The position numbers were made by a program, and so were the translations under genes. A stretch of 62,323 nt of DNA, the filler included, from Thermodesulfobacteriota bacterium (GTDB lineage Bacteria; DASVDK01): the NCBI GenBank assembly GCA_036381125.1. It is 8 parts of 8 records of this genome, joined end to end, with 100 filler letters (N's around TTAATTAATTAA, not from the genome) between each part and the next. Parts side by side here need not be neighbours in the genome. Positions count along the whole stretch, not along the records: positions 41,394 to 46,686 come from DASVDK010000179.1; 7 more parts are not named here. The stretch is one strand, 5' to 3'. Every line of letters starts with the position of its first letter. Positions within the stretch are counted from its first letter, which is position 1. Of this stretch, positions 1 to 62,323 are shown piece after piece. Under the pieces are notes generated by a model. It was not told the DNA's origin, made no database searches, and was given only the letters and a program-made list of their open reading frames with translations.

Positions 1-498
1 GCGGTCTATCTCTTGCTGCACGACGTCGTCGTGCTGCCGGCGCTCTTCCTGGCGGTGGCCTTCGTGGATCGGCGCTACGGTCGCGGGGCGCCGGGCGGCC
101 TCCTCGGCCCCCACCCGGGGCTCGCCGCGCTCTTCCTCGCGGCCGGCGCCTCGCTCGCCGGGGCGCCGCCCTGGAGCGGCTTCTTCGGCAAGCTCGCCCT
201 CCTCGACGCGCTCTTCGCCGCCGGGCGGGGGGACCTCGTCCCGGTGGTCCTCGTGGCGAGCCTGCTGACGCTCGCCGCGATGATCCGGCTCTTCGTGGGG
301 CTCTTCTGGGGCGGCCAGGACCGCCCGGCCGCGGAGCCGAGGCCGATGGACCCGGCCACGGCCTGGCCGTTGACGAGCCTCGTCGCCCTGTCGCTCGCCC
401 TCGGCCTCGCCGCCGGGCCGGTGCTCGCCCTCGCCTCGGCGGCGGCCGGCGGGCTCGTGGACCCCTCGGCCTACGTGGCCGCGGTCCTGGGCGGCTAG
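1..498 (+). CDS. mrpD: Mrp/Mnh Na+/H+ antiporter subunit D, C-terminal part (5' truncated by the window)
   Basis: Open from base 1. Hydrophobic, with the SLAGAPPWSGFFGKL motif of the MrpD/NuoM family, and followed by E, F, G subunits. Confidence 0.85.
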   Translation, partial: AVYLLLHDVVVLPALFLAVAFVDRRYGRGAPGGLLGPHPGLAALFLAAGASLAGAPPWSGFFGKLALLDALFAAGRGDLVPVVLVASLLTLAAMIRLFVGLFWGGQDRPAAEPRPMDPATAWPLTSLVALSLALGLAAGPVLALASAAAGGLVDPSAYVAAVLGG

Positions 499-511
499 GA
501 AGGGGCGCGCC

Positions 512-1015
512 GTGCCGCTCGCGCTGCTGCTCGTCGCGTGGCTCGCCGTCGTCTGGGTGCTCGTCGCCGACAGGCCGAGCGTCGGCAGCCTGGCCGCCGG
601 CCTGGTGGTCGGCGGTCTCGTGGTGGCCGTCCTCGGCCCGCCCCGCGGGCGCATCACGGCGGCGGGGCTCGGCTCGAGCCTGGCGCTCGGCGCAACGGTG
701 CTCGTCCGGACGGTTCGCTCGAGCGTCGGCGTGGCGCGGGTGATCCTCGGCCCCGCCCGCCGCTTCCGCCCGGGCCTCGTCGTCGTCCCGCTCGGCAAGC
801 CGCTGCCCGGCGCCGGCCTCGCGGCCGTGACGGTGCTGACGACGCTCTCCCCCGGGACCGTGGTGCTCGACGTGTCCGAGGACGGCCGGAGCCTGTACGT
901 CCACGCGATCGACGCGCGCGACCCCGAGGCGATCCGCCGCGAGGTCGCCGCGGGGACCGCCGAGGCCGTCGCGGCGATCGCCCGCACCACGACGCCGGGG
1001 GGCCGCCGTGCCTGA
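512..1015 (+). CDS. mrpE: Mrp antiporter subunit E
   Basis: N-terminal TM helices; TTLSPGTVVLDV..LYVHAID motif typical of MnhE. Confidence 0.9.
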   Translation: MPLALLLVAWLAVVWVLVADRPSVGSLAAGLVVGGLVVAVLGPPRGRITAAGLGSSLALGATVLVRTVRSSVGVARVILGPARRFRPGLVVVPLGKPLPGAGLAAVTVLTTLSPGTVVLDVSEDGRSLYVHAIDARDPEAIRREVAAGTAEAVAAIARTTTPGGRRA

Positions 1016-1319
1016 CGGCCGCTCCCTCGTCGACGCGGCCGCGACGGGCGGGTTGGTCGTCGTCGGCCTCGCCGCGCTCGCGCTCCTCTACCGCGTGGTC
1101 CGGGGGCCCACGGTCCTCGACCGGCTCGTGGCGATCGACGCGATCACCGTGAACATCATCGCGTTCGTGGCGCTCTTCGGCGTCGGCTTCGAGACGGCCG
1201 CGTTCGAGTCGCGCGTCTACCTGGACGTCGCGCTCGTGGTGGCCGTCATCGCGTTCCTCGCGACGGCGGCCGTGGCACGCTACGCGGTCCGCCCGCACCC
1301 CGACGACGCGGAGCGGTAG
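1008..1319 (+). CDS. mrpF: Mrp antiporter subunit F
   Basis: RVVRGPTVLDRLVAID motif, 3 TM, operon position. Confidence 0.9.
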   Translation: MPDGRSLVDAAATGGLVVVGLAALALLYRVVRGPTVLDRLVAIDAITVNIIAFVALFGVGFETAAFESRVYLDVALVVAVIAFLATAAVARYAVRPHPDDAER

Positions 1320-1727
1320 GTGCTCGCGCTCGAGGCCCTTGCGGCGCTCCTGATCGTGGCGGGCGTGACGTTCCTGGCGCTCGCGGCGTTGGGGATCCTG
1401 CGGCTGCCCAGCGTCTACATGCGTCTGCATGCCTCCGCCGTGGGCACGACGGTCGGCATCGGCGGCGTCGTCCTGGGTACGGCGCTGCACGCCTCGGTCA
1501 GCGAGTCCGGGCCGCGTCTCAAGGAGGTCCTCGTCCTCGCCTTCCTGCTCCTGACCGCGCCCGTCGCGTCGCACGTCCTCGGGCGGGCCGCATACCTGAC
1601 CGGGGCGCCGCACGCGCCGCCGGCGGCCCGTGCCGAGCGCCGGCCGGGCGAGCCGGGAGGCGCCGAGGACGTGCGGCGGCGGCCGGCCGCGTTGCGGCCG
1701 CGCGTGCGCCGCCGCGAGTCGTCGTGA
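1320..1727 (+). CDS. mrpG: Mrp antiporter subunit G
   Basis: GILRLPSVYMRLHA and LTAPVASH motifs. Confidence 0.9.
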   Translation: MLALEALAALLIVAGVTFLALAALGILRLPSVYMRLHASAVGTTVGIGGVVLGTALHASVSESGPRLKEVLVLAFLLLTAPVASHVLGRAAYLTGAPHAPPAARAERRPGEPGGAEDVRRRPAALRPRVRRRESS

Positions 1728-1728
1728 G

Positions 1729-2202
1729 CTAGCGCGGCGTGCCCGGCGCCGGCGGCGCGGCACCGGTCTGCTGGCCGCGGTCCATCGTGTTCGGGTTGGG
1801 CTGCACGGGGTTGCGGGGGTCGGGGTTGGCCGACGCGGGGCCGCCCGGGGTGACCCGGCCCGGCTGCGGCTCGGTGTATCCGGCCCCGCCGCCGCGCGTG
1901 GCCCCCGGCATCGGCTCGTCGCGTTCGGCGCTCACCCAGAGGTTGAACGCGTAGCCGATGAGCCAGACCGCCGCGATGACGCCCAGGACGATCAGGGCGG
2001 CCCGGAGGAACCCGCGGCGCTCGGCCCGCTCGTTCTGGGGCCGCCAGGTCGGGTGGTCTCCGCGGGGAACGCTCGCGTGCGGCCCGCCGCCGGCCGCCGG
2101 GTCGGGGCCCGACGCGGCACCGGGCGGCAGCCGCTCGAGCTCGTCCTGCGAGGCGACCCGCTCGCGCTCCTGCCGCTTCAGGTGCTCGTCGCGTCGCGCC
2201 AC
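1729..2202 (-). CDS. Hypothetical single-TM protein with Pro/Gly-rich tail
   Basis: GTG start abuts the upstream stop; one clear TM segment (LIVLGVIAAVWLIGY); GC3-rich codons. Confidence 0.6.
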   Translation of the reverse strand: MARRDEHLKRQERERVASQDELERLPPGAASGPDPAAGGGPHASVPRGDHPTWRPQNERAERRGFLRAALIVLGVIAAVWLIGYAFNLWVSAERDEPMPGATRGGGAGYTEPQPGRVTPGGPASANPDPRNPVQPNPNTMDRGQQTGAAPPAPGTPR

Positions 2203-2631
2203 CTAGCCCCGCACCTCGCGCTTCAGGTCGCGGATCTCGTCGCGCGCCCAGTCCCTGTCCTCGCGCAGCGTCTCGCGGCTCTCGGGCATCGCTTCGGTCA
2301 CGGCCTGCAGGCGCTTGATTCCGACCGACGTCGCGATCCCGCCGATCACGGCCAGGACGACGCCGACGATCAGCGCGGCGGCCCAGGCCGGCATGGCCAG
2401 GGCGAGCGCGTAGACGCAGGCGAGCATCAGGTAGATGAACCCGACGAGGCCGATCAGCCCTCCGGCGGCGAGCACGGCGGCCGCGCGTCCGGCCGAGCGG
2501 GCCGTGGCGCGCGCCTCCTGCTTGGCCAGCGCGATCTGCCGGTCGACGAGGATCGAGACGTCCTGATAGAGTTCGCGGATCAGCTCGCCCATCGGTTTGT
2601 CCGGGTTCGGTGGGCGTGACTCGTACCGCAT
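2203..2631 (-). CDS. Phage-holin-like (YhjD/DUF1469-type) membrane protein
   Basis: GGAGG RBS before ATG 2631; 'GELIRELYQDVSILVDRQIALAKQE', then 2 TM and 'PESRETLRED'. Confidence 0.8.
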   Translation of the reverse strand: MRYESRPPNPDKPMGELIRELYQDVSILVDRQIALAKQEARATARSAGRAAAVLAAGGLIGLVGFIYLMLACVYALALAMPAWAAALIVGVVLAVIGGIATSVGIKRLQAVTEAMPESRETLREDRDWARDEIRDLKREVRG

Positions 2632-2667
2632 GGGTGACTCTCCTCCAGCTGGTATCACGGGTACGCT

Positions 2668-2683
2668 TGCAATGCCCCTGCCG
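2668..2683 (-). promoter_or_regulatory. Putative sigma54 (-24/-12) promoter for the holin-like gene
   Basis: Minus strand CGGCAGGGGCATTGCA: GG-N10-GC with TTGC; predicted leader includes the RBS. Confidence 0.5.
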
Positions 2684-2745
2684 TGCGTCCCCGCATCGCA
2701 ACCTCGTTCCGAACGATGAGCCGGGCGGCACTGGGCGGCGGCGCT

Positions 2746-2761
2746 TGGCGTCGGCCTTGCA
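2746..2761 (+). promoter_or_regulatory. Putative sigma54 promoter for the dksA-like gene
   Basis: TGGCGTCGGCCTTGCA (GG-N10-GC). The implied leader would be very short, which lowers confidence. Confidence 0.4.
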
Positions 2762-2775
2762 CGGCTGGAGCGGCC

Positions 2776-3120
2776 ATGGACACCGAAGAGTTCCGGCGGA
2801 TACTCCTCGATCGCCGCCGCGAGGTGCTGAGCCGGATCGGCCGCGCGGAAGAGGACCTCGTCGAGGCCCGCGAGTCGGCCGAGATCGAGTCGGAGGAGTG
2901 GGCCCAGGAGGACCTGATCGCGGACGATCTCCTGTCGCTCGACGAGCGGAGCCGCGACGAGCTGCTCGCCATCAACGCGGCGCTGCAACGGATCGCCGAC
3001 GGCACGTACGGCCTGTGCAAGGTCTGCGGAGGGCCGATCCCGGAAGCTCGCCTGAGGGCGATGCCGACGGCGACGACGGACGTCGAGCACGCCGACGAGG
3101 AGGAGACGACCGCAAGCTAG
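2776..3120 (+). CDS. TraR/DksA family protein
   Basis: Coiled coil followed by 'INAALQRIADGTYGLCKVCGGPIPEARLRAMP'. Confidence 0.9.
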   Translation: MDTEEFRRILLDRRREVLSRIGRAEEDLVEARESAEIESEEWAQEDLIADDLLSLDERSRDELLAINAALQRIADGTYGLCKVCGGPIPEARLRAMPTATTDVEHADEEETTAS

Positions 3121-3396
3121 CTCGCCCGGACCGAAGTCCGGTGACAGGAATCGGCGCTCGGCTCCTGGCATGGGCGAGGGCAGAGGCCCGCGACGACCGT
3201 GCGCCTCCGGCGGCGTTCGAGCAGGCGTTCGCCCACTACCTGCTCGACCAGGCCGGCTTCCCCATCGATCGCAACCGCGCGCACGACCATCCGACCTTCA
3301 CGACCTGCATCGGGCCGACGCTCCACCAACCGTTGACCGTCCCGGACCGCGGGGAGGCCTGTCGAGCGGCCCTCGCCAGAACGGCACCGAGCCGCG

Positions 3397-4338
3397 CTAC
3401 GTGCTCGCCAGGTCGACGACCGCCTCGAGGACGACCGCGGCGACCTGCGCGAGGAACGCAGGGTCGAGCGTCTCGGGCGTGTCGCTCGCCCGATGATAGT
3501 GGGGGCTGCGGAACTCGGTGGTGTCGGTCAGCATGACGGCCGGCCACCCCGCGTCCCAGAACGGCGCGTGGTCGCTGCGGCGCATGTCCGCGAACGGTCC
3601 GCGCGCCACGCCGGGGGCCACGAAGTACGGGTCCGGCGGCACCGTGCGGAGGGACGGGGCGACGCGGCGGGCTGCCGCGAGGAGCCGATCGAGGAGGGGG
3701 CGCGAGGCCTCGTTGGCGACCAGGGCGAGGAAGTCGCCCCGATCGGGCAGCCTGATGAAGGCGGGGCTGCGCTGCGTCGCGCTCGTGAAGCCGACCGACT
3801 CGACGACGAGCGCACCCGCCACCGCGACCCCGGCCTCCCGGAGCGCCTGCACGTAGCCCGTCGATCCCAGGAGCCCCGGCTCCTCGAGCGTGAAGGCGAC
3901 GAGCCGCACGCCGCGCCGCGGCCGCCAGCCGGCCCGGCGCCGCGCGGCCAGGGCCGCGGCCACGGCGAGGAGCACCGCCACACCGGAGGCGTTGTCGTCG
4001 GCGCCGGGGCTTCCGGGGACCGTGTCGTAGTGGGCGCCGAGGACCGCCACCGGCGCCTCGGGGTCGTCCCCGTCGAGGACCGCCTCGACGTTCTCGCAGG
4101 TCGCGGCCTTCAGATCGGCCGGGAAGCGGCCGCCGGGCGGGTCGAGCGGGCGCTCGTGGGCGGGATCTCGCGCCGGCAGCCGCCCGGAGACCTGGAGGCG
4201 CCGCACCGGGAGGCCGGCCGAGCCGAGGCGTGCGGCGAGGAGGTCGGCCGCCGCCGCGAGCCCCGACACGCCCGGGTGACGCGGGCCGAGTGCGGCGAGC
4301 GCACGCACGTCGGCCAGGAGCGCGGCCTCGTCGATCAC
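3397..4338 (-). CDS. M28 family metallopeptidase
   Basis: GAHYDT, PGADDNASG, FTLEEPG, RSDH and YH motifs; GTG overlaps the upstream TGA. Confidence 0.9.
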   Translation of the reverse strand: MIDEAALLADVRALAALGPRHPGVSGLAAAADLLAARLGSAGLPVRRLQVSGRLPARDPAHERPLDPPGGRFPADLKAATCENVEAVLDGDDPEAPVAVLGAHYDTVPGSPGADDNASGVAVLLAVAAALAARRRAGWRPRRGVRLVAFTLEEPGLLGSTGYVQALREAGVAVAGALVVESVGFTSATQRSPAFIRLPDRGDFLALVANEASRPLLDRLLAAARRVAPSLRTVPPDPYFVAPGVARGPFADMRRSDHAPFWDAGWPAVMLTDTTEFRSPHYHRASDTPETLDPAFLAQVAAVVLEAVVDLAST

Positions 4339-4943
4339 GGTCGCCTGGCCTCCGGGAAGGCGGTCTCGACCAGGCTCGGCGCGTCCCGCTCGGCGGCGAA
4401 GCGCCGGAGGGCCCCCCGCACGAGGCGAGGGTCGCGGTCGGCCTCGTCCATCTCCGCCGCCTCCTGTCGCGCGAGCCCGGCTCGCGCCTCGGCGAGGGGA
4501 AGGCGGCCGGCCGCCGCCGCCTGCATCGCGCCGCACTCGAAGAGGACGCAGGTGAGCGGCCGGCCCACGGCGAAGACCTGGCAGCGCCACGCCCCCGCGC
4601 GCCGCTCGAGGAAGGGGCACCGGCCCCCGCCGAAGTCGAGGATCTGCTCGCCGTTCCAGTCCTCGAGCGTGACCGCGGCCTTGAACTCGGCGAACGACCC
4701 GGGCTCCCCGTAGGCCGACCAGTAGCGGCCCACCTCGTCGTCCAGCACCGGCACGCGGTTCTGCGTCCCGAAGCAGCACGGCCCGCAGCCGGCGCAGAGC
4801 GCGTCGCGCCAGTTTGCCTCCAACGGCTCGCGGCCGGCGGCCGCTACGCGGCCGCCCGCCGGGGTGAACCCGGGCTCCGCGCCCCGGCGTGTCCCGGGCC
4901 GTTGCGCCGCCGGCGGCGCGCCCGTCTCGGGGGCGCGGCTCAT
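4335..4943 (-). CDS. YkgJ-family (CxxCxxCC) cysteine-cluster protein
   Basis: CAGCGPCC…CPFL…CQVF..RPLTCVLFEC; ATGA overlap with the upstream gene. Confidence 0.85.
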   Translation of the reverse strand: MSRAPETGAPPAAQRPGTRRGAEPGFTPAGGRVAAAGREPLEANWRDALCAGCGPCCFGTQNRVPVLDDEVGRYWSAYGEPGSFAEFKAAVTLEDWNGEQILDFGGGRCPFLERRAGAWRCQVFAVGRPLTCVLFECGAMQAAAAGRLPLAEARAGLARQEAAEMDEADRDPRLVRGALRRFAAERDAPSLVETAFPEARRP

Positions 4944-5974
4944 GCCGCGCCTCCCGGTGCGAACCTCGGCCGGAGCGCGCCGGCGATCGCCTCGGGCCGG
5001 TAGAAGGCCAGGAACTCGCCCTGGTACACGACGAACGACATGTCGTTCATCCCGGCCGGCAGGACGACGAGCCGGGGCGTGAGGCGGAGCTGCAGCCGGA
5101 AGCCGCGGTGCTGCGGCTCCTCCACGGCGAAGACGACGAGGTTGAAGGCCCAGAAGCCGAGGGCGTCGAGAAAGCCGAGGACCCGGACGAGCCCGTCGGC
5201 CAGCGGGAGGAGGTCGGCCGGGTCGAGACGCTCGAACGACGCGGCCCGCTCGTGCACGGCCAGGACCTCGAAGAACCGACTGCGCGGGGCGAAGGCGGTG
5301 AGCCAGGTCCACGGACCTGTCATCCCCACGACCCGCTCGCCGCGCCGCTGCTCGTCGGCGAGGTAGTCCGGCCAGAAGTCGCGCCCGGTGCGCGCGCGGT
5401 AGCGCTCCGCCGCCTCGGTGAGGCTGACCCAGTAGCGGTAGGGGCGATCGCCTGCCACGAGCTGCATGTGGGGGTGGACGACCGAGCCGCCCGACGGCGG
5501 CATGAAGTTCCAGTTGAGGCTGCGGTGGCGTGCCTCGGGGAGGCGCGCGGCGACGGTGGCCAGGAAGCGCTGCGACAGCGCGAACGCCGCGGCGAGCCGC
5601 CCCGGCTCCATGTCGGCGAGTCGCAGCAGGTGCGTCCGGCCGAGGACCACCACCGCGCAGACGAGGTCGTACGGCAAGAGGTTCGGCACGACGACCATGT
5701 CGCCGTCGCGCATCCGGCCGCCCGGGATCAGGGTCTCGGGGAACCGGGGGGTCGCCGTGTCGATCCGCTCCGGGCAGAAGGGACAGCGCTCGCGGGTGGC
5801 GAGGTCGAGGGCGGCGAGGTCGGGGCGCGGCGGCACGCGGAAGGGGAAGTCGAAGACCCGCACGGTGTCGCCCGTCAGCGGGTCGACGCGCACCTCGGCG
5901 CCGCGCGTCGTCGGCTCGCCGGTCGCCGGGTCGAGGAAGGTCATGGTCTTCGGTTCGGCGACGAATTCGGGCAT
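4940..5974 (-). CDS. Galactose-1-phosphate uridylyltransferase-like (GalT/HIT) nucleotidyltransferase
   Basis: EVRVDPLTG, CPFC, NLLPY and GGSVVHPHMQ (HxHxQ) motifs. Confidence 0.8.
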   Translation of the reverse strand: MPEFVAEPKTMTFLDPATGEPTTRGAEVRVDPLTGDTVRVFDFPFRVPPRPDLAALDLATRERCPFCPERIDTATPRFPETLIPGGRMRDGDMVVVPNLLPYDLVCAVVVLGRTHLLRLADMEPGRLAAAFALSQRFLATVAARLPEARHRSLNWNFMPPSGGSVVHPHMQLVAGDRPYRYWVSLTEAAERYRARTGRDFWPDYLADEQRRGERVVGMTGPWTWLTAFAPRSRFFEVLAVHERAASFERLDPADLLPLADGLVRVLGFLDALGFWAFNLVVFAVEEPQHRGFRLQLRLTPRLVVLPAGMNDMSFVVYQGEFLAFYRPEAIAGALRPRFAPGGAA

Positions 5975-6094
5975 CGGGGCGAGGACACTCCCAGGTCGAG
6001 GCGCCGGTCACTCTAGCGCAAAGTCGACGTTTGACTATAACAGCGTTCCTTCGATAGAGTGACCCAATCGGCAGATCGGTGGAGGAGGTCCACT

Positions 6095-7087
6095 ATGCAG
6101 CGGATGCGCGCATCGAATGGTTCCCTCGTTCCGGCCGCCCTCGTGGCGCTCGTGCTCGGCGCGGGCGTCCTCGGCGCCTTCGGCCTGCGCGACGGCGTCG
6201 CGGCCGGCTACCCCGAGAAGCCCATCAGGGTCATCGTCCCGTGGGCCGCGGGCGGCGACACGGACATCATCGTGCGCCTCGCGGCGAGCATGGCGGAGAA
6301 GCACCTCGGGCAGCCGCTCGTCGTCGCCAACATCGCGGGCGCGTCGGGCACCACCGGCGCCCGGGAGGCGAAGGCGGCGCCGCCCGACGGCTACACGATC
6401 TACTCCGTGCACGACTCCATCCACACGACGTTCCACGTCGGCATGGGCAACGTCTCCTACCAGGACTTCGAGCCGATCGCCCTCCTGACCTCCACGTACT
6501 CCATCATCACGACGCACGGCGGGGCCAAGTGGAAGACGATGCAGGAGCTCATCGCCGACGCCAAGCAGCGCCCGGGGCAGATCACGATGGGCGCGTCGCT
6601 CGGCTCCACCTCCCACTTCTTCCCGGCGATGATCGAGAAGGCCGCCGGCGTGAAGTGGAAGTACGTGAGCTACGACGGCACGGCGCCGCGCATGACCGCG
6701 CTCCTCGGCGGGCACATCGACCTGGCCGAGAGCAACCTCACGCAGCTCGAGAAGGCGAAGGGGGGGCAGCTCCGCTTCCTCGCCGTCGCCTCGGAGGAGC
6801 GGCTCCCCGAGATCCCCGACGTCCCGACCCTCAAGGAGCTCGGCATCCCGGTCTTCTACGCGGTCAACCGCGGCTTCCTCGCCCCGAAGGGGACGCCGGA
6901 GGAGGCCCTCGCGAAGCTCGAGGCCGCGTTCGAGAAGGTGGCGACGGACCCGGCCTTCGAGGCCGAGATGGCCAAACAGGGGACGCAGGTGCGGTTCCTC
7001 GGGCGCAAGGCGTACGGCGAGTTCCTCGCCAGGAACGACGTCGAGAACGCCGAGATCGCCGCGGCGCTCGGGTACAAGAAGAAGTAG
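6095..7087 (+). CDS. tctC: Tripartite tricarboxylate transporter substrate-binding protein
   Basis: YPEKPIRVIVPWAAGGDTD, PDGYT and PDVPTLKE motifs; signal peptide; GGAGGAGG RBS. Confidence 0.92.
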   Translation: MQRMRASNGSLVPAALVALVLGAGVLGAFGLRDGVAAGYPEKPIRVIVPWAAGGDTDIIVRLAASMAEKHLGQPLVVANIAGASGTTGAREAKAAPPDGYTIYSVHDSIHTTFHVGMGNVSYQDFEPIALLTSTYSIITTHGGAKWKTMQELIADAKQRPGQITMGASLGSTSHFFPAMIEKAAGVKWKYVSYDGTAPRMTALLGGHIDLAESNLTQLEKAKGGQLRFLAVASEERLPEIPDVPTLKELGIPVFYAVNRGFLAPKGTPEEALAKLEAAFEKVATDPAFEAEMAKQGTQVRFLGRKAYGEFLARNDVENAEIAAALGYKKK

Positions 7088-7097
7088 ACGGGGCGCC

Positions 7098-7559
7098 ATG
7101 AACGGGGCCGGAGGAAGGCGTGCCGACGCCGTCATCGCCCTCGTCCTCCTGGCGCTCGCCGGGCTCGTCTTCTGGCGTGCGCGGGACATCGCGTCTCCGC
7201 CGTTCGTCCCGCTCTCGGCCGCCTTCTTCCCGAAGGTGCTCGCGGGCGTCCTGGCGATCCTCGCCCTGATCCTGCTCGTGCAGGGGCTCCGCGCGCGTCG
7301 CCGCCGGAGCCCCTCGGCGCCGGTCCTCCCGGCGCTCCTCGTCTTCGGCCCGCTCGGGGCCTACCTGCTCCTCGTCCCGGTCCTCGGCTTCTTCAGCGCG
7401 ACCTTCTTCTTCGTCCTGGCCGAGGGGATCCTCCTCGGCGAACGGCGCGCCGCGGCGCTCGGGCGCGCCGTCGCCGTCGCCGCCGGGACGACGGTTGTCT
7501 GCTATCTCGTCTTCGAGCGCTACCTGCGGGTCCTCTTCCCGGGCGGGCTCATCGGATGA
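7098..7559 (+). CDS. tctB: TTT small membrane subunit
   Basis: 4-5 TM, FPK motif, C-terminal F..YLRV.FP.G; lies between tctC and tctA. Confidence 0.85.
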   Translation: MNGAGGRRADAVIALVLLALAGLVFWRARDIASPPFVPLSAAFFPKVLAGVLAILALILLVQGLRARRRRSPSAPVLPALLVFGPLGAYLLLVPVLGFFSATFFFVLAEGILLGERRAAALGRAVAVAAGTTVVCYLVFERYLRVLFPGGLIG

Positions 7560-9079
7560 TCGCCGTCGGCGCGCTCGCCTCGGCCGCGGCGGCCGTCTTC
7601 GACCCGGGGGCGCTCGTCTCGCTCCTCGCGGGCGTCCTGGTCGGACTCGTCGGCGGCGCGATCCCCGGCATCACGATCACGATGACGACCATCCTCGTCC
7701 TGCCGTTCACGTTCGGCATGGACACGGTGAACGGGATCGCGACGATGATCGGCGTGTACGTCGGGGGCGAGTCGGGCGGCCTCGTCACGGCGTGCCTGCT
7801 CGGGATGCCCGGCACGCCGTCGGCGATCGCGACCACCTTCGACGGCTTCCCGATGGCGCGGCAGGGCGAGCCCGGGCGGGCCGTCTGGCTCGGCATCTGG
7901 TCCAGCCTCTTCGGCGGGCTCATCGCGGGGGTCTTCCTCGTCTACGGCACGATCTGGCTCGGCCGGCTCGCCCTCCAGTTCGGGCCGTGGGAGTACTTCT
8001 CCCTCTTCATCCTCACCCTCTCCATCGTGGCGAGCCTCTCGGAAGGGTCGATGCTGAAGGGGCTCGTCTCCGGGACGGTCGGCCTCCTCGCGACGACGGT
8101 CGGCACCGACCCGATCATGAGCGTCGAGCGCTTCACGTTCGGCACCGACCTCCTCAAGAGCGGGTTCCCGTTCCTGCCGATCCTGATCGGCATCTATGGG
8201 GTCACGCAGATCGTCGCCGACGTGCAGCGCCTGCGCGAGGGGGACGCGCGGCTCAAGGCCCGCGTCGACCAGGCGCGGCTCGCCGTGAGGCACCTCGCCG
8301 TGATCGGCGAGGTGCTCCGGGGATGGGGGAACCTGATCCGCTCGACGCTGATCGGGCTCTGGATCGGCGTGCTGCCGGCCGTCGGCGGCAGCGCCGCCAA
8401 CATCCTGGCCTACGACCAGGCGCGCAAGTGGTCGCGGCGCCCGGAGCGGTTCGGCCACGGGAGCCCCGAGGGGATCGTCGCGTCGGAATCGGCCAACAAC
8501 GCGAACGTCGCGGGCTCCCTCGTGACCATCATGGCGTTCGGCATCCCGGGCGACGCCGTCACGGCCGTCATGCTGGGGGCGCTCCTCGTGCACGGCATCG
8601 CGCCGGGCCCCCTCTTCATGACGAACAACCTCGACGTCGCCTACGCGATGTTCCTGGCGTACTTCGTGGCGTGCGTCGCGACGGTGGCCGTGGAGGCGGC
8701 CATCCTGCGCGTCTTCCTGCGCCTGATCAACGTGCCGCGCGACGTCCTCTTCCCGGTCATCCTCGTCCTCTGCGTGATCGGCGCCTACGCCCTCAACAAC
8801 CTCTGGGCCGACGTCTGGACGCTCTTCTTCTTCGGGATCCTCGGCGTCCTCATGGTCCGGTACGGCTTCCCGCTCGCCCCCATCATCCTCGGCGTCATCC
8901 TCGGCAACCAGATCGAACTCAACTTCATCCGCGCGCTGATGACCGACGCCGATCCCTGGCTCTTCCTTACGCGGCCCCTCTCGGGCATCATGCTACTGCT
9001 GACGCTCGCCTCGGTGGCGATCGCCATCTGGCAGACCCGGCGTGGCGCGCGCGCCGAGGCGATCGAGGTCGAGGGTTAG
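7556..9079 (+). CDS. tctA: TTT large membrane subunit
   Basis: GAIPG, MPGTPSAIATTFDGFPMA, ESANNA and GIPG motifs. Confidence 0.93.
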   Translation: MIAVGALASAAAAVFDPGALVSLLAGVLVGLVGGAIPGITITMTTILVLPFTFGMDTVNGIATMIGVYVGGESGGLVTACLLGMPGTPSAIATTFDGFPMARQGEPGRAVWLGIWSSLFGGLIAGVFLVYGTIWLGRLALQFGPWEYFSLFILTLSIVASLSEGSMLKGLVSGTVGLLATTVGTDPIMSVERFTFGTDLLKSGFPFLPILIGIYGVTQIVADVQRLREGDARLKARVDQARLAVRHLAVIGEVLRGWGNLIRSTLIGLWIGVLPAVGGSAANILAYDQARKWSRRPERFGHGSPEGIVASESANNANVAGSLVTIMAFGIPGDAVTAVMLGALLVHGIAPGPLFMTNNLDVAYAMFLAYFVACVATVAVEAAILRVFLRLINVPRDVLFPVILVLCVIGAYALNNLWADVWTLFFFGILGVLMVRYGFPLAPIILGVILGNQIELNFIRALMTDADPWLFLTRPLSGIMLLLTLASVAIAIWQTRRGARAEAIEVEG

Positions 9080-9106
9080 CCGGCCGCTTTCCACGGGAGG
9101 TACGAC

Positions 9107-9325
9107 ATGACGGTCAAGATCACCGCGCGACCCAACGGGCCCTACCTCGTTCAGGGCGACGTCGAGCTGTACGATCCGACGGGACAGAAGGTCGAGGTGG
9201 CGCCGGGGGCGACCATCGCGCTGTGCCGCTGCGGCGGGTCGACGACCAAGCCGTTCTGCGACGGGACGCACAGCAAGATCGGCTTCAAGGCCGCCGAGGC
9301 GGCCGTGAAGCGCGAGAAGCCGTGA
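9107..9325 (+). CDS. CDGSH iron-sulfur domain protein
   Basis: NGPYLV…ALCRCGGSTTKPFCDGTH. Confidence 0.92.
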   Translation: MTVKITARPNGPYLVQGDVELYDPTGQKVEVAPGATIALCRCGGSTTKPFCDGTHSKIGFKAAEAAVKREKP

Positions 9326-9369
9326 GCGTCAGCGCCCGGTCCGCCGCAGGTGGCCGGCTCGATCCAGCC

Positions 9370-9918
9370 TCAGGGAAGCTCGGCTCGCAGGCGGGCGGCG
9401 GAAGCGGCCAGGGCGCGCGCCTCGGCTGCGAGGTCGTCGCGGCCGGCCGCGCGGGCGAGCGCCTCGAGGGCGGCGTAGTGTCCCGGCAGGGTGCGGCCGA
9501 TGCCGGCCCGCGCCTTGCCCCGCGCCGGCTCCGGCAGAGCCCCGACGACGGCTGCCACCCGGGGGAGCTCCTGCTGCTCGAACCGCACCGCCGCCTCCAC
9601 GGCCGCGGGGAGGCCCGTGTCCGGGTCGGCCGTCGCCGCCGCCTCGAGGGCCGCCACGAGCGGCTCGGCCGCGTCGAGGTCGGCCTCGCGCTCCAGGGCG
9701 ACCGGCGGCGCATCGGTCGCCATGCGCACGAAGTCGCCCGAGAGGTTCAGCACGGCGAAGTGCTGCGCCTCCCCTTCGGCCATCTCGGCGAAGCGGCGGC
9801 CCGACTCGCGCCCGCCGAAGCGCGAGGCGAGCGCCCGGTACGCCTGCATCGCCCGCCGCTCGAGCGCCGCGGCCCGCTCGGCCAGCCTGGCCCTCGCCTC
9901 GAGGGCGGCGTCGGTCAT
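9370..9918 (-). CDS. Ferritin/rubrerythrin-like helical protein
   Basis: E..A...Y, 'MAEGEAQH' (ExxH) and 'AVRFEQ' patterns. Confidence 0.6.
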   Translation of the reverse strand: MTDAALEARARLAERAAALERRAMQAYRALASRFGGRESGRRFAEMAEGEAQHFAVLNLSGDFVRMATDAPPVALEREADLDAAEPLVAALEAAATADPDTGLPAAVEAAVRFEQQELPRVAAVVGALPEPARGKARAGIGRTLPGHYAALEALARAAGRDDLAAEARALAASAARLRAELP

Positions 9919-10280
9919 TGCCCAGCCCCCTGGCAGCTCTCGCAGGGGCAGAGGTCCCGCAGGAGCTCGAACGAGAAGATCCCCGTGTCGTGGCGGTCGC
10001 TCCAGTAGAAGCGGAGCGCGTAGCGGCCGATCGGCTCCACCCGCTCGAGCGCGAGCGGCGCGCCGGAGCCGGGCTGGCCCGCGATCGGCAGGCTCACGCC
10101 CGCCGAGGGCGAGCCGGCCGGCCCCTTCGCCCGCCGCTCGTGGCAGGAGGCGCAGGGGCAGCGCTCGCGCAGGTGCTGGAGCGGATAGACGCTCTCGTGT
10201 CCGTCGGCCCAGACGATCCCGTAGAACTCGTCGCCGATCGCCTGGGCGGTCCGGGGGAGCGTGCGAAGGTCGGTGCTCAT
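9915..10280 (-). CDS. DUF971 / gamma-butyrobetaine-hydroxylase-like N-terminal domain protein
   Basis: W.DGH.S.Y…LR..CPCASC…G.YAL…WSD.HDTGIFSF..LR. Confidence 0.9.
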   Translation of the reverse strand: MSTDLRTLPRTAQAIGDEFYGIVWADGHESVYPLQHLRERCPCASCHERRAKGPAGSPSAGVSLPIAGQPGSGAPLALERVEPIGRYALRFYWSDRHDTGIFSFELLRDLCPCESCQGAGQ

Positions 10281-10286
10281 GCCGGC

Positions 10287-10292
10287 ATTATA
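10287..10292 (-). promoter_or_regulatory. -10 box (TATAAT) 6 nt before the ATG; probably leaderless
   Basis: Minus strand TATAAT-gccggc-ATG, no SD. Confidence 0.65.
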
Positions 10293-10404
10293 GGCTGGAA
10301 GTTGGACCTCTTCTGCCGGATCATCGGCGCGACGTCGTCGCACGTCTCCACGCGGAAGCCGGCGGCGGTCCACGGGTCGGCCGCCGGCGCCGACGACGCG
10401 ACTC

Positions 10405-11895
10405 TCAGTCGGGCAGCCGCCGGTGGACCGGGTAGGGGCGAGCCTGGAGGCCGCCGCAGTGGCTCGTGACGGCCGGCTCGAGGCGGGCGGCCAGGGCGCG
10501 TGCGTCGGCGGTCTCGGCGCGCAGGCGCTCCACGGCCGCCTCGGCCCGGGCCCTGAGGCGCGAGACGTCCACGGTCGTCACCCGGCCCCCCTCGACGACC
10601 ATCCGGCCGCCGATCATCACGCGGTCCACCGCGGAGCCGTTCTCCGCGAAGACGACCTGCGTCGCAGGGTCGTTGAGCGGCGCGTACCGGACGTGCCGCA
10701 GGTCGAGGAAGACGACGTCGGCCTTGTAGCCGGCGGCGAGCCGACCGATCTGCCCGGCGAGGCCGAGGGCGCGGGCGCTCCCTTCGGTCGCCGCGCGGAG
10801 CACGTCGGGCGCGGAGAGCCAGCGGTCGGGGTCGGGCGAGGCGATGCGGGAGACGAGGGCCGCCATCCGCACCGCCTCGAACATGTTGAGGTGATCGGAG
10901 GAGGAGGCGCCGTCGGTGCCGATCGCGAGGTTCACGCCGCGGTCGAGCATCCGGCGCGCCGGCGCGACGCCGGTGCCGAGCCGCAGGTTGCTGCCGGCGT
11001 TGTGGGAGACCGAGGCGCCGGCATCGGCCAGGCGCGCGATGTCGTCGTCGTCGAGCCAGATGGCGTGCGCGGCCACGAAGCGGGGTCCGAGCACGCCGAG
11101 GCCGGCGAGGTGCGCGGTGAGGCTGGTCCCGTAGCGCGCGAGCCCGGCCAGCACCTGCACCTTCGACTCGGCGAGGTGGGTGTGGAGGCCGACGCCGAAC
11201 TCGGCCGCGGCGTCGCGCGCGCGGGTCCAGAGCTCGTCGCTGCAGTGCGTCGGGATCGTCGGCGCGATCGCGAGGCCGACGCCGCGGGCGCCGAAGCGCC
11301 AGCGCCGCAACGCGTCGACCATGCCGGCCATGGTCTCGGCCGGCGGCCGGGGGCGGAGCCGGTCCACGTCGGCGGCCGACCCCGGTGGGAGCGCCTCCCG
11401 CAGGCCGGGCACCGCCTCGTAGACCGTGCGGTCGGCGAGCATGGGGGCGACGACGGCCCGCATGCCGACCGCCGCGTACGCCTCGGCCACGGCCTCGAGC
11501 CCCTCGAGCGTCGGCGCCGGCAGCTCCAGCGTCAGGTCGTACGCGGCCGTGCAGCCGTGGGTGACCATCTCCACCGCGCCGACGAGGGTCGCAAGGTGCC
11601 GGTCCTCGGCCGTCCGCCGGCCGTTGACCCAGGGCCCCGCGTTGAGCAAGAGCTCGAGCGTCCAGCGGTCCCCGACCCCGCGCGAGAGCGTGCCGTGCGC
11701 GTGCGTGTGGGCGTTCACGAGGCCGGGCAGGAGGAGACGGTCGGTCGCGTCGACCGGCCGCGCGTCGGCCGGGGCGGGGAGCCCCGGGGGACCGACCTCG
11801 ACGATGGTGTCACCGGTCACGAGGAGGTCTGCCGGATCGGCGCGGCACGCCGCCGGGTCGAGGATGCGGCCGCCGCGGATGACGAGGCTCGACAT
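10405..11895 (-). CDS. Amidohydrolase (Atz/Trz/MtaD-like deaminase)
   Basis: NAHTH, HTHLAES, AHAIW and IGTDG metal-binding motifs. Confidence 0.9.
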   Translation of the reverse strand: MSSLVIRGGRILDPAACRADPADLLVTGDTIVEVGPPGLPAPADARPVDATDRLLLPGLVNAHTHAHGTLSRGVGDRWTLELLLNAGPWVNGRRTAEDRHLATLVGAVEMVTHGCTAAYDLTLELPAPTLEGLEAVAEAYAAVGMRAVVAPMLADRTVYEAVPGLREALPPGSAADVDRLRPRPPAETMAGMVDALRRWRFGARGVGLAIAPTIPTHCSDELWTRARDAAAEFGVGLHTHLAESKVQVLAGLARYGTSLTAHLAGLGVLGPRFVAAHAIWLDDDDIARLADAGASVSHNAGSNLRLGTGVAPARRMLDRGVNLAIGTDGASSSDHLNMFEAVRMAALVSRIASPDPDRWLSAPDVLRAATEGSARALGLAGQIGRLAAGYKADVVFLDLRHVRYAPLNDPATQVVFAENGSAVDRVMIGGRMVVEGGRVTTVDVSRLRARAEAAVERLRAETADARALAARLEPAVTSHCGGLQARPYPVHRRLPD

Positions 11896-11927
11896 CCTTC
11901 GACTCTACACGAAACGCCGAGACGGGG

Positions 11928-12188
11928 CTAGCGGGCCTCCTCGCCGACCTCCATGGCGGGCGCGTCGATGGCGCGCGTGAGGGTGATGCCGTAGCGCTTG
12001 AGCTTGCGCCAGAGGGTGGTCCGGCTCATGCCGAGCTGCTGGTAGGTGAGGGTGAGGTTGTAGCCGTTCCGCTTGAGCGCGTCCATGATGCGCTCCCGTT
12101 CGCGGCGGGACGCGGGGCCGTCGTCCTCCGGCGCCGCCTGCCGCTTCGACCCCCGCTCGGTGGCCGCGACCAGGTCTGCCGCCGTCAG
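11928..12188 (-). CDS. C-terminal Fis-type HTH of a probable sigma54-dependent activator (partial)
   Basis: Not in the ORF track; translates as ERERIMDALKRNGYNLTLTYQQLGMSRTTLWRKLKRYGI…*; truncated at the contig edge. Confidence 0.8.
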   Translation of the reverse strand: MTAADLVAATERGSKRQAAPEDDGPASRRERERIMDALKRNGYNLTLTYQQLGMSRTTLWRKLKRYGITLTRAIDAPAMEVGEEAR

Positions 12189-12189
12189 C

Positions 12190-12289
12190 NNNNNNNNNNN
12201 NNNNNNNNNNNNNNNNNNNNNNNNNNNNNNNNNTTAATTAATTAANNNNNNNNNNNNNNNNNNNNNNNNNNNNNNNNNNNNNNNNNNNN
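12190..12289. other. Artificial contig linker
   Basis: N-run + TTAATTAATTAA + N-run, 100 nt. Confidence 0.99.
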
Positions 12290-13974
12290 AGGCCGACCCG
12301 CTCGGCCGGGGCGAGGTGCCGCAGCCCCTTCGCGAGGAGCGCCTCGAGGAGGCCGCGCTCGGGCGCGAGCCGGTAGAACCCGACCTGGTCGGCGTTGGCG
12401 TGCACCCAGTCGGCCCGCCCCTCGAGCGTCACGTCGGCCGAGGCGTCGGTGAGGAGCGCCCGCTGCTCCCTGACCTCGCCGTCCGCGCCGTAGCGCACGA
12501 CGATCGGCACGTGCCAGCGTGCGTCGCTCCCCGCGGCGGCCTCCCTCGGGTTCGCGAAGAACCGCCGCTGGCCGAAGCGGAGCGTGGTCCGCTCTCCCGC
12601 CTGCACCGCCTCCACGGACACCACCGGGAAGCCGGGCTGCGCCACCCAGGTGCGCATCATCGGCGCCACCGGCTCGCCCGAGGCCTCGCCGAGCTTCTCC
12701 CAGAGGTCGTCGCCGCTCGCGTTGGCGTCCTTGTAGGCCTCGAGGTAGGCGCGCATCCCCTGCCGGAAGGTCGCCTCGCCGAGGTACCGCTCGAGCATCC
12801 GCAGGACCGCGCCGCCCTTCTCGTAGGTGATGACGTCGAACTGCTCCACCGCCTCGGCCGGGCTCTTCACCGGGCTCCAGATCGCGCGGGTGCTCACGAG
12901 GGCGTCGGTCGCCATGGCGCGCGTCCGGTCGGCCTGGAACTCGTCCCAGAGCCGCCACTCCGGCTTCCACACGTCGATCGCCTTGGTGGCGATCCAGGTG
13001 GCGAAGGCCTCGTTGAGCCAGAGGTCGTCCCACCACTTCATCGTCACGCGGTTGCCGAACCACTGGTGCGACAGCTCGTGGGCGATGGTCTCGGCGACCG
13101 CCTTCTGCTGGCGCCAGGAGGCCGAGGCCGGGTCCATGAGGAGGAGGTTCCTCCGGTAGAAGATCGCGCCGGCGTTCTCCATGGCCCCCGCGTCGAAGCC
13201 GGGCACGGCCACCTGGTCCAGCTTCCCGTAGTGGTACGTCTGACCGAAGTACTCCTCGAACCAGGCGAGGGCGAACGCCGTCACCGCCTCGGCGAAGGCC
13301 GCCTGGTGCAGCGTCCCGGGCGTCGCCCAGACCCGGCAGGGGGTCCTGCCCACGCGCCGCGCCTTCGTCCCCTCGTAGCGGCCCACGGTGAGGGCCGCCA
13401 GGTAGGTGGAGATCGGCTTCGTCTTGCGGAAGACGACCGTCTGCGTCCCCCGGCTCTTGCGAACGGTGGTCTTCGCGGCCGCGCCGTTGGTGATGACGGT
13501 GAGGCCGATCGGGGCGGTCACCGTCCACTGGAGCGTCGCCTTCACGTCGGGCTCGTCGAAGCAGGGGAAGATCGCCCGGGCGTCGGTCGCCTCGCACTGC
13601 GAGACGATGGCGCGCTCCGCGCCGTCCCGCGCGAGGTAGAGGCCGTGCATGCCGGGGTCGAGCCGGCCGGCGAAGGCGAGCGTGACCACGACGCGCCCCC
13701 GCGGCAGCGGCCTGGGGAACACGAGCGCGACCGTCTCGCGCGCCCGGTACGTGCGGACCGTCCCCCTGACCCGCCGGCCCTTCACGAGGGCGACCGGCTC
13801 GGACACCGACAGGTTGCGGGCGTTGAGCTCCACGGTGTCCGTCTCGGCCGCCACGCGCGCGGTGATCGTGAGCCGGCCCTCGAAGCGCTTGCGCGCCGGC
13901 GAGACGTCGATGTCGATGGCGTAGTCGCGCGGCAGGACGTGCCGCGGCAGGCGGTAGTCGGTGGTGGTCGCCAC
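12290..13974 (-). CDS. M1 family aminopeptidase (PepN-like), 3' truncated
   Basis: GAMEN, HELSHQW…WLNEAFA and YEKG motifs. Confidence 0.95.
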
Positions 13975-14114
13975 GTCTGCTCCGCTCCTCGAAAGGGTCG
14001 TCGTGTCGTCCGGTGTACCGGGCGCCCGGGGCGCCGAGCCGCATGGTAGCAACCCGGGCCGCGGGCGGCGGCGGCGCGTTGCCGAGGCGCCGGCCGGCGG
14101 CTTACAATGCGTCC

Positions 14115-14702
14115 ATGCCGCTCGACCCGAACCCGTTCGTCCAGTTCCGGCGGTGGTTCGCCGACGCCGTCGAGGCGAGGATCAAGGACCCGAACGCCAT
14201 GACGCTCGCCACGGCGACGCCGGACGGCGCGCCCGCCGCCCGCGTCGTCCTGCTCAAGGAGATCGATGACCGCGGCCTGGTCTTCTTCACGAACTACGAG
14301 AGCCGCAAGGGGGTCGAGCTGGCGGCCAATCCCCGCGCGGCGCTCTGCTTCTTCTGGGCGCCGCTCGAGCGCCAGGTGCGCGTCGAGGGCCGCGTCGAGA
14401 AGGTGACGCGCGAGGAGTCCGAGGCCTATTTCCGCACCCGGCCTCGCGGCAGCCAGCTCGGCGCCTGGGCGTCCCGCCAGAGCGCCGTCATCCCGGGGCG
14501 CGAACCGCTCGAGGCGCGCGTGGCCGAGCTCGAGCGGCAGTACCCGGACGGCACCGAGGTCCCCTGCCCGCCCTGGTGGGGCGGCTACCGGGTGCTCCCC
14601 GACGCCTTCGAGTTCTGGATCGGGCGGCCGAGCCGGCTGCACGACCGCTTCCGCTACACGCCGTCCGGCAGCGGCTGGACCGTGACGCGCCTTTCGCCCT
14701 GA
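14115..14702 (+). CDS. pdxH: Pyridoxine/pyridoxamine 5'-phosphate oxidase
   Basis: [38 protein letters not shown] and RLSP; TACAAT lies 6 nt upstream of the ATG. Confidence 0.96.
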
Positions 14703-14743
14703 CGCCGAATGTCGAGCGGCCGTCGCCCGTCCCACGTGTCGCC

Positions 14744-15514
14744 ATGCGCATCCGCGGCACCCGGATCGTGCGGCCGCCGGTGACGATCGGGCGGCTTGCC
14801 GCCCTCCTCGCGCTCGTCCTGGTCCTCGCCGTCGCGGTGCAGGCCTGCGCCCGCGCCTCCGCGGGGCACTGGAGCCAGGCCCGGTGGGATTCGGCCGGCA
14901 TCGCCCCCGACCCGGCCACGATACCCGAGGCCGTGGTGCAGGTCTACGCGGCCCGGGTCTGGGGGTGGCGCGGGGCCCTGGGCGTCCACACCTGGATCGC
15001 CGTCAAGCCGAGCGACGCCCCTGCCTGGACCACGTACGACGTCACCGGCTGGGGGGTCCGGCGCGGCCGCCCGGCCGTCCGCATCCGCAGCGGCATCCCG
15101 GACGGCTACTGGGCCGGCAGCGAGCCGGAGCTCCTCTTCGACCGGCGAGGCGAGGGGGTGGACGACCTCATCGCGCGCATCGAGGCGGCCGCCCGGAGCT
15201 ATCCCTACGCCGACACCTACACGATGTGGCCCGGCCCCAACAGCAACACGTTCGTCGCCCACGTGGCGCGCGAGGCGGGCCTGCGGCTCGACCTGCCGCC
15301 CACGGCGATCGGCAAGGACTACCTGCCGAACGGCAGCGTGGCGGCCCTGAGCCCCAGCGGCACCGGGGTCCAGGTGTCGCTCTTCGGCCTCCTCGGGGTG
15401 ATGCTGGCCGCCGAGGAGGGGGTCGAGGTGAACGTCCTCGGCCTCACCTTCGGGATCGACCTCTGGGGGCCGGCCCTCAAGCTGCCCGGCGTAGGGCGGG
15501 TCGGGGCCAGGTAG
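14744..15514 (+). CDS. DUF3750-type protein
   Basis: SAGIAPDP…QVYAAR.WGWRG..GVHTWI…WPGPNSNTF…LPPTAIGKDY; start codon uncertain. Confidence 0.8.
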   Translation: MRIRGTRIVRPPVTIGRLAALLALVLVLAVAVQACARASAGHWSQARWDSAGIAPDPATIPEAVVQVYAARVWGWRGALGVHTWIAVKPSDAPAWTTYDVTGWGVRRGRPAVRIRSGIPDGYWAGSEPELLFDRRGEGVDDLIARIEAAARSYPYADTYTMWPGPNSNTFVAHVAREAGLRLDLPPTAIGKDYLPNGSVAALSPSGTGVQVSLFGLLGVMLAAEEGVEVNVLGLTFGIDLWGPALKLPGVGRVGAR

Positions 15515-15519
15515 CGGCG

Positions 15520-16230
15520 CTATCTGGTGACCCGTCCCGCGAAGCTCAGATCGCCCGACGCCACGTCGAAGACGTCGGTCATGCAGAGGAGCGGCGCGCC
15601 GAGGTCGGCGCTCACGCGGAACCCCGCGGTGATGCCGTCGAAGCGCATGCCGGCGACGCCGTCGAGCGCGTCGCGCGGGACGCGCACCTCGACCGCCGGC
15701 CCGACGAACGTCGGCGGCAGGTCCGGGCTGTCGACGAGGAGCGCCACGCCCGGCCAGGTCCGCGGCACGCGCGGAGTGGCGCCCTGCGGGATGTCGCGAA
15801 CCTTCAGGGCCTTCGGGCCGCACGCCTCGTCCGGGACGAGCACGAACCAGTGGGTGTGCCAGACGTCCCGATTGCGCCGGCCGTCGGCGGCGTCGTCGAA
15901 GTCGGGGTGGAACGTGACGGCGAGGGCGAGAATCCCCTGACCGGCCTCGAACCCGACCGCCGAGGTGTCGAGCGTGGTCGGCCAGACGTAGGCGTAGACC
16001 CGGCTCCCCTCCAGGGCGCCGGTCGCTCGGGGCGTCTCCCCACCGGCGCCGTCGCGCACCTCCATGCGAAAGATCACGTCCTCGCCCTGGAGCATCACGA
16101 CCGTGCGGACGATGTCGAAGGGCGCCGCGGTGGCGGGCGCGGCGGCCGACCTCACCTCGCGGCCCGACGTGCTGCACCCGAGCACCGCCAGGGCCGCCAG
16201 GAGGGCCAGCGCATGCATCGCCCGTATCAT
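15520..16230 (-). CDS. Uncharacterised lipoprotein
   Basis: Signal peptide with lipobox VLGC; core YVWPT…HPDFDD…WHTHW…C. Confidence 0.7.
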   Translation of the reverse strand: MIRAMHALALLAALAVLGCSTSGREVRSAAAPATAAPFDIVRTVVMLQGEDVIFRMEVRDGAGGETPRATGALEGSRVYAYVWPTTLDTSAVGFEAGQGILALAVTFHPDFDDAADGRRNRDVWHTHWFVLVPDEACGPKALKVRDIPQGATPRVPRTWPGVALLVDSPDLPPTFVGPAVEVRVPRDALDGVAGMRFDGITAGFRVSADLGAPLLCMTDVFDVASGDLSFAGRVTR

Positions 16231-16412
16231 GCCTCGCCCTCCCCGATCGACCGTGGCCCGACGGCGCCTGCCCGCCGGGGACCGCCCCGCGCCTCCCCGC
16301 CGCCGCGGGTCGGCGGAGATACTGAGGGCCTCCACGCGCGGCTGTCAAGGCCGCCGGGTGCCGCCGCCTGATACAATGCGCGAGGGGCTCGGACCCCGCG
16401 AGGAGGGACAGC

Positions 16413-16829
16413 ATGACCGCGACCCCCGACATCGTGATCACCGACCGCGACAAGGAGCGGCTCGTCCACGTCGTGGAGGCGTGGATGGACCGGCCGCCGT
16501 TCGCGGAGATGGCCGATTTCCTCGACGCGGAGCTGGCCCGCGCGGAGGTCGTCCCCCCCGAGGCGATCGAGCCGACGGTGGCGACCATGAACTCCCGGGT
16601 CGAGTACGAGGACGCGACCACGGGGCAGCGGCGCTGCGTCACCATCGCCTTCCCCGACCAGGCCGGCGGCGCGGAGCGGGTCTCCGTGCTGAGCCCGGTC
16701 GGCGCGGCGCTCCTCGGTCTGTCCGAGGGCCAGGAGATCGCCTGGCACACGTCCGACGGCCGGGCGCGGCGGATCCGGCTCCTCAAGGTGCACTTCCAGC
16801 CGGAGGCGGCGGGACAGTACGACCTGTAG
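16413..16829 (+). CDS. rnk: Rnk / GreA-GreB family RNA polymerase-binding factor
   Basis: I.IT..D..RL, L..EL.RA, TMNSRV and SVLSPVGAALLG…FQPEAAG motifs. Confidence 0.85.
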   Translation: MTATPDIVITDRDKERLVHVVEAWMDRPPFAEMADFLDAELARAEVVPPEAIEPTVATMNSRVEYEDATTGQRRCVTIAFPDQAGGAERVSVLSPVGAALLGLSEGQEIAWHTSDGRARRIRLLKVHFQPEAAGQYDL

Positions 16830-16855
16830 GCACTGCGGAGCCGCCCCCTCCACCC

Positions 16856-17536
16856 ATGCCACGAGATCCGGAGCCGCGCCCGCCCGAGGCCGCGGCGGTC
16901 GCCTATCCACGGCTGGCCGCATGGCTCGCGGGACGCCGGGAGGACCAGCGCGCGAAGGGGACCGTGCTCTTCCGCGACGGGGACCCGTACCGGGGGGCGA
17001 TCTTCCTCGTCGAGGGGACGGTCACGCTCCGCAAGGCGTCCGCTCGCGGCCGGGCGCTGATCCTCGCGATCGAGTCGGCCGGCCACCTCTTCGCCGAGGC
17101 GCCCCACCTGACCGGCGAGCGGACCTACGCCGTCACCGCGCACTGCGTCGAGCCCTCGCGGATCGTGCGCCTGCCTCCCGCCGACCTCGAGGCCGCGCTG
17201 CGCGACCCGCTCGTCGGCCGCGAGATCGTCGAGAACCTCGCCCGCAAGCTGCACCGCTTCCGGCAGTCGATCTTCGAGTTCACGCTCACCGACGCGCAGC
17301 GCCGGCTCCACCGCTTCCTGGAGACCCTCGCCCGCTCCGGGCAGCGCGGCGCGCCGCCGCCCCTGCCGGTCACGGTCACGCTCCCGGTCACCAAGCACGA
17401 GCTGGCGGAGCTGATGGGGATCACCGCCGAGGCGCTCTCGCGCACCTTCGAGGCGCTCGAGGCGGCCGGGGCGGTGGAGCGGCTGCCCGGACGGGCGCTC
17501 CGCCTCCTGCGGTGGCCCGTTCCGGAGATCGACTGA
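16856..17536 (+). CDS. Crp/Fnr family regulator (no N-terminal Fe-S Cys; DNR/NnrR/HcpR-like)
   Basis: cNMP-fold domain; HTH 'ELAELMGITAEALSRTF' with an ExxSR recognition helix. Confidence 0.9.
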   Translation: MPRDPEPRPPEAAAVAYPRLAAWLAGRREDQRAKGTVLFRDGDPYRGAIFLVEGTVTLRKASARGRALILAIESAGHLFAEAPHLTGERTYAVTAHCVEPSRIVRLPPADLEAALRDPLVGREIVENLARKLHRFRQSIFEFTLTDAQRRLHRFLETLARSGQRGAPPPLPVTVTLPVTKHELAELMGITAEALSRTFEALEAAGAVERLPGRALRLLRWPVPEID

Positions 17537-17550
17537 CGCCCGCGCCCGCC

Positions 17551-17564
17551 TTGACCTGTGTCAA
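17551..17564 (+). promoter_or_regulatory. FNR/DNR-type box
   Basis: TTGAC-ctgt-GTCAA palindrome centred about 42 nt upstream of ATG 17600; -10 TACAGT at 17587-17592. Confidence 0.8.
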
Positions 17565-17599
17565 GACGCGCGCGGACCGCGCCGGCTACAGTAGGCCCG

Positions 17600-18106
17600 A
17601 TGCGTACCGTCTACCTGCTCGCCGTCTGGCTCCACATCCTCGCCGTCGTCGTCTGGCTCGGCGGGATGGCGTTCCTCGTCCTCGTCTTCGTCCCGATCCT
17701 CCGCAAGCCCGAGTACCGGACGCAGGCGCCGGCGCTCTTCCACCTCCTCGGGACGCGGTTCCGCCCCGTCGGGTGGGCCTGCCTGATCACGCTCCTGGTG
17801 ACCGGGACCATTCAGCTCGGCTACCGGGGCCACGGTTGGGAGGACCTCTGGACCGGGCGGCTCTTCGCCGGGCCGCTCGGGCACGCGCTGGCGCTCAAGC
17901 TCGCCGTCGTGGGGGCGATCCTGGTCCTCTCGACGGTGCACGACTTCGTCGTCGGCCCGCGGGCCACCAAGGCCTTCCTCGCCGGCACGCCGCCCGAGGC
18001 GCGCGAGCAGCTCAGGCGCCAGGCGAGCCGCCTCGGGCGGACGACCTTCGTCCTCGCCCTCGTGGCGACGGCGCTCGGCGTCGTGCTCGTGCGGGGGCTC
18101 CCCTGA
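17600..18106 (+). CDS. CopD/DUF4149-like 4-TM membrane protein
   Basis: WLHIL..VVWLGGM and LSTVHDF conserved His residues; LKL motif. Confidence 0.75.
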   Translation: MRTVYLLAVWLHILAVVVWLGGMAFLVLVFVPILRKPEYRTQAPALFHLLGTRFRPVGWACLITLLVTGTIQLGYRGHGWEDLWTGRLFAGPLGHALALKLAVVGAILVLSTVHDFVVGPRATKAFLAGTPPEAREQLRRQASRLGRTTFVLALVATALGVVLVRGLP

Positions 18107-18116
18107 GCCCGGCGCG

Positions 18117-19889
18117 TCAGCGCTCGAGGAGTCGGCGGACCAGCTCCACCAGGACGTCCGGGAGCCGCTCGGGACGCAACAGGCGCGCGTACGACGCCCG
18201 GCCGAAGACCCGCGGCAGGTACGCGGGCGCCTCGCGGTCGATCGTCAGGCAGAACGGCCTGAGCCCCTGGAGCTGCGCCTCGACCACCGCCTGCCGGGTG
18301 TCCTCCACGCCGTAGCGCCCTTCGTAGCGGTCGACGTCGTTCGGCCTGCCGTCCGAGAGGAGGAGCAGCAGGCGGTGTCGGGCGCGCTCGCGGCCGAGCA
18401 GCGCCGTCGCGTGCCGGATGGCGGCGCCGACGCGGGTGCAGCGGTCCGGCTCGAGCCCCGCGATCCGCCGACGGACCGCGGCGCCGTAGGGCTCGTCGAA
18501 GTCCTTCGCCGTGGCGAGCGTGACGCGCCCCGGCCCCTCGCCCGAGAAGCTCAGGATCGCGTAGCGGTCGCCGAGCGCGTCGAGCGCTTCGGCGGTCACG
18601 AGGAGCGCCTCCTTCTCGACGTCGATCACCCGCCGCGTCCCGGACACCCAGGCGTCGGTCGACGCGCTCACGTCGACCAGCACGACGATCGAGATGTCGC
18701 GGCGCGCCGGCCGGGCGGCGGCGTAGAGGCGCTCGTCGAGCGCGCGGCCGGCGGCGCGATCGGCGAACGCCGCGACGCAGGCATCGACGTCGATCTCGGG
18801 ACCGTCGGGCTGCCGGCCGAGGCAGACGCGCCGCGCCCGGAGCCGCTCGAACCGGCGCCGCACCCGCTCGACGAGCGGCGCCTGCCGGGCGAGGACTCCC
18901 TCGGCCCAGGCGAGGTCCCCCTCCGGCGCCGCGACGTCGCGGACGACGGCCCCCGGGTTCCGGTACGCGCCGGCATGGTGGTCCCACTCCGGGTAGACGA
19001 TCCCGGCCGCGAGCGGCCGTCCGCCGGGAGCGGTCCGCCGGGACGGCGGTTCCTCCGCGAGGAGGACCTCGTTCGGACGGTCGGGCGTCCGGACCACCGG
19101 CGCCTCCTCGAGTTCCGCCAGCGAGTCGGCGAGCCCCTCGGGATCGGCCCCCTCGTCCCGGTCGAGCGGGCGCTGGAGCCCCCGGGGGTCCTCGACGCTC
19201 TCGCTCGGGTCGTCCCAGGGGAGCACCCACATGCCGGGCCGGTCGTCCGGCTCGTCCTCGGCCGGTGTGCGCGGCCGCGGCCGCCGGCGCAGCCGCGCGG
19301 CCCGCTGCCGCCCCGGCCTCGCCTCGTCGCTCCCGTCCGGCCGCGCGCCGCTCGCGGCGCCGGGGTCGGCGGCGCGGGTCGTCACCCCCCAGGGCTCGAC
19401 CACCGCCACGCCGCGGTAGCCGCCCGCCGACGGGAGGTCGCGCCAGACGGCCGCCGCCCACCGGAGCGACGCCTCCGGCGTCGCGGCCGGGTCGAAGGGC
19501 GGCGGGGGGCTCGCCGGATCGGCGCCGAGCGCCGCCCGGACGAGCCGCTCGACCGCCCGCTCGGCTGGCGTCAGCCGCTCGGTGGGTGGACGGGCGGCCA
19601 GCGCCTCGCGCCGCGCGGCGACGAGATCCGGCAGGAGGCCCGGCACGCCGATCGCGAGCCAGCGATCGATCGCCACCCCCTCGGCGAGGAGGTAGAGGTC
19701 CCGCAGCGGCCCCGCCGGCGGCAGCCGCAGCGGCGTACCGCGGGCGGCGCGCGCCGCCTGCTCGAGGACGAGGAGGCGGTACGCCTGCGGGTCGAGGTCG
19801 GGCGGCAGGCGGATCCGCGCGCCGTCGGTGCCGGCAAGCGGTCGGTCGGCGACGAGGTGCGGCGGGGTGCGGCGGGCCAGGCGGGCGAG
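18117..19889 (-). CDS. norD: Nitric oxide reductase activation protein NorD (vWA), 5' truncated
   Basis: Frame open to the contig edge (…TDGARIRLP…DLYLLAE…); EDPRGLQRPLDRD, YPEWD, MIDAS DVSAST and LSDGRPND.D.YEGRYGVEDTR. Confidence 0.85.
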   Translation of the reverse strand, partial: LARLARRTPPHLVADRPLAGTDGARIRLPPDLDPQAYRLLVLEQAARAARGTPLRLPPAGPLRDLYLLAEGVAIDRWLAIGVPGLLPDLVAARREALAARPPTERLTPAERAVERLVRAALGADPASPPPPFDPAATPEASLRWAAAVWRDLPSAGGYRGVAVVEPWGVTTRAADPGAASGARPDGSDEARPGRQRAARLRRRPRPRTPAEDEPDDRPGMWVLPWDDPSESVEDPRGLQRPLDRDEGADPEGLADSLAELEEAPVVRTPDRPNEVLLAEEPPSRRTAPGGRPLAAGIVYPEWDHHAGAYRNPGAVVRDVAAPEGDLAWAEGVLARQAPLVERVRRRFERLRARRVCLGRQPDGPEIDVDACVAAFADRAAGRALDERLYAAARPARRDISIVVLVDVSASTDAWVSGTRRVIDVEKEALLVTAEALDALGDRYAILSFSGEGPGRVTLATAKDFDEPYGAAVRRRIAGLEPDRCTRVGAAIRHATALLGRERARHRLLLLLSDGRPNDVDRYEGRYGVEDTRQAVVEAQLQGLRPFCLTIDREAPAYLPRVFGRASYARLLRPERLPDVLVELVRRLLER

Positions 19890-19890
19890 C

Positions 19891-19990
19891 NNNNNNNNNN
19901 NNNNNNNNNNNNNNNNNNNNNNNNNNNNNNNNNNTTAATTAATTAANNNNNNNNNNNNNNNNNNNNNNNNNNNNNNNNNNNNNNNNNNNN
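19891..19990. other. Artificial contig linker
   Basis: N-run with TTAATTAATTAA. Confidence 0.99.
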
Positions 19991-20019
19991 GGGGCCGGGC
20001 TCGGGGGCCACGCCGGTGC

Positions 20020-20048
20020 TTGACAACCTGCGCCGATCTCCGTATAGC
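20020..20048 (+). promoter_or_regulatory. sigma70-type promoter
   Basis: TTGACA-17 nt-TATAGC upstream of 20141. Confidence 0.65.
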
Positions 20049-20140
20049 GGCCCGCATCGAGCACCCGCACGCCCGGGCTCGCCGGGGCCGATCTCCGCGC
20101 CGGCTCGGGCCCTGGCTGCCGCACCTGGAGAGAGGACGGA

Positions 20141-21853
20141 TTGTCGCGACCCGATGCTGCGACGACCGCGAAGCCGCTGCTCGCGGCCCTGAGCGTTGCC
20201 ACGCTCCTGATCCTCTCCCCCGCGAACGTCGTCCTCGACCACAACATCCGGTTCCTGCAGTACGAGTGGCGGCTGCTCGTCTTCGCCTGGGCCGCCTGGG
20301 GCCTCCTCGTCGTCGTCCTGCGACCGCTGTTCGCCTGGTCTCTCGGGGGACCGGAGGCGCGCGGGTGGCTCCTGCGGGCCGTCACGGCCCTGGTGGTCGT
20401 GCTCGCCGTGATGCAGGCACGCTTCGACCTCGCGCCGCTCGTGCCGTCCGGGCCGGCGCTGGCCGTCCCGGGCGGTGTGGCCTGCCTGCTCGTCGCCGTG
20501 GTGTGGCGCGTGCGGCGGTCGACGCTGGTCACGGCGCTCGTCGTCCTCGCCCCGCTCGTCCTCCTCGAGGCGTACACCTCGTATCGAGTCCTGCGACAGA
20601 TCCAGGGCCGTCCGGTGGCGAGCCCCGTGCTCGCCCGGGAGGGGGCGAAGGGGCCGAACGTGTTCCACCTCGTCTTCGACGAGTTCTCCCTCCTGCCGAT
20701 CCTCGACCCGGAGGGGCGGCTCGACGAACGCATCGTGCCGAACCTCGCGGCATTCGCTCGCGAGGCGACGTTCTTCCCCGAGGCGACCAGCCACTACCCG
20801 GACACCGTCTACTCCCTGGCGAGCGTCTTCCGCTCGCAGCTGATCCGGCCCGACTGGTCCGGAGACAGCTACCTGGCCTTCGGCCATGCGGTGCAGGGAC
20901 GGAGCCTGTTCCGGTACCTGAAGGAGCGGGGGTATCGGGTCGAGGTGTTCGGGCAGCACATCCCCTACCGCAAGCTCCTGGGCGTCCTGGCGGACAGGAC
21001 GAGCGGCCGCGAGAGCGACGTGCCCCTGGCCCACGCCAGCTACGCCTACCTGAGCCGTCTCTTCGGAGAGCCCTTGATCCGGGCCGTCTATCGCGTCTCG
21101 GGCCTGGAGAACGCGACGGACGACGGGTTCGCCATCGGCGCCGCCGATCTCATGGCGCTCGCGACCCGGAGGGGGGCGATGCTGCCGGACCGGGGGGTCT
21201 ACTACTACGTCCACGTCCTCCTGCCGCACTTTCCGTTCGTCTACGCGGCCGACGGGAGGCGCGTCCAGCGCAAGGACCCGCGGCTCGCCGACTACGTCGA
21301 GCAGATCCGGTATACGGACCGGCTCTTCGGGGCGTTCGTCTCCGCCCTCCGGGCCGGCGGCCGGTACGACGAGAGCCTGATCATCGTCCACTCCGACCAT
21401 GGCGTCCGGTACCCGTTTCCGGACCTCGGCATCGACCTCCCGGCCGGCGTCCCGCGGTCGACCACCGCGCTCATCTCGGCCGTGCCCGAGAGCCTCGACG
21501 TCCTGGCGCGGGTCCCGCTGCTCGTCAAGGCGCCGGGCCAGCGCACCGGCGCGGTCCGACGCGAACCGGTGACGCTCCTCGACGTCTACCCGACGGTGGC
21601 CGAGGTCGTCGGCGGCGTGCCGGAGGGGGTCAGGGGCGCGTCCCTCCTGTCGCCTGCCGACCCGCTGCCGCACCGGACGTGGCGTCCCTTCCTGACCGCG
21701 CCCGCCGATCGTCGGCCGGGCCGCGGGGAGCAGGCCTACCGCGTCCACGTGTCGGGCCGCACGGCAAGCGGGTGGGAGGAGATGACGGAGGCGGAGTTCG
21801 AGGAGACCTTTCGGCCCGTCGATCCCCGCATGGCCGAACCGTTGCTCCCGTGA
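20141..21853 (+). CDS. Membrane-anchored alkaline-phosphatase-superfamily (LtaS/sulfatase-like) hydrolase or transferase
   Basis: About 5 N-terminal TM; PNVFHLVFDE, likely Thr nucleophile (YPDT..SL), LPHFP, SDHG and VPLLVK. Confidence 0.8.
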   Translation: MSRPDAATTAKPLLAALSVATLLILSPANVVLDHNIRFLQYEWRLLVFAWAAWGLLVVVLRPLFAWSLGGPEARGWLLRAVTALVVVLAVMQARFDLAPLVPSGPALAVPGGVACLLVAVVWRVRRSTLVTALVVLAPLVLLEAYTSYRVLRQIQGRPVASPVLAREGAKGPNVFHLVFDEFSLLPILDPEGRLDERIVPNLAAFAREATFFPEATSHYPDTVYSLASVFRSQLIRPDWSGDSYLAFGHAVQGRSLFRYLKERGYRVEVFGQHIPYRKLLGVLADRTSGRESDVPLAHASYAYLSRLFGEPLIRAVYRVSGLENATDDGFAIGAADLMALATRRGAMLPDRGVYYYVHVLLPHFPFVYAADGRRVQRKDPRLADYVEQIRYTDRLFGAFVSALRAGGRYDESLIIVHSDHGVRYPFPDLGIDLPAGVPRSTTALISAVPESLDVLARVPLLVKAPGQRTGAVRREPVTLLDVYPTVAEVVGGVPEGVRGASLLSPADPLPHRTWRPFLTAPADRRPGRGEQAYRVHVSGRTASGWEEMTEAEFEETFRPVDPRMAEPLLP

Positions 21854-21880
21854 GGCGCGGCCGATGCCGGGCCCCTCGTC

Positions 21881-23500
21881 CTACGCCCGCCTGACGATCC
21901 GCCCCGGGCGCGCGGCTCGCGCCGCGCCGTCGCGCACCACCTCGACGCCGTTCACGAACACGCGCGCGATCCCCTCGGGAGCGCCGTACGGGTCGGCCAG
22001 CGTGGCCCGATCGGCGATGCGGTCCGGATCGAAGACGACCACGTCGGCCGCGTAGCCGGGGGCCAGCCGACCGCGGCCGGAGAGGCGAAAGCGCTCTGCC
22101 GGATAGCCGGTGAGGCGCCGGATCGCCTCGGGGAGCGACATGACGCCCCGCTCGCGCACGTAGCGGGCGAGGAAGCGCGGGAAGGCGCCGTGGTTGCGGG
22201 GATGCAGCGCCATGGCCCGGTCGAGCCGGCCGTCTATGGCGTACGTGTCGGTCCCCATCATGGTGAGCGGATGGCGAAGGACGCGGTCCACGTCCTCCTG
22301 CGCGATCACGCGGCTCACGATGATCGGGCCGCGGGCGGCGAGGACGAGGTCGATCGCGAGATCGAGCGGGTGGGCCCCCTTCGCGCCGGCCATCTCCGCG
22401 ATGCTCGCGTGCTCGGGCAGGTCGAGGCCCGGCGCGTCGAGGACGTTGTAGTCCCAGTCGGCGCCCGGATACGTCAGCTCGAGGTGCGAGACCCAGCCGT
22501 CGCGGAAGGCGGCGTGCATCCGCTCCCGGAACCCGGCCGCCCTCACGGCCCGTTGCATCCGATCGAACGGCAGCCCGCTCACCTCGGGCGGGAACAGCTC
22601 GTCGAGCCGGTGCGGGTGGTAGAAGGGGTGGAAGTGCAGGAAGTCGATCGCCACGTCGAGCCCCTCGTCGCGCGCGCGCTCGATGGCGGCGATGGTCGAG
22701 CGGAGCCGGCCGCGGTTGCGCCGGCCGACGACGTTGTGGTGGGAGAGCTGCACCGGCTGCCCGCTCCGCCGGCCGATCTCGATCAGCTCGTGGACGGCGG
22801 CCTCCACCTCGTCGCTCTCGTTGCGGACGTGCGACACGTAGAGCCCGCCGTAGTCGCCGAGCGTCCGGGCGAGGTCGATCACCTCGTCGGTGTCGGCGTA
22901 GCAACCGGGCCGGTACTCCCGGCCGGTGGAGAGCCCCACGGCGCCCGCCTCGAGCGCCTCCACGAGCAGCCGCCGCATGGCGGCGCGCTCGTCGGGCGCG
23001 GCCGGCCCCTGCCGCGACCCCATGACGCAGGCCCGCAGCGTCCCCTGGCCGACGAGGAACGCCTTGTTCGTGCCGGTCCCCCGGCGCTCGATCGCCGCCA
23101 TGAACTCGCCGAAGGTGCGGTAGTCCCAGTCGACCCGGTCGCCGCTGCCGAGGCCGAGACAGCGGTCGAGGAAGCGGTCGAACAGGGCGGCTCGCGCCGG
23201 CGCCGAGAAGGGGGCGAGCGAGTAGCCGCAGTTGCCGACCACCTCGGTCGTGATGCCCTGCAGGAGGCTGCTCGTGCCCTGGGGGTTCAGCAGGCAGGAC
23301 ACGTCGGAGTGCGAGTGGGCGTCGACGAAGCCGGGCGCCACGACGAGCCCGGCGGCGGGGAGCGTCTCCCGGCGCGGGGCGCCCGCGAGGTCGCCCAGGG
23401 CGGCCACCATGTCGCCCGCGAGGCCCACGTCGGCCCGGCGGGCGGGGGCGCCCGTGCCGTCGACGACCGTCCCCCCCTCGATGACGAGGTCGAACGTCAC
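21881..23500 (-). CDS. N-acyl-D-amino-acid deacylase (D-aminoacylase)
   Basis: PGFVDAHSHSD, GNCG, SHVRNE and HPRNHGAFPR; GTG overlaps the upstream stop. Confidence 0.9.
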   Translation of the reverse strand: MTFDLVIEGGTVVDGTGAPARRADVGLAGDMVAALGDLAGAPRRETLPAAGLVVAPGFVDAHSHSDVSCLLNPQGTSSLLQGITTEVVGNCGYSLAPFSAPARAALFDRFLDRCLGLGSGDRVDWDYRTFGEFMAAIERRGTGTNKAFLVGQGTLRACVMGSRQGPAAPDERAAMRRLLVEALEAGAVGLSTGREYRPGCYADTDEVIDLARTLGDYGGLYVSHVRNESDEVEAAVHELIEIGRRSGQPVQLSHHNVVGRRNRGRLRSTIAAIERARDEGLDVAIDFLHFHPFYHPHRLDELFPPEVSGLPFDRMQRAVRAAGFRERMHAAFRDGWVSHLELTYPGADWDYNVLDAPGLDLPEHASIAEMAGAKGAHPLDLAIDLVLAARGPIIVSRVIAQEDVDRVLRHPLTMMGTDTYAIDGRLDRAMALHPRNHGAFPRFLARYVRERGVMSLPEAIRRLTGYPAERFRLSGRGRLAPGYAADVVVFDPDRIADRATLADPYGAPEGIARVFVNGVEVVRDGAARAARPGRIVRRA

Positions 23501-25116
23501 GGCTGGAACCGGACGCGCCGCAGCGACTGCAGGACGCCCGCCGACACGCCGAGGTGCTCGAACCCCTTGTAGCGCCGATCGAACGCGTACCAGCGCTGTT
23601 GATGGTACAGCACGTGGATCGGCTTCTCCTCGTCGAGGATCTCGACGAACTCGGCGTAGAGCGCCTTGCGCTCGGTCTGCGTCCGTGCCGATCGGGCCCT
23701 GTCGAGCAGCTCGTCGACCCTGGGGTTGCTGTAGCCGTTGGTGTTGCGCGGCTGCCCGGTGCGGAAGAGGCTGTAGCTGATCGGGTCGGGGTCCACGGAG
23801 CCGGCCGAGGCGAGGAGGAGGAGGTCGTACGCGCCCTTCATGAAGCGGTCGGACCACGCGCCGAACTCGAGCGGCTCGACGGAGACCTCCACCCCGACCG
23901 TCTTGAGCTGCTGCTGGATGGCGGCCGCCACGTCCACGAGGTTCTCGTAGACCTCGACGACGAGGCCGAGCGAGAGCCGCCGGCCGTCCTTCACGAGCAC
24001 GCCGTCCCGGCCGGCGGAGTAGCCGGCCTCGGCGAGCAGCCGCCGCGCCCGCTCGGGGTCGTACGGCGTCGGCTTGACCTTCGTGGTGTAGGCCCAGCTA
24101 CTGGGCGGGATGGGGCCGTTCGCCTCGGTCATGTAGCCGCGGCCGAGCGTCTGCCGGATGGTCTTCGTGTCGATGGCGAAGGCGATCGCCTGGCGCACCC
24201 GCCTGTCCGCGAGCGCCGGGTGCTCGAGCTGGAAGACGATGCCCCGGAAGTTCACGTCCTCGCCGAAGAGGGTCGTGAGCCTCGGGTTCCTGCGGATCGC
24301 CGGGATGGCGTCGGGCGCCGGCGACCGGAGGAACTGGATGCCGCCCGACTCGAGCTGGGCGAGTCGGACTGTCATCTCGGGGATGATCTGCATGATGACC
24401 CGGTCGAGCGCGGGCCGGCCGCGGTGATAGTCCGGGTTGGCCTCGAGGACCAGGCGCTCGCCGCGCCGCCACTCGACGAGGCGGAATGGGCCGGTGCCGA
24501 TCGGCTTGCGGTTGAACTCGGCGGTGTTGAGGCTCTGCCCCTCGAGGAGGTGCCTGGGCAGGATGGCGCCCTGGGGGCTCACGAGCACCGTCAGCAGGGG
24601 CGCGTACGGATAGCGCAGGTTCAGGCGAACCGTGTGGCGGTCCAGGACCTCGACCGGCTTCCTGGGCAGCGACTCGTACGGGACCGGGTTCTCCTTCGCC
24701 GTCAGCTCGGGAAAGCCGACGAAGGCGTGGAAGTTGCTCCGCCACGACGAGGCGTTCGCCGGGTTGAGGTGCTCGCGGATCGTGAAGGCGACGTCCTCGG
24801 CCGTGAACGGCTTGCCGTCGTGCCAGGTGACGCCGGACTTGAGCCGGATCGTGTACGTCAGGCCGTCGCGCGAGACCTGCACCGACTCGGCGAGGACCGG
24901 TCGCGGCACGAGGTCGTGCCCCAGCTCGAAGAGGCTGTCGTAGATCTGCCAGAGGAGGTCGAACTCCGTGCCGCCCCGGAAGAGGACGGGGTTCAGCGAG
25001 CGGGGATCGGTCTCGATCCCCATGACGATCTGCCGGGGCGCCTCTGCGGCGCAGGGAGCCGGGAAGCCGAGCGCCGGGAGCGCGAGGGCCAGGACGACGC
25101 CGACGAGTCGTGTCAT
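23497..25116 (-). CDS. Peptide/nickel ABC transporter substrate-binding protein (family 5)
   Basis: WHDGKPFTAEDVAFT, PIGTGPF and RVRQAI motifs; signal peptide. Confidence 0.93.
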   Translation of the reverse strand: MTRLVGVVLALALPALGFPAPCAAEAPRQIVMGIETDPRSLNPVLFRGGTEFDLLWQIYDSLFELGHDLVPRPVLAESVQVSRDGLTYTIRLKSGVTWHDGKPFTAEDVAFTIREHLNPANASSWRSNFHAFVGFPELTAKENPVPYESLPRKPVEVLDRHTVRLNLRYPYAPLLTVLVSPQGAILPRHLLEGQSLNTAEFNRKPIGTGPFRLVEWRRGERLVLEANPDYHRGRPALDRVIMQIIPEMTVRLAQLESGGIQFLRSPAPDAIPAIRRNPRLTTLFGEDVNFRGIVFQLEHPALADRRVRQAIAFAIDTKTIRQTLGRGYMTEANGPIPPSSWAYTTKVKPTPYDPERARRLLAEAGYSAGRDGVLVKDGRRLSLGLVVEVYENLVDVAAAIQQQLKTVGVEVSVEPLEFGAWSDRFMKGAYDLLLLASAGSVDPDPISYSLFRTGQPRNTNGYSNPRVDELLDRARSARTQTERKALYAEFVEILDEEKPIHVLYHQQRWYAFDRRYKGFEHLGVSAGVLQSLRRVRFQP

Positions 25117-25128
25117 GACCAGTCCTCC

Positions 25129-25980
25129 CTACGCCGCGACGCCGCGACGCCGTCGCGGGGCGGCGAGCCTCGGGTCGAGGGCCTCGCGGAGGCCGTCGCC
25201 GAGGAGGTTGAAGCCGAGGACCACCAGGAAGATGGCGAGCCCCGGGAACGTGGCGATCCACCAGCCCTGGAGCAGGAACCGTCGCCCGTCGGCGAGCATC
25301 GCGCCCCACGAGGGGAGCGGCGGCGGCACGCCGAGGCCGAGGAACGAGAGGGCCGACTCGATCAGGACCGCGTTGGCGACGAAGAGGCTCGCCTGCGTGA
25401 GCACGAGCGGCATGGCGTTGCGGAGCACGTGGCCCCCGAGGATGTGCAGGTCGGCCGCGCCGAGCGCCCGGGCCGCCTCGACGAAGGGCTGCCCTCGGAG
25501 GGCCAGCACCTCGCCCCGCACGAAGCGGGCCGTGGGCGGCCAGTAGGCCAGCCCGATCACGAGGACGGTGTTCCGCACGCTCGCGCCGAAGACCGCCACC
25601 ACGATGAGGACGAGGAACAGCGCCGGGATGCACATGAAGACGTCGGTTGCCCGCATGAGCATCCGGTCGGCGCGCCCCCGGAAGTACCCCGCGACCGCGC
25701 CGGCGCCGATCCCGACCGCCACGGCAAGTGCCGTCGCGCCGACCCCGATGGCCAGCGAGAGCCGCGCGCCCCAGAGCAAACGCGACAGGATATCGCGTCC
25801 GAGGCCGTCCGTCCCGAGCCAGTGCGCCGCCGACGGGGGCTCGAGCCGCCGCGTGAGGTCCTGCTCCGCGTAGTCCTGCGGCGCCAGTGCCGGTCCGGCG
25901 GCGGCCGCCAGCACGAGCAGCCCCACGAGCAGGGCCCCGCTCCATCCCCTGGCGCCCATCACGGCCAGGCCGACCCTCAT
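25129..25980 (-). CDS. Peptide ABC permease (DppC/OppC)
   Basis: HWLGTDGLGRD, EAARALG loop, ESALSFLGLG. Confidence 0.93.
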   Translation of the reverse strand: MRVGLAVMGARGWSGALLVGLLVLAAAAGPALAPQDYAEQDLTRRLEPPSAAHWLGTDGLGRDILSRLLWGARLSLAIGVGATALAVAVGIGAGAVAGYFRGRADRMLMRATDVFMCIPALFLVLIVVAVFGASVRNTVLVIGLAYWPPTARFVRGEVLALRGQPFVEAARALGAADLHILGGHVLRNAMPLVLTQASLFVANAVLIESALSFLGLGVPPPLPSWGAMLADGRRFLLQGWWIATFPGLAIFLVVLGFNLLGDGLREALDPRLAAPRRRRGVAA

Positions 25981-26093
25981 TCCAGGGTAATCCTCGGATC
26001 GACGAGCGTGTAGACGACGTCGGTGAGGAAGTTGGCGAGGACGACGGCCGCGGCGACGATCAGCTCGATCGCCATGATGACCGGGTAGTCGCG
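25977..26093 (-). CDS. Peptide ABC permease (DppB/OppB), C-terminal fragment
   Basis: RDYPVIMA…ANFLTDVVYTLVDPRITLE*; ATGA overlap with the next gene. Confidence 0.85.
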   Translation of the reverse strand, partial: RDYPVIMAIELIVAAAVVLANFLTDVVYTLVDPRITLE

Positions 26094-26193
26094 NNNNNNN
26101 NNNNNNNNNNNNNNNNNNNNNNNNNNNNNNNNNNNNNTTAATTAATTAANNNNNNNNNNNNNNNNNNNNNNNNNNNNNNNNNNNNNNNNNNNN
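26094..26193. other. Artificial contig linker
   Basis: N-run with TTAATTAATTAA. Confidence 0.99.
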
Positions 26194-26321
26194 GAGGCGA
26201 GGATGGGGGCCGCGATGACCGGGAAGCCGGCGCCGATCGCCCCCTTGACGAAGGCGGCGAAGGCGAGGCCGAGGGCGCCCAGCGCTGCGGCAGCGGGCGA
26301 GGTGGCAAGCGCGGCGAACAG
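26194..26321 (-). CDS. TauE/SafE (sulfite exporter) family protein, N-terminal fragment
   Basis: AFAAFVKGAIGAGFPVIAAP motif; start uncertain (possible CTG at 26321). Confidence 0.6.
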
Positions 26322-26405
26322 AGGCTGTGTCTCCCTGGGAGCGAGCGCTTCTGGTACTATACGCGCCGCTCGTGGCAGTGTACACGGGCGCGCCGGAGCG
26401 GCCAC

Positions 26406-27041
26406 GTGAGCGGCCGCGAGCCGTCGATGGACGCGCTCCGCGCCGAAGCGGAGCGGCTCGCGGCCGGCGCCGGCGGGCTGCCCGCGGGGCGCCTCGTGTT
26501 CGGCGAGGGCAACCCGCGGGCGGAGCTGGTCATCGTCGGTGAGGCCCCCGGCGAGACCGAGGCGCGGCTCGGGCGCCCCTTCGTCGGCCGCGCGGGCCGT
26601 CTGCTCGACGACCTCCTCGCCGAGGCCGGGCTCGATCGCGCGGACGCGTGGGTCACCAACGTGGTCAAGGTGAGGCCCACCGCGGGCGAGGGGCCGCGCC
26701 GGCGCAACCGTCCCCCGCGCGTGAGCGAGGTCAGGGCCTGGCTCCCCGTCCTCGACGCCGAGATCGCCGCCGTCGACCCGGCGGTGCTCCTGGGCCTGGG
26801 AGCGTTCGCGGGGCGCGCCCTCGTGGGGCCGGAGTTCCAGATGGGGCGCGACCGGGGCCGCGTCGTCGTCGGGCGGCACGGGCGTCCCTGCCTGGTCACG
26901 TACCACCCGGCGTACCTCCTCCGCCAGCACGGGGAGCGGTTCGCCGAGATCCGGAGACTCGCGGCAGCCGACCTGGCTGCCGTCGGTGTGAGGCTAGCGG
27001 AGCTGCGCGACGCGCGCTCCGGAGGGAGGTCATCCAGATGA
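26406..27041 (+). CDS. Uracil-DNA glycosylase, family-4-like
   Basis: VFGEG, VGEAPG..E…GRPFVGRAG, TNVVK.RP and TYHPA motifs. Confidence 0.9.
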   Translation: MSGREPSMDALRAEAERLAAGAGGLPAGRLVFGEGNPRAELVIVGEAPGETEARLGRPFVGRAGRLLDDLLAEAGLDRADAWVTNVVKVRPTAGEGPRRRNRPPRVSEVRAWLPVLDAEIAAVDPAVLLGLGAFAGRALVGPEFQMGRDRGRVVVGRHGRPCLVTYHPAYLLRQHGERFAEIRRLAAADLAAVGVRLAELRDARSGGRSSR

Positions 27042-27409
27042 AGAAGGCCACAGCGGCTGCCCTGGCCGCGGTCCTGGTCGGGGGCGCCGCGTCGGCGGCG
27101 TTCGCCCAGCAGAACCCTCAGAAGCCGACGCCGCAGTCCATCGCGGCCGGCAAGGCGCTCTTCGAGCAGAACTGCGCGACCTGCCACGGCGTGGGCGGCA
27201 AGGGCGACGGGCCCGCGGCCGTCGCGCTCAACCCGAAGCCGGCCAACTTCACGACGGGGCAGTTCAAGCACGGCGGCAGCGACGCGCAGATCTTCAAGAC
27301 CATCTCGAACGGGGTGCCGGGCACCGCGATGGTCGGCTGGTCCTCGATTCCCGAGAAGAGCCGCTGGGACCTGGTGAACTACATCAGGAGCCTCGGGCCG
27401 AAGAAGTAG
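27038..27409 (+). CDS. Periplasmic monoheme cytochrome c
   Basis: Signal peptide, CATCH, distal Met in GTAMVGW. Confidence 0.92.
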   Translation: MKKATAAALAAVLVGGAASAAFAQQNPQKPTPQSIAAGKALFEQNCATCHGVGGKGDGPAAVALNPKPANFTTGQFKHGGSDAQIFKTISNGVPGTAMVGWSSIPEKSRWDLVNYIRSLGPKK

Positions 27410-27429
27410 CCCCGCATCCGAAATCCCCT

Positions 27430-27461
27430 GGGGGCGTGCGCAGTTGACGGTGTACGCCCCC
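27430..27461 (+). terminator. GC-rich hairpin after cytochrome c, overlapping a possible lysA -35
   Basis: GGGGGCGTGCGC/GTGTACGCCCCC 12-bp stem (2 G-U pairs); weak U tract. Confidence 0.45.
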
Positions 27462-27478
27462 TGCGTTTGAATAGCCCC

Positions 27479-28756
27479 ATGCCAACCGTCGCGTACCGTG
27501 GGGGCCGCCTCCACTGCGAGGAGGTGCCGCTCGACGCCATTGCCCGCGAGGTTGGCACGCCCACGTTCGTCTACAGCCACGCCGCCATCGTCGCCGCGTA
27601 CGACGCCCTCGACCGCGCCCTGGCCGCGAGGCCGCACCTCGTCTGCTACGCGCTCAAGGCCAACGGGAACCTCGCCGTCGTGCGCGCGCTCGCCGCGCGG
27701 GGCGCCGGCGCCGACGTGACCAGCGGGGGTGAGCTCTACCGGGCGCTCGCGGCCGGCATCCCCGCCTCGCGCATCGTCTACGCCGGCGTCGGCAAGCGCG
27801 ACGACGAGATCGCCACGGCGCTCGAGGCGGGCATCCTCGGCTTCAACGTGGAGAGCGAGGCCGAACTCGAGGCGATCGACGCGATCGCCGGCCGGCTGGG
27901 CCGCCGCGCCCGCGTGGCCATCCGCGTCAACCCCGACGTCGACCCGCGCACGCATCCGTACATCGCGACGGGGCTCACCGACACCAAGTTCGGCATCCCC
28001 ATGGGGCGCGCGCTCGACGCCTACCGCCGGGCGCTCGGCCTCGCGCACCTCGACGTGGTCGGCGTCGACTGCCACATCGGCTCGCAGCTCACCGACCTCG
28101 CGCCGCTGGCCGAGGCGTTCGCTCGACTCAGGGCCTTCACCCTCGAGGTCCGCGCGCTCGGCGCGCCGCTCGAGTACGTGGACGTGGGCGGCGGCATCGG
28201 CATCCCCTACCACGAGGGGCAGGCGGCGCCGGACCCCGACGCCTACGCGAGGACCGTCCTCGAGGGGGTCGGCGACCTCGGGCTCACCGTCATCGTGGAG
28301 CCGGGCCGGTTCCTCGTGGGCAACGCCGGCGTCCTCCTCACCCGGGTGCTCTTCACCAAGCCCAGGGCGGTCGGCAACGGCGCCACGCGGTTCGTGATCG
28401 TGGACGCCGCCATGAACGACCTGATCCGGCCGAGCCTCTACCAGGCGCACCACGACCTCGTGCCGGTGGCCGAGCCGGCGCCGGGGGGGGAGCCGGTCGT
28501 CGCCGACGTGGTGGGGCCGGTCTGCGAATCGGCCGACTTCCTCGCGAAGGCGCGCCCGCTGCCGCCGCTCGAGCGGGGCGATCTGGTCGCGGTACGCTCG
28601 GCCGGGGCGTACGGCTTCGTCATGGCGTCGAACTACAACGCGCGCCCCCGCGCGGCGGAGGTGCTCGTGCACGGGCGCGAGTTCGCCGTGGTCCGCGCGC
28701 GCGAGACCTACGAGGACCTGGTGCGCGGCGAGACGATTCCGCCCTTTCTCCGGTAA
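27479..28756 (+). CDS. lysA: Diaminopimelate decarboxylase
   Basis: YALKAN, HIGSQ, DVGGG, EPGR, GPVCESAD and SNYN motifs. Confidence 0.97.
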   Translation: MPTVAYRGGRLHCEEVPLDAIAREVGTPTFVYSHAAIVAAYDALDRALAARPHLVCYALKANGNLAVVRALAARGAGADVTSGGELYRALAAGIPASRIVYAGVGKRDDEIATALEAGILGFNVESEAELEAIDAIAGRLGRRARVAIRVNPDVDPRTHPYIATGLTDTKFGIPMGRALDAYRRALGLAHLDVVGVDCHIGSQLTDLAPLAEAFARLRAFTLEVRALGAPLEYVDVGGGIGIPYHEGQAAPDPDAYARTVLEGVGDLGLTVIVEPGRFLVGNAGVLLTRVLFTKPRAVGNGATRFVIVDAAMNDLIRPSLYQAHHDLVPVAEPAPGGEPVVADVVGPVCESADFLAKARPLPPLERGDLVAVRSAGAYGFVMASNYNARPRAAEVLVHGREFAVVRARETYEDLVRGETIPPFLR

Positions 28757-28767
28757 GGAGGCTGCCC

Positions 28768-29646
28768 ATGTTCCGTGGCGCCATCACCGCTCTGGTGACC
28801 CCGTTCCGCAACGGACGCGTCGACGAGGAGCGCCTGCGGGCCCTCGTCGACCAGCAGGTGGCCGCCGGCATCGACGGGATCGTGCCGTGCGGCACCACGG
28901 GCGAATCGCCGACGCTCTCGCACGAGGAGCACGACCGGGTCGTCGCGATCGTCGTCGAGCAGGCGAAGGGCCGCACGAAGGTCATCGCCGGCACCGGCTC
29001 GAACGCCACCGAGGAGGCGGTCCGGCTCACCCGGCACGCGCAGGAGGTCGGCGCCGACGGCGCGCTCCTCGTCTCGCCCTACTACAACCGGCCGACGCAG
29101 GAGGGGCTCTACCAGCACTTCCGGCGGATCGCGCGGGAGGCGAAGGGCTTCCCGCTCGTCCTCTACAACATCCCCGGCCGCACCGGCGTCAACATCCTGC
29201 CCGAGACGATGGCGCGCCTCGCCGAGATCGAGAACATCGTCGGCGTCAAGGAGGCCACCGGCAACCTGACCCAGGCGATCGAGACGCTCCACCGATGCCC
29301 GAAGGGCTTCGTGATGCTCTCGGGCGACGACATCCTCACGCTGCCGCTCCTTGCGGTCGGCGCAGTGGGCGTCATCTCGGTCAGCGCCAACATCATCCCC
29401 GCCGACGTGAAGGCGTGCGTGGACGCGTGGGCGGCCGGGCGGCCGGAGGAGGCGAAGCGCTGGCACGACAGGATGGTCCCGATCCACCAGGCGATGTTCG
29501 TCGAGACCAACCCGGCGCCGGTCAAGACCGCCATGGCGATGCTCGGCATGATCGAGGGCGAGATCCGGCTGCCGCTCTGCGGCCTCTCGGAGGCCAACAC
29601 CGAGAAGCTGCGGGCGGCCCTGCGGCAGTACGGCCTGCCGGCCTGA
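28768..29646 (+). CDS. dapA: 4-hydroxy-tetrahydrodipicolinate synthase
   Basis: GTTGES, PYYNRP, LYNIPGRT and GVKEA motifs. Confidence 0.97.
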   Translation: MFRGAITALVTPFRNGRVDEERLRALVDQQVAAGIDGIVPCGTTGESPTLSHEEHDRVVAIVVEQAKGRTKVIAGTGSNATEEAVRLTRHAQEVGADGALLVSPYYNRPTQEGLYQHFRRIAREAKGFPLVLYNIPGRTGVNILPETMARLAEIENIVGVKEATGNLTQAIETLHRCPKGFVMLSGDDILTLPLLAVGAVGVISVSANIIPADVKACVDAWAAGRPEEAKRWHDRMVPIHQAMFVETNPAPVKTAMAMLGMIEGEIRLPLCGLSEANTEKLRAALRQYGLPA

Positions 29647-29651
29647 CGCCG

Positions 29652-30464
29652 ATGCCCCCCATCGCGCTCGTCGTCACCGGGGCCGCCGGCCGCATGGGCG
29701 GCCGGATCCTCGCGCTCGCCAGCGAGGCGGGCGACTTCCGCCTGGTCGGCGCGCTCGAGCACCCGGGCCACGCCGCGCTCGGGCAGGACGCGCTCGCGCG
29801 GCTCGGCCTGCCGCCCGCCGGCGTGCCGATCGCCACCTCCCTCGGCGACGCCGCCTGGCGTGCGGCCGATGTGGTGGTGGACTTCTCGTCGCCCGAGGGT
29901 ACGCTCGCCACCCTCGCCGCGGCCGCCGGACGGCCGCGCGGCTGGGTCATCGGCACGACCGGGCTCACGCACGCCCAGAAGGCCGAGGTGGCGCGGCTCG
30001 TCGGCCTGGCGCCCGCGGTCGTCGCCTCCAACATGAGCGCCGGCGTGACGCTCCTGCTCGCCGTGGTCGAGGACCTCGCGCGGCGGCTGCCGGACTTCGA
30101 CATCGAGATCACCGAGGCCCACCACCGCCACAAGAAGGACGCGCCGTCCGGCACCGCCCTCTCGCTCGGCGAGGCGGCCGCGCGCGGCCGCGGCGTGGCG
30201 CTCGAGCGGGCCGGCGTCTTCACCCGCCACGGGCAGACCGGCGAGCGCCCGGCCGGCGCCATCGGCTTCCAGGCGATCCGCGCCGGCGACATCGTGGGGG
30301 ACCACAGCGTCATGTTCGCCGGCACCGGCGAGCGGATCGAGGTGATCCATCGCGCCCACTCGCGCGACACGTTCGCCGCGGGGGCCCTCAGGGCCGCCCG
30401 CTGGGTGTGCGAGCCGGGCCGGGCGCCGGGCGTCTACGACATGCGACAGGTGCTCGGGCTCTGA
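29652..30464 (+). CDS. dapB: 4-hydroxy-tetrahydrodipicolinate reductase
   Basis: GAAGRMG, GTTG and EAHHRHKKDAPSGTA motifs. Confidence 0.97.
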   Translation: MPPIALVVTGAAGRMGGRILALASEAGDFRLVGALEHPGHAALGQDALARLGLPPAGVPIATSLGDAAWRAADVVVDFSSPEGTLATLAAAAGRPRGWVIGTTGLTHAQKAEVARLVGLAPAVVASNMSAGVTLLLAVVEDLARRLPDFDIEITEAHHRHKKDAPSGTALSLGEAAARGRGVALERAGVFTRHGQTGERPAGAIGFQAIRAGDIVGDHSVMFAGTGERIEVIHRAHSRDTFAAGALRAARWVCEPGRAPGVYDMRQVLGL

Positions 30465-30712
30465 TGCGCCTCCTCGTTCTGATCGGCGCGCTCGTCCTCC
30501 TCGTGCTCCTCGTGCGGTCGATGACGGCCGGCGGCGGGCGGCGGACCGTCGAGGCCGCGAGGCGCAGGGTGGCCGGCGAGGAGCTGGTGCGCGACCCCAT
30601 CTGCGACACCTACGTGCCGCGCAGCGCGGCGGTCAGCGCCGCGGTCGGCGGCGAGACGCGGCTCTTCTGCAGCCGCGCCTGCGCCGAGCGGTACCGGGCG
30701 GCGGCGTCGTGA
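30464..30712 (+). CDS. Small membrane protein with YHS/TRASH metal-binding domain
   Basis: TM segment then DPIC.TY…FCSRAC; TGATG overlap with dapB. Confidence 0.8.
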   Translation: MRLLVLIGALVLLVLLVRSMTAGGGRRTVEAARRRVAGEELVRDPICDTYVPRSAAVSAAVGGETRLFCSRACAERYRAAAS

Positions 30713-31362
30713 CGACCCCCGACACGTCGCCGTATCGCTACATCGTGGTCGAGGGGCCCATCGGGGTCGGCAAGACCAGCCTCGCCCGCCGGCTGGCCGA
30801 CTCCTTCAAGGCCAGGCTCGTGCTCGAGCCGGTGGCGGAGAACCCCTTCCTCGAGCAGTTCTACAAGGACCGGCGGAAGTACGCCTTCCAGACCCAGCTC
30901 TACTTCCTCACGGCCCGCTACCAGCAGCAGCAGGAGCTGGCGCAGCCCGATCTCTTCGCGAAGGCGGCGGTCGGCGACTACCTCTTCGCGAAGGACCGGA
31001 TCTTCGCCTACCTGAACCTCGACGACACCGAGCTGGCGATGTACGAGAAGGTCTACAAGATGGTCGAGCCGACCGTGCCCCGGCCGGACCTCGTCATCTA
31101 CCTCCAGGCGCAGATCGACGTGCTGCGCGAGCGGATCCGGCGGCGCGGCCGTGGGAGCGAGCGCTGGCTCGAGCCTCGCTACCTCGAGGAGGTCGTCCAG
31201 GCGTACAATACGTACTTCTTCCACTATGCGGACTCGCCGTTGCTCGTCGTGAACACGACCGACGCCGACTTCGAGAACCACCCCGACGACTACGCCGACC
31301 TCCTGCGCGAGGTCCGCGCCATGGGGCGGGGGACGCAGTACTTCGTCCCCCGCCGGCGCTAG
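30709..31362 (+). CDS. Deoxynucleoside kinase
   Basis: EGPIGVGKT P-loop, FQTQL.FL..R, PDLVIYL and RI..RGR. Confidence 0.92.
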   Translation: MTTPDTSPYRYIVVEGPIGVGKTSLARRLADSFKARLVLEPVAENPFLEQFYKDRRKYAFQTQLYFLTARYQQQQELAQPDLFAKAAVGDYLFAKDRIFAYLNLDDTELAMYEKVYKMVEPTVPRPDLVIYLQAQIDVLRERIRRRGRGSERWLEPRYLEEVVQAYNTYFFHYADSPLLVVNTTDADFENHPDDYADLLREVRAMGRGTQYFVPRRR

Positions 31363-31376
31363 GCCCGAGGGCGCGC

Positions 31377-31949
31377 ATGGACGGCCTCGGCCGCCGCAGG
31401 TGGGCGCTGGTCCTGGCCCTCGCCCTGGCCGCCTGGCTCGGCGACCTGCTGCGGCTGCCCTTCCCCTACGTGCCGCCCACGGCCAGGCTCCTGCCGGCCA
31501 TCATGGCCGGGGCCTTCCTCGGCCCCGGCTCGGGCGGGCTCTCGCAAGGGCTCTTCGCCGGCGCCGTGCTGGCGGCGGCCGCCGCGGGGGTCGGCGAGGC
31601 CGACAGCGTCAGGGCCGCCCTGCCGCCCGACCTCGGCTACCGGCTCGCCCTGCCGCTCGCCGCGGCTGCGGCCGGTCACCTGGCCGGCCCCGACCGGAAG
31701 GCGACCGCGACCCGCGTCCTGGCCGGCGGCCTGGCCGCCCTCGCCATCGTCGACGGCCTCGGCGTTGCCGCCCTCGCCTGGCTGCTCCCCCCGAGGCTCC
31801 CCCAACCGATCGCCGCCTCGGGCATCCTGCGAGTCGGCGTCGCCTTCCCCCTGCCCTGGGACCTCCTCCAGATCGCCGTCGCCGCCGCCCTGGTCCCGCG
31901 CCTCCGCAGGCGGGCGCCCTGGCTTGCTTTCCCAGGGAAATCGCCGTAA
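31377..31949 (+). CDS. BioY-like ECF S-component (divergent)
   Basis: PYVP.T, AGAFLG…G.LSQ, P.LGY and final 'PWDLLQ' helix. Confidence 0.6.
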   Translation: MDGLGRRRWALVLALALAAWLGDLLRLPFPYVPPTARLLPAIMAGAFLGPGSGGLSQGLFAGAVLAAAAAGVGEADSVRAALPPDLGYRLALPLAAAAAGHLAGPDRKATATRVLAGGLAALAIVDGLGVAALAWLLPPRLPQPIAASGILRVGVAFPLPWDLLQIAVAAALVPRLRRRAPWLAFPGKSP

Positions 31950-31952
31950 TAT
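31924..31952 (+). promoter_or_regulatory. sigma70-type promoter for smpB-ssrA
   Basis: TTGCTT-17 nt-TAATAT. Confidence 0.6.
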
Positions 31953-31993
31953 AACCGGTCCGCCCGAGGATCGGGCGGCGGAGCCCGAATGCA

Positions 31994-32470
31994 ATGGCCG
32001 AGAACGGCGGGCAGGCGATCGCGACCAACAAGAAGGCGTTCCACGATTACTTCATCGAGGAGCGCTACGAGGCCGGCCTCGTCCTCTCCGGGAGCGAGGT
32101 CAAGAGCCTGCGCATGGGCAAGGCGAACCTTCAGGATGCCTACGCGCGGGTCATGAACGACGAGGTGTTCCTCCTCGGGGCGCACATCAGCCCCTACGCC
32201 GCCGCCTCGTACTTCAACCACGACGCCACCCGCACGCGCAAGCTCCTCCTCCACCGCAAGGAGATCCAGCGGCTCATCGGCAAGACGACCCAGAAGGGGC
32301 TCACGCTGGTGCCGCTCAGGCTCTACTGGAAGGACGGCCGCGCCAAGGTCGAGCTCGGGCTCGCCCGCGGCAAGCGGCAGTACGACAAGCGCGAGACCGC
32401 CAGGAAGCGCGAGGCGGAGCGCGAGATCTCGAAGGTCTTCAAGGCGTCGCGCCGCAGGCACGACGCCTGA
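31994..32470 (+). CDS. smpB: SsrA-binding protein
   Basis: [21 protein letters not shown] and GK..YDKR. Confidence 0.98.
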
Positions 32471-32530
32471 GGGCGGCTGTTGCGCCGAGCCGACGGGCCT
32501 ACGCCCGGAAGGCAGGGCGCCAGATCACAA

Positions 32531-32904
32531 GGGGGCGACAGGGTTCGACGGGGACACGGAAGCGGAAGGTGCGCGCCGAGGTGAGGAGCCTCGTTAAACA
32601 ACCTCACACAATCAAGCGCCAACGACAACGTCGAAGTCGCGCTCGCTGCCTAGTGCAGCCCGGGCGGCCTGAAAGCCGCCCGGAAGTCGCCGTAACCCCC
32701 GCCTACGGGGCGACGGCGGCTCAAAGCTTGTAGGCTAGCCTCCTCCCGACGCCTGGGGGGGAGGGGGCGAAATCGTACCCGGGCTGGGCCGGATGGGATC
32801 CTGTCTCGGGGAGCCCGCCGGCCGACACCGAACCGGGGCTACGCGCGTAGGACCTTCACGTGTACGGTCTTCGGACGGGGGTTCGATTCCCCCCGCCTCC
32901 ACCA
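32531..32904 (+). ncRNA. ssrA: tmRNA; tag ORF 32618-32653 encodes ANDNVEVALAA*
   Basis: 5' GGGGGCG pairs with 3' CGCCTCC-ACCA, giving G3:U; GGTTCGATTCC T-arm; tag ends in ALAA; adjacent to smpB. Confidence 0.97.
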
Positions 32905-33426
32905 CTTCCTTGCTGGACTTCCCGGCAGCAACCCACTGGCGGCCATCGCAGGAGTTCCACATCGGAGTCTCCGGTGGCCGCTTCCGTTCGTCTGCGCTGC
33001 TCGCGGGTCATCGCAGCTCCGCTCGAGGTGCGCGGCACCGGCTCGCCGAGCGCCCCGCGAACCTCCTCTTCGTCCTGCGGTCGGCGCTGCGGGGAGCCGA
33101 GTCTTGGAGAGTCGAGCCGTTGCGGGCGGGCCGCTACGCCGCGCGCGCTGCTATCCTTCTCGTCACGGCTCGAGTCCCCGGCGAGCGGTCTGCGGGTTCC
33201 GTGCTCGCCGTCGGCAGCCACGTCCGGCAGGTGCCGGGGGCGCTCCCCGGGGCGCCCGCGATCGCGCCGATTCCGGCGCGGCCGGGCGAAGGCGCACCGC
33301 GGACCGGGCGACGCGGGGGGCGCGTGGGCGCTTCGAGTGGGCGAACCGGTGCGGCGGGCCCGAGCACGCGTGATCGGATCGAGGGGGCGGCCGGGCAATC
33401 CCGCGGCTGTATCCAGGGGAGGCAGG

Positions 33427-34677
33427 ATGGCTGAGCGAGACGACGAAATCGCGTTCGAGTCCCTCAAGACCCGGTTCCTCGACGGCAAGCTCTCCCGCGA
33501 GGCGTTCCTCCGCGAGGCGACGGCCCTCGGCCGGGGCGCTGCCGCGTACGCCTGGCTCGGCGATCCGGACCCCGCGGCGGCGGGCGAGGCGGCCTCGAGC
33601 GAGCCCGGGCCGGCGGTATCGGCGGCCGAGGTCGCCAGGCTCGCGGAGCGGGCGGAGGTGATCACCTTCACGCCGAAGCCGGAGCAGTTCGCCTGGACCT
33701 TCGGCGGGGTCGCGCCGGTGATGCACGTCAGGCCAGGGCAGCTCCTCAAGCTCTGGACCGAGGACGCCTTTGCCGGCAACATCAGGACGAAGAAGGACCT
33801 CCCCTCCAGGGTCATCAGGTACCCGTTCGTGAACCCGCAGACCGGCCCCTTCTACGTCGAGGGGGCCGAGGTCGGGGACACGCTCGCGATCCACTTCGTC
33901 GACGTCCAGCCGGCGGCCAACCAGGGGATCAGCACGACGATCCCGCTCTTCGGCGGCCTGACACCGACCGCGTACACGCAGCTGCTGAGTCCGGCGCTCC
34001 CGGAGGTGGTCTGGATCTACCGGGTCAACCGGGACCGGGGCACCGTCGGCTACGACGCGAACGACTCCTCGTACTCGGTGGAGATCCCGCTCGAGCCGTT
34101 CCTCGGGACGGTGGGGGTTGCGCCGAGGGCGATGGAGGCGCGCAACGTGCTCGTGCCGGAGGCCTTCGGCGGTAACATGGACACCCCCGAGGCGAGGGCC
34201 GGCACGACGATCTACCTCGGCGTCAACGTGCCGGGCGCGCTCTTCAGCATCGGCGACGGGCACTACGCGCAGAGCGAAGGGGAACTCTGCGGTGTCGCGG
34301 TCGAGGGGCGGATGCGCACGACGCTCCTCGTCGACGTGATCAAGAACGTCTACGTCGACTGGCCGAGGCTCGAGAACGACGAGTTCATCATGACCGCCGG
34401 CAGCTACCGGCCGCTCGAGGACGCCTACCGGATCGCCTTCACACAGATGGTGCGCTGGGTGTCGGCCGAGTGCGGCCTGTCGGTCATGGATGCCTACCAG
34501 CTCGTCTCGCAGGTGGCCCGCACCCACGTCGCGAACGTCGTCGACCCCAACTACACGATCATCGCGAAGGTGGCGAAGCGCTACCTGAGGCCGGGCTCGG
34601 CCGTCATGAACGGCACGCACGGGAAGCTGAGGGCGCTCGCCCGGGCCCTCGGGGAGCGGGCGCGCGCCTCGGCGTGA
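33427..34677 (+). CDS. Acetamidase/formamidase family protein
   Basis: NPQTGPFYVEGA..GDTL, GGNMD, GDGHYAQSEGE..G.AVE. Confidence 0.92.
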   Translation: MAERDDEIAFESLKTRFLDGKLSREAFLREATALGRGAAAYAWLGDPDPAAAGEAASSEPGPAVSAAEVARLAERAEVITFTPKPEQFAWTFGGVAPVMHVRPGQLLKLWTEDAFAGNIRTKKDLPSRVIRYPFVNPQTGPFYVEGAEVGDTLAIHFVDVQPAANQGISTTIPLFGGLTPTAYTQLLSPALPEVVWIYRVNRDRGTVGYDANDSSYSVEIPLEPFLGTVGVAPRAMEARNVLVPEAFGGNMDTPEARAGTTIYLGVNVPGALFSIGDGHYAQSEGELCGVAVEGRMRTTLLVDVIKNVYVDWPRLENDEFIMTAGSYRPLEDAYRIAFTQMVRWVSAECGLSVMDAYQLVSQVARTHVANVVDPNYTIIAKVAKRYLRPGSAVMNGTHGKLRALARALGERARASA

Positions 34678-34700
34678 CCGGCCGGCAAATGGAGGAGATC

Positions 34701-36161
34701 ATGACGCTCGCCCTTCGACGGCCCGGCGGCGGCAGTCCGGCGTACAGCTGCGATACGCTGGTGGCGCTCCCGGATGTCACGACCACCGGCACGACGATCC
34801 TCGGCAAGAACAGCGATCGGCCGGTCTTCGACTGCCAGCCGCTCGTCTACTCTCCGAGACGCACGGCCGGCCCGCGCGCGCGGCTCAGGCTCGCCTACCT
34901 GGAGATCCCTGACGCGGAGACGAGCTACGCGACCCTCGGGTCGAGCCCCTACTGGTGCTGGGGCTACGAGGAGGGGCTGAACGAGTTCGGGGTCGCGATC
35001 GGCAACGAGGCGATCTTCACCGCCACCTGTGCGGCTGCCGTCGCGGAGGCCCGGGCCGGGCGGCCGCCGGCCCCGGGGCTCCTCGGGATGGAGCTCCTGC
35101 GGCTCGGCCTCGAGCGGGGACGGAGCGCCAGGGAGGCGCTCGCCGTCATGACCGGCCTCGTCGAGGCGTACGGGCAGTGGGGCTCGGGGGTTCCCGCCTG
35201 CGGCCACGAGGCGGGGGCCTACGACAACTCGTACATCATCGCCGACCCGCGCGAGGCGTGGGTGCTCGAGACGGCCGGGCGGCGGTGGGTGGCCCGCCGC
35301 TTCACGGGCGGCACGGCCGCGATCTCCAACGAGCCGAGCATCCGGGACGCCTGGGACCTCGCGAGCGCCGATCTCGTCGGCTACGCCGTGGAGCAGGGGT
35401 GGTGGCCGGCCGACCGGCGCGGCGCGTTCGACTTCGCCCGCGCGTACGTGGACCTCGCCAGGCCGCTCCAGGTCTCGCACATCCGGGTCCAGCGATCCCG
35501 CCAGCTCCTCGCCGAGAAGGCGCGGGAGAAGGCCGTCTCGCCGGGCTGGGTCGCGCGGATCCTCCGGGACCACTACGAGGACACCTTCCTCGGCGGCCCC
35601 TACTTCAACGCGGCGCTGCCCGACTTCCTCAGTCTCTGCATGCACAGCCACCCGGCCGGCTTCACCTGGGGCAACACCGCCTCGTCGGCCATCTTCGTCC
35701 TGCCGGCCGATCCCGGCCGGCTCGCGCAGCTCTGGTGGACGCCCGTAACGCCCTGCACCGGCTGTTACGTGCCGTTCTTCGTCGACGCCGGCGGCGTGCC
35801 GGAGACGGTGTCGCGGGCCGGCAGCGAGAGGCGATCCGTGACGCCGCCCAACGAGGCGCGGCCCGATACGCCGGCGCCGGACTCCTACTGGTGGCGCTTC
35901 CGGACGCTCCTCGACAGGGTGAAGGGGAACGAGACGGGCGATCACTACCGGCATCGCCAGCCCGTCGTGCGGGCCCGTTTCGACGAGCTCGAGCGCGCGT
36001 TCGCGGCCGAGGCCGAGACGGTCGAGCGGGAGGCTGTCGCGGCGAGGCGCCGGGGCGGGACCGGCGGGGCAGCGCGGATGTTGCGGGACTTCACCGCCCG
36101 GTGCGTCGAGCGCGCCGCGGCGGCCGCAACCGAACTGATCGAGACGTTCGGCCGGGCGTGA
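34701..36161 (+). CDS. C69 dipeptidase / secernin-like Ntn hydrolase
   Basis: SCDTLV (nucleophile Cys), GKNSDRP, WGYE.G.NE.GVAIGNEA; GGAGGAG RBS. Confidence 0.88.
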   Translation: MTLALRRPGGGSPAYSCDTLVALPDVTTTGTTILGKNSDRPVFDCQPLVYSPRRTAGPRARLRLAYLEIPDAETSYATLGSSPYWCWGYEEGLNEFGVAIGNEAIFTATCAAAVAEARAGRPPAPGLLGMELLRLGLERGRSAREALAVMTGLVEAYGQWGSGVPACGHEAGAYDNSYIIADPREAWVLETAGRRWVARRFTGGTAAISNEPSIRDAWDLASADLVGYAVEQGWWPADRRGAFDFARAYVDLARPLQVSHIRVQRSRQLLAEKAREKAVSPGWVARILRDHYEDTFLGGPYFNAALPDFLSLCMHSHPAGFTWGNTASSAIFVLPADPGRLAQLWWTPVTPCTGCYVPFFVDAGGVPETVSRAGSERRSVTPPNEARPDTPAPDSYWWRFRTLLDRVKGNETGDHYRHRQPVVRARFDELERAFAAEAETVEREAVAARRRGGTGGAARMLRDFTARCVERAAAAATELIETFGRA

Positions 36162-36205
36162 GAGGCGCCGCCCCGGAGCCTGCAGCGGGCGGCCCGCGGT
36201 CCGTG

Positions 36206-36922
36206 CTAGACGGCCAGGTACCGGACGAGCTGGTCCCGGTCGCGTAGCTCCTCGCCCGAGAGGGTGGCGACGATCCGACCCTTGTCCATCGCATACGCCC
36301 GGTCGGCCACCTGGGCGATCAGGAAGGTGTTCTGCTCGACCAGGAGGATCGTCAACCCCTCCTCGCGCTTGAGACGGTTGAGCACGCGGCCGATCTCCTG
36401 GATGATGCTCGGCTGGATGCCGACCGACGGCTCGTCGAGGAGGAGGAGACTCGGCCGCCCGACCAGCGCGCGGGCGATGGCGAGCATCTGCTGCTGGCCG
36501 CCGCTGAAGGTTCCGGCGAGCTGGCGGCGGCGCTCCGCGAGGATCGGGAAGTACTCGTAGACGAGGTCGTAGCGCGGCCGATCCTTCGCGCGGTTGATCG
36601 TCTCCCCCATCACGAGGTTCTCCTCGACGGTGAGCTCGGGGAAGATCTCCCGGCCCTGCGGTACGTAGCCGATCCCCAGGGCGGCACGCCGGTCGGCCGG
36701 CAGCCGGGCGATGCTCTCGCCGTTCAGCCGCACGTCGCCCGAGCGGGGAGGGAGGAGCCCGATGACGGTCTTCATGAGGGTGGTCTTGCCGACCCCGTTG
36801 CGCCCGATGGTGGCGACGGTCTCGCCGGACTCGATGCGGAGCGCGACCCCCTGGAGGATGTCTCCGCCGTCGTAGCCGGCGCGCAGGTCCTCGACCTCGA
36901 GCCTCGGCCTCGCCCGCGACAT
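36206..36922 (-). CDS. Urea/amide-type ABC ATPase (UrtE-like)
   Basis: GRNGVGKT, YVPQGREIF, SGGQQQ and LDEPS.GIQPSII. Confidence 0.88.
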   Translation of the reverse strand: MSRARPRLEVEDLRAGYDGGDILQGVALRIESGETVATIGRNGVGKTTLMKTVIGLLPPRSGDVRLNGESIARLPADRRAALGIGYVPQGREIFPELTVEENLVMGETINRAKDRPRYDLVYEYFPILAERRRQLAGTFSGGQQQMLAIARALVGRPSLLLLDEPSVGIQPSIIQEIGRVLNRLKREEGLTILLVEQNTFLIAQVADRAYAMDKGRIVATLSGEELRDRDQLVRYLAV

Positions 36923-36924
36923 GC

Positions 36925-37674
36925 TCACTGCTCCCCGAGGTAGATGCGCCGGACCTCGCGGTTCGATTCGATCTCCGCGAGGCTGCCGTCCGCGAAAACG
37001 CGGCCGTAGTGCAGGACCGTCACGCGGCCGCCGACCTGCCGGATGAAGGCCATGTCGTGCTCCACGACGAGCAGGGTCACCCCCTGACGATTCAGGGCGA
37101 CGACGAACTCCGCGGTGAGGCTCGTCTCCCCGGGCGTCATCCCCGCCGTCGGCTCGTCGAGCAGCAGGAGATCGGGCTCGGTCGCGAGCGCGAGGCAGAT
37201 CTCGAGCCACTGCTGCTCGCTGTGAGGCAGCTCGCCGGCGAGGACGTCCATCCGCGGCGCGAGCCCGAGCGTCTCGAGCGCCCAGGCGAGGCGGCCGTTC
37301 GCTGCGCCGCGTCCTGCGTTCCCGTAGGCACCGCCGGCGATGAAGAGGTTCTGCGCGACGGTGAGCCCCCGGTAGACCCGGGTCGTCTGGAACTTCTGGC
37401 AGAGCCCCTTGCGCACGCGCCTGAACGGGGGGAGGTGGGTGATGTCCTCGCCCTCGAAGCGGATGTGCCCGGCGTCGGGCCGGTGGATCCCGGAGAGAAG
37501 CGCGAAGAGCGTGGACTTGCCGGCCCCGTTCGGGCCGATGAGGCACCTGAGCTCACCCCCGGCGACCGTGAGATCGAGCTGATCGACGGCGCGGACCCCG
37601 CCGAAGGACTTCGTCAGCTTCTCGACCCGCAGGATCGCCTCGCGATCCGCGGCCACCTGCCCCGGCCCCGTCAT
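36925..37674 (-). CDS. ABC ATPase (UrtD-like)
   Basis: GPNGAGKS, QWLEI, LLDEPTAGM and VEHDM. Confidence 0.88.
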   Translation of the reverse strand: MTGPGQVAADREAILRVEKLTKSFGGVRAVDQLDLTVAGGELRCLIGPNGAGKSTLFALLSGIHRPDAGHIRFEGEDITHLPPFRRVRKGLCQKFQTTRVYRGLTVAQNLFIAGGAYGNAGRGAANGRLAWALETLGLAPRMDVLAGELPHSEQQWLEICLALATEPDLLLLDEPTAGMTPGETSLTAEFVVALNRQGVTLLVVEHDMAFIRQVGGRVTVLHYGRVFADGSLAEIESNREVRRIYLGEQ

Positions 37675-38792
37675 CGCGTTCGCCCCCCCCGGCGCGCCTC
37701 TTCGCCCGCCCCGGCGGCTCCCGGGGACCCCCGAAGCGAAGCTTCGCGGGGCGGAAGTGCGGGACGGGGGCCTCGCGGGCGCTTGAGGCCGCGGGCGACG
37801 GTCACCACGATGCCGGCCGGGAAGAACAGCATCGTCGCGAGGAGCAGGGCGCCGAGGATGAGGAAGGCGTACTCCCCGCCCCAGACCGAGAGCGTGTCGG
37901 CGAGCCAGCGCAGCGCCAGCGTGGAGAGGAGGACCGCGAGCAGGCTGTGCCGCCCGCCGACGGCGGCCCAGATGACCGGCACCGTGGCGGCCAGCAGGCC
38001 CATGGTGGCGGGGTTGGTGTAGTTGCCCCACGAGACGTAGAGGACGCCGCTCACGCCCGCGAGCCCCGCGGCCAGCGTGAAGACCTGGACCTGGACGAGG
38101 TTGACGTTGTAGCCGAGGAGCCGGGTCCGCTCGACGTCGTCGCGGATGCCGATGACGACGTGCCCGTAGCGGGCGTTCACCAGGAGGCGCAGTCCCAGGT
38201 AGGTCGCGAGCATCAGGACCACGACGAGGAGGTAGAACGCGACCGTCGCCCCGCCGAACTCCACGCCGGCCACCTGGAGCGACGGAATGCCGGTCATGCC
38301 GTTGTAGCCGCCGAGGAGGACGGCGCCGACGCGCCACTGGTAGCCGGCCGTCTGGGCCATGAAGGTCTCGAGGATGAGCGAGAGGACGAGGGTGAGGAGC
38401 GGGATGATCCACCCGCTCACCTGCCCGTAGAAGACGAAGTACCCGAAGGCCGCTGCGACCAGGACGGCGGCGCCGACTCCACCGACGGCGGCCAGGAGCG
38501 TGGCCCAGGGGCTGCCGGCCAGGTTGCCCGCGAGGATGCCGTAGACGTAGCCGGCGATGCCGAAGAACGCCGCCTGCCCGAAGCTCAGGATGCCGCCGTA
38601 GCCCCACAGGAGCCCCAGGCCGAGCCCCATGGGGACGTAGAGGGCGAAGTTGGCGAAGTTCGACATCGCGAACACCGAGCCGACGAGCGGGTAGGCGAGC
38701 AGCGCCGCGCTCGCGGCGCCGAACAGCGCCCAGAAGACCGGCCCCCGACCCAGCTCCGCGGGACCGTTCAGCGTTCGCCACAGCGCCCGCAT
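37671..38792 (-). CDS. ABC permease (UrtC-like)
   Basis: WGYGGILSFGQAAFFG, IRDD..R..LLGY and AVGGR. Confidence 0.88.
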   Translation of the reverse strand: MRALWRTLNGPAELGRGPVFWALFGAASAALLAYPLVGSVFAMSNFANFALYVPMGLGLGLLWGYGGILSFGQAAFFGIAGYVYGILAGNLAGSPWATLLAAVGGVGAAVLVAAAFGYFVFYGQVSGWIIPLLTLVLSLILETFMAQTAGYQWRVGAVLLGGYNGMTGIPSLQVAGVEFGGATVAFYLLVVVLMLATYLGLRLLVNARYGHVVIGIRDDVERTRLLGYNVNLVQVQVFTLAAGLAGVSGVLYVSWGNYTNPATMGLLAATVPVIWAAVGGRHSLLAVLLSTLALRWLADTLSVWGGEYAFLILGALLLATMLFFPAGIVVTVARGLKRPRGPRPALPPREASLRGSPGAAGAGEEARRGGRTR

Positions 38793-38805
38793 GCCCGTCC
38801 CTTCC

Positions 38806-39705
38806 TCAGGCCGATGCGCGCGCCATCCGGCGGCGCTCCCGGTCCTGGAGATAGCCCGACAGCCCGCGCGGGAGGAACCGGATGACGAGCAGCGCGGCCA
38901 CGAGGAGGCCCATCCGCCCGATGAAGGTTCCCCAGACACTGGAAAGCGGCGTCGAGACGAGGGACAGCAGCCCGGCGCTCATGAGCGCACCGGCGATCGG
39001 ATTGGCGCCGCCGCCCACGACGACCGTGATGAAGGCCACATCGACGAAGGTCGTCCCCATCAGCGGCACGATGGTCGTGGTCGGCGCGTAGAGCGCGCCC
39101 GTCAGCCCGGCCAGGGCGGACCCGACGCCGAAGGTGATGAGGTAGACCCGGCCGGTGTCCACGCCGAGGGCGCGCGCGACCTCGGCGTTCTGCATGGTGG
39201 CGCGGGTGCGGATGCCGAGCCGCGTCCGGTAGAGGAACCACCAGGCGGCCGCGATGACCAGGATCGCGATCACGAAGAGGAGCAGACGGTAGCCGCCGAA
39301 CGAGTAGCCGCCGTACGAGAACGTCCACGCCGGCAGCGGCACCGATTCCATCGAGGGGCCGAGCAGGAGGAGCGTCCCCTGGCTGAGGATGAGGCTCACG
39401 CCCCAGGTGGCGACCAGCGCGCCGATCCTGTCCCGGTAGAAGCGCCGGATGACCGTCCGCTCGAGCAGCAGGCCGAAGAGGCCGACCCCGAGGACGCTCA
39501 GGATCATGCAGACGGGCAGCGGCAGGTTCGCCCGGTTGTACGCGATCGTCGTGATGTAGGCGCCCATCATGATCAGCTCGCCGTGGGCGAGGTTGATCAC
39601 GTCGACCACGCCGAGGATGATCATCAGCCCGAGCGCTGCGAGTAGCAGCAGGGCGATGTTGTCGGCGTACTGGTAGAAGAGGCTGACGACCTGGGGCAGC
39701 GTCAT
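38806..39705 (-). CDS. ABC permease (UrtB-like)
   Basis: INLAHGELIM.GAY, ATWGVSL and FITVVVGG. Confidence 0.88.
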   Translation of the reverse strand: MTLPQVVSLFYQYADNIALLLLAALGLMIILGVVDVINLAHGELIMMGAYITTIAYNRANLPLPVCMILSVLGVGLFGLLLERTVIRRFYRDRIGALVATWGVSLILSQGTLLLLGPSMESVPLPAWTFSYGGYSFGGYRLLLFVIAILVIAAAWWFLYRTRLGIRTRATMQNAEVARALGVDTGRVYLITFGVGSALAGLTGALYAPTTTIVPLMGTTFVDVAFITVVVGGGANPIAGALMSAGLLSLVSTPLSSVWGTFIGRMGLLVAALLVIRFLPRGLSGYLQDRERRRMARASA

Positions 39706-39740
39706 GCCGGGGTGTCTCCGAGAGGCGCACTGGCGAGCGA

Positions 39741-39786
39741 CCGGCCGCCGGTCGGAGACGGCGGCAGCTCTCCGACCGGCGGCCGG
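39741..39786. repeat. Perfect 18-bp inverted repeat between urtA-like and urtB-like genes
   Basis: CCGGCCGCCGGTCGGAGA-10 nt-TCTCCGACCGGCGGCCGG; probably an mRNA-stabilising or attenuating hairpin. Confidence 0.85.
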
Positions 39787-39805
39787 CGCGCGACGACTTC
39801 AGCCC

Positions 39806-41245
39806 TTACTTCTTGCCGAGGAACTTCTTGAAGAACGGGTCCTCGTCGGGAATGTACTGCTTCGACTCCGGGTGGCGCACCAGGTTCACCCCGAGGCGGC
39901 GCGTCCACCACGGCTCGATGTAGGGCCACTCGGTCACGAACGTGATGTTGTGGCTCTCGTCGCAGCGGGCAAGCCGGATGTACTGGCTCAAGGAGTGGGT
40001 CGCGGGGTCCATGAACACCCAGCCGGCCGGCGCCTCCACGCCGATGCCGGACTCGAGGGCGGCGATCACGTCCTCCTTCCTGGTCGTCCCGGCGAGGCGC
40101 ACCGCCTTGGCGTAGAGGTGGGTCGCGACGTAGGCGCTGTGCCCTTCCATGGCGAGGTAGGGCTCGTCGGGGAACATCTTGCGCCAGCGCTCGACGAACT
40201 TCCGGTTGCGCGGGGTGGGGATCTCCTCCATGTAGCTGGCGGTCACGTGGAAGCGCGCGAGGGCCGGCGCCTTGAAGCGCAGGTGCTCGTACCCCTGCGC
40301 GATGTTGATGCTCGAGCCCATCGGGATCTTGATTCCCGCCGCGTTGGCCTGCGGGTAGTAGTTAGAGTGGTTCTGGCCCGTGATGTACATCATCAGCCAG
40401 TCGGGCTTCGCCTGCTGGATGCGCGCGATGCTCGAGCTGAACTGCGAGACCGAGAGCGGGATGAACTCCTCGCCGACGATCTCGGCACCGAGCAGCGGGG
40501 CGAAGGCACGCGTCCAGGCGGCCGAGAGCTGGCCGAAGTTGTAGTCGGCCGCGAGGATGTAGATCCGCTTGCCGAACGTCTGGACCATGTACTGCATGAC
40601 CGGGACGATCTGCTGCTCGGGGAGCGCGCCCGTGCAGAACGTGTACTTGTCCGCGACGCCGCCCTCGTACTGGTTGTTGTAGAAGTAGAGCATCTTGTTC
40701 TGGTTCATGATCGGGCGGATCGCCTCGCGCTCGGCGCTGGCGAAGCCGCCCATGATCACGTCGACCTTCTCGTCGAGGATCAGGCGCCGCGACAGGGCCT
40801 GGAACTGCCGGTTGTCGGACTGCGGGTCGGGGGCGATGAGCTGGATCTCCCGGCCGAGCACGCCGTTCTCGCCGGACTTGACGAGGTAGTCGTCGGCCTC
40901 GTTCCAGACGACGTCGTCCTTCGTCGGCTCGCCTCCGCGGCCGGTGACCTTCGTGATGTTCGCCGTCGGCGGCTGGGGGGCGACTTTCGCGAAGACCCCA
41001 GGTCCCCCCGGTCCCTGCACACCGCCGGCGAGCGTCCAGCCCTCGTTGATCTCCTTGATGGCGAGCTGGGTGCCGCGCCACTTGTTGAGCCCGAAGATGG
41101 CGAAGTTGCCCGAGCGGTCCTCGAGCAGCCCGAACTTGATCGGGGCGCTGGTCGTCTGGGCCCGTGCGCGACGAGGGGTCGCGAGGCCGAGCGTGCCTGC
41201 GGCACCGGCGGCGCCGACCGTCTTCAGGAAGTCCCGCCGGGGCAT
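39806..41245 (-). CDS. Tat-exported urea/amide ABC substrate-binding protein (UrtA/AmiC-like)
   Basis: PRRDFLK Tat motif; SAEREAIRP, YFYNNQYEGG and ADYNFG; frame stays open to the contig edge. Confidence 0.88.
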   Translation of the reverse strand: MPRRDFLKTVGAAGAAGTLGLATPRRARAQTTSAPIKFGLLEDRSGNFAIFGLNKWRGTQLAIKEINEGWTLAGGVQGPGGPGVFAKVAPQPPTANITKVTGRGGEPTKDDVVWNEADDYLVKSGENGVLGREIQLIAPDPQSDNRQFQALSRRLILDEKVDVIMGGFASAEREAIRPIMNQNKMLYFYNNQYEGGVADKYTFCTGALPEQQIVPVMQYMVQTFGKRIYILAADYNFGQLSAAWTRAFAPLLGAEIVGEEFIPLSVSQFSSSIARIQQAKPDWLMMYITGQNHSNYYPQANAAGIKIPMGSSINIAQGYEHLRFKAPALARFHVTASYMEEIPTPRNRKFVERWRKMFPDEPYLAMEGHSAYVATHLYAKAVRLAGTTRKEDVIAALESGIGVEAPAGWVFMDPATHSLSQYIRLARCDESHNITFVTEWPYIEPWWTRRLGVNLVRHPESKQYIPDEDPFFKKFLGKK

Positions 41246-41293
41246 GCCGCCTTCCGTCTGGGTGTCGGACTCGACCTCGTCACGGGAGGTCGG

Positions 41294-41393
41294 NNNNNNN
41301 NNNNNNNNNNNNNNNNNNNNNNNNNNNNNNNNNNNNNTTAATTAATTAANNNNNNNNNNNNNNNNNNNNNNNNNNNNNNNNNNNNNNNNNNNN
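41294..41393. other. Artificial contig linker
   Basis: N-run with TTAATTAATTAA. Confidence 0.99.
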
Positions 41394-41834
41394 GCCGATC
41401 GAGGCGCGAGCGCGGAAGGCCGCCTCGGCGGGCGGAAGCCCGGCGGGCAGCCGCACGAAGGCCGGGACCGCGAGCCCCGCGCGGGCGAGCCGCTCGCGGC
41501 TCTCCGCCTTGTTGCGCGCGGCGTCGACGGCCGAGACGGGGTTGGCCGGGATCCCCAGGCGCTCGGCCACGGCGGCCGCCAGCGCCGCCGTGTCGTCGTC
41601 GACCCCCACCACGGCATGCACGGGGTGGCGGGAGGCGAACTCGGCGGCGGCGGCGACGGCCCGCTCGCGGTCGTGGAACGGGAGCGTCAGGAACCCCGTG
41701 GGGTTGGCCGCCGCCATCACGTTGGGCTCCTCGGAGCCGACCGTGAGGTCGGCTCCGAGGCCAACGGCGGCCTTCATGAAGTCCTCCGCCCGGTAGGTGC
41801 CGGTCGGCAGGAGGAGGAGGAGCCGCGGCCTCAG
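41394..41834 (-). CDS. ATP-grasp ligase (L-amino-acid-ligase-like), 3' truncated
   Basis: LLLLPT.TYRA.DF..AA, VVGVDD, LGIP.NP..AV.AARNK…R..L..AG..VP.F; probable CTG start. Confidence 0.8.
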
Positions 41835-42535
41835 GAGAGGCGCCCCCTGTGGAAGCGCTCGAGCTCGTCGTTCGCCTTGACGATGGTCTCGAGCCGGTCG
41901 ACGACGGCCCCGAGCGAGGCGCCGGGGAGGCTCGCGTAGAGCTCGCCGTCGGCGAGCCTCGTGTAGACGCGGTTGCCGATGCAGCCGAGGCTCACCGCCG
42001 CCCGGCCGGACGCCTCGGAGGCGGGGATGGCGGCGCAGGTCGGCCGCCCCATGACCGTGCCGTCGGGCCCCACGCCGGCCAGCGTGGCGGCCTCGGTGAG
42101 GAGCATGATCTGCCTGGCCGTCCCGCGCACCATCACGACCGCCGGCTCCACCGGCGTCGCCTCGAGCGGCGCGTAGACGGCCACCTTGAGCGGCGTCCTG
42201 CGCCGCGGGATCTGCGCCACCTCCTCCAGGCGGATGTACTGGAGGTCGACCATCGTGCCGATGAGCCCCTCGAGCTCCTTTGCCGTGGCGGGCGGCAGCT
42301 CCACGGCATGCGTGTGGGCGCCGATGGGGCACGACATGTGGTCGGCCGCCTCGGTGTAGAAGGCGCCGGACTCGGCGGCCTTCGGCCAGTAGCCGCACCC
42401 GGCCGGTGCGGCGGCGGCGCGCGGGATCCCGGCGGGCGGCGCGTCCGGAAACGCGACCGCAACCGGCGGCGCCGCGAGGCCGAGAAGGGTCGTCAGGCGC
42501 CGGCCGGAAGCCCTGGCGGCATCGAGCGTCGTCAT
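41831..42535 (-). CDS. DUF169 family Cys-rich protein
   Basis: PVAV.F, GC.YW, CPIG, RPTC and SLGCIGNR.Y..L…EL. Confidence 0.8.
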   Translation of the reverse strand: MTTLDAARASGRRLTTLLGLAAPPVAVAFPDAPPAGIPRAAAAPAGCGYWPKAAESGAFYTEAADHMSCPIGAHTHAVELPPATAKELEGLIGTMVDLQYIRLEEVAQIPRRRTPLKVAVYAPLEATPVEPAVVMVRGTARQIMLLTEAATLAGVGPDGTVMGRPTCAAIPASEASGRAAVSLGCIGNRVYTRLADGELYASLPGASLGAVVDRLETIVKANDELERFHRGRLS

Positions 42536-42551
42536 CGTCGACCGTCCTCCC

Positions 42552-43148
42552 TCACTTCTTCGCTGGCGAATAGTACGGGTTGGTCCCCAGCGCGTGCTCC
42601 GTGGTGTCGAGAATGGCCACCACCTCCGGCACCTGCTGCCGGATGGTGGCCTCGATGCCCTGCTTGAGCGTCACGTTGGCCATCCCGCAGCCCTGGCAGC
42701 CGCCGCCGAGCCGCACGTAGACGATCGCGTCCTCCACGTCGATCAGCTCGACGAAGCCGCCGTGCGAGGCGACGGCCGGGTTGATGTCCCGGTCGATGAT
42801 GGTCTGGACCTTCTCGCGGATCCCCCGGTCCACCTCGCTCACCACCTTCGCCCCCTCCGCGATCGGCGGCACGCCGGACCGGAGCGCCTCGCGGATGGCG
42901 GCGCCGATCCGCTTGCCGATGACCGGCCAGGGATCGGGGTTGTCCTTCGTCACGGTCACCGTTCGACCCGAAACCGTGAGCGAGGTAACGCCGTCGATGT
43001 CGAGGATCTTTTCGGCCAGCGGAGAGCCGAGCGCTTTGTCGGGCGTGGCGAAGCGGATGGTCCCCTCCGGGTAGATCGGCCGGTCGACGACGAACCGGCA
43101 GGTCCGGTCGTCCACCGGTTCACCCGTGATCCTGATCTCGTCGCTCAT
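42552..43148 (-). CDS. NfuA/NifU-like Fe-S carrier (Nfu N-terminal scaffold + NifU-C)
   Basis: SPLA..I..I.GV; INPAVASHGG…GGCQGC..A..TLKQGIE…NPYY; AAGGAGG RBS. Confidence 0.9.
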   Translation of the reverse strand: MSDEIRITGEPVDDRTCRFVVDRPIYPEGTIRFATPDKALGSPLAEKILDIDGVTSLTVSGRTVTVTKDNPDPWPVIGKRIGAAIREALRSGVPPIAEGAKVVSEVDRGIREKVQTIIDRDINPAVASHGGFVELIDVEDAIVYVRLGGGCQGCGMANVTLKQGIEATIRQQVPEVVAILDTTEHALGTNPYYSPAKK

Positions 43149-43167
43149 ACGGCCTCCTTGGTCGGTG

Positions 43168-44640
43168 TCATGTTCGTTCGAGAGAGCCCAACTGGCCCTC
43201 GGTCGGCTCCGCTCAGCAGAACCACGCTTCGGCGAGCCTCGGGGGACGCCTTCCCGCCGGCGCTCCAGCCGCCGGCACCTTCCGACGGGGCGCGGCGTCC
43301 TCGCCTGCCGGCGCTCCACTCGCCGGCACCATCCGTTGCGGCGCGGGCACGCCTCCGGCTCGGCAGGAGGCGAGGTCCCGGAGCCGCTCGAAGGTCGACG
43401 CGTGCGGCTCCCCCGTGCGCGCGGCCTCCTCGACCAGCGCCGCCGCCTCGCGCTGGAGCGCGTCCATGCGGGGGTCTGGGTGCCGCCACCGGTACGTGAA
43501 CGCCGCCTCGTCGAGGTCGCCCAGGTGCGGCCGCATCGCGTCGGACCCGAGCAGGAGCGACCCGGGCGGCACGAGGAGCCTCAGCGTGTAGTGCACCGGG
43601 TCGATGTGCTCGACGAGCCCCTCGCCGTCGACCACCTCGAAGAGCTCACGATAGCTCTCGAGCGTTTCCCAAGGCGTGAACGGCACGAGCGTCGGTCGCA
43701 GGACGAGGCCGGCGGCTCGCGCGAGCGCCAGGACCTCGAGCACGTCGGCCCGCGTGTGCCCCTTGGCGAGACTGGCGAGCACCGTGTCGTTCAGCGACTC
43801 GACGGCGGTCACGACGAAGGCGCAGCCGGTCTCGACCAGCTCGGGAAGGAGGCGCCGGTGCCGGAGCAGGTGCTCCACCTTGATCGTGGCGTCGAACGTG
43901 ACGTCCGGGAACTCGGCGTGGAGCGCCCGCGCCAGGCGCATGCCGTGCGTCGGCCCGTTGAAGAAGTCGGGGTCGCCGAACGTGATGTGGCGAGCCCCCG
44001 CGGCCACCTGCCGCCGGATGTCCTCGAGGACCACGTCGCGCGGCACGGCGAAGAACCGGCCGCCGTAGACCGGTGGAATCGGGCAGTGGCGACACGCGTG
44101 CCGACACCCCCGGCTGGCCTCGGTATAGCCGGCCACGTCGAGCCGCCCGTCGCCCCGATCGAGCGGCGCGTAGCGGGCGAGCGGCGGCAAGGCGGCCCGC
44201 GACGGCACGCCGAAGGACAGCCGCTCGAGGACCGGCTCGCGCGAGGGGGCCGGCGTCTCGCCCCGCTCGAGCGCCTGCGCCAGCTCGACCAGGCGCTGCT
44301 CGACCTCCCCGCCCAGCACCGAGTCGGCGCCGTGGCCGAGCAGGTGCTCGGCGTTCAGCGTGGCGTAGAGGCCGTAGAGGCAGACGTGCGCCCCGGGGTT
44401 GGCGGCCCGGACGGCCGCGAGCGCGCGCACGCCGAGCCGCAGCGCCGTGTGCATCGGGACCGAGATGGCCACGAGGCGGGCCCGCGACACCGCGGCGAGG
44501 TCGAGCCGCTCGGCGGCCAGGTCGAGTGCGGCCGGGCGGAAGCCCGCCCGCTCGAGGAAGCCGAGCGCCGAGGCCACCGCGAAGGGCTGGTGGCCGAGCT
44601 CGTAACAGGAAATGAGAAGCACCTCACCTTCGCCGCGCAT
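43168..44640 (-). CDS. B12-binding-domain radical SAM protein with CUAEP tail; predicted selenoprotein (UGA=Sec at 43213-43215)
   Basis: YELGHQP N-terminus; SRGCRHACRHC; ITFGDPDF. Reading through TGA gives …WFC-U-AEPTEGQLGSLERT*. Confidence 0.88.
43182..43200 (-). promoter_or_regulatory. Candidate bacterial SECIS hairpin
   Basis: GAGGGCC-AGUUG-GGCUCUC: 7-bp stem with a GU-containing loop, starting after a 12-nt spacer 3' of the UGA. Confidence 0.65.
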
Positions 44641-44658
44641 GACGCTTCATGGTACCTC

Positions 44659-44687
44659 TTGACGCCAGCCCCCCGACCCTCTAGGCT
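44659..44687 (+). promoter_or_regulatory. sigma70-type promoter for the Cys-rich leader and sulfite reductase
   Basis: TTGACG-17 nt-TAGGCT, 8 nt before ATG 44696. A divergent TACCAT at 44649-44654 could serve the rSAM gene. Confidence 0.65.
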
Positions 44688-44695
44688 CCTCGGGT

Positions 44696-44821
44696 ATGTT
44701 CGACCTGCGCGCCGCCGCCTGCGCCTGTTGTTGTCGCCCCTCCGGGGCTGCGTGCATGCGCACGCCCCTGGCGGCCTCGGGCTCGCGCGCGCCGGTCACC
44801 CGGAGCGCCGCGCCGCGATAG
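44696..44821 (+). CDS. Putative cysteine-rich leader peptide (41 aa)
   Basis: MFDLRAAACACCCRPSGAACMRTPLAASGSRAPVTRSAAPR*; TGC GCC TGT TGT TGT; not in the ORF track. Confidence 0.6.
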   Translation: MFDLRAAACACCCRPSGAACMRTPLAASGSRAPVTRSAAPR

Positions 44822-44896
44822 CGGCGACACGCGGGACCTCAAGGGCCGCACCCCAACCGGCCCTGACGGCCCGCGGCGCGCCTCGACACTCCCGCT

Positions 44897-44963
44897 TCTC
44901 TCCTCCTCCACGCGCCCCGCCGGCCCGAGCGGCCCGCGGGGCGCGGCCGTTTTCGAGGAGAGA
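44897..44963 (+). promoter_or_regulatory. RBS-sequestering / terminator-like hairpin
   Basis: TCTCTCCTC (44897-44905) is complementary to the SD region GAGGAGAGA (44955-44963). Inner stem CGCGCCCCGC/GCGGGGCGCG is followed by GCCGTTTT. Confidence 0.65.
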
Positions 44964-44970
44964 CTCGGAC

Positions 44971-45947
44971 ATGGCGTCAGCGGCACACGTCGAGGCGGTC
45001 AAGAAGTCGAAGAACCCCCTCGACGTCCTCGAGGACATCCGGCGCTACGCGCGCGAGGGCCTCGCGGCCATCGATCCGGACGACCGGGACATCCGCTTCA
45101 GGTGGTTCGGCCTCTACACCCAGCGCCCCCTCGAGGACGGCTATTTCATGCTGCGCGTGAAGCTGCCGGGCGGTCAGGCGACGGCCGACCAGTTCGAGGC
45201 GCTGGCCGACATCTCGGAGCGGTACGGTTGCGGCGTCCTCGACGTCACCGACCGGCAGAACGTCCAGTTCCACTGGCTGCGGATCGAGGACATCCCGGCG
45301 GTCTTCGACGCGACGCCAGCCCTCGAGGCGGCGAGCCGCCACGTCACCGGGAACCGCGAGTTCTCGGACCTCCCGCGGAAGTACAGGGTCTCCATCGCCG
45401 CCTGCGGCCACCGGTGCACGCACCCGGAGATCAACGACGTGGCGCTCGTCGGCGTGTCGCACGGCGACATGCGCGGCTTCGACCTCTGGGTGGGCGGCGG
45501 CCTCAGCACGGCGCCTCGGTTCGCGACGCCGCTCGGCGTCTTCGTCCCCGAGGCGGAGGCGGTCGAGACGAGCCTCGGCCGCCCCCTCGCCGACGGGCCT
45601 CCGGCGCCCGACCCCGACGACCCGCTCGCCGACCGGCTCGAGGCGGACGGGCTCTCCGTCGGACGCCGCTCGTACCGTGCACAGACGATGGCCTGCACCG
45701 GCATCGAGTTCTGCAAGCTCGCCGACATCGGGCTGCTCGGCTCGCGGGTGAAGGTGGGCGGGGAGGCGCGGCAGGCCTACCAGGTTTACCTCGGCGGCCG
45801 CGGCGGCGCGCGGCGGCGCTCGAGGCGCTCGGGGCGGCCGAGAGCGACCCGGCGCACGAGGTGCTGACGCCGGGCGGCGCCGACGCCCCTGCCGACGACC
45901 CCATTGCGCTCGCGGCCGCCGCGGCCGGAGCAGGAGACCTGCCATGA
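44971..45947 (+). pseudogene. Ferredoxin-dependent sulfite/nitrite reductase (SirA/NirA/CysI-like) with multiple internal deletions and a terminal frameshift
   Basis: RW.GLYTQR, FMLRVK.PGG, TDRQNVQFH, LPRK and ACTGIEFCKLA are present. The ACGD..RN and GCPNSC segments are absent. Confidence 0.8.
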
Positions 45948-46686
45948 CGAAGATCTTCGTGATCCACGAGCACGACGTCTGGGTCGAGCCGCTCCGCGAG
46001 GCGTTCCGCGCGGAGGGGCTCCCCTTCGAGGAGTGGTTCCTCGACGAGGGCACGCTCGACCTGTCGGCCACGCCGCCCGACGGCGTCTTCTACAACCGGA
46101 TGAGCGCGTCCTCCCATACGCGCGACCACCGGTACGCGGCCGAGTACACCGGCCTCGTCCTCGCCTGGCTCGAGTCGCACGGTCGGCGCGTCGTCAACAA
46201 CGGCCGCGCCCTCCAGCTCGAGATCAGCAAGGTGGCGCAGTACGAGGCGCTCCGCGCGTTCGGCATCCGGACGCCGCGAACCGTGGCCGCGGTCGGACGC
46301 CGTCACGTGATCGAGGCAGCGCGCGCGTTCGAGCCGCCGTTCATCACGAAGCACAACCGGGCCGGCAAGGGGCTCGGCGTGCGCCTGTTCCGCTCCCACG
46401 ACGCCCTGCGCGCGTACGTCGAGGGCCCGGACTTCGAGGTGCCGGTCGACGGCGTCACCCTCGTGCAGCAGTACGTCCAGGCGCCCGAGCCCTTCATCAC
46501 CCGCGTGGAGTTCGTCGGAGGCCGGCTCCTCTACGCGGTCCGGGTCGACACCTCGCTCGGCTTCGAGCTCTGCCCGGCCGACGACTGCCGGACCGGCGAC
46601 GCCTTCTGCCCGACCACGCCGTCGCCGGCGCCCCGATTCCGCATCCTGCCGAGCTTCGACCACCCGATCGTCGAGCGCTACCGGCG
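45944..46686 (+). CDS. RimK-like ATP-grasp (alpha-L-glutamate-ligase-like), 3' truncated
   Basis: NRMSASSHTR, ALQLE.SK..Q, P.T, KHNR.GKGLGV.LF, QQYV and FELCPAD.C. Confidence 0.82.
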
Positions 46687-46786
46687 NNNNNNNNNNNNNN
46701 NNNNNNNNNNNNNNNNNNNNNNNNNNNNNNTTAATTAATTAANNNNNNNNNNNNNNNNNNNNNNNNNNNNNNNNNNNNNNNNNNNN
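46687..46786. other. Artificial contig linker
   Basis: N-run with TTAATTAATTAA. Confidence 0.99.
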
Positions 46787-47244
46787 ACGACCTCATCCCC
46801 AACCTGGTGAACACGGTGAAGGGCTTCGCGCAGCAGGAGCGCGACGTCATCGGCTCGGTCACGGAGGCGCGCGCGCGGCTGGCCGGCGCCCGGACGCGGT
46901 CCGAGCAGATCGAGGCGGCCCGCGAGGTGGAGGCGGCCCTCGCGCGCCTGCTCGTCGTCGTCGAGAACTACCCGCAGCTCAAGAGCGACGCGACCTTCAT
47001 CCGCCTCATGGACGAGCTGGCCGGGACGGAGAACCGCATCGCCGTCGAGCGGATGCGGTACAACGAGCTGGTCGCCAACTACAACATCAGGATCCAGCAG
47101 GTCCCGACGAGCTTCGTCGCGGCGGTCGGCGGGTTCGAACCGGAGGTGCCGTTCACGGCCGCACCGGGGGCCCGCGACGTGCCGACGGTCGACTTCAGCC
47201 GGAGCCCGGCGCCGGCCGCCCCCGCGGCGTCGCCGGCGAACTAG
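46787..47244 (+). CDS. lemA: LemA family protein, 5' truncated
   Basis: DLIPNLVNTVKG, VENYPQLKS and L.GTENRIAVER.RYN. Confidence 0.93.
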
Positions 47245-47262
47245 GGAGCGGGAAGGGGTCCG

Positions 47263-47844
47263 GTGGCGAGCCACGTCATCGTCGATGGCTACAACGTCAT
47301 CCGGCAACTGCCGGCGCTGGCCGACCGCGAGCGGTGGAGCCTCGAGGCGGGACGGACGGCCCTCATCGACCGGCTGGCGCGCTACCGCCGGGCCACCGGC
47401 CACCGCCTGACCGTCGTCTTCGACGGCGTCGAGGCGGGTTGGCACGAGGAGCAGCGGACGCGGGAGCGCGGCGTCGACGTCGTTTACACCGCCCGCGGCA
47501 CGCGCGCGGACGAGACGATCGTCCGGATCGCGCGGGACGCCTCGCGAGGGGCCGTGGTCGTCGTCACCGCCGACCGCGAGGTCGCCCGCCGCGTCGAGCG
47601 GGGCGGCGGGGCGGTCGTGTCGCCCGCGGCCTTCGAGGCGCGCCTCGACCGGACACGCGACGCCGGCCATGCCGGCCGTCCGCCGGCAGAGGCGGGTGCG
47701 CCGGCCCCGGCGGACGCCCCCGACCCTGCCGAGGGGCGCGACGACGACCTCGAGGACGCCGGCCCGAGGCCCGGCAAGCGGGGCAATCCGCGCAAGGCGC
47801 CGAAGGCCGAGCGCCGGGCGGCCCGCCGGATGCGGACGCTGTGA
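47263..47844 (+). CDS. YacP/Rae1-like NYN-domain ribonuclease
   Basis: IVDGYNVI, VVFDG, ADE.I and VVT.DR. Confidence 0.88.
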   Translation: MASHVIVDGYNVIRQLPALADRERWSLEAGRTALIDRLARYRRATGHRLTVVFDGVEAGWHEEQRTRERGVDVVYTARGTRADETIVRIARDASRGAVVVVTADREVARRVERGGGAVVSPAAFEARLDRTRDAGHAGRPPAEAGAPAPADAPDPAEGRDDDLEDAGPRPGKRGNPRKAPKAERRAARRMRTL

Positions 47845-49055
47845 TCGCCGTCGGGCTCATGTCGGGCACCTCGGCCGACGGGATCGACGCGGCCGTCGTC
47901 GACCTCCCGCCCGCCGGGACCCCGGGGGCGGGCCGGCTCCTCGCGCTCACCCACCACCCCTACCCCGCGGGCGTCTCCGCCCGCGTCCTCGCGGCGGGCG
48001 AGGGGCGCGCGACGACGGCGGAGATCTGCCACCTCCACGTCTACCTCGCGGAGCTCTTCGCCGAGGCCGCGCTCGCCGCCATCGCGCGGGCGGGGCTCGC
48101 GCCGGACGACGTCGCGGTCATCGGCTCGCACGGGCAGACGGTGTACCACGCGCCGGAGCCGCGCGAGGAGCCGTCGCTCGGCTCACGCCCCGTCCGGGTG
48201 CGCGCCACGCTGCAGCTCGGGCAGCCGCAGGTCATCGCCGAGCGGACGGGCGTGACGACGGTGGCCGACTTCCGGCCGCGCGACCTCGCGGCCGGCGGCC
48301 AGGGGGCGCCGCTCGCCACCTACGCGCACGCGCTCCTCTTCGGCCGCCCCGACGCCGCCGTCGCCGTGCAGAACCTCGGCGGGATCGCCAACGTCACCTT
48401 CGTCCCGGCCGGCGCCGGACCCGACCGGGTCCTCGCCTTCGACACCGGGCCCGCCAACATGGTCATCGACGGCCTCGTCCGGCTCGCGACCGGCGGCCGG
48501 GAGACGTACGATCGCGACGGCACCCGCGCGGCGCGCGGCCGCGTCCACGCCGGGCTCCTCGAGGCGCTGCTCGAGGAGCCCTACTTCGCGCGGCGGCCCC
48601 CCAAGTCGACCGGCCGGGAGCGGTTCGGCGAGCCGTACCTCGCGGCCGTCCGGTCGCGCGGCGCGGCGCTCGGCCTCGCCGACGACGACCTGGTCGCCAC
48701 CGCCACGGCGCTCACCGCCTGGTCGGTCGCCCGGGCGTACCGGGACTTCCTGCCGCAGGCGCCCGGCCGGGTCCTCCTCTGCGGCGGCGGCGCCCGTAAC
48801 CCCACCCTGGCGCGGATGATCGCGGAAGCGGCCGCCGAGACGTTCCCGGGCGCCCCGCCCGTCGTGGAGGCGACCGACGCGGCCGGCGTGCCGGCCGAGG
48901 CGGTGGAGGCCGTGGCGTTCGCCGTCCTCGCCCGCGAGACGCTCGCGGGCCTGCCGGCCGGGCTTCCGCAGGTCACCGGCGCCGCGCGGCCGACGGTGCT
49001 CGGGGTCGTCGCGCCCGGTCGGCGCGCCGCCGATCTCTTCAGGGAGAGCCGTTGA
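47841..49055 (+). CDS. anmK: Anhydro-N-acetylmuramic acid kinase
   Basis: GLMSGTSADGID, GSHGQT, DFR..D.A.GGQGAPL, NLGGIAN, FDTGPAN and PKSTGRE.F. Confidence 0.96.
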   Translation: MIAVGLMSGTSADGIDAAVVDLPPAGTPGAGRLLALTHHPYPAGVSARVLAAGEGRATTAEICHLHVYLAELFAEAALAAIARAGLAPDDVAVIGSHGQTVYHAPEPREEPSLGSRPVRVRATLQLGQPQVIAERTGVTTVADFRPRDLAAGGQGAPLATYAHALLFGRPDAAVAVQNLGGIANVTFVPAGAGPDRVLAFDTGPANMVIDGLVRLATGGRETYDRDGTRAARGRVHAGLLEALLEEPYFARRPPKSTGRERFGEPYLAAVRSRGAALGLADDDLVATATALTAWSVARAYRDFLPQAPGRVLLCGGGARNPTLARMIAEAAAETFPGAPPVVEATDAAGVPAEAVEAVAFAVLARETLAGLPAGLPQVTGAARPTVLGVVAPGRRAADLFRESR

Positions 49056-49792
49056 TGCCCACGTACTACGAGGTCGTTCGCGACCTCCTCGCCCGCGCGG
49101 AAACCACCCAGGGGACGACCCTCGACGCCGCCGCGGAGGCCGGCGCCGCCGCGATCGCGGCAGGCCGCCTCCTGCACGTGTTCGGCAGCGGGCACTCGGC
49201 CTCCGTCGCGGCCGAGGCGTTCCACCGGGCGGGCGGCCTCGTCCCGGTGAACGCCATCCTCGAGCCCTTCCTCTCCCCCTTCGCCCCGCCCAGGCAGGTC
49301 TCGGCCATGGAGCGCCTCCCCGGCCTCGCGGCCACGCTCCTCGACGCGAACCGGGTCGAGCGAGGCGACCTCCTCCTCGTCGCCTCGAACTCCGGCATCA
49401 ACGCCCTCCCGGTCGAGATGGCCATCGAGGGCAAGGCGCGCGGCCTCACGGTGGTGGCCGTCACCTCGGTCGCCCACTCGCGGGCCGAGGCGCCGCGGCA
49501 CGCTTCCGGCAAGCGGCTCTTCGAGCTCGCCGACCACGTGCTCGACAACGGCGGCGCGCCCGGCGACGTCGCCGTGCCGGTGCCGGGCGGTCCCGAGGGG
49601 GCGCGCATGGGCCCGACCTCCGGCGTCGTCGGCGCCTTCCTCGTGAACGCCTGGGTGGTGCGGATCGCCGAGCGCCTGGCGGCGCGCGGCATCCGGCCGC
49701 CGGTCTACGTCAGCGCGAACGTCGCGGGGGGCGACGCGCACAACCGCGAGGCGGAGGCGCCTTACCGCGGCCGCATCCGCCTGCTGTCCTGA
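49055..49792 (+). CDS. SIS-domain phosphosugar enzyme (UPF0309/NagS-like, not MurQ)
   Basis: FGSGHS…E.F.RAGG, SNSG.N..PVE.A, RH.SGKRL, DN…GD and PP…SAN..GGD. Confidence 0.8.
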   Translation: MPTYYEVVRDLLARAETTQGTTLDAAAEAGAAAIAAGRLLHVFGSGHSASVAAEAFHRAGGLVPVNAILEPFLSPFAPPRQVSAMERLPGLAATLLDANRVERGDLLLVASNSGINALPVEMAIEGKARGLTVVAVTSVAHSRAEAPRHASGKRLFELADHVLDNGGAPGDVAVPVPGGPEGARMGPTSGVVGAFLVNAWVVRIAERLAARGIRPPVYVSANVAGGDAHNREAEAPYRGRIRLLS

Positions 49793-49805
49793 CGGCGGGG
49801 GCGCG

Positions 49806-51035
49806 ATGGGGGACCGCCGCCTCCTCGTCGCCGGCCGGCTCCTCACCCCCGACGGGGTCGTCGAAGGGGGCGCCTGCGTCGAGGTCGAGGACGGGTACGT
49901 CGCGCGACTCGGCGTGCGCGCCGGCATCGAGGCGGCGCCCGGCATGCCGGTGGACGACTTCGGCGAGGAGGCCTGGCTCGCGCCCGGCTACGTCGACCTC
50001 CAGGTCAACGGCGGCGGCGGCTCCGACCTCATGGCCGGCGCCGGGGCGCTCGCGGTGGCCGGCCGCGCCCACCTCGCCCGCGGCGTCACCGCCTGGTGCC
50101 CGACGGTCATCACCGCGCCGCGCGACGCCCTCCTGCGAGCGCTCGACGACCTCTCCCGCGACCTCGAGCGGGCCGACCCGGCGACCCTCCCGGCCTGCCT
50201 CGGCCTCCACGTGGAGGGGCCGTTCATCGCCCACGGCGCCCGCGGCGTGCACGACCCCGGCGCCCTGCGCGACCCCGACCTCGCCGAGGTGGACGCCTGG
50301 CAGGCGGCCGCGCGGGGCCGCGTCCGGCTCGTGACGCTCGCGCCGGAGCGGCGCGACGCGCTCGCCGCCGTGCGCGGCCTCGTCTCGCACGGCATCGCCG
50401 TCTCGATCGGCCACACCGAGGCGACGGCCGAGCAGGTCCGCGCGGCGGCCGACGCCGGCGCGCGCCTCGTGACGCACACGTTCAACGGCATGCGGGGGCT
50501 CCACCACCGGGAGGTCGGGCCGGTCGGGATGGCGCTCCTCGACGAGCGCCTCCACCCCGCGATCATCCCCGACGGCCTGCACGTGGGGGCCGACGCGCTG
50601 CGCCTCTTCCACCGGCTCGCCGGCTCCCGCCACCGTTCCGGCCGCGGCTTCCTCGTCACCGATGCGGCAAGCCCCGCGGGGCTGCCGGCCGGCGCGACCG
50701 GGACCTTCACGATCGGAGGCCGGCCGGTCGCCTACGCGGCGGGCCGGGTCACCGACGAGGCGGGCCGGCTGGCGGGCAGCGCCCTCACCATGGACGCCGC
50801 GGCCGCCACGTACGCGCGTCTGGCCGGCGCGTCACCCGAGTCCGCCCTCCGGATGGCGACGGAGCGGCCGGCGCGGGCCCTCGAGGCCGGGCTCGCGGCC
50901 GGACCCGGCGCCGCCGCCTCCCCCCTCGCGTCCGCCGGCCGCCTCGTGGTCGGCGGTCCGGCCGACCTCGTCGCCGTCGGCCCCGACCTCGCGCTGCTGG
51001 CCGTCTACCGCCTCGGCCGGCGCGTCGGCGTCTGA
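49806..51035 (+). CDS. nagA: N-acetylglucosamine-6-phosphate deacetylase
   Basis: GYVDLQVNG, HVEGPF, TLAPE, GHT.A, THTFNGM, DGLH, VTDA and LAGS. Confidence 0.93.
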   Translation: MGDRRLLVAGRLLTPDGVVEGGACVEVEDGYVARLGVRAGIEAAPGMPVDDFGEEAWLAPGYVDLQVNGGGGSDLMAGAGALAVAGRAHLARGVTAWCPTVITAPRDALLRALDDLSRDLERADPATLPACLGLHVEGPFIAHGARGVHDPGALRDPDLAEVDAWQAAARGRVRLVTLAPERRDALAAVRGLVSHGIAVSIGHTEATAEQVRAAADAGARLVTHTFNGMRGLHHREVGPVGMALLDERLHPAIIPDGLHVGADALRLFHRLAGSRHRSGRGFLVTDAASPAGLPAGATGTFTIGGRPVAYAAGRVTDEAGRLAGSALTMDAAAATYARLAGASPESALRMATERPARALEAGLAAGPGAAASPLASAGRLVVGGPADLVAVGPDLALLAVYRLGRRVGV

Positions 51036-51111
51036 GCCGGCCGCAGCCGTCCCCGGCCTTGCCGCCGAGCAGGCCACGGACCTCGCGCCGACGGGCGGAT
51101 CGCCGCCGTCG

Positions 51112-52353
51112 TCAGGGCGCGCCGGCCGCGGCGACCGGCACGAAGAGGTCGAGGTCGATCGCGGCCGCCATGGCCGCGTAGCCTGCCGGGTTGGGATGCA
51201 CGTGGTCGCCCGAGTCGTACTCGGGGCGGAGACGGTCCGGGTCGGTCGGGTCGCGAAGCACGGCGTCGAAGTCGATCACGCCCCGGTAGGCGTCCGCCTC
51301 GCGTATCCAGGCGTTCACCGCGTGGCGGACGGCGTGCATCGCGGCGGGGTTCGAGTAGGTGCGCGGCCCGATGGTCGCGCCGACGACCGCGATGCCCCGT
51401 TCGGCCGCCCGCGCGGCGACCTGCTCGAGCGCGGCGATCACCTGGTCGGCGCCGGCGCCCCTGGCGATGTCGTTGCTCCCGTGGAAGAGGATCAGGTGGC
51501 TTGCGCCGGCGAGGTCGAGGGCGTCGGCGTCGAGCCGCTCGAGGCCGGGCGGGCCGGCGCCGGGGCTCGACGGCCAGGCGAGGAGGGTGTTGCCGCCGAT
51601 GCCCGCGTTGACGACGGCGCGTCGCTCGGCCGCCGGCCGCTCGCCGAGCCTCCGCGCCAGCCGGTCGGTCCACCGGTCGTAGCCGTCGGGCGTGGCGCCG
51701 ACCCCCTCGGTGCTCGAGCTGCCGAAGGCCACGACCGCGCCGGCCGCCGTGGAGAGGACGTCGATCCCCGCCACCCAGAGCGTCCAGCCGGTTGCCGCGA
51801 CGAAGGGTGATGCGCCTTCCTCGCCCACGGCGTCGCCGGCCCCGGCCGCGGTCCGGTACGAGGTCACGAGCGCGTTGCGGTGTCCGCTCGCCGGGGCCTC
51901 CGGGCCGGGCACGTAGAGGCTCACGGCGAGGTCGGCCTGCTCCTGGACCGGCAGCTCCACCGGATCGCTCGTGACGCGCGCGCCCGGCGGCAGCGTCACC
52001 GCGAGGTCGCCGCCGAAGGTCACGCGGCGCAGCGTCCCGGGGACGACCGCCGCGCCCGCCGCCCGCAGGCCGACCGAGACGCCGCCGAAGGTGACCGCCG
52101 TCTCGCCGAACCGGTTCTCGAGGCGCACCCGCAGCGCGGTCCCCGAGGCGGTCGGCCGCAGGACCATGCGCACGGTCGTGTCGGTGACCGCCTCGCCGGC
52201 CGGACCACGGGCGTCCTGAGCGGCGCCGACCGCCGCCACCCACCGGCGCGGCGCCTCGTCGGGCGACTCGCGCCAGACCTCGCTCCCACCGCACCCGACC
52301 AGGAGCAGCGCCGACGCCACCGGCGCCGCGAGTGCGCGGGCGAGCCTCGGCAT
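51112..52353 (-). CDS. SGNH/GDSL hydrolase lipoprotein
   Basis: Lipobox LVGC; blocks GSSSTEG, NAGIGG, GSND and GDHVHP. Confidence 0.85.
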   Translation of the reverse strand: MPRLARALAAPVASALLLVGCGGSEVWRESPDEAPRRWVAAVGAAQDARGPAGEAVTDTTVRMVLRPTASGTALRVRLENRFGETAVTFGGVSVGLRAAGAAVVPGTLRRVTFGGDLAVTLPPGARVTSDPVELPVQEQADLAVSLYVPGPEAPASGHRNALVTSYRTAAGAGDAVGEEGASPFVAATGWTLWVAGIDVLSTAAGAVVAFGSSSTEGVGATPDGYDRWTDRLARRLGERPAAERRAVVNAGIGGNTLLAWPSSPGAGPPGLERLDADALDLAGASHLILFHGSNDIARGAGADQVIAALEQVAARAAERGIAVVGATIGPRTYSNPAAMHAVRHAVNAWIREADAYRGVIDFDAVLRDPTDPDRLRPEYDSGDHVHPNPAGYAAMAAAIDLDLFVPVAAAGAP

Positions 52354-52429
52354 GCCGCCCGGCCAGGCAAGGGGCGTACCGCTACCCGGGTAAACCCCAG
52401 CCTGGCGACGAAGAGGCAGGAGACCCGGG

Positions 52430-52774
52430 CTAGCGCTCGATGTAGACGACCACCTCGCCCGCCTCGACCGCCACGCGAAGGGGGTCGAGGCCGGCGCCGA
52501 GGGGGGGACCGGCGACGCAGGCGCCGGTGTCCGGCTCGTAGAGGGCGCCGTGGGTCGGGCAGACGAGGTAGCGGCACTCGCGGTCGAAGAACTCGTTCTC
52601 GAACCAGTCGAGCGACACGGGAATGTGCGCGCACTCGTTCACGAACGCGCGGATCGTGCCGTGGTAGTTGAGGACGAAGCCGCCTCGCCGGCGGCCTCCC
52701 GCCTCCCAGGAAAACTTCGCGGTCGCGCCGTGCGGGAGGTCGGCCGCGTTGACGACCGGGATCCGGAGCGTCAT
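52430..52774 (-). CDS. Rieske [2Fe-2S] ferredoxin
   Basis: NECAH…CPTHGA.Y…G.C..GP; ATGA overlap with nagZ. Confidence 0.92.
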   Translation of the reverse strand: MTLRIPVVNAADLPHGATAKFSWEAGGRRRGGFVLNYHGTIRAFVNECAHIPVSLDWFENEFFDRECRYLVCPTHGALYEPDTGACVAGPPLGAGLDPLRVAVEAGEVVVYIER

Positions 52775-53561
52775 CCGCGCGCCTCGGTCGGATCGAGGCC
52801 GCGGGTCGCCAGGCGCGGCGCCGCGGCCCCGGCGCGGGCGAGGACCTCGGCCGCGAGCGCCGCGTGCGCCTCGCAGCCGACCACCCCGAGGCGCTCCGGG
52901 TCGGGCGCCACGACCTGCGGGTCGTCGGCCGGCGCGTATCGCGACGCGAGGCGGGCGATGCGCGCGAGCGACGCCTCGACGCGCGCGGCCGACACCCTCC
53001 CGCTCGCCATCGCCGCACGGACCGCGTCGACGGCCCGCCGCTGCCGCTCGGCGTCGTGGCAGACCAGCAGGAGGTCGCACCCCGCCTCGACGGCCATCAC
53101 CACCGCCTCCTCCCAGCCGAAACGGTCCGCGATGGCGGCCATCTCGAGGTCGTCGGTGGCGACGACGCCGTCGAAGCCGAGCCGGCGCCGCAGGATCCCC
53201 TCCACGATGGCGGGCGACAGGGTGGCAGGCCGGTCGGGGTCGAGCGCCGGGTACACGACGTGCGCGGTCAGGACCATCGGCACGCCGGCGGCGACGGCGG
53301 CGGCGAAGGGGGCGATCTCGACCGCCTCGAGCCGCGCGCGGTCGTGGGAGACGACGGGCAGGGCGTGGTGGCGGTCCTCCGCCGTGTCGCCGTGGCCCGG
53401 GAAGTGCTTCGCGCAGGCCGCCACGCCGCCCGCCTCGAGGCCGCGCGCGAACGCGAGCCCGAGCCGCACGACGGCCTCCGGGTCGCGGCCGAAGCTGCGC
53501 CGCGCGATCACCGGGTTGGCCGGGTTGGTGAGGACGTCCAGGACCGGCGCGAAGTCGACCG
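52771..53561 (-). CDS. nagZ: Beta-N-acetylhexosaminidase (GH3), 5' truncated
   Basis: FAPVLD, RSFG, KHFPGHGDT..D.H and TDDLEM. Confidence 0.92.
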
Positions 53562-53661
53562 NNNNNNNNNNNNNNNNNNNNNNNNNNNNNNNNNNNNNNN
53601 NNNNNTTAATTAATTAANNNNNNNNNNNNNNNNNNNNNNNNNNNNNNNNNNNNNNNNNNNN
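53562..53661. other. Artificial contig linker
   Basis: N-run with TTAATTAATTAA. Confidence 0.99.
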
Positions 53662-55537
53662 GGATCTCGCCCGCGTTGCCGGCGAGGAGGTAGAGCAGCG
53701 TCTTCTTGATGTTGTCGAAGATCCGGCGCCCCTCCTCGATGGCGTTCACGATGGAGACGAAGTTGTCGTCCGTGACGACGATGTCGGCGGCCTGCTTGGT
53801 CACCTCGGTCCCGCTGCCCATCGCGATGCCGACCGACGCCTCGCGCACCGCCGGCGCGTCGTTCACGCCGTCGCCCGTCATGGCGACCACGAGGCCGGCG
53901 CGCCTGGCCGCGCGGACGATGCGCAGCTTGTGCTCGGGCAGGACGCGCGCGAAGACCGCCGCGCGGGCGATCGCGCGGTCGAGGCCGGCCTCGTCGAGCC
54001 GATCGAGGTCGGCGCCGGTGAGGACCTCGCCCCCCTCGTCGAGGATGCCGACCTCGCGCGCCACGGCGGCCGCCGTGGCCGGGTGGTCCCCCGTGATCAT
54101 GACGACGCGGACGCCGGCCGCGCGGCAGCGGGCGACGGCGTCGGCCGCCTCGGGCCTCGGCGCGTCGGCCAGCCCGACGAGCCCGACGAGCGTGAGGTCG
54201 CGGTCGGCCTCCTCGGGCTGCCACGCGCCGCCCGGGAGGCGCCGCTCGGCCACCGCGAGGACGCGGAGCGCGTCGCGCGCGAACGCGTCGGCCGTGGCCG
54301 CCGCGTCGGCCGGCGCGCCGGGACAGCGCGGCAGGATCACCTCCGGCGCCCCCTTCACGTAGGCCGTGAGCCCCTGGCCGGTGCGCCGCCCGACCGCCAT
54401 TCGCTTGCGGCTCGAGTCGAAGGGCACCTCGCCCACGCGCGGCTCCGCCGCCTCGATGTCGCGCCGGTCGATCCCCTCGGCGGCGGCGGCGACGAGGAGC
54501 GCCGTTTCCGTCGGGTCCCCCACGGCGACGCCGCCGTTCAGCTCGGCGTCGTTGCAGGCGGCCGCCGCGTGGAGGAGCCGGCGGGTGTCGCCGTCCGGCG
54601 TCCACGTGCGGCGCACCTGGAGCCGGCCGACCGTCAGCGTCCCCGTCTTGTCGGTCGCGACGAGCTCGGCCGAGCCGAGCGTCTCGACCGCCGGCAGGCG
54701 GCGCACGAGCGCCCGTCGGCGCGCCATCCGCTGGACGCCGACGGCGAGCGCGAGCGTGACGACCGCGGGGAGGCCTTCGGGGATCGCGGCCACGGCGAGG
54801 CTGAGCGCCGCGAGCACCATCTCGAGCAGCGGCACGCCGCGCAGCACCCCGAGGACGAAGACGACGGCGACGATCCCCCCGGCGAGGAGGACGAGGTACC
54901 GCGACACGGCGTCGAGGCGGCGCTGGAGCGGGGTCGTGTCCTGGCCCGCCGTCTCGATCATGCGGGCGATGCGCCCCATCTCGGTCGCCATCCCGGTGGC
55001 GGTCACCACCGCCCGCCCCTGGCCCCGCGTCACCGCCGTGCCGGCGAGGAGCCTGTCGCCGTCCCGCCGCCGCACCGGGAACGACTCGCCGGTGACGATC
55101 GCCTCGTTCACCTGCAGGTCGGCCGACTCGACCACCTCGGCGTCGGCCGCGACGATGTCGCCCGCCTCGACCACGAGGAGGTCGCCGCGGACGATCGTCT
55201 CCGAGGGGACCATGACCGAATGGCCGTCGCGGACGACGCGCGCCCTCGGGGCGGTCATCTTGCGCAGGGCGGCCAGCGCCGACTCGGCCCGCCGCTCCTG
55301 CGTGACCCCGACGCCGGCGTTCAGCAGGACGATGCCGACGATCGCGATCGCCTCGGGCCAGTCGCGCAGGGCGAACGAGACGGCAGCAGCCCCCAGGAGG
55401 ACCCAGATGACGAGCCCCTCGAACTGGCGGGCGAACAGCGCGGCAAGCGAGGGGGGCGGCGCCTCCTCGAGCCGGTTCGGCCCCTCGGCGGCGAGACGCT
55501 CGGCGGCCTCGGCCGCGGAGAGCCCGGCAGGGGTCAC
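53662..55537 (-). CDS. P-type ATPase (P2A, Ca2+-like), 3' truncated
   Basis: TGES, AIPEGLP, DKTGTLT, KGAPE, MITGD and GDGVNDAP. Confidence 0.94.
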
Positions 55538-56529
55538 CGGATCAGGACCGCACTCAGCGGGCGACGCGGCGCGCGCGGCAGCGGGGGCGCGTACCCGAGC
55601 CGCAACAGGAGCTGCGCGTGCCCCTCGACCTCGAGCCGCCTGGTCACGTCGGCCCGCAGGCCCGGCACCTCGCACGGGGCGTTGAGGTGGGCGAGCTGGA
55701 CGTCGAGCGTCGTGGCGGTGAGGGCGAAGCGCTCGAACGTCCGGCCGGCCGCCACCCAGGCGCGCCGATCGTCCGCCGTCGTGGTCACGAGGGCGAGCGC
55801 CGCCGAGCTGCGGATGAGCCGCTCGTCCTTGACGGCCTGCCGCACGCCGGTGAGCACGAACCTGAGTCCCCACTCCCCGACCCACCGCGGCGCCTCGGGC
55901 ACGTCGAGCGATCCGGCGGTCAGGCCGTCGCCCCGGACGGCCGCGTCGGCGGCGTTGAACCGGATCCAGGCGGCCAGCTCGTTGCGGAACGCCTCGTCGT
56001 CGAGCTGTCGGCTGTCGGCCTCCCGCACGAGGTCGACCACCGTCTCGAAGGCGGCCGGATCCGAGCGGACGTGGACGAGGACGCCCGGCTCGCAGGGCAC
56101 CGCCGCGAGCCGGCCGAGGTCCGCCGGCGGGATCGGCCGGCCGTCGTAGTCGCGCCGGTTCGTCTGCCGCCGCGCGATGGCGTCGACGAGCGGCGAGGAG
56201 ACGGGCGGCGCGGGGGTCAGGCGGACGCGCAGACAGCCGTCCGGCTCGCCGGGGGCGAAGAGGTCCACGGTCGGCTCGTACCCCGCGTGCCGGGCCGCGA
56301 GGACGAGGTTCTCGAGGGCGCAGCCGAGGCTGATGAACAGCTCCCGATCCTCCGGGTCGATGACCGGCAGCCGGCGGGAGCCGTCCGGGAGGATCCGGAT
56401 GAGCGGCCCGTCTATGGCGAATCGCCACGGCTGGGTGTTGTGCGTCGAGGGCGCGAGCACCGCGTACCCGATCAGCGCCTTCATCACCTCGAGCGTGGGG
56501 TACCCGGCCGGACCGGTCAGTGCGCGCAC
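55534..56529 (-). CDS. Acg-family FMN-binding nitroreductase-like protein
   Basis: LAPSTHNTQPW, SLGCALENL, RQTNR and LLRLGY..P…PRRP; GAGGAG RBS before GTG 56529. Confidence 0.87.
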   Translation of the reverse strand: MRALTGPAGYPTLEVMKALIGYAVLAPSTHNTQPWRFAIDGPLIRILPDGSRRLPVIDPEDRELFISLGCALENLVLAARHAGYEPTVDLFAPGEPDGCLRVRLTPAPPVSSPLVDAIARRQTNRRDYDGRPIPPADLGRLAAVPCEPGVLVHVRSDPAAFETVVDLVREADSRQLDDEAFRNELAAWIRFNAADAAVRGDGLTAGSLDVPEAPRWVGEWGLRFVLTGVRQAVKDERLIRSSAALALVTTTADDRRAWVAAGRTFERFALTATTLDVQLAHLNAPCEVPGLRADVTRRLEVEGHAQLLLRLGYAPPLPRAPRRPLSAVLIR

Positions 56530-56583
56530 GCAGGTCGTCTCCTCGTCGTCCGGTGCACCCGCACCGGGCCGCACCGATCTCCC

Positions 56584-56598
56584 GCAACAGCCGTGCCA
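56584..56598 (-). promoter_or_regulatory. sigma54 promoter
   Basis: Minus strand TGGCACGGCTGTTGC matches TGGCAC-N5-TTGC. Confidence 0.8.
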
Positions 56599-56689
56599 GC
56601 GCGGGGAGCCAGGTACGACACGACCTTGGCGCGTGCGACCGGCTCGGAGGCGGGGCGCACGTGCCCCAGTGGGACAGGCCCGGCCCCGG

Positions 56690-57742
56690 TCAGGTCCCTG
56701 ACGGAGCCCCCGGGGCGGCCAGGGCTTTGACCAGGCCCATGAGCAGGGTGACGACCATCGGCCCGACGAAGAGCCCGATGGCCCCGAAGGCGGCCACGCC
56801 GCCGATGACCGCGAAGAGGCCGAGCAGGAAGGGGATTCGCACCCCCCCGCCGCTCAGTATGGAGGAGCGGATGAGGTTGTCGCTGGTGCTCACCACGAGC
56901 CCGCCCCAGGCGAGCAGGACGATCCCGGCCGCCGGGCGCCCCTGCAGGACCAGCCAGAGGCTCGCCGGGACGTAGACGATGGCCGCCCCGATGGGGGTCA
57001 GGGCCAGTACGGTCGTGATGGCGCCGAGGAGGACCGGGGCGCCGAGGCCGACGGCCCAGTAGCCGACGAGCGCGAGCAGTCCCTGTGCCGGCGCCGTGAG
57101 GAGCATGCCGTAGAGCACGTTGCGCACGGTCTGGCCGAGCGGCGCGAGGAGCGCCCGCGTCCGCGGCCCGGCGAGCCGCTCGGCGAGGCGGATGAGGAGC
57201 GGGCCGAGGTCGGCGCCGTGCCGGTAGAAGACGATCAGCGTGGCGAAGACGACGACGACGGAGAAGAGGCTTCGCCCCACGTCGCCCGCGGCGGCCGCCA
57301 GGTTGGAGGCCACGGTCCCCGCCTGGGCCAGGAGGAGCCGGTCGATCGCCTGGGCGTCGGCGAGGAAGACCGAGAGCCGGCCCGCGAGGGCCGGTCCGAC
57401 GTAGGGGAGCGTCTCGAGGCGCGCGAGGAACGACGCGAGGCCCCGCTCCTGGAGGCCGGCGAGCCACGACGGCACCGCGGCCAGCTCCCGGGCCAGGGCG
57501 AGCGAGAGGAGGAAGAGGGGCACGAGGACGAGCGCCGCCATGAGCGTCGTCGCGCACATGGCCGCGAGCAGCCGCCGGCCGCCGCACGCGCGCTCGATCC
57601 GCACGAAGACCGGCCAGGTGGCGTAGGCCAGGATGGCGGCCCAGGCGGCCGGCACGAGGAACGGCCGGAACACCGCATAGGCGGCGGCGAGGAGCAGCGC
57701 CAGGCCCGCGAGCTGGACCCAGCGCTGGACGTCTCGCGTCAC
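56690..57742 (-). CDS. AI-2E (PerM) family transporter
   Basis: WA.ILAY..WP, DNLIR and GG…FG.IGLF.GP. Confidence 0.9.
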   Translation of the reverse strand: MTRDVQRWVQLAGLALLLAAAYAVFRPFLVPAAWAAILAYATWPVFVRIERACGGRRLLAAMCATTLMAALVLVPLFLLSLALARELAAVPSWLAGLQERGLASFLARLETLPYVGPALAGRLSVFLADAQAIDRLLLAQAGTVASNLAAAAGDVGRSLFSVVVVFATLIVFYRHGADLGPLLIRLAERLAGPRTRALLAPLGQTVRNVLYGMLLTAPAQGLLALVGYWAVGLGAPVLLGAITTVLALTPIGAAIVYVPASLWLVLQGRPAAGIVLLAWGGLVVSTSDNLIRSSILSGGGVRIPFLLGLFAVIGGVAAFGAIGLFVGPMVVTLLMGLVKALAAPGAPSGT

Positions 57743-58670
57743 GAGGCGCCGACCGGAGCGCCGGCGCGCCCCGACGCGGCGAGCCGCCAGAGGGCGACGA
57801 CGATGGCGCCGAGCCCGACCACGACGGCGAGGAACAGGACCCACCCGCCGAGGACCGGCACGAGCCCGGCCACCGCCGCCAGCAGCACCGCGACCGCGTA
57901 CCCGGCCACCTCGGTGAGCCGGGAGGGGTCGGGCCCGGACACGGCGCGGGCGACGAGGTCGCCGAGCCAGGCGATCCCCACCACCAGGCCGCCGAGGAGC
58001 GCGATCGGATAGAGGGCGAGGACCGCCAGCCCGAGCCAGACGCCGACGACCGTCAGCAGGAGCACCAGCGCCAGCATCGGCGCCACCACGAGCGCGACGA
58101 ACCCCAGTCCGAGGCTCTTGCCCGGGTCGCTCGTCACCGTGCGGGCCGCCGCCAGCGTCCCGCGCGGCAGCGCCGCGAGCGCGACGACGCCGGTCACGAG
58201 GAGCGAGAGCCAGAAGACGAGCCACGAGAGGGAGCCGACGATGCCGAGCACCTCGCCGCCGGAGGCGCGCCACGCCTCGAGCCGCCCCATGGCCTCGACG
58301 CGCCAGTCGGCCGGGGGCATCGCCTCCACCGCGGCCAGCTCGGCCGCGGGGTCGATCCGGGGCTCGCTGCGCGTGGCGTGGAAGAGGGTGCCGCCGACGC
58401 GCGCGCCGGGGAGCACCTCGAGGACGTCGGCGACCACCTCGACGTTGCCGGGCGTCTCGCCCGAGAGCCGGACGTGCCCGCCGTAGATCTCGATGCCCCG
58501 CCCGTGCCGACCACCCACGTCGACCTCGCCGCCGGCGACCCGGCTGCGGCCGGCCACGCGCGTCTCGGGGGTCACCGTGACCCTGCCGCCCGCGGCGATC
58601 AGGTCGCCGCCGAGCCGGCCGCCGAGGCGCAGCTCCCCCCCGGCGGCGCGCACGTCGTCGCCGATCTCGC
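57739..58670 (-). CDS. Bactofilin-like beta-helix + multi-TM membrane protein, 5' truncated
   Basis: Repeated G-D-x-x-AAGG-x-V-x-x units followed by 5-6 TM segments. Confidence 0.7.
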
Positions 58671-58770
58671 NNNNNNNNNNNNNNNNNNNNNNNNNNNNNN
58701 NNNNNNNNNNNNNNTTAATTAATTAANNNNNNNNNNNNNNNNNNNNNNNNNNNNNNNNNNNNNNNNNNNN
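58671..58770. other. Artificial contig linker
   Basis: N-run with TTAATTAATTAA. Confidence 0.99.
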
Positions 58771-58771
58771 T

Positions 58772-59554
58772 GCGTCAAGCATCAACAAACTCGACTGCGC
58801 GACCAACACGTGGTCGGCCGTCACGCCGACGGGCGAGACGCTCGCCGCTCGCGCCTTCCCCAAGTGCGCGTACGACCCGGACCGCGACCGGGTCATCATC
58901 CACGGCGGCGTGGGGGCCGGGTCGACGATCCTCACCGACACGCTGGAGTTCGACCCGGCGACCAACGCCCTGCGCACGCTCGTCGTGATCGGCGGCCCGC
59001 CGCCGGGCGATGATACGACCTTCGCCTTCGCCTACTCGCCCGATCACCGGCTCTTCCTCCGGTACACCTCTTCCGGGGGGACGCCAGACTTCTGGACGCT
59101 TGCGTTCCCCACGGGCGACGACCTCGTCGCGATCGGTCGCGGGAGTCTCGCCTACGCGGGCGGCGCGCTCGCGGTCAACGCGAGTTGGGCGGTCGGCCGC
59201 GGGCTCGTAAGTTACGCCGGTCGCGCCCTTCAGTTGATCGAGGCTGCGGCAATCGGCCGGGGGGCGCTCACATACACCGGGCGCAGCCTTGCGGTCAACG
59301 TGGCCGTCGCGCTCGGTCGCGGGGCCCTGACCTACGCGGGCCGCGCGGTGGATGTGCTCACGGCGGGCGCCGTGGCCATCGGCCGCGGGGCGCTCACGTA
59401 CATCGGGCGCGCCGTCACGATCATCGAGAATCAGACAGTGACGATCGGGCGTGGGGCGATCAGCCACGTCGGTCGGACCGTGACGGTACTCGTGGGCGGG
59501 GTCGCGGCGGCCTTCGGGCGACTCCTGCCCTGGCTCCGGCGGCGGAGGCGGTAG
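58772..59554 (+). CDS. Kelch-like repeat protein with six C-terminal GRG-x-L-x-Y-x-GR repeats (5' truncated), probable virion protein
   Basis: Open from the contig edge: TNTWS…AYDPDRDRVIIHGG…EFDPATN, then tandem 20-22 aa repeats and RRRRR. Confidence 0.65.
   Translation, partial: ASSINKLDCATNTWSAVTPTGETLAARAFPKCAYDPDRDRVIIHGGVGAGSTILTDTLEFDPATNALRTLVVIGGPPPGDDTTFAFAYSPDHRLFLRYTSSGGTPDFWTLAFPTGDDLVAIGRGSLAYAGGALAVNASWAVGRGLVSYAGRALQLIEAAAIGRGALTYTGRSLAVNVAVALGRGALTYAGRAVDVLTAGAVAIGRGALTYIGRAVTIIENQTVTIGRGAISHVGRTVTVLVGGVAAAFGRLLPWLRRRRR
59129..59500 (+). repeat. Six degenerate in-frame tandem repeats (60-66 nt)
   Basis: AIGRGSLAYAGG / AVGRGLVSYAGR / AIGRGALTYTGR / ALGRGALTYAGR / AIGRGALTYIGR / TIGRGAISHVGR. 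Confidence 0.85.
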
Positions 59555-59557
59555 GCC

Positions 59558-60562
59558 GTGAACTACGACTCGGTCGCCGACCTGAAGGCCGATGCCCTCT
59601 TCCGGGCCGGGGAGCCGACCGACGGCTCATCCGACTTCGAGAGCGTCGTCGTTACCTACCTCAACGCCATTCAGCAGGGCCTCCTCATCGGCGGGCCCTT
59701 CGGCACCCGGCCGGAGGCGGGGCTCCCGGCGCTGCCGATCGTGGACTGGTGGTGGGCGCGCAAGCTCGCGGTGCTCTCGACCGACGCCGCGATCACGACG
59801 GGGACGGTCACGCTCACCAAGCACTCGACCACGGTCACCTTCTCGGACGCGCCGACGGTGGATGTGACCGACTGGTTCCTCGTCGTGGGCACCCGCATCG
59901 TGGTGCCCCAGATCGTGGCGCACGTCGCCATGAGTGACACGGCGACCCTCGATGCCCCCTGGCCCGATGTCACGACGACCGAGACCTACGTCTTGGCCAA
60001 CCTGCGCGTCCCGCTCCCCGCGGACTGGCTCCGGCCGGTCGGGGCGGGGCGGGTGACCGTGGCCGATCCGCCGGCGGTGTCGTGGCTGCGCATCGTCGAC
60101 TGGTCGACGCTCGAGGCGATGGCCCCGCGGGCCTCGCTCGCCGAAGGCGTGCCGCGCGTGGCCGCGCTCATGGACGAGACGACGCTGGAGGTTCGGGCGT
60201 GGACCGAGAGTCCGGCGCGGCTGGAACTGCCCTACCTGGCGCTGCCGGCCGATCTCGCGACCGGGGGCACGCCGGTCCTCCCGCGGCATCACCGGCGGCT
60301 CCTCGCGGTCGGGGCGGCGCTCCTCATCCTCCTCGACAAGGCCGACGACAAGGCAACCGCGCTCGTCTCGGAATTCCGCGGCCTCCACGCCGCGCTCGTG
60401 CAGGAGCACACGCACCGGATTCGGCGCCTCTCGCCCGCGTTCGGCCAGATTCACCCGCGGCCGGGCGCACGGGCGTCGCGGCTCGTGACGGCCTCGGGGA
60501 TCGTGCTCGACGAGGCGGCCTTCGGTCAGGGCCCCTTCGGCGACGGGGTCTTCGGGAGCTAG
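59558..60562 (+). CDS. Putative phage head-tail adaptor protein
   Basis: N-terminal helices (YLNAIQQ…WWW), LP.DW.R, P.LP..H..LL..GA helical end, FGxGxFG tail; position supports the call. Confidence 0.55.
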   Translation: MNYDSVADLKADALFRAGEPTDGSSDFESVVVTYLNAIQQGLLIGGPFGTRPEAGLPALPIVDWWWARKLAVLSTDAAITTGTVTLTKHSTTVTFSDAPTVDVTDWFLVVGTRIVVPQIVAHVAMSDTATLDAPWPDVTTTETYVLANLRVPLPADWLRPVGAGRVTVADPPAVSWLRIVDWSTLEAMAPRASLAEGVPRVAALMDETTLEVRAWTESPARLELPYLALPADLATGGTPVLPRHHRRLLAVGAALLILLDKADDKATALVSEFRGLHAALVQEHTHRIRRLSPAFGQIHPRPGARASRLVTASGIVLDEAAFGQGPFGDGVFGS

Positions 60563-60566
60563 CGCG

Positions 60567-62159
60567 GTGCCGTACACGGGGCATACCATCACGATCCCCG
60601 CGGGCCTGGGCGGGCTCGTGTTCGACCGGAACCCGGATCAGGTGCCCATCACGCACCTGACCGAGGCGCGCAACGTCGTGATCGACCGCGGCGCATGGCG
60701 CAAGGCCCCCGGGGCCGCGACCTTCGGGAGCGCCATCACCGGCGCCCCCGCCATCCGGGCGATCCTCGACTGGCGGCCGACCTCGGCCGTGCAGAAGCTC
60801 CTCGTCTATGCCGGGGACGGGACGGTCTACAAGGACGACGGGGCGGGCGACCTCGATGCCGTGACGCTCGTCTCGGGCCTCTCGACGACGGCGCGGGGCC
60901 AGTGGGTGACCGCGGGCGCCGAGGCGGCGGGGAACGCGCGCAAGGCGGTGCTCTTCACGGGGGCCGACCAGCCGCAGGTGCTCGCGGGCGATGGGGCCAC
61001 GATGGCCGCGGTGACCGAGCCCGCGGCCGATTGGGCGACGGACAAGCCGGTCGGGGGCGTGGTCCATCAGGGCCGGCTCGTCGCCTTCGCCGGCCACCGC
61101 ATCTACCTCTCCTCGGCGACCGATCACGAGAAGTTCGTGACGGGCGGCCTCCAGTTCGCGATCTTCCCAGGCGTCGGCGAGCGCGTACAGGCGGCCGTGA
61201 CCTTCCAGGGGCGGCTCTACCTCTGGAAGTACCCGCAGGGCATCTTCTGGCTCGACGACTCGGACGTGAATTCAGCCAACTGGGCGATCCGGCCGCTCTC
61301 GTTTGCGCTCGGCTGCGCGCCGTCGCCGAAGGCCGTGCTGCCGATGGCGAACGATGTCCTCTTCTGGTCGGCTGATGGGCGGCTCCATCTCCTCTCGGCC
61401 GTGCAGGAGACGGCGGGGGAGGGCGTCGGCACCTCGGACCTCTCGGGCGCGCTCGCGCTCCAGCAGTTTTTGGCCGAGACGGTCGCCTTAGGCGCGCTGT
61501 CGCAGATGGATGCCGTCTGGTACGGCGCGGAGCAGACGGCGTGCTTCGCGCTGCCGCGGTTCGGGACGAGCCTGAATACGGTGCTCCTCCTCCTCAACTT
61601 CGAGGGCCGGGCGCGGAACGAGGGGGTCAAGCCCACCTGGCTCGACTTCGCGCGGGTCGAAGCGCTGGCGCTCCGCAAGGAGGCCGATCAGGTCGAGCGA
61701 CCCCTCTTCGGCGACCACCAGGGCGTGGTCCGCAAGCTCTTCCAGGCCGCGCGGTCGGTCGACGGCGTGGGCTACGTCGGGCAGTACGCGACGCCCGACA
61801 CGGACTTCGGCTTTGCCGATGCCTCGCTCGGCCCGAAGCGGAAAAACTTCGACGCGCTCGAAGTGGTCTCGCTCTCGACGGGCGCGTGGACGGCGACGGT
61901 CGAGGTGTGGATCGACGGCCGCCGCACGCAGACGCTCCAGTTCGGGCAGGGGTCGGGGGGCGCGGTGCTCGGGTCCACGTTCGTGCTCGGCACGGCGGTG
62001 CTCGGCGCCGCGGGCGTCGCGCAGCGGCGCCGACGCCTCACGGGCAACGGCCGGCGGCTGCGCCTCGTGGGCGCGAATGCCGCCGCGGGCGAGGACTTCT
62101 GGATCGCGGGCCACCGCGTGAGCTTCCGCGTGGCCGGCGAAGAGGAGCGCGCGGACTAA
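60567..62159 (+). CDS. Putative phage tail nozzle / DNA-stabilisation protein (P22 gp10 / T7 gp12-like propeller)
   Basis: GGL…NV…G…K.PG N-terminus, H.GRL..F, GC.P…, Y.T…FG…KRK.F. Confidence 0.6.
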   Translation: MPYTGHTITIPAGLGGLVFDRNPDQVPITHLTEARNVVIDRGAWRKAPGAATFGSAITGAPAIRAILDWRPTSAVQKLLVYAGDGTVYKDDGAGDLDAVTLVSGLSTTARGQWVTAGAEAAGNARKAVLFTGADQPQVLAGDGATMAAVTEPAADWATDKPVGGVVHQGRLVAFAGHRIYLSSATDHEKFVTGGLQFAIFPGVGERVQAAVTFQGRLYLWKYPQGIFWLDDSDVNSANWAIRPLSFALGCAPSPKAVLPMANDVLFWSADGRLHLLSAVQETAGEGVGTSDLSGALALQQFLAETVALGALSQMDAVWYGAEQTACFALPRFGTSLNTVLLLLNFEGRARNEGVKPTWLDFARVEALALRKEADQVERPLFGDHQGVVRKLFQAARSVDGVGYVGQYATPDTDFGFADASLGPKRKNFDALEVVSLSTGAWTATVEVWIDGRRTQTLQFGQGSGGAVLGSTFVLGTAVLGAAGVAQRRRRLTGNGRRLRLVGANAAAGEDFWIAGHRVSFRVAGEEERAD

Positions 62160-62323
62160 TGGCCTACCCGTACAGTCCAATAACCCGCGTCGACGGCGAG
62201 GTCATCACGGCGGCCAAGTACATGGCCGATCAGATCCAGCACGCGACCGAGAACCGGCCGACCTCGATCGATGACGCCTCGACGGATGTCACGGCCTTCC
62301 GGACGACCAAGGACCCGGGAGCC
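62159..62323 (+). CDS. Probable tail-fibre N-terminus (3' truncated)
   Basis: TAATG overlap; MAYPYSPITRVDGEVITAAKY…PTSIDDAS…DPG. Confidence 0.55.
   Translation, partial: MAYPYSPITRVDGEVITAAKYMADQIQHATENRPTSIDDASTDVTAFRTTKDPGA

Follow-up and report, generated by a model that had tools for sequence, protein, structure and literature searches.

A selenoprotein relative of the radical SAM enzyme ArsL is linked to an L-amino-acid ligase, an Nfu-type carrier and a DUF169 protein

Introduction

To our knowledge, the PF04055 radical SAM enzymes to date include a single member, ArsL, recognised for transfer of the aminocarboxypropyl (ACP) group from SAM. ArsL makes a carbon-arsenic bond in arsinothricin biosynthesis, and its partners are ArsM and ArsQ; its sequence (model NF040542) opens with a Rossmann-like domain, which is followed by a CxxxCxxC core and, at the C-terminus, by an extension with a chalcogen-rich tail. 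Nearly all PF04055 enzymes are reported to yield 5'-dA, the known exceptions named being ArsL and TsrM; ArsL is described as forming methylthioadenosine (MTA) and an ACP species bound to cluster iron. Its C-terminal Cys motif reportedly binds As(III), and is needed for product formation yet dispensable for SAM cleavage; the enzyme is reported to carry As when purified.

A similar order of events is found, by analogy, in diphthamide synthesis, in which ACP transfer from SAM by a [4Fe-4S] enzyme precedes a ligase step that consumes ATP. The transfer enzyme is Dph2, according to published accounts, and Dph6 performs the ligase step. Dph2 lies outside PF04055 and modifies a histidine residue of a protein, Dph6 does not belong to the ATP-grasp enzymes, and neither is related in sequence to the system analyzed here. 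Described L-amino-acid ligases include BacD (YwfE), of bacilysin synthesis, and BL00235, which is reported to produce Met-Gly and Met-Met (PMC6920838).

A sister family of ArsL, far larger, is represented by NF040546 (CUAEP/CCAEP-tail radical SAM (seleno)protein) and comprises about 8000 protein clusters. The family is catalogued yet uncharacterised, and is described only as such in bioRxiv 10.1101/2022.07.06.499078; a literature search on CUAEP/CCAEP radical SAM proteins and DUF169 found no paper describing partner genes. Here, this family is found to travel with a dedicated L-amino-acid ligase, with Fe-S helpers and with a DUF169 subfamily nearly confined to its carriers, so that what was an orphan selenoprotein can now be expressed and assayed as part of a defined system of three or four genes.

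Results

The window (the whole stretch of DNA that was analyzed, 62,323 nt) consists of contigs chained by seven spacers of the form N...TTAATTAATTAA...N. The four genes lie on one short contig within it, from 41394 to about 46700, and minus-strand gene calls and family profile matches confirmed the original prediction of a co-oriented cluster. The radical SAM gene (43168..44640, minus strand) starts at 44640 and runs for 475 codons to a TGA at 43215..43213; read-through of this codon adds AEPTEGQLGSLERT and ends at a second TGA (43170..43168), giving a product of 490 aa. It had been proposed that the tight gap to the nfu gene exists only if the UGA is read through, and the gap is indeed 19 nt with read-through and 64 nt without. 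The Nfu-type gene (42552..43148, minus strand) is followed after 16 nt by the DUF169 gene (41831..42535, minus strand), the stop of which overlaps the start of the ATP-grasp ligase gene (41394..41834, minus strand) by 4 nt (CTGA). Both gaps are as first described; the 4-nt overlap holds if the ligase starts at a putative, non-canonical CTG, which is plausible because no in-frame ATG, GTG or TTG is present near the ligase start. The contig ends at 41394 within the ligase gene, after its first 147 codons, as had been noted, but the accompanying suggestion that more genes may follow was not borne out by the relatives, in which nothing is widely conserved past the ligase. Among 30 loci that share one architecture, nine have a convergent ORF of ~144 aa past the ligase, with no match in Pfam.

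No terminator-like sites were found between the four genes on the minus strand. An Rfam search of the contig returned no credible match (the sole match was an sRNA at 25 bits, E 0.41), and the same search of 15 related loci returned nothing at the gathering score, and no riboswitch. Two upstream genes of the window, a sulfite-reductase-like gene and a second ATP-grasp gene, were considered as members of the system and rejected, having no counterpart in the 80 related loci. As regards Sec machinery (SelA, SelB, SelD and tRNA-Sec), the 62-kb window offers only a tmRNA.

The radical SAM protein matches the Radical_SAM core of Pfam (PF04055), with its CxxxCxxC motif at C179/C183/C186. It scored 679.9 bits against NF040546 (cut-off 500), residues 7-485 aligning to profile positions 1-467 of 468, and its C-terminus (WFCUAEPTEGQLGSLERT) carries the defining WFC-U(TGA)-AEPT tail; it is therefore a full member of that family, with no difference from it. 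The predicted kinship with ArsL was also recovered, at 295.1 bits against NF040542, which lies below the cut-off of 450. Residues 7-406 align to positions 1-414 of the 423 in the ArsL profile, that is, to everything but the tail, and the As(III)-binding motif RCCLKC (CCxxC) is absent from the tail of the protein, which places it outside ArsL itself. By sequence comparison, ArsL is its closest relative and the sole characterised full-length homologue. The two share their domain order and differ in the tail, where ArsL has three Cys in RCCLKC and the protein described here has two ligands (Cys and Sec) on a longer linker, and in their partners, which here are the ligase, Nfu and DUF169 proteins.

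The WFC-U-AEPT tail was kept in 78 of the 80 related loci. The codon at the Sec position is TGA in 67 loci and TGC or TGT in 11, the other two being unscorable; the cultured strain Thermogemmatispora aurantia A1-2 (locus L040) supplies a Cys form. A bacterial SECIS-type hairpin (43182..43200, minus strand; GAGGGCC-AGUUG-GGCUCUC) starts 15 nt past the UGA, and a hairpin with at least five contiguous pairs closing a CAGUU or CAGGU loop was present in 67 of 68 UGA forms and in 1 of 11 Cys forms. The stem covaries, with G-C and A-U pairs exchanged at three positions. The UGA at 43215..43213 is a true Sec codon: the peptide downstream of it is conserved and the covarying hairpin is lost in Cys forms, as expected for the Sec radical SAM enzyme originally proposed. 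SelB was above its cut-off in all five relatives' genomes examined. The co-occurrence of SelD (37 of 42 rSAM-positive and 108 of 159 rSAM-negative genomes) was uninformative as a test of the selenium link because its background is already 145 of 201 genomes. SelD was absent from four genomes with Cys forms of the radical SAM enzyme, which is a weak argument that the enzyme need not be tied to selenium metabolism.

Only the ATPgrasp_N domain (PF18130) could be seen in the ligase fragment, because the contig ends there; the other domains of L-amino-acid ligases were seen in orthologues, of which the full-length examples (loci L015 and L077) combine ATPgrasp_N, ATP-grasp_4 and LAL_C2. The best solved relative of the L077 ligase is the L-amino-acid ligase BL00235 (PDB 3VOT, E 1.7e-34), matched over the full length, and BacD was also among the PDB matches. 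In its full-length orthologues, the predicted ATP-grasp ligase is of the L-amino-acid-ligase type. These orthologues share the architecture of BL00235 and BacD and form a group apart from them, in which proteins from different phyla are 50-63% identical; unlike those enzymes, this group is associated with a radical SAM enzyme and with an Nfu protein. A single ligase copy was present in five of five relatives' genomes, in three of them unlinked to the radical SAM gene.

The 198-aa Nfu-type protein comprises Nfu_N (PF08712) and NifU (PF01106) domains, with the CxxC of the latter in GGCQGCG. The NifU domain expected from the earlier assignment as NfuA is therefore present, but that name is imprecise: the protein scored 90.9 bits on TIGR03341 (cut-off 269.35) and 76.9 bits on NF008392 (cut-off 268), and its N-terminal domain is Nfu_N rather than the A-type Fe-S_biosyn expected for NfuA. 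Across the related loci the Fe-S helpers vary yet recur: three architectures of Nfu protein were seen, and five loci have a YggX-like Iron_traffic gene.

The DUF169 protein (234 aa) scored 78.2 bits on PF02596 (gathering threshold 27), with residues 13-213 covering positions 1-208 of 209. Its invariant columns are C47, D65, H66, C69, C167 and C185. An AF2 model (pLDDT 95.9) had no Foldseek match in the PDB at E <= 0.001, the best hit of a wide VIA-align search was within noise (2dvk, Z 5.9, 99 residues aligned, rmsd 4.1), and a sequence search of the PDB also returned no match. The subfamily occurred in 22 of 42 rSAM-positive genomes and in 1 of 159 rSAM-negative genomes, and through this link DUF169 is for the first time placed in a close functional setting. 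Fifteen of the 26 DUF169-centred metagenome loci with both flanks had no adjacent partner.

At least one partner (Nfu, ligase or DUF169) lay within 3.5 kb of the radical SAM gene in 48 of the 80 loci, drawn from at least six phyla; the ligase was found at this distance in 31, an Nfu homologue in 34 and DUF169 in 14. The radical SAM gene was partnerless in 32 loci by this tally and in 31 within 7 kb by a gene-cluster map, and Gemmatimonadota accounted for none of the adjacencies (0 of 14). All pairwise adjacencies were seen among the four genes, with the order shuffled between phyla, and the order of the window was found again, identical, in loci L077 and L100.

The association also holds genome-wide. 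In two phylum samples taken together, the ligase was present in 62 of 65 rSAM-positive and 16 of 287 rSAM-negative genomes. Among 201 Chloroflexota genomes, 40 had both genes, 2 the radical SAM gene alone, 11 the ligase alone and 148 neither; the corresponding numbers among 151 Acidobacteriota were 22, 1, 5 and 123. Fisher P values, uncorrected for phylogeny, were 1e-29 and 1e-20, respectively. The original prediction would have been undermined had the partners not been conserved near homologues; instead they recur beside them and co-occur across genomes.

The neighbour annotation covered gene clusters present in at least 4 of the 80 loci, several minus-strand clusters lying outside it, and among those annotated there was no arsenic gene, methyltransferase or exporter. 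An MFS gene was found upstream in only 5 of the 80 loci.

Discussion

What the four genes encode, the recoding of UGA as Sec and the linkage of the genes, both physical and phyletic, are direct observations, and, chemistry aside, the linkage is very probably real. The best explanation is that the four genes form one conserved functional system, with an ArsL-like radical SAM selenoenzyme and an L-amino-acid ligase at its core; that this system uses ArsL-type chemistry is a tentative reading, to which slightly less than an even chance is given. Sequence alone cannot distinguish MTA-forming from 5'-dA-forming cleavage of SAM. We infer the regiochemistry of cleavage, what the tail and the DUF169 and Nfu proteins do, and the product, as follows. 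Like ArsL, the enzyme would cut the S-C(gamma) bond of SAM, and the ACP group would move to an atom X (Se, S, As or similar) held on the flexible C-terminal Cys-Sec pair. This would yield MTA together with a methionine-shaped amino acid, a 2-amino-4-X-butanoate, which the ligase would join with ATP to a second amino acid to form a dipeptide. The Nfu protein may fit or mend the [4Fe-4S] cluster of the radical SAM enzyme, a task for which the YggX-like protein may substitute in other lineages, and DUF169, with its four cysteines, may serve in redox reactions or as a carrier, preparing X or delivering it. The original interpretation is borne out in part; the organo-metalloid product and the metal binding by DUF169 that it envisages are hypotheses. 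Several observations speak against the linked system with ArsL-type chemistry: the two tail ligands where ArsL uses three Cys, the score below the ArsL cut-off and the missing RCCLKC, the lack of arsenic genes, methyltransferases and exporters among the annotated neighbours, the loci in which the radical SAM gene is partnerless, the ligase in rSAM-negative genomes, and the restriction of DUF169 to about half of the rSAM-positive genomes.

The linked genes could instead serve a canonical radical SAM reaction, in which a 5'-deoxyadenosyl radical modifies an amino acid or small peptide, with the ligase acting before or after the modification. The Cys-Sec pair would then be a redox selenenylsulfide tail that shuttles electrons or an H atom, much as the Gly-Cys-Sec-Gly tail of thioredoxin reductase does, with DUF169 as the reductant. 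Just two chalcogen ligands are present in the tail, the CxxxCxxC motif and PF04055 core are canonical and, outside the two reported exceptions, such enzymes form 5'-dA; fusions of DUF169 to 4Fe-4S ferredoxin domains elsewhere fit electron transfer, and no metalloid genes were found among the annotated neighbours. This reading is unlikely, as it sits poorly with ArsL being the only characterised homologue over the whole length, with the tail occupying the position of the substrate-binding tail of ArsL, and with the acceptance of methionine, which has the shape of an ACP-X product, by the nearest solved relative of the ligase.

A different possibility is that the ligase and Nfu are the core, making a small thiol or selenol dipeptide for Fe-S trafficking or redox buffering, a lineage-specific low-molecular-weight thiol, to which the radical SAM enzyme and DUF169 were added in most carriers, though not in all, to give an unusual building block. 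Nfu adjoins the ligase in 19 of the 80 loci, and does so also where the radical SAM gene is elsewhere or was not found: one Gemmatimonadota genome has a MetE-Nfu-ligase set apart from it, and an NfuA-type gene was divergently adjacent to the ligase in all three ligase-only Chloroflexota genomes inspected. An ArsL-type radical SAM enzyme was considered as a substitute partner in the 11 ligase-only genomes, and none scored above the cut-off in the five that were checked. As the ligase is present in 16 of 287 rSAM-negative genomes, paired with an NfuA-type gene in the three inspected and with no ArsL-family protein above the cut-off in the five checked, the ligase and Nfu may also act independently of the radical SAM enzyme. 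The lack of a conserved exporter, the single-copy genes and their 50-60% identity across phyla also point to an intracellular housekeeping product. The proposal is nonetheless improbable; it is built on gene context, the Nfu gene of Poribacteria sits beside the radical SAM gene with the ligase 189 kb distant, and the ligase-only genomes are possibly just incomplete MAGs.

The weakest proposal is an arsinothricin-like system in which As(III) would be converted by the radical SAM enzyme into hydroxyarsinothricin, or into something closely similar, from which the ligase would build a peptide antibiotic of the Trojan-horse kind: homology to ArsL, the formation of bacilysin-type dipeptides by L-amino-acid ligases such as BacD and the tie between CU motifs and heavy-metal handling reported by Haft speak for it, but it is rendered very improbable by the score below the ArsL cut-off, the missing RCCLKC, the lack of recurrent ars, arsM or permease genes among the annotated clusters, and the presence of one conserved copy in roughly one in five of the Chloroflexota genomes sampled and one in seven of the Acidobacteriota, a distribution that does not resemble the scattered one of an antibiotic cluster.

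If the analogy with ArsL is true, environmental bacteria would contain a widespread, so far unrecognised amino acid or dipeptide derived from SAM. It is a more speculative step, and a doubtful one, to propose that much of the bacterial life of soils and seas, with Methylomirabilota, Gemmatimonadota, Chloroflexota, Acidobacteriota, Planctomycetota, Nitrospirota and Poribacteria among it, has an unrecognised pathway forming carbon-chalcogen or carbon-metalloid bonds. In this pathway an ArsL-type enzyme would use its Cys-Sec tail to make a methionine-shaped amino acid containing Se or S from SAM, and a dedicated ligase would convert it to a dipeptide that aids Nfu-type carriers in Fe-S upkeep, the product being a new low-molecular-weight selenol or thiol cofactor rather than an antibiotic. 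Relatives of the radical SAM gene were found in at least 576 stretches of a collection with one genome per species.

Layout of the module

The window consists of contigs strung together and separated by N/TTAATTAATTAA spacers, and the contig carrying the module starts at 41394 and ends near 46700. The module comprises four minus-strand genes arranged head to tail, in agreement with the original prediction. The radical SAM gene (rSAM, 44640..43213) runs to a first TGA after ...AEAWFC; read-through, with selenocysteine (Sec) at this TGA, adds AEPTEGQLGSLERT and terminates at a second TGA at 43170..43168. It is followed by the Nfu gene (43148..42552), the DUF169 gene (42535..41831) and the first 147 codons of an ATP-grasp gene (41834..41394), which is indeed cut by the contig end. 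The gap between rSAM and Nfu is 19 nt with read-through and 64 nt without, bearing out the proposed link between tight spacing and decoding of the UGA, and the gap between Nfu and DUF169 is 16 nt as described. The 4-nt overlap between the DUF169 and ligase genes requires a CTG start, because a canonical start is absent nearby. Terminator-like sites were not found between the four genes.

Divergent from the operon is a 298-aa nitrite/sulfite-reductase-like ORF (44971-45867, plus strand) with a NIR_SIR_ferr domain and an incomplete NIR_SIR 4Fe-4S domain; it seems to be truncated or degenerate, with no counterpart in 80 related loci. A second ATP-grasp gene (45944-46738, plus strand) runs into the contig end; it is RimK/LysX-like (46.8 bits to TIGR00768, which is under the cut-off), has no relationship to the LAL-type ligase and is absent from the related loci. 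A tmRNA gene (32531-32904, plus strand; tag peptide ANDNVEVALAA) lies on a different contig.

The in-frame UGA is a selenocysteine codon

The in-frame UGA of rSAM encodes Sec. Of the 120 listed database homologues, nearly all terminate at ...WFC, and the Cys forms among them, P0119 and P0125, continue CAEPT or CAEPS. In 80 related loci, taken from one-genome-per-species contigs, the tail codon is TGA in 67 and TGC or TGT in 11 (two were unscorable), and is followed in frame by AEPTxxQ[LF]. A hairpin begins 15 nt past the UGA (window 43200..43182). A stem of five or more uninterrupted pairs topped by a CAGUU or CAGGU loop occurs in 67 of the 68 UGA forms, the window included, but in only 1 of the 11 Cys forms, and this difference in SECIS between the two kinds of gene is new here. 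Three stem positions alternate between G-C and A-U pairs (35/9, 33/12 and 28/17 among the 47 sequences whose loop is 5 nt long). SelB was found above cut-off in 5/5 genomes of relatives. Three Cys-form loci with TGT or TGC (L027, L054 and L040) partly keep the SECIS stem, with 1 to 5 closing pairs, suggesting that Cys replaced Sec recently.

Family assignments

The rSAM protein falls squarely within NCBIfam NF040546 (CUAEP/CCAEP-tail radical SAM (seleno)protein; 679.9 bits, cut-off 500). The second-best family was the arsinothricin enzyme ArsL (NF040542): the score, 295 bits, falls short of the 450-bit cut-off, and the alignment spans the whole ArsL model except the tail. The CUAEP/CCAEP-tail family owes its name to NCBI, and available text of the Haft preprint (bioRxiv 10.1101/2022.07.06.499078) mentions it as uncharacterised; literature text searches on CUAEP/CCAEP, ArsL, DUF169 and radical SAM aminocarboxypropyl (ACP) selenoproteins returned no work on what it does or which partners it has. 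The label 'NfuA' was not upheld: the window protein has Nfu_N and NifU domains and falls below the NfuA equivalog cut-offs. The DUF169 protein matches PF02596. The ligase fragment contains ATPgrasp_N; ATP-grasp_4 and LAL_C2 are also present in full-length orthologues from related loci. These orthologues match the solved L-amino-acid ligase (LAL) BL00235 over their full length (3VOT, E 1.7e-34), followed by BacD; Met-Gly and Met-Met are reported as BL00235 products (PMC6920838).

Conservation of the partners

The expectation that partners recur near rSAM homologues was supported, with at least one partner within 3.5 kb of rSAM in 48/80 loci (ligase 31, Nfu 34, DUF169 14) and in 28 of the 48 loci flanked on both sides by 3 kb or more. 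By taxon, coded by hand from record titles, a partner was present in 19/23 Rokubacteria/Methylomirabilota, 7/7 Poribacteria (Nfu only), 6/7 Nitrospirota, 5/6 Acidobacteriota, 6/10 Planctomycetota, 2/7 Chloroflexota and 0/14 Gemmatimonadota loci. Gene order varies by lineage (for example rSAM-Nfu-ligase, rSAM-DUF169-ligase, rSAM-DUF169, Nfu-rSAM and ligase-rSAM-Nfu), and all pairwise adjacencies among module genes were observed; the exact window order recurs in a Fuerstiella MAG (L077) and a metagenome locus (L100). Upstream of rSAM lies a YggX-like Iron_traffic gene in five loci and an MFS gene in five. No further widely conserved neighbour family was found among annotated clusters, several antisense-shadow-like clusters having been left out.

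Three small conserved ORFs without a Pfam match were also observed. Six Rokubacteria loci (L001, L005, L009, L023, L046 and L076) have an Arg/Lys-rich ORF of ~95 aa (…YGFERRRR…WEWFSPSR…) upstream of rSAM. In Planctomycetota, a ~160-aa protein (cluster c35) is encoded just after DUF169 in L029, L037, L042 and L044, and directly after rSAM in L056. A ~144-aa ORF (MGEVN...GERLYKAA...HYGCDLD...EEVQG.W.HD) is convergent to the ligase in 9/30 loci of the rSAM-DUF169-ligase type: L054 (6098-6532, minus strand), L019, L115, L136, L153, L157, L160, L163 and L168.

Genome-wide co-occurrence

A ligase model built from the orthologue alignment (A3) gave exactly one strong match (601-675 bits) in 5/5 genomes, in three of which the ligase is unlinked to rSAM (189 kb apart, 73 kb apart and on another contig). 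Among 201 Chloroflexota genomes, with ligase matches counted at E <= 1e-100, 40 had both genes, 2 rSAM only (one of them a partial match), 11 ligase only and 148 neither; the corresponding numbers for 151 Acidobacteriota genomes were 22, 1, 5 and 123. Fisher P values were 1e-29 and 1e-20, respectively, ignoring shared ancestry and with off-diagonal cells blurred by MAG incompleteness. The tallies include three unpublished genomes (G043, G178 and G229), without which each cell shifts by at most 1. SelD co-occurrence gave no discrimination.

The DUF169 subfamily model (A4) matched 23/201 Chloroflexota genomes, 22 of them rSAM-positive. In the reverse test, 80 DUF169-centred metagenome loci contained rSAM in 23, ligase in 19 and Nfu in 11; of the 26 with both flanks, 11 had a partner and 15 had none. 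DUF169 is therefore specific to the module yet often unlinked. The co-occurrence counts and the restriction of this DUF169 subfamily to rSAM carriers are new here.

Six DUF169 columns are invariant across 41 sequences (C47, D65, H66, C69, C167 and C185). The AF2 model has high confidence (pLDDT 95.9), and sequence and model comparisons found no solved relative. Two ESM Atlas clusters, with 61 and 203 members, carry this domain fused to 4Fe-4S ferredoxin domains (TM 0.83), which suggests a redox role. Available text of papers naming DUF169 gives context only (HgcA-like genes, SepRS or TauE nearby; a YedE phyletic profile) and no function.

Proposed reaction and product

Available text of two preprints (bioRxiv 10.1101/2024.02.01.577332; 10.64898/2026.04.29.721666) describes ArsL as converting SAM to methylthioadenosine (MTA), with the ACP group held on the unique cluster iron and a C-terminal Cys motif necessary for As(III) binding and dispensable for SAM cleavage. 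From the homology to ArsL and the position of the tail, CUAEP enzymes are predicted to hand the ACP group to an atom carried on the Cys-Sec pair, and the LAL enzyme would next use the methionine-shaped product as a ligation substrate. The Fe-S helpers recur and are interchangeable (three Nfu architectures and YggX), a pattern consistent with exposure of the enzyme's cluster iron while it turns over. An arsinothricin-like antibiotic is a less likely product: neither arsenic genes nor an exporter recur among the annotated neighbour clusters of the 80 rSAM loci, the module is a single conserved copy, and it is carried by ~1/5 of the Chloroflexota and ~1/7 of the Acidobacteriota genomes sampled, all of which speak against such an antibiotic and favour an intracellular product.

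The ligase-Nfu pair

Ligase and Nfu also constitute an independent pair, which is likewise new here. A Gemmatimonadota genome has the order MetE-Nfu-ligase on a contig other than that of rSAM (L085 4992-9218, minus strand: cobalamin-independent methionine synthase MetE, a two-domain Nfu and the ligase orthologue in a row), which hints, in this one genome, at methionine or homocysteine metabolism. None of five ligase-only genomes had an ArsL-family match above cut-off. In 3/3 inspected ligase-only Chloroflexota, an NfuA-type gene (Fe-S_biosyn and NifU) divergently adjoins the ligase, which is followed in two of the three by an NDH-2-like flavoprotein gene. Some RuBisCO-like proteins have a role in MTA and methionine salvage; in a single case, a ligase-only Chloroflexota genome has a gene for a RuBisCO large-subunit-like protein (L088 3929-5266, minus strand) ~700 nt downstream of its ligase gene.

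Follow-up and report, generated by a model that had tools for sequence, protein, structure and literature searches.

A probable selenocysteine codon in the C-terminal tail of a CUAEP-family radical SAM gene from a Thermodesulfobacteriota bacterium

The nearest characterized relative of the protein described here is ArsL. A preprint on ArsL reports that As(III) is bound by its C-terminal tail, RCCLKC, that product formation depends on this tail but SAM cleavage does not, and that the enzyme cleaves SAM to a 3-amino-3-carboxypropyl species that bonds to the tail-held arsenite (bioRxiv 10.1101/2024.02.01.577332). Closer still is the curated family NF040546, which appears as an uncharacterized CU-motif selenoprotein in a 2022 preprint (bioRxiv 10.1101/2022.07.06.499078). 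Our search of the literature by family name and accession led to a single passage of that one paper, and the main text of a 2026 selenoproteome review does not mention the CUAEP family. Since NF040546 is already curated and was named in 2022, we present the protein below as a new member of a catalogued selenoprotein family and the change to its gene model as a correction of annotation. What we add is a covarying candidate SECIS element for the family, a tally in which 55 of 79 tails carry selenocysteine (Sec), a minimum of 14 Sec/Cys switches on a quick tree of 76 of these tails, and counts of the Fe-S helper and ATP-grasp genes found beside the family.

The window, i.e., the whole stretch of DNA analysed here (62,323 nucleotides), consists of separate contigs joined by runs of N, so only positions 41394-46686, the 5,293-bp contig that carries the radical SAM gene, provide real context. 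The gene starts at an ATG at 44640 on the minus strand, and its first in-frame TGA is at 43215-43213 (ORF called 44640..43213). The codons after this TGA are GCG GAG CCG ACC GAG GGC CAG ..., and the read-through product ends ...AEAWFC-U-AEPTEGQLGSLERT, giving a tail that reads ...WFCUAEPTEGQLGSLERT. A second in-frame TGA lies 19 nt before the ATG of the neighbouring nfu gene (43148), just upstream of an AGGAGG ribosome-binding site. The earlier note had described exactly this arrangement (an apparent stop that is a TGA, AEP in frame behind it, and a second TGA ahead of the nfu ribosome-binding site), and every one of its statements about the sequence holds. Judging from sequence comparison, we conclude that the TGA at 43215-43213 is very probably decoded as Sec and that the product is a 490-residue member of the CUAEP/CCAEP-tail family, not a protein of 475 residues. 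The gene and its parts are as follows.

43168..44640, minus strand: full gene of the CUAEP-tail radical SAM protein, a probable selenoprotein; 490 codons (44640..43171) plus a terminal TGA (43170-43168), translated with TGA as U
44083..44106, minus strand: radical SAM cluster motif C179-x3-C183-x2-C186; invariant columns, in a match to Pfam Radical_SAM PF04055 (residues 176-330, 58.3 bits)
43243..43359, minus strand: variable Pro/Ala/Gly-rich linker, residues 428-466, recognized by composition and pLDDT
43192..43242, minus strand: conserved tail motif P467-x3-E471-x-W473-F-C475-U476-A-E-P-T-x2-Q483, recognized by column conservation and pLDDT
43213..43215, minus strand: TGA taken as selenocysteine, U476, directly after Cys475; the column is invariantly C or U in alignment A2
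43168..43170, minus strand: second in-frame TGA, presumed to be the true stop, judging from tail lengths among relatives, the end of the family model and the same-genus copy

Among the 55 relatives with TGA (the window included), the tail past U is 11-25 residues long (median 12) and is ended by TAA or TAG in 34. The NF040546 model stops nine residues past U, the match to the window protein runs that far, and the copy in a genome of the same genus also has the second TGA. The annotated 475-residue product misses 15 residues, including the family-defining invariant Cys-Sec-Ala-Glu-Pro; expressing the truncated ORF, or using a host unable to read the SECIS, would yield an enzyme without its probable working arm.

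Scored with NF040546, the read-through product reached 679.8 bits (cut-off 500), with profile positions 1-467 of 468 aligned to residues 7-485, past U476. A six-frame search of the genome with the same model gave 671.2 bits and reported "1 TGA" inside the match. The second-best model was that of ArsL (NF040542), at 295 bits, under the cut-off of 450, with profile positions 1-414 of 423 aligned. With NF040546 the window protein shares the B12-like domain, the radical SAM core, the variable linker, the W-[FY]-C-[UC]-A-E-P tail, and the alternation of Sec and Cys; there is no defining difference, and the protein is a member. The CUAEP/CCAEP family that the earlier note named as related to ArsL is NF040546, and ArsL is its nearest named relative. 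Common to ArsL and the window protein are the two-domain core, the CxxxCxxC motif, and a short C-terminal tail that is rich in Cys and has two chalcogen residues side by side. The tails differ in sequence and setting, RCCLKC in the one but CUAEP on a linker of ~40 residues in the other.

An AlphaFold model of the protein has a mean pLDDT of 91.6, with values of 48-65 in the linker and 81-82 in the tail. Its best fold match in Foldseek was AprD4 (PDB 6fd2; E = 4.6e-19, TM 0.66-0.71), and the two-domain fold also matched TsrM and OxsB. AprD4 has the overall two-domain fold in common with the window protein at 20% identity, but it lacks the Cys-Sec tail. No ArsL or CUAEP-family structure was among the matches listed by Foldseek and by searches of PDB sequences; the family-profile search of PDB sequences listed weak matches only (AprD4 and MgmA, ~34 bits) and no ArsL-type structure. 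The B12-binding-like domain PF02310 scored 27.8 bits, under its cut-off of 32.1. Taken from this model and the family scans, the predicted layout begins with a B12-binding-like domain at the N terminus, followed by the radical SAM core, a disordered Pro/Ala/Gly linker, and a conserved tail with Cys475-Sec476. The flexible linker proposed in the earlier note agrees with the data: 25 of its 39 residues are P, A or G, its pLDDT is low, and confidence recovers in the tail motif that follows. It holds an imperfect internal repeat (VPASGAPAG / VPAAGAPAG), and its sequence is unconserved among relatives, differing even in the same-genus copy.

The tail comparison covers 79 sequences: the window and 78 related loci. 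Of 80 such loci, two (L073 and L089) are cut off by contig ends before the tail and were left out. L041 and L048, in which the match start and the tail frame do not agree, are in the tail tallies and out of the protein alignment and tree. L052, from a genome flagged as unpublished, is in the tail, hairpin, neighbour and selA tallies, but alignment A2 and the tree do not include it; if it is dropped throughout, 54 of 78 tails have TGA and selA is over cut-off in 24 of 25 TGA-form genomes, and the conclusions are unaffected. The codon at the Sec column is TGA in 55 of the 79 tails, TGC in 19, and TGT in 5 (24 Cys forms). A quick tree of 76 rows requires at least 14 switches between Sec and Cys, 10 of them forced by well-supported branches. 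In the 37 sequences of alignment A2, the invariant columns are P467, E471, W473, C475, C476 (U), A477, E478 and P479; T480 and Q483 reach at least 90% conservation. The best relative of the window protein is 62% identical to it. The earlier note had looked to homologous C termini for a correspondence of UGA with Cys and for a conserved AEP, and had held that Sec would be in doubt if nothing were conserved past the UGA; both the correspondence and in-frame conservation are seen.

These comparisons bear on two other accounts of the TGA. One is that it is a true stop, so that the protein ends ...AEAWFC and the downstream likeness belongs to an RNA element, for instance a terminator or a signal for translational coupling to nfu. 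Gene callers do close the ORF at this TGA, and two further points on the same side, from the hairpin and from the search for tRNA-Sec, are given below. However, variation past the TGA follows codon positions, with entropies of 0.38, 0.57 and 1.28 bits at positions 1, 2 and 3 (third-position wobble), and A-E-P is invariant. Twenty-four relatives have a Cys codon at the same place and run on in frame, the neighbouring gene varies among loci while the tail does not, and the curated NF040546 model covers the tail. We regard a true stop as very improbable. The other account holds that a TGC or TGT was misassembled or misread as TGA, or that the gene is a pseudogene. It could appeal to the source assembly, a fragmented metagenome bin of 382 contigs, but it is scarcely credible: this codon is TGA in the same-genus genome too, with the tail kept, and in 54 other species, and the frame is otherwise intact with a strong full-length HMM match. 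We also considered an alternative genetic code in which TGA is read as Trp or Gly and rejected it, because TGA ends the nfu gene and 12 of the 24 Cys-form tails and dedicated Sec machinery is present.

In bacteria, a SECIS (e.g., that of E. coli fdhF) is a hairpin ~11 nt past the UGA, with a G and a U in the apical loop that are bound by SelB. The hairpin of 7 bp after a 12-nt spacer that the earlier note had pointed out is present downstream of the first TGA.

43201..43212, minus strand: 12-nt spacer from the UGA to the hairpin, encoding A-E-P-T; defined by position and codon-position entropies
43182..43200, minus strand: SECIS-type hairpin; stem 43200-43194 with 43188-43182, loop AGUUG 43193-43189

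The stem, GAGGGCC/GGCTCTC, has one G.U pair and closes a loop of 5 nt. Most copies share this loop length, and some have a 4-nt loop instead. Considered alone, the hairpin of the window is no better than shuffles (45-nt fold z = -0.13, 84 of 200 shuffles folding at least as well at 74% G+C), which is a point for a true stop. Minimum-energy folding of these 45 nt gives a pairing different from the proposed hairpin. The significance of the hairpin therefore comes from comparison with relatives, not from the single window sequence. Across the 55 TGA forms, 86.5% of stem cells pair versus 68.3% in shuffled sequences, a level reached by 0 of 500 shuffles, although these are kin sequences and their independence is overstated. 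Cells with a double change number 76 versus 28 in shuffles, again among kin, and controls with a slid register show 39-52% pairing. The mean local folding energy over nt 10-40 is -10.8 kcal/mol for the 55 TGA forms versus -6.4 for the 24 Cys forms (Mann-Whitney p = 1.4e-8, overstated by kinship), and fixed-register pairs average 6.05 of 7 versus 3.54 of 7 (p = 8.8e-10, likewise overstated by kinship). The loop sequence is AGUUN or AGGUN for 53 of 55 TGA forms versus 10 of 24 Cys forms; G24 of the loop is invariant and U26 is present in at least 90% of the TGA forms (alignment A1). The stem of the same-genus copy differs by a single substitution, which replaces G.U with A-U. The hairpin thus resembles the fdhF-type SECIS in beginning 12 nt after the UGA, in its conserved loop G and U, and in its covarying stem. 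It matches no Rfam family: a scan of 43100-43300 at E <= 10 gave noise matches only and no SECIS family. We suggest, from this comparison, that the hairpin at 43200-43182 acts as a bacterial SECIS that would recruit SelB-GTP-Sec-tRNA(Sec) to a ribosome with the UGA in its A site. Past Sec, the ribosome would read 14 more codons and stop at the second TGA, which lacks a comparable downstream hairpin.

The earlier note had proposed looking for selA, selB, selC and selD in the bin, and expected Sec machinery in this lineage. Three of the four were found in the source genome, all over their cut-offs: selA (577 bits), selB (339 bits), and selD (351 bits), the last of which itself has an in-frame TGA (...CAG-U-ASKL). 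The fourth component, tRNA-Sec, was not found in the source assembly, which counts in favour of a true stop. The best match to RF01852, at 46.4 bits among the best 150 of 612 candidates scored, is a tRNA-Ser, and a miss is possible at that depth. ARAGORN reported no tRNA-Sec in the whole source genome; two "???" tRNAs that it returned look like false positives in DNA of 74% G+C. Two pattern and structure scans likewise yielded none (one gave a single match inside an unrelated stretch), nor did an Rfam scan of the contigs with selA, selB and selD find a tRNA-Sec nearby. The same-genus genome has one (71.7 bits; ARAGORN SeC, anticodon tca). A contig of the source assembly, C236, matches the DNA beside that tRNA-Sec with 90% identity and ends ~740 nt short of the position expected for it by synteny. 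Among the 50 of 78 genomes tested, selA is over cut-off in 25 of 26 with the TGA form (the 26th has it in frameshifted pieces) versus 16 of 24 with the Cys form.

Three other genes lie on the minus strand of the contig downstream of the radical SAM gene.

42552..43148, minus strand: gene for an Nfu-type Fe-S carrier, Nfu_N + NifU (Pfam PF08712 + PF01106), with its own AGGAGG site
41831..42535, minus strand: DUF169 gene (Pfam PF02596, 78.2 bits)
41394..41840, minus strand: ATP-grasp ligase gene, 5' portion only, truncated where the contig ends; start approximate (Pfam ATPgrasp_N, 38.3 bits)

The product of the Nfu-type gene, which ends in TGA, is below the NfuA equivalog cut-offs. The genes annotated on the 5,293-bp contig are Nfu, DUF169, ATP-grasp, NirA-like and RimK-like; arsM and arsQ, the ars-operon context of ArsL, are not among them. 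Over 81 loci, the conserved neighbours are YggX, ATP-grasp, a formyltransferase-like gene, DUF169 and Nfu. In 41 of these 81 loci an Fe-S helper adjoins the radical SAM gene; it is either YggX or Nfu, never both. A full-length ATP-grasp homologue of the L-amino-acid-ligase type adjoins the radical SAM gene in 33 of 81. The window gene stands beside Nfu, and YggX is the more usual neighbour in the family. Nfu here and YggX in relatives might look after an oxygen-sensitive Fe-S cluster, and the ATP-grasp ligase may act on the radical SAM product.

By analogy, the Cys-Sec tail may work like the arsenite-binding tail of ArsL. It would then move into the active site, where a soft metalloid, a chalcogen or a radical intermediate would be held for SAM-derived chemistry. 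Against this analogy stand the ArsL score below its cut-off, the absence of an RCCLKC tail, and the lack of arsM and arsQ among the genes annotated on the contig. A different role for a genuine Sec is that of a redox arm, in which the Cys-Sec pair would form a selenenylsulfide, cycle with a reductant, and supply the active site with electrons or a hydrogen atom instead of binding a metalloid substrate. The earlier note had proposed either metalloid binding or a redox arm for the pair. Such an arm can be likened to mammalian thioredoxin reductase, with its C-terminal Gly-Cys-Sec-Gly. The adjacent Cys and Sec on a flexible tail would suit this role, as would the free interchange of Sec and Cys, which is usual for redox sites, and the conserved neighbours in the 81 loci include no metalloid-related genes. 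However, no thioredoxin-like partner is conserved beside the gene in those loci, the preprint that names the family takes CU motifs as hints of heavy-metal contact (bioRxiv 10.1101/2022.07.06.499078), and ArsL is reported to use its Cys tail for substrate binding, not redox. We consider a redox arm possible, at rather less than even chances.

The ArsL-like role of the tail can be carried one step further. CUAEP-tail enzymes would be ArsL-like non-canonical radical SAM enzymes whose tail holds Se, As, Sb or Te, or a persulfide or perselenide, and joins it to the aminocarboxypropyl group of SAM. The product would be an unusual amino acid, built into a peptide by the neighbouring L-amino-acid-ligase-type ATP-grasp enzyme. 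This full scheme is speculative and, as a whole, unlikely. If it were true, it would amount to a widespread, unrecognized pathway for organo-chalcogen or organo-metalloid compounds in soil Chloroflexota and Acidobacteriota. The family itself is widespread: in data with one genome per species, at least 585 of 603 pattern matches encode a relative.

The radical SAM gene of the window sits on a contig of 5,293 bp (window 41394-46686) from a metagenome bin of 4.33 Mb, 382 contigs and 96% completeness. The annotated reading frame ends in ...AEAWFC, followed by a TGA at 43215-43213 that an earlier note had read as a likely selenocysteine (Sec) codon; the residue is numbered U476 here. The in-frame codons past this TGA, GCG GAG CCG ACC GAG GGC CAG TTG GGC TCT CTC GAA CGA ACA, encode AEPTEGQLGSLERT, and a second in-frame TGA (43170-43168) lies 19 nt from the nfu ATG, just upstream of the nfu AGGAGG site. 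We recovered every sequence feature on which that reading was built: the ORF end, the downstream codons, the second TGA and a hairpin. Elsewhere in this DNA, TGA works as a normal stop codon, as at the end of nfu. Eight contigs make up the window, with joints visible as paired 44-N runs; features across 12190-12289, 19891-19990, 26094-26193, 41294-41393, 46687-46786, 53562-53661 and 58671-58770 are not true neighbours.

Genes on the contig of the radical SAM gene
44640..43168, minus strand, radical SAM gene, read through the TGA
43148..42552, minus strand, Nfu-type Fe-S carrier gene
42535..41831, minus strand, DUF169 gene
Truncated by contig end, minus strand, ATP-grasp ligase gene, start only; fourth minus-strand gene of the contig
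44989-45864, plus strand, NirA/sulfite-reductase-like gene, divergent from the radical SAM gene
45944-46684, plus strand, RimK/LysX-like gene, the second ATP-grasp gene, truncated by contig end

A one-genome-per-species scan matched at least 603 stretches; a relative is encoded in at least 585 of them, of which the 80 best were retrieved. The tail is present in 78 of these 80 loci, and the remaining two stop at a contig edge. With the window included, 55 tails have TGA as the codon following the conserved Cys, 19 have TGC and 5 have TGT. In a 37-sequence protein alignment, the columns P467, E471, W473, C475, U/C476, A477, E478 and P479 do not vary, with T480 and Q483 conserved at ≥90%; the UGA/Cys correspondence and in-frame A-E-P that the earlier note had named as checks are both seen. 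Over the six codons past the TGA, entropy in the 55 TGA forms is 0.38, 0.57 and 1.28 bits at the first, second and third codon positions, and this variation, mainly at third positions, is the mark left by reading in this frame. Past U, the TGA forms carry 11-25 residues (12 at the median); the final stop is TAA or TAG in 34 of these 55. A quick maximum-likelihood tree of 76 rows, built with the trait column omitted, requires at least 14 swaps between Sec and Cys, ten of them forced by well-supported branches. A same-genus copy, truncated by a contig end, has TGA at the matching codon, the tail AEPTESQLGSLERT, the second TGA and the nfu neighbour. Two Thermogemmatispora Cys forms (L044 and L038) have longer, Cys-rich C-terminal extensions, e.g., ...GSCCG...CCS....

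Bacterial SECIS elements follow rules of ~11 nt spacing and a G and U in the loop. The hairpin in the window begins 12 nt past the first TGA, with a 7-bp stem (GAGGGCC/GGCTCTC, one G·U pair) and an AGUUG loop. Taken alone it is unremarkable in 74% G+C DNA (z = -0.13, matched or bettered by 84 of 200 shuffles), the minimum-energy fold of the segment is a competing pairing, and no Rfam family matched the hairpin region of the window. When the 55 TGA forms are aligned without gaps, stem columns 16-22 pair with 28-34 in 86.5% of cells vs 68.3% in a shuffle control (0 of 500 shuffles reach 86.5%) and 39-52% when the register is shifted by 1-3 columns, figures that overstate independence because the compared sequences are kin. 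Changes on both sides of the stem occur in 76 cells vs 28 expected and in six of seven pairs; the closing C-G pair is invariant, and a few forms have a 4-nt loop with the register shifted by one. The sole stem change in the same-genus copy converts G·U to A-U. TGA and Cys forms were compared by local folding energy, by pairs kept in the fixed register and by the sequence of the loop; the hairpin is much weaker in Cys forms, the contrast to be expected if it acts as a SECIS. One of the two Thermogemmatispora Cys forms retains a SECIS-like hairpin, possibly left over from an ancestor with Sec.

The earlier note had also looked to the sel genes, and here three of four were found: selA (577 bits), selB (339 bits) and selD (351 bits), each over its cut-off. 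This selD is itself a selenoprotein gene, with its own in-frame TGA (...CAG-U-ASKL; contig C156, TGA at ~nt 517); a G+C-rich hairpin lies downstream of that TGA. The fourth, selC (tRNA-Sec), was not found in this 382-contig assembly by RF01852, ARAGORN or two structure/pattern scans, the best RF01852 matches being tRNA-Ser. In the same-genus genome a tRNA-Sec is clearly present, scoring 71.7 bits and called SeC with anticodon tca by ARAGORN, and contig C236 of the present genome is 90% identical to the DNA beside it up to the C236 end, about 740 nt before the tRNA-Sec position. An assembly gap is the likely explanation, judged indirectly from this synteny. In a survey covering 50 of 78 genomes, selA exceeded its cut-off in 25 of the 26 with a TGA form (frameshifted pieces in the 26th) and in 16 of the 24 with a Cys form.

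In-frame conservation, TGA/Cys correspondence, a covarying hairpin and selA/selB/selD together uphold the Sec reading of this 'stop', and on these sequence comparisons TGA 43215-43213 very likely encodes selenocysteine. The CUAEP/CCAEP family named in the earlier note does exist: the read-through protein scores 679.8 bits (cut-off 500) against NF040546, the 'CUAEP/CCAEP-tail radical SAM (seleno)protein' model, over profile positions 1 to 467 of 468, ending nine residues past U. The gene shows all testable defining features of this known, curated selenoprotein family. ArsL (NF040542) is the next-best model, but at 295 bits it falls below its cut-off of 450. With Pfam, the radical SAM domain scores 58.3 bits, and a B12-binding domain is seen below threshold (27.8 vs 32.1). 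AlphaFold2, run on the 37-sequence alignment, gives a high-confidence model (mean pLDDT 91.6, pTM 0.90), with low pLDDT (48-65) only at residues 431-460 and a tail block, 461-480, back up to 81-82. Among the matches listed in PDB sequence and Foldseek searches, the nearest solved fold is AprD4, then TsrM, OxsB and MgmA, and none is an ArsL-type structure. The linker (43243-43359, minus strand) holds an imperfect direct repeat encoding VPASGAPAG and VPAAGAPAG; that of the same-genus copy (L110, nt 290-410) differs, so the linker changes fast while the tail is fixed.

The Cys-Sec tail could be a pure redox arm; thioredoxin reductase has a GCUG tail. In ArsL, SAM cleavage yields MTA and an aminocarboxypropyl radical, and the RCCLKC tail of the enzyme is required for arsenite use and dispensable for this cleavage, as described in bioRxiv 10.1101/2024.02.01.577332; an organometallic Fe-C intermediate is reported in 10.64898/2026.04.29.721666. 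By analogy with ArsL we slightly favour, over such a redox arm, a tail that would hold a substrate or intermediate, each reading at less than even odds. In the literature searched, 'CUAEP' and 'NF040546' have a relevant mention in one paper, bioRxiv 10.1101/2022.07.06.499078, where the family is named as a CU-motif selenoprotein; both terms are absent from the main text of a 2026 prokaryotic selenoproteome review (PMC13188914), whose list of radical SAM selenoproteins gives a different pair, TIGR04167 and TrsS.

Gene context was surveyed in 81 loci, the window included, up to 4 kb per side. The NirA-like gene adjoins the radical SAM gene in one locus only, as does the RimK/LysX-like gene, which is not a conserved neighbour. 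Domain matches of the NirA-like gene cover only a ferredoxin-like half domain and part of a 4Fe-4S domain, and the drift of its frame to Arg/Gly-rich text towards the end suggests that it is frameshifted or broken. A formyltransferase-like gene occurs in 12 loci and DUF169 in nine (seven without overlap flags). An L-amino-acid-ligase-type ATP-grasp gene, a possible downstream enzyme, is found in 33 loci, chiefly directly downstream; the partial copy in the window fell under the coverage filter. By tblastn, a gene for YggX ('oxidative damage protection protein') lies nearby in 37 loci, or 36 without one hit that overlaps the radical SAM gene call, usually directly upstream on the same strand. 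Nfu lies nearby in five, and because no locus carries both, one of the two is present in 41 loci, where it may help to maintain the Fe-S cluster.
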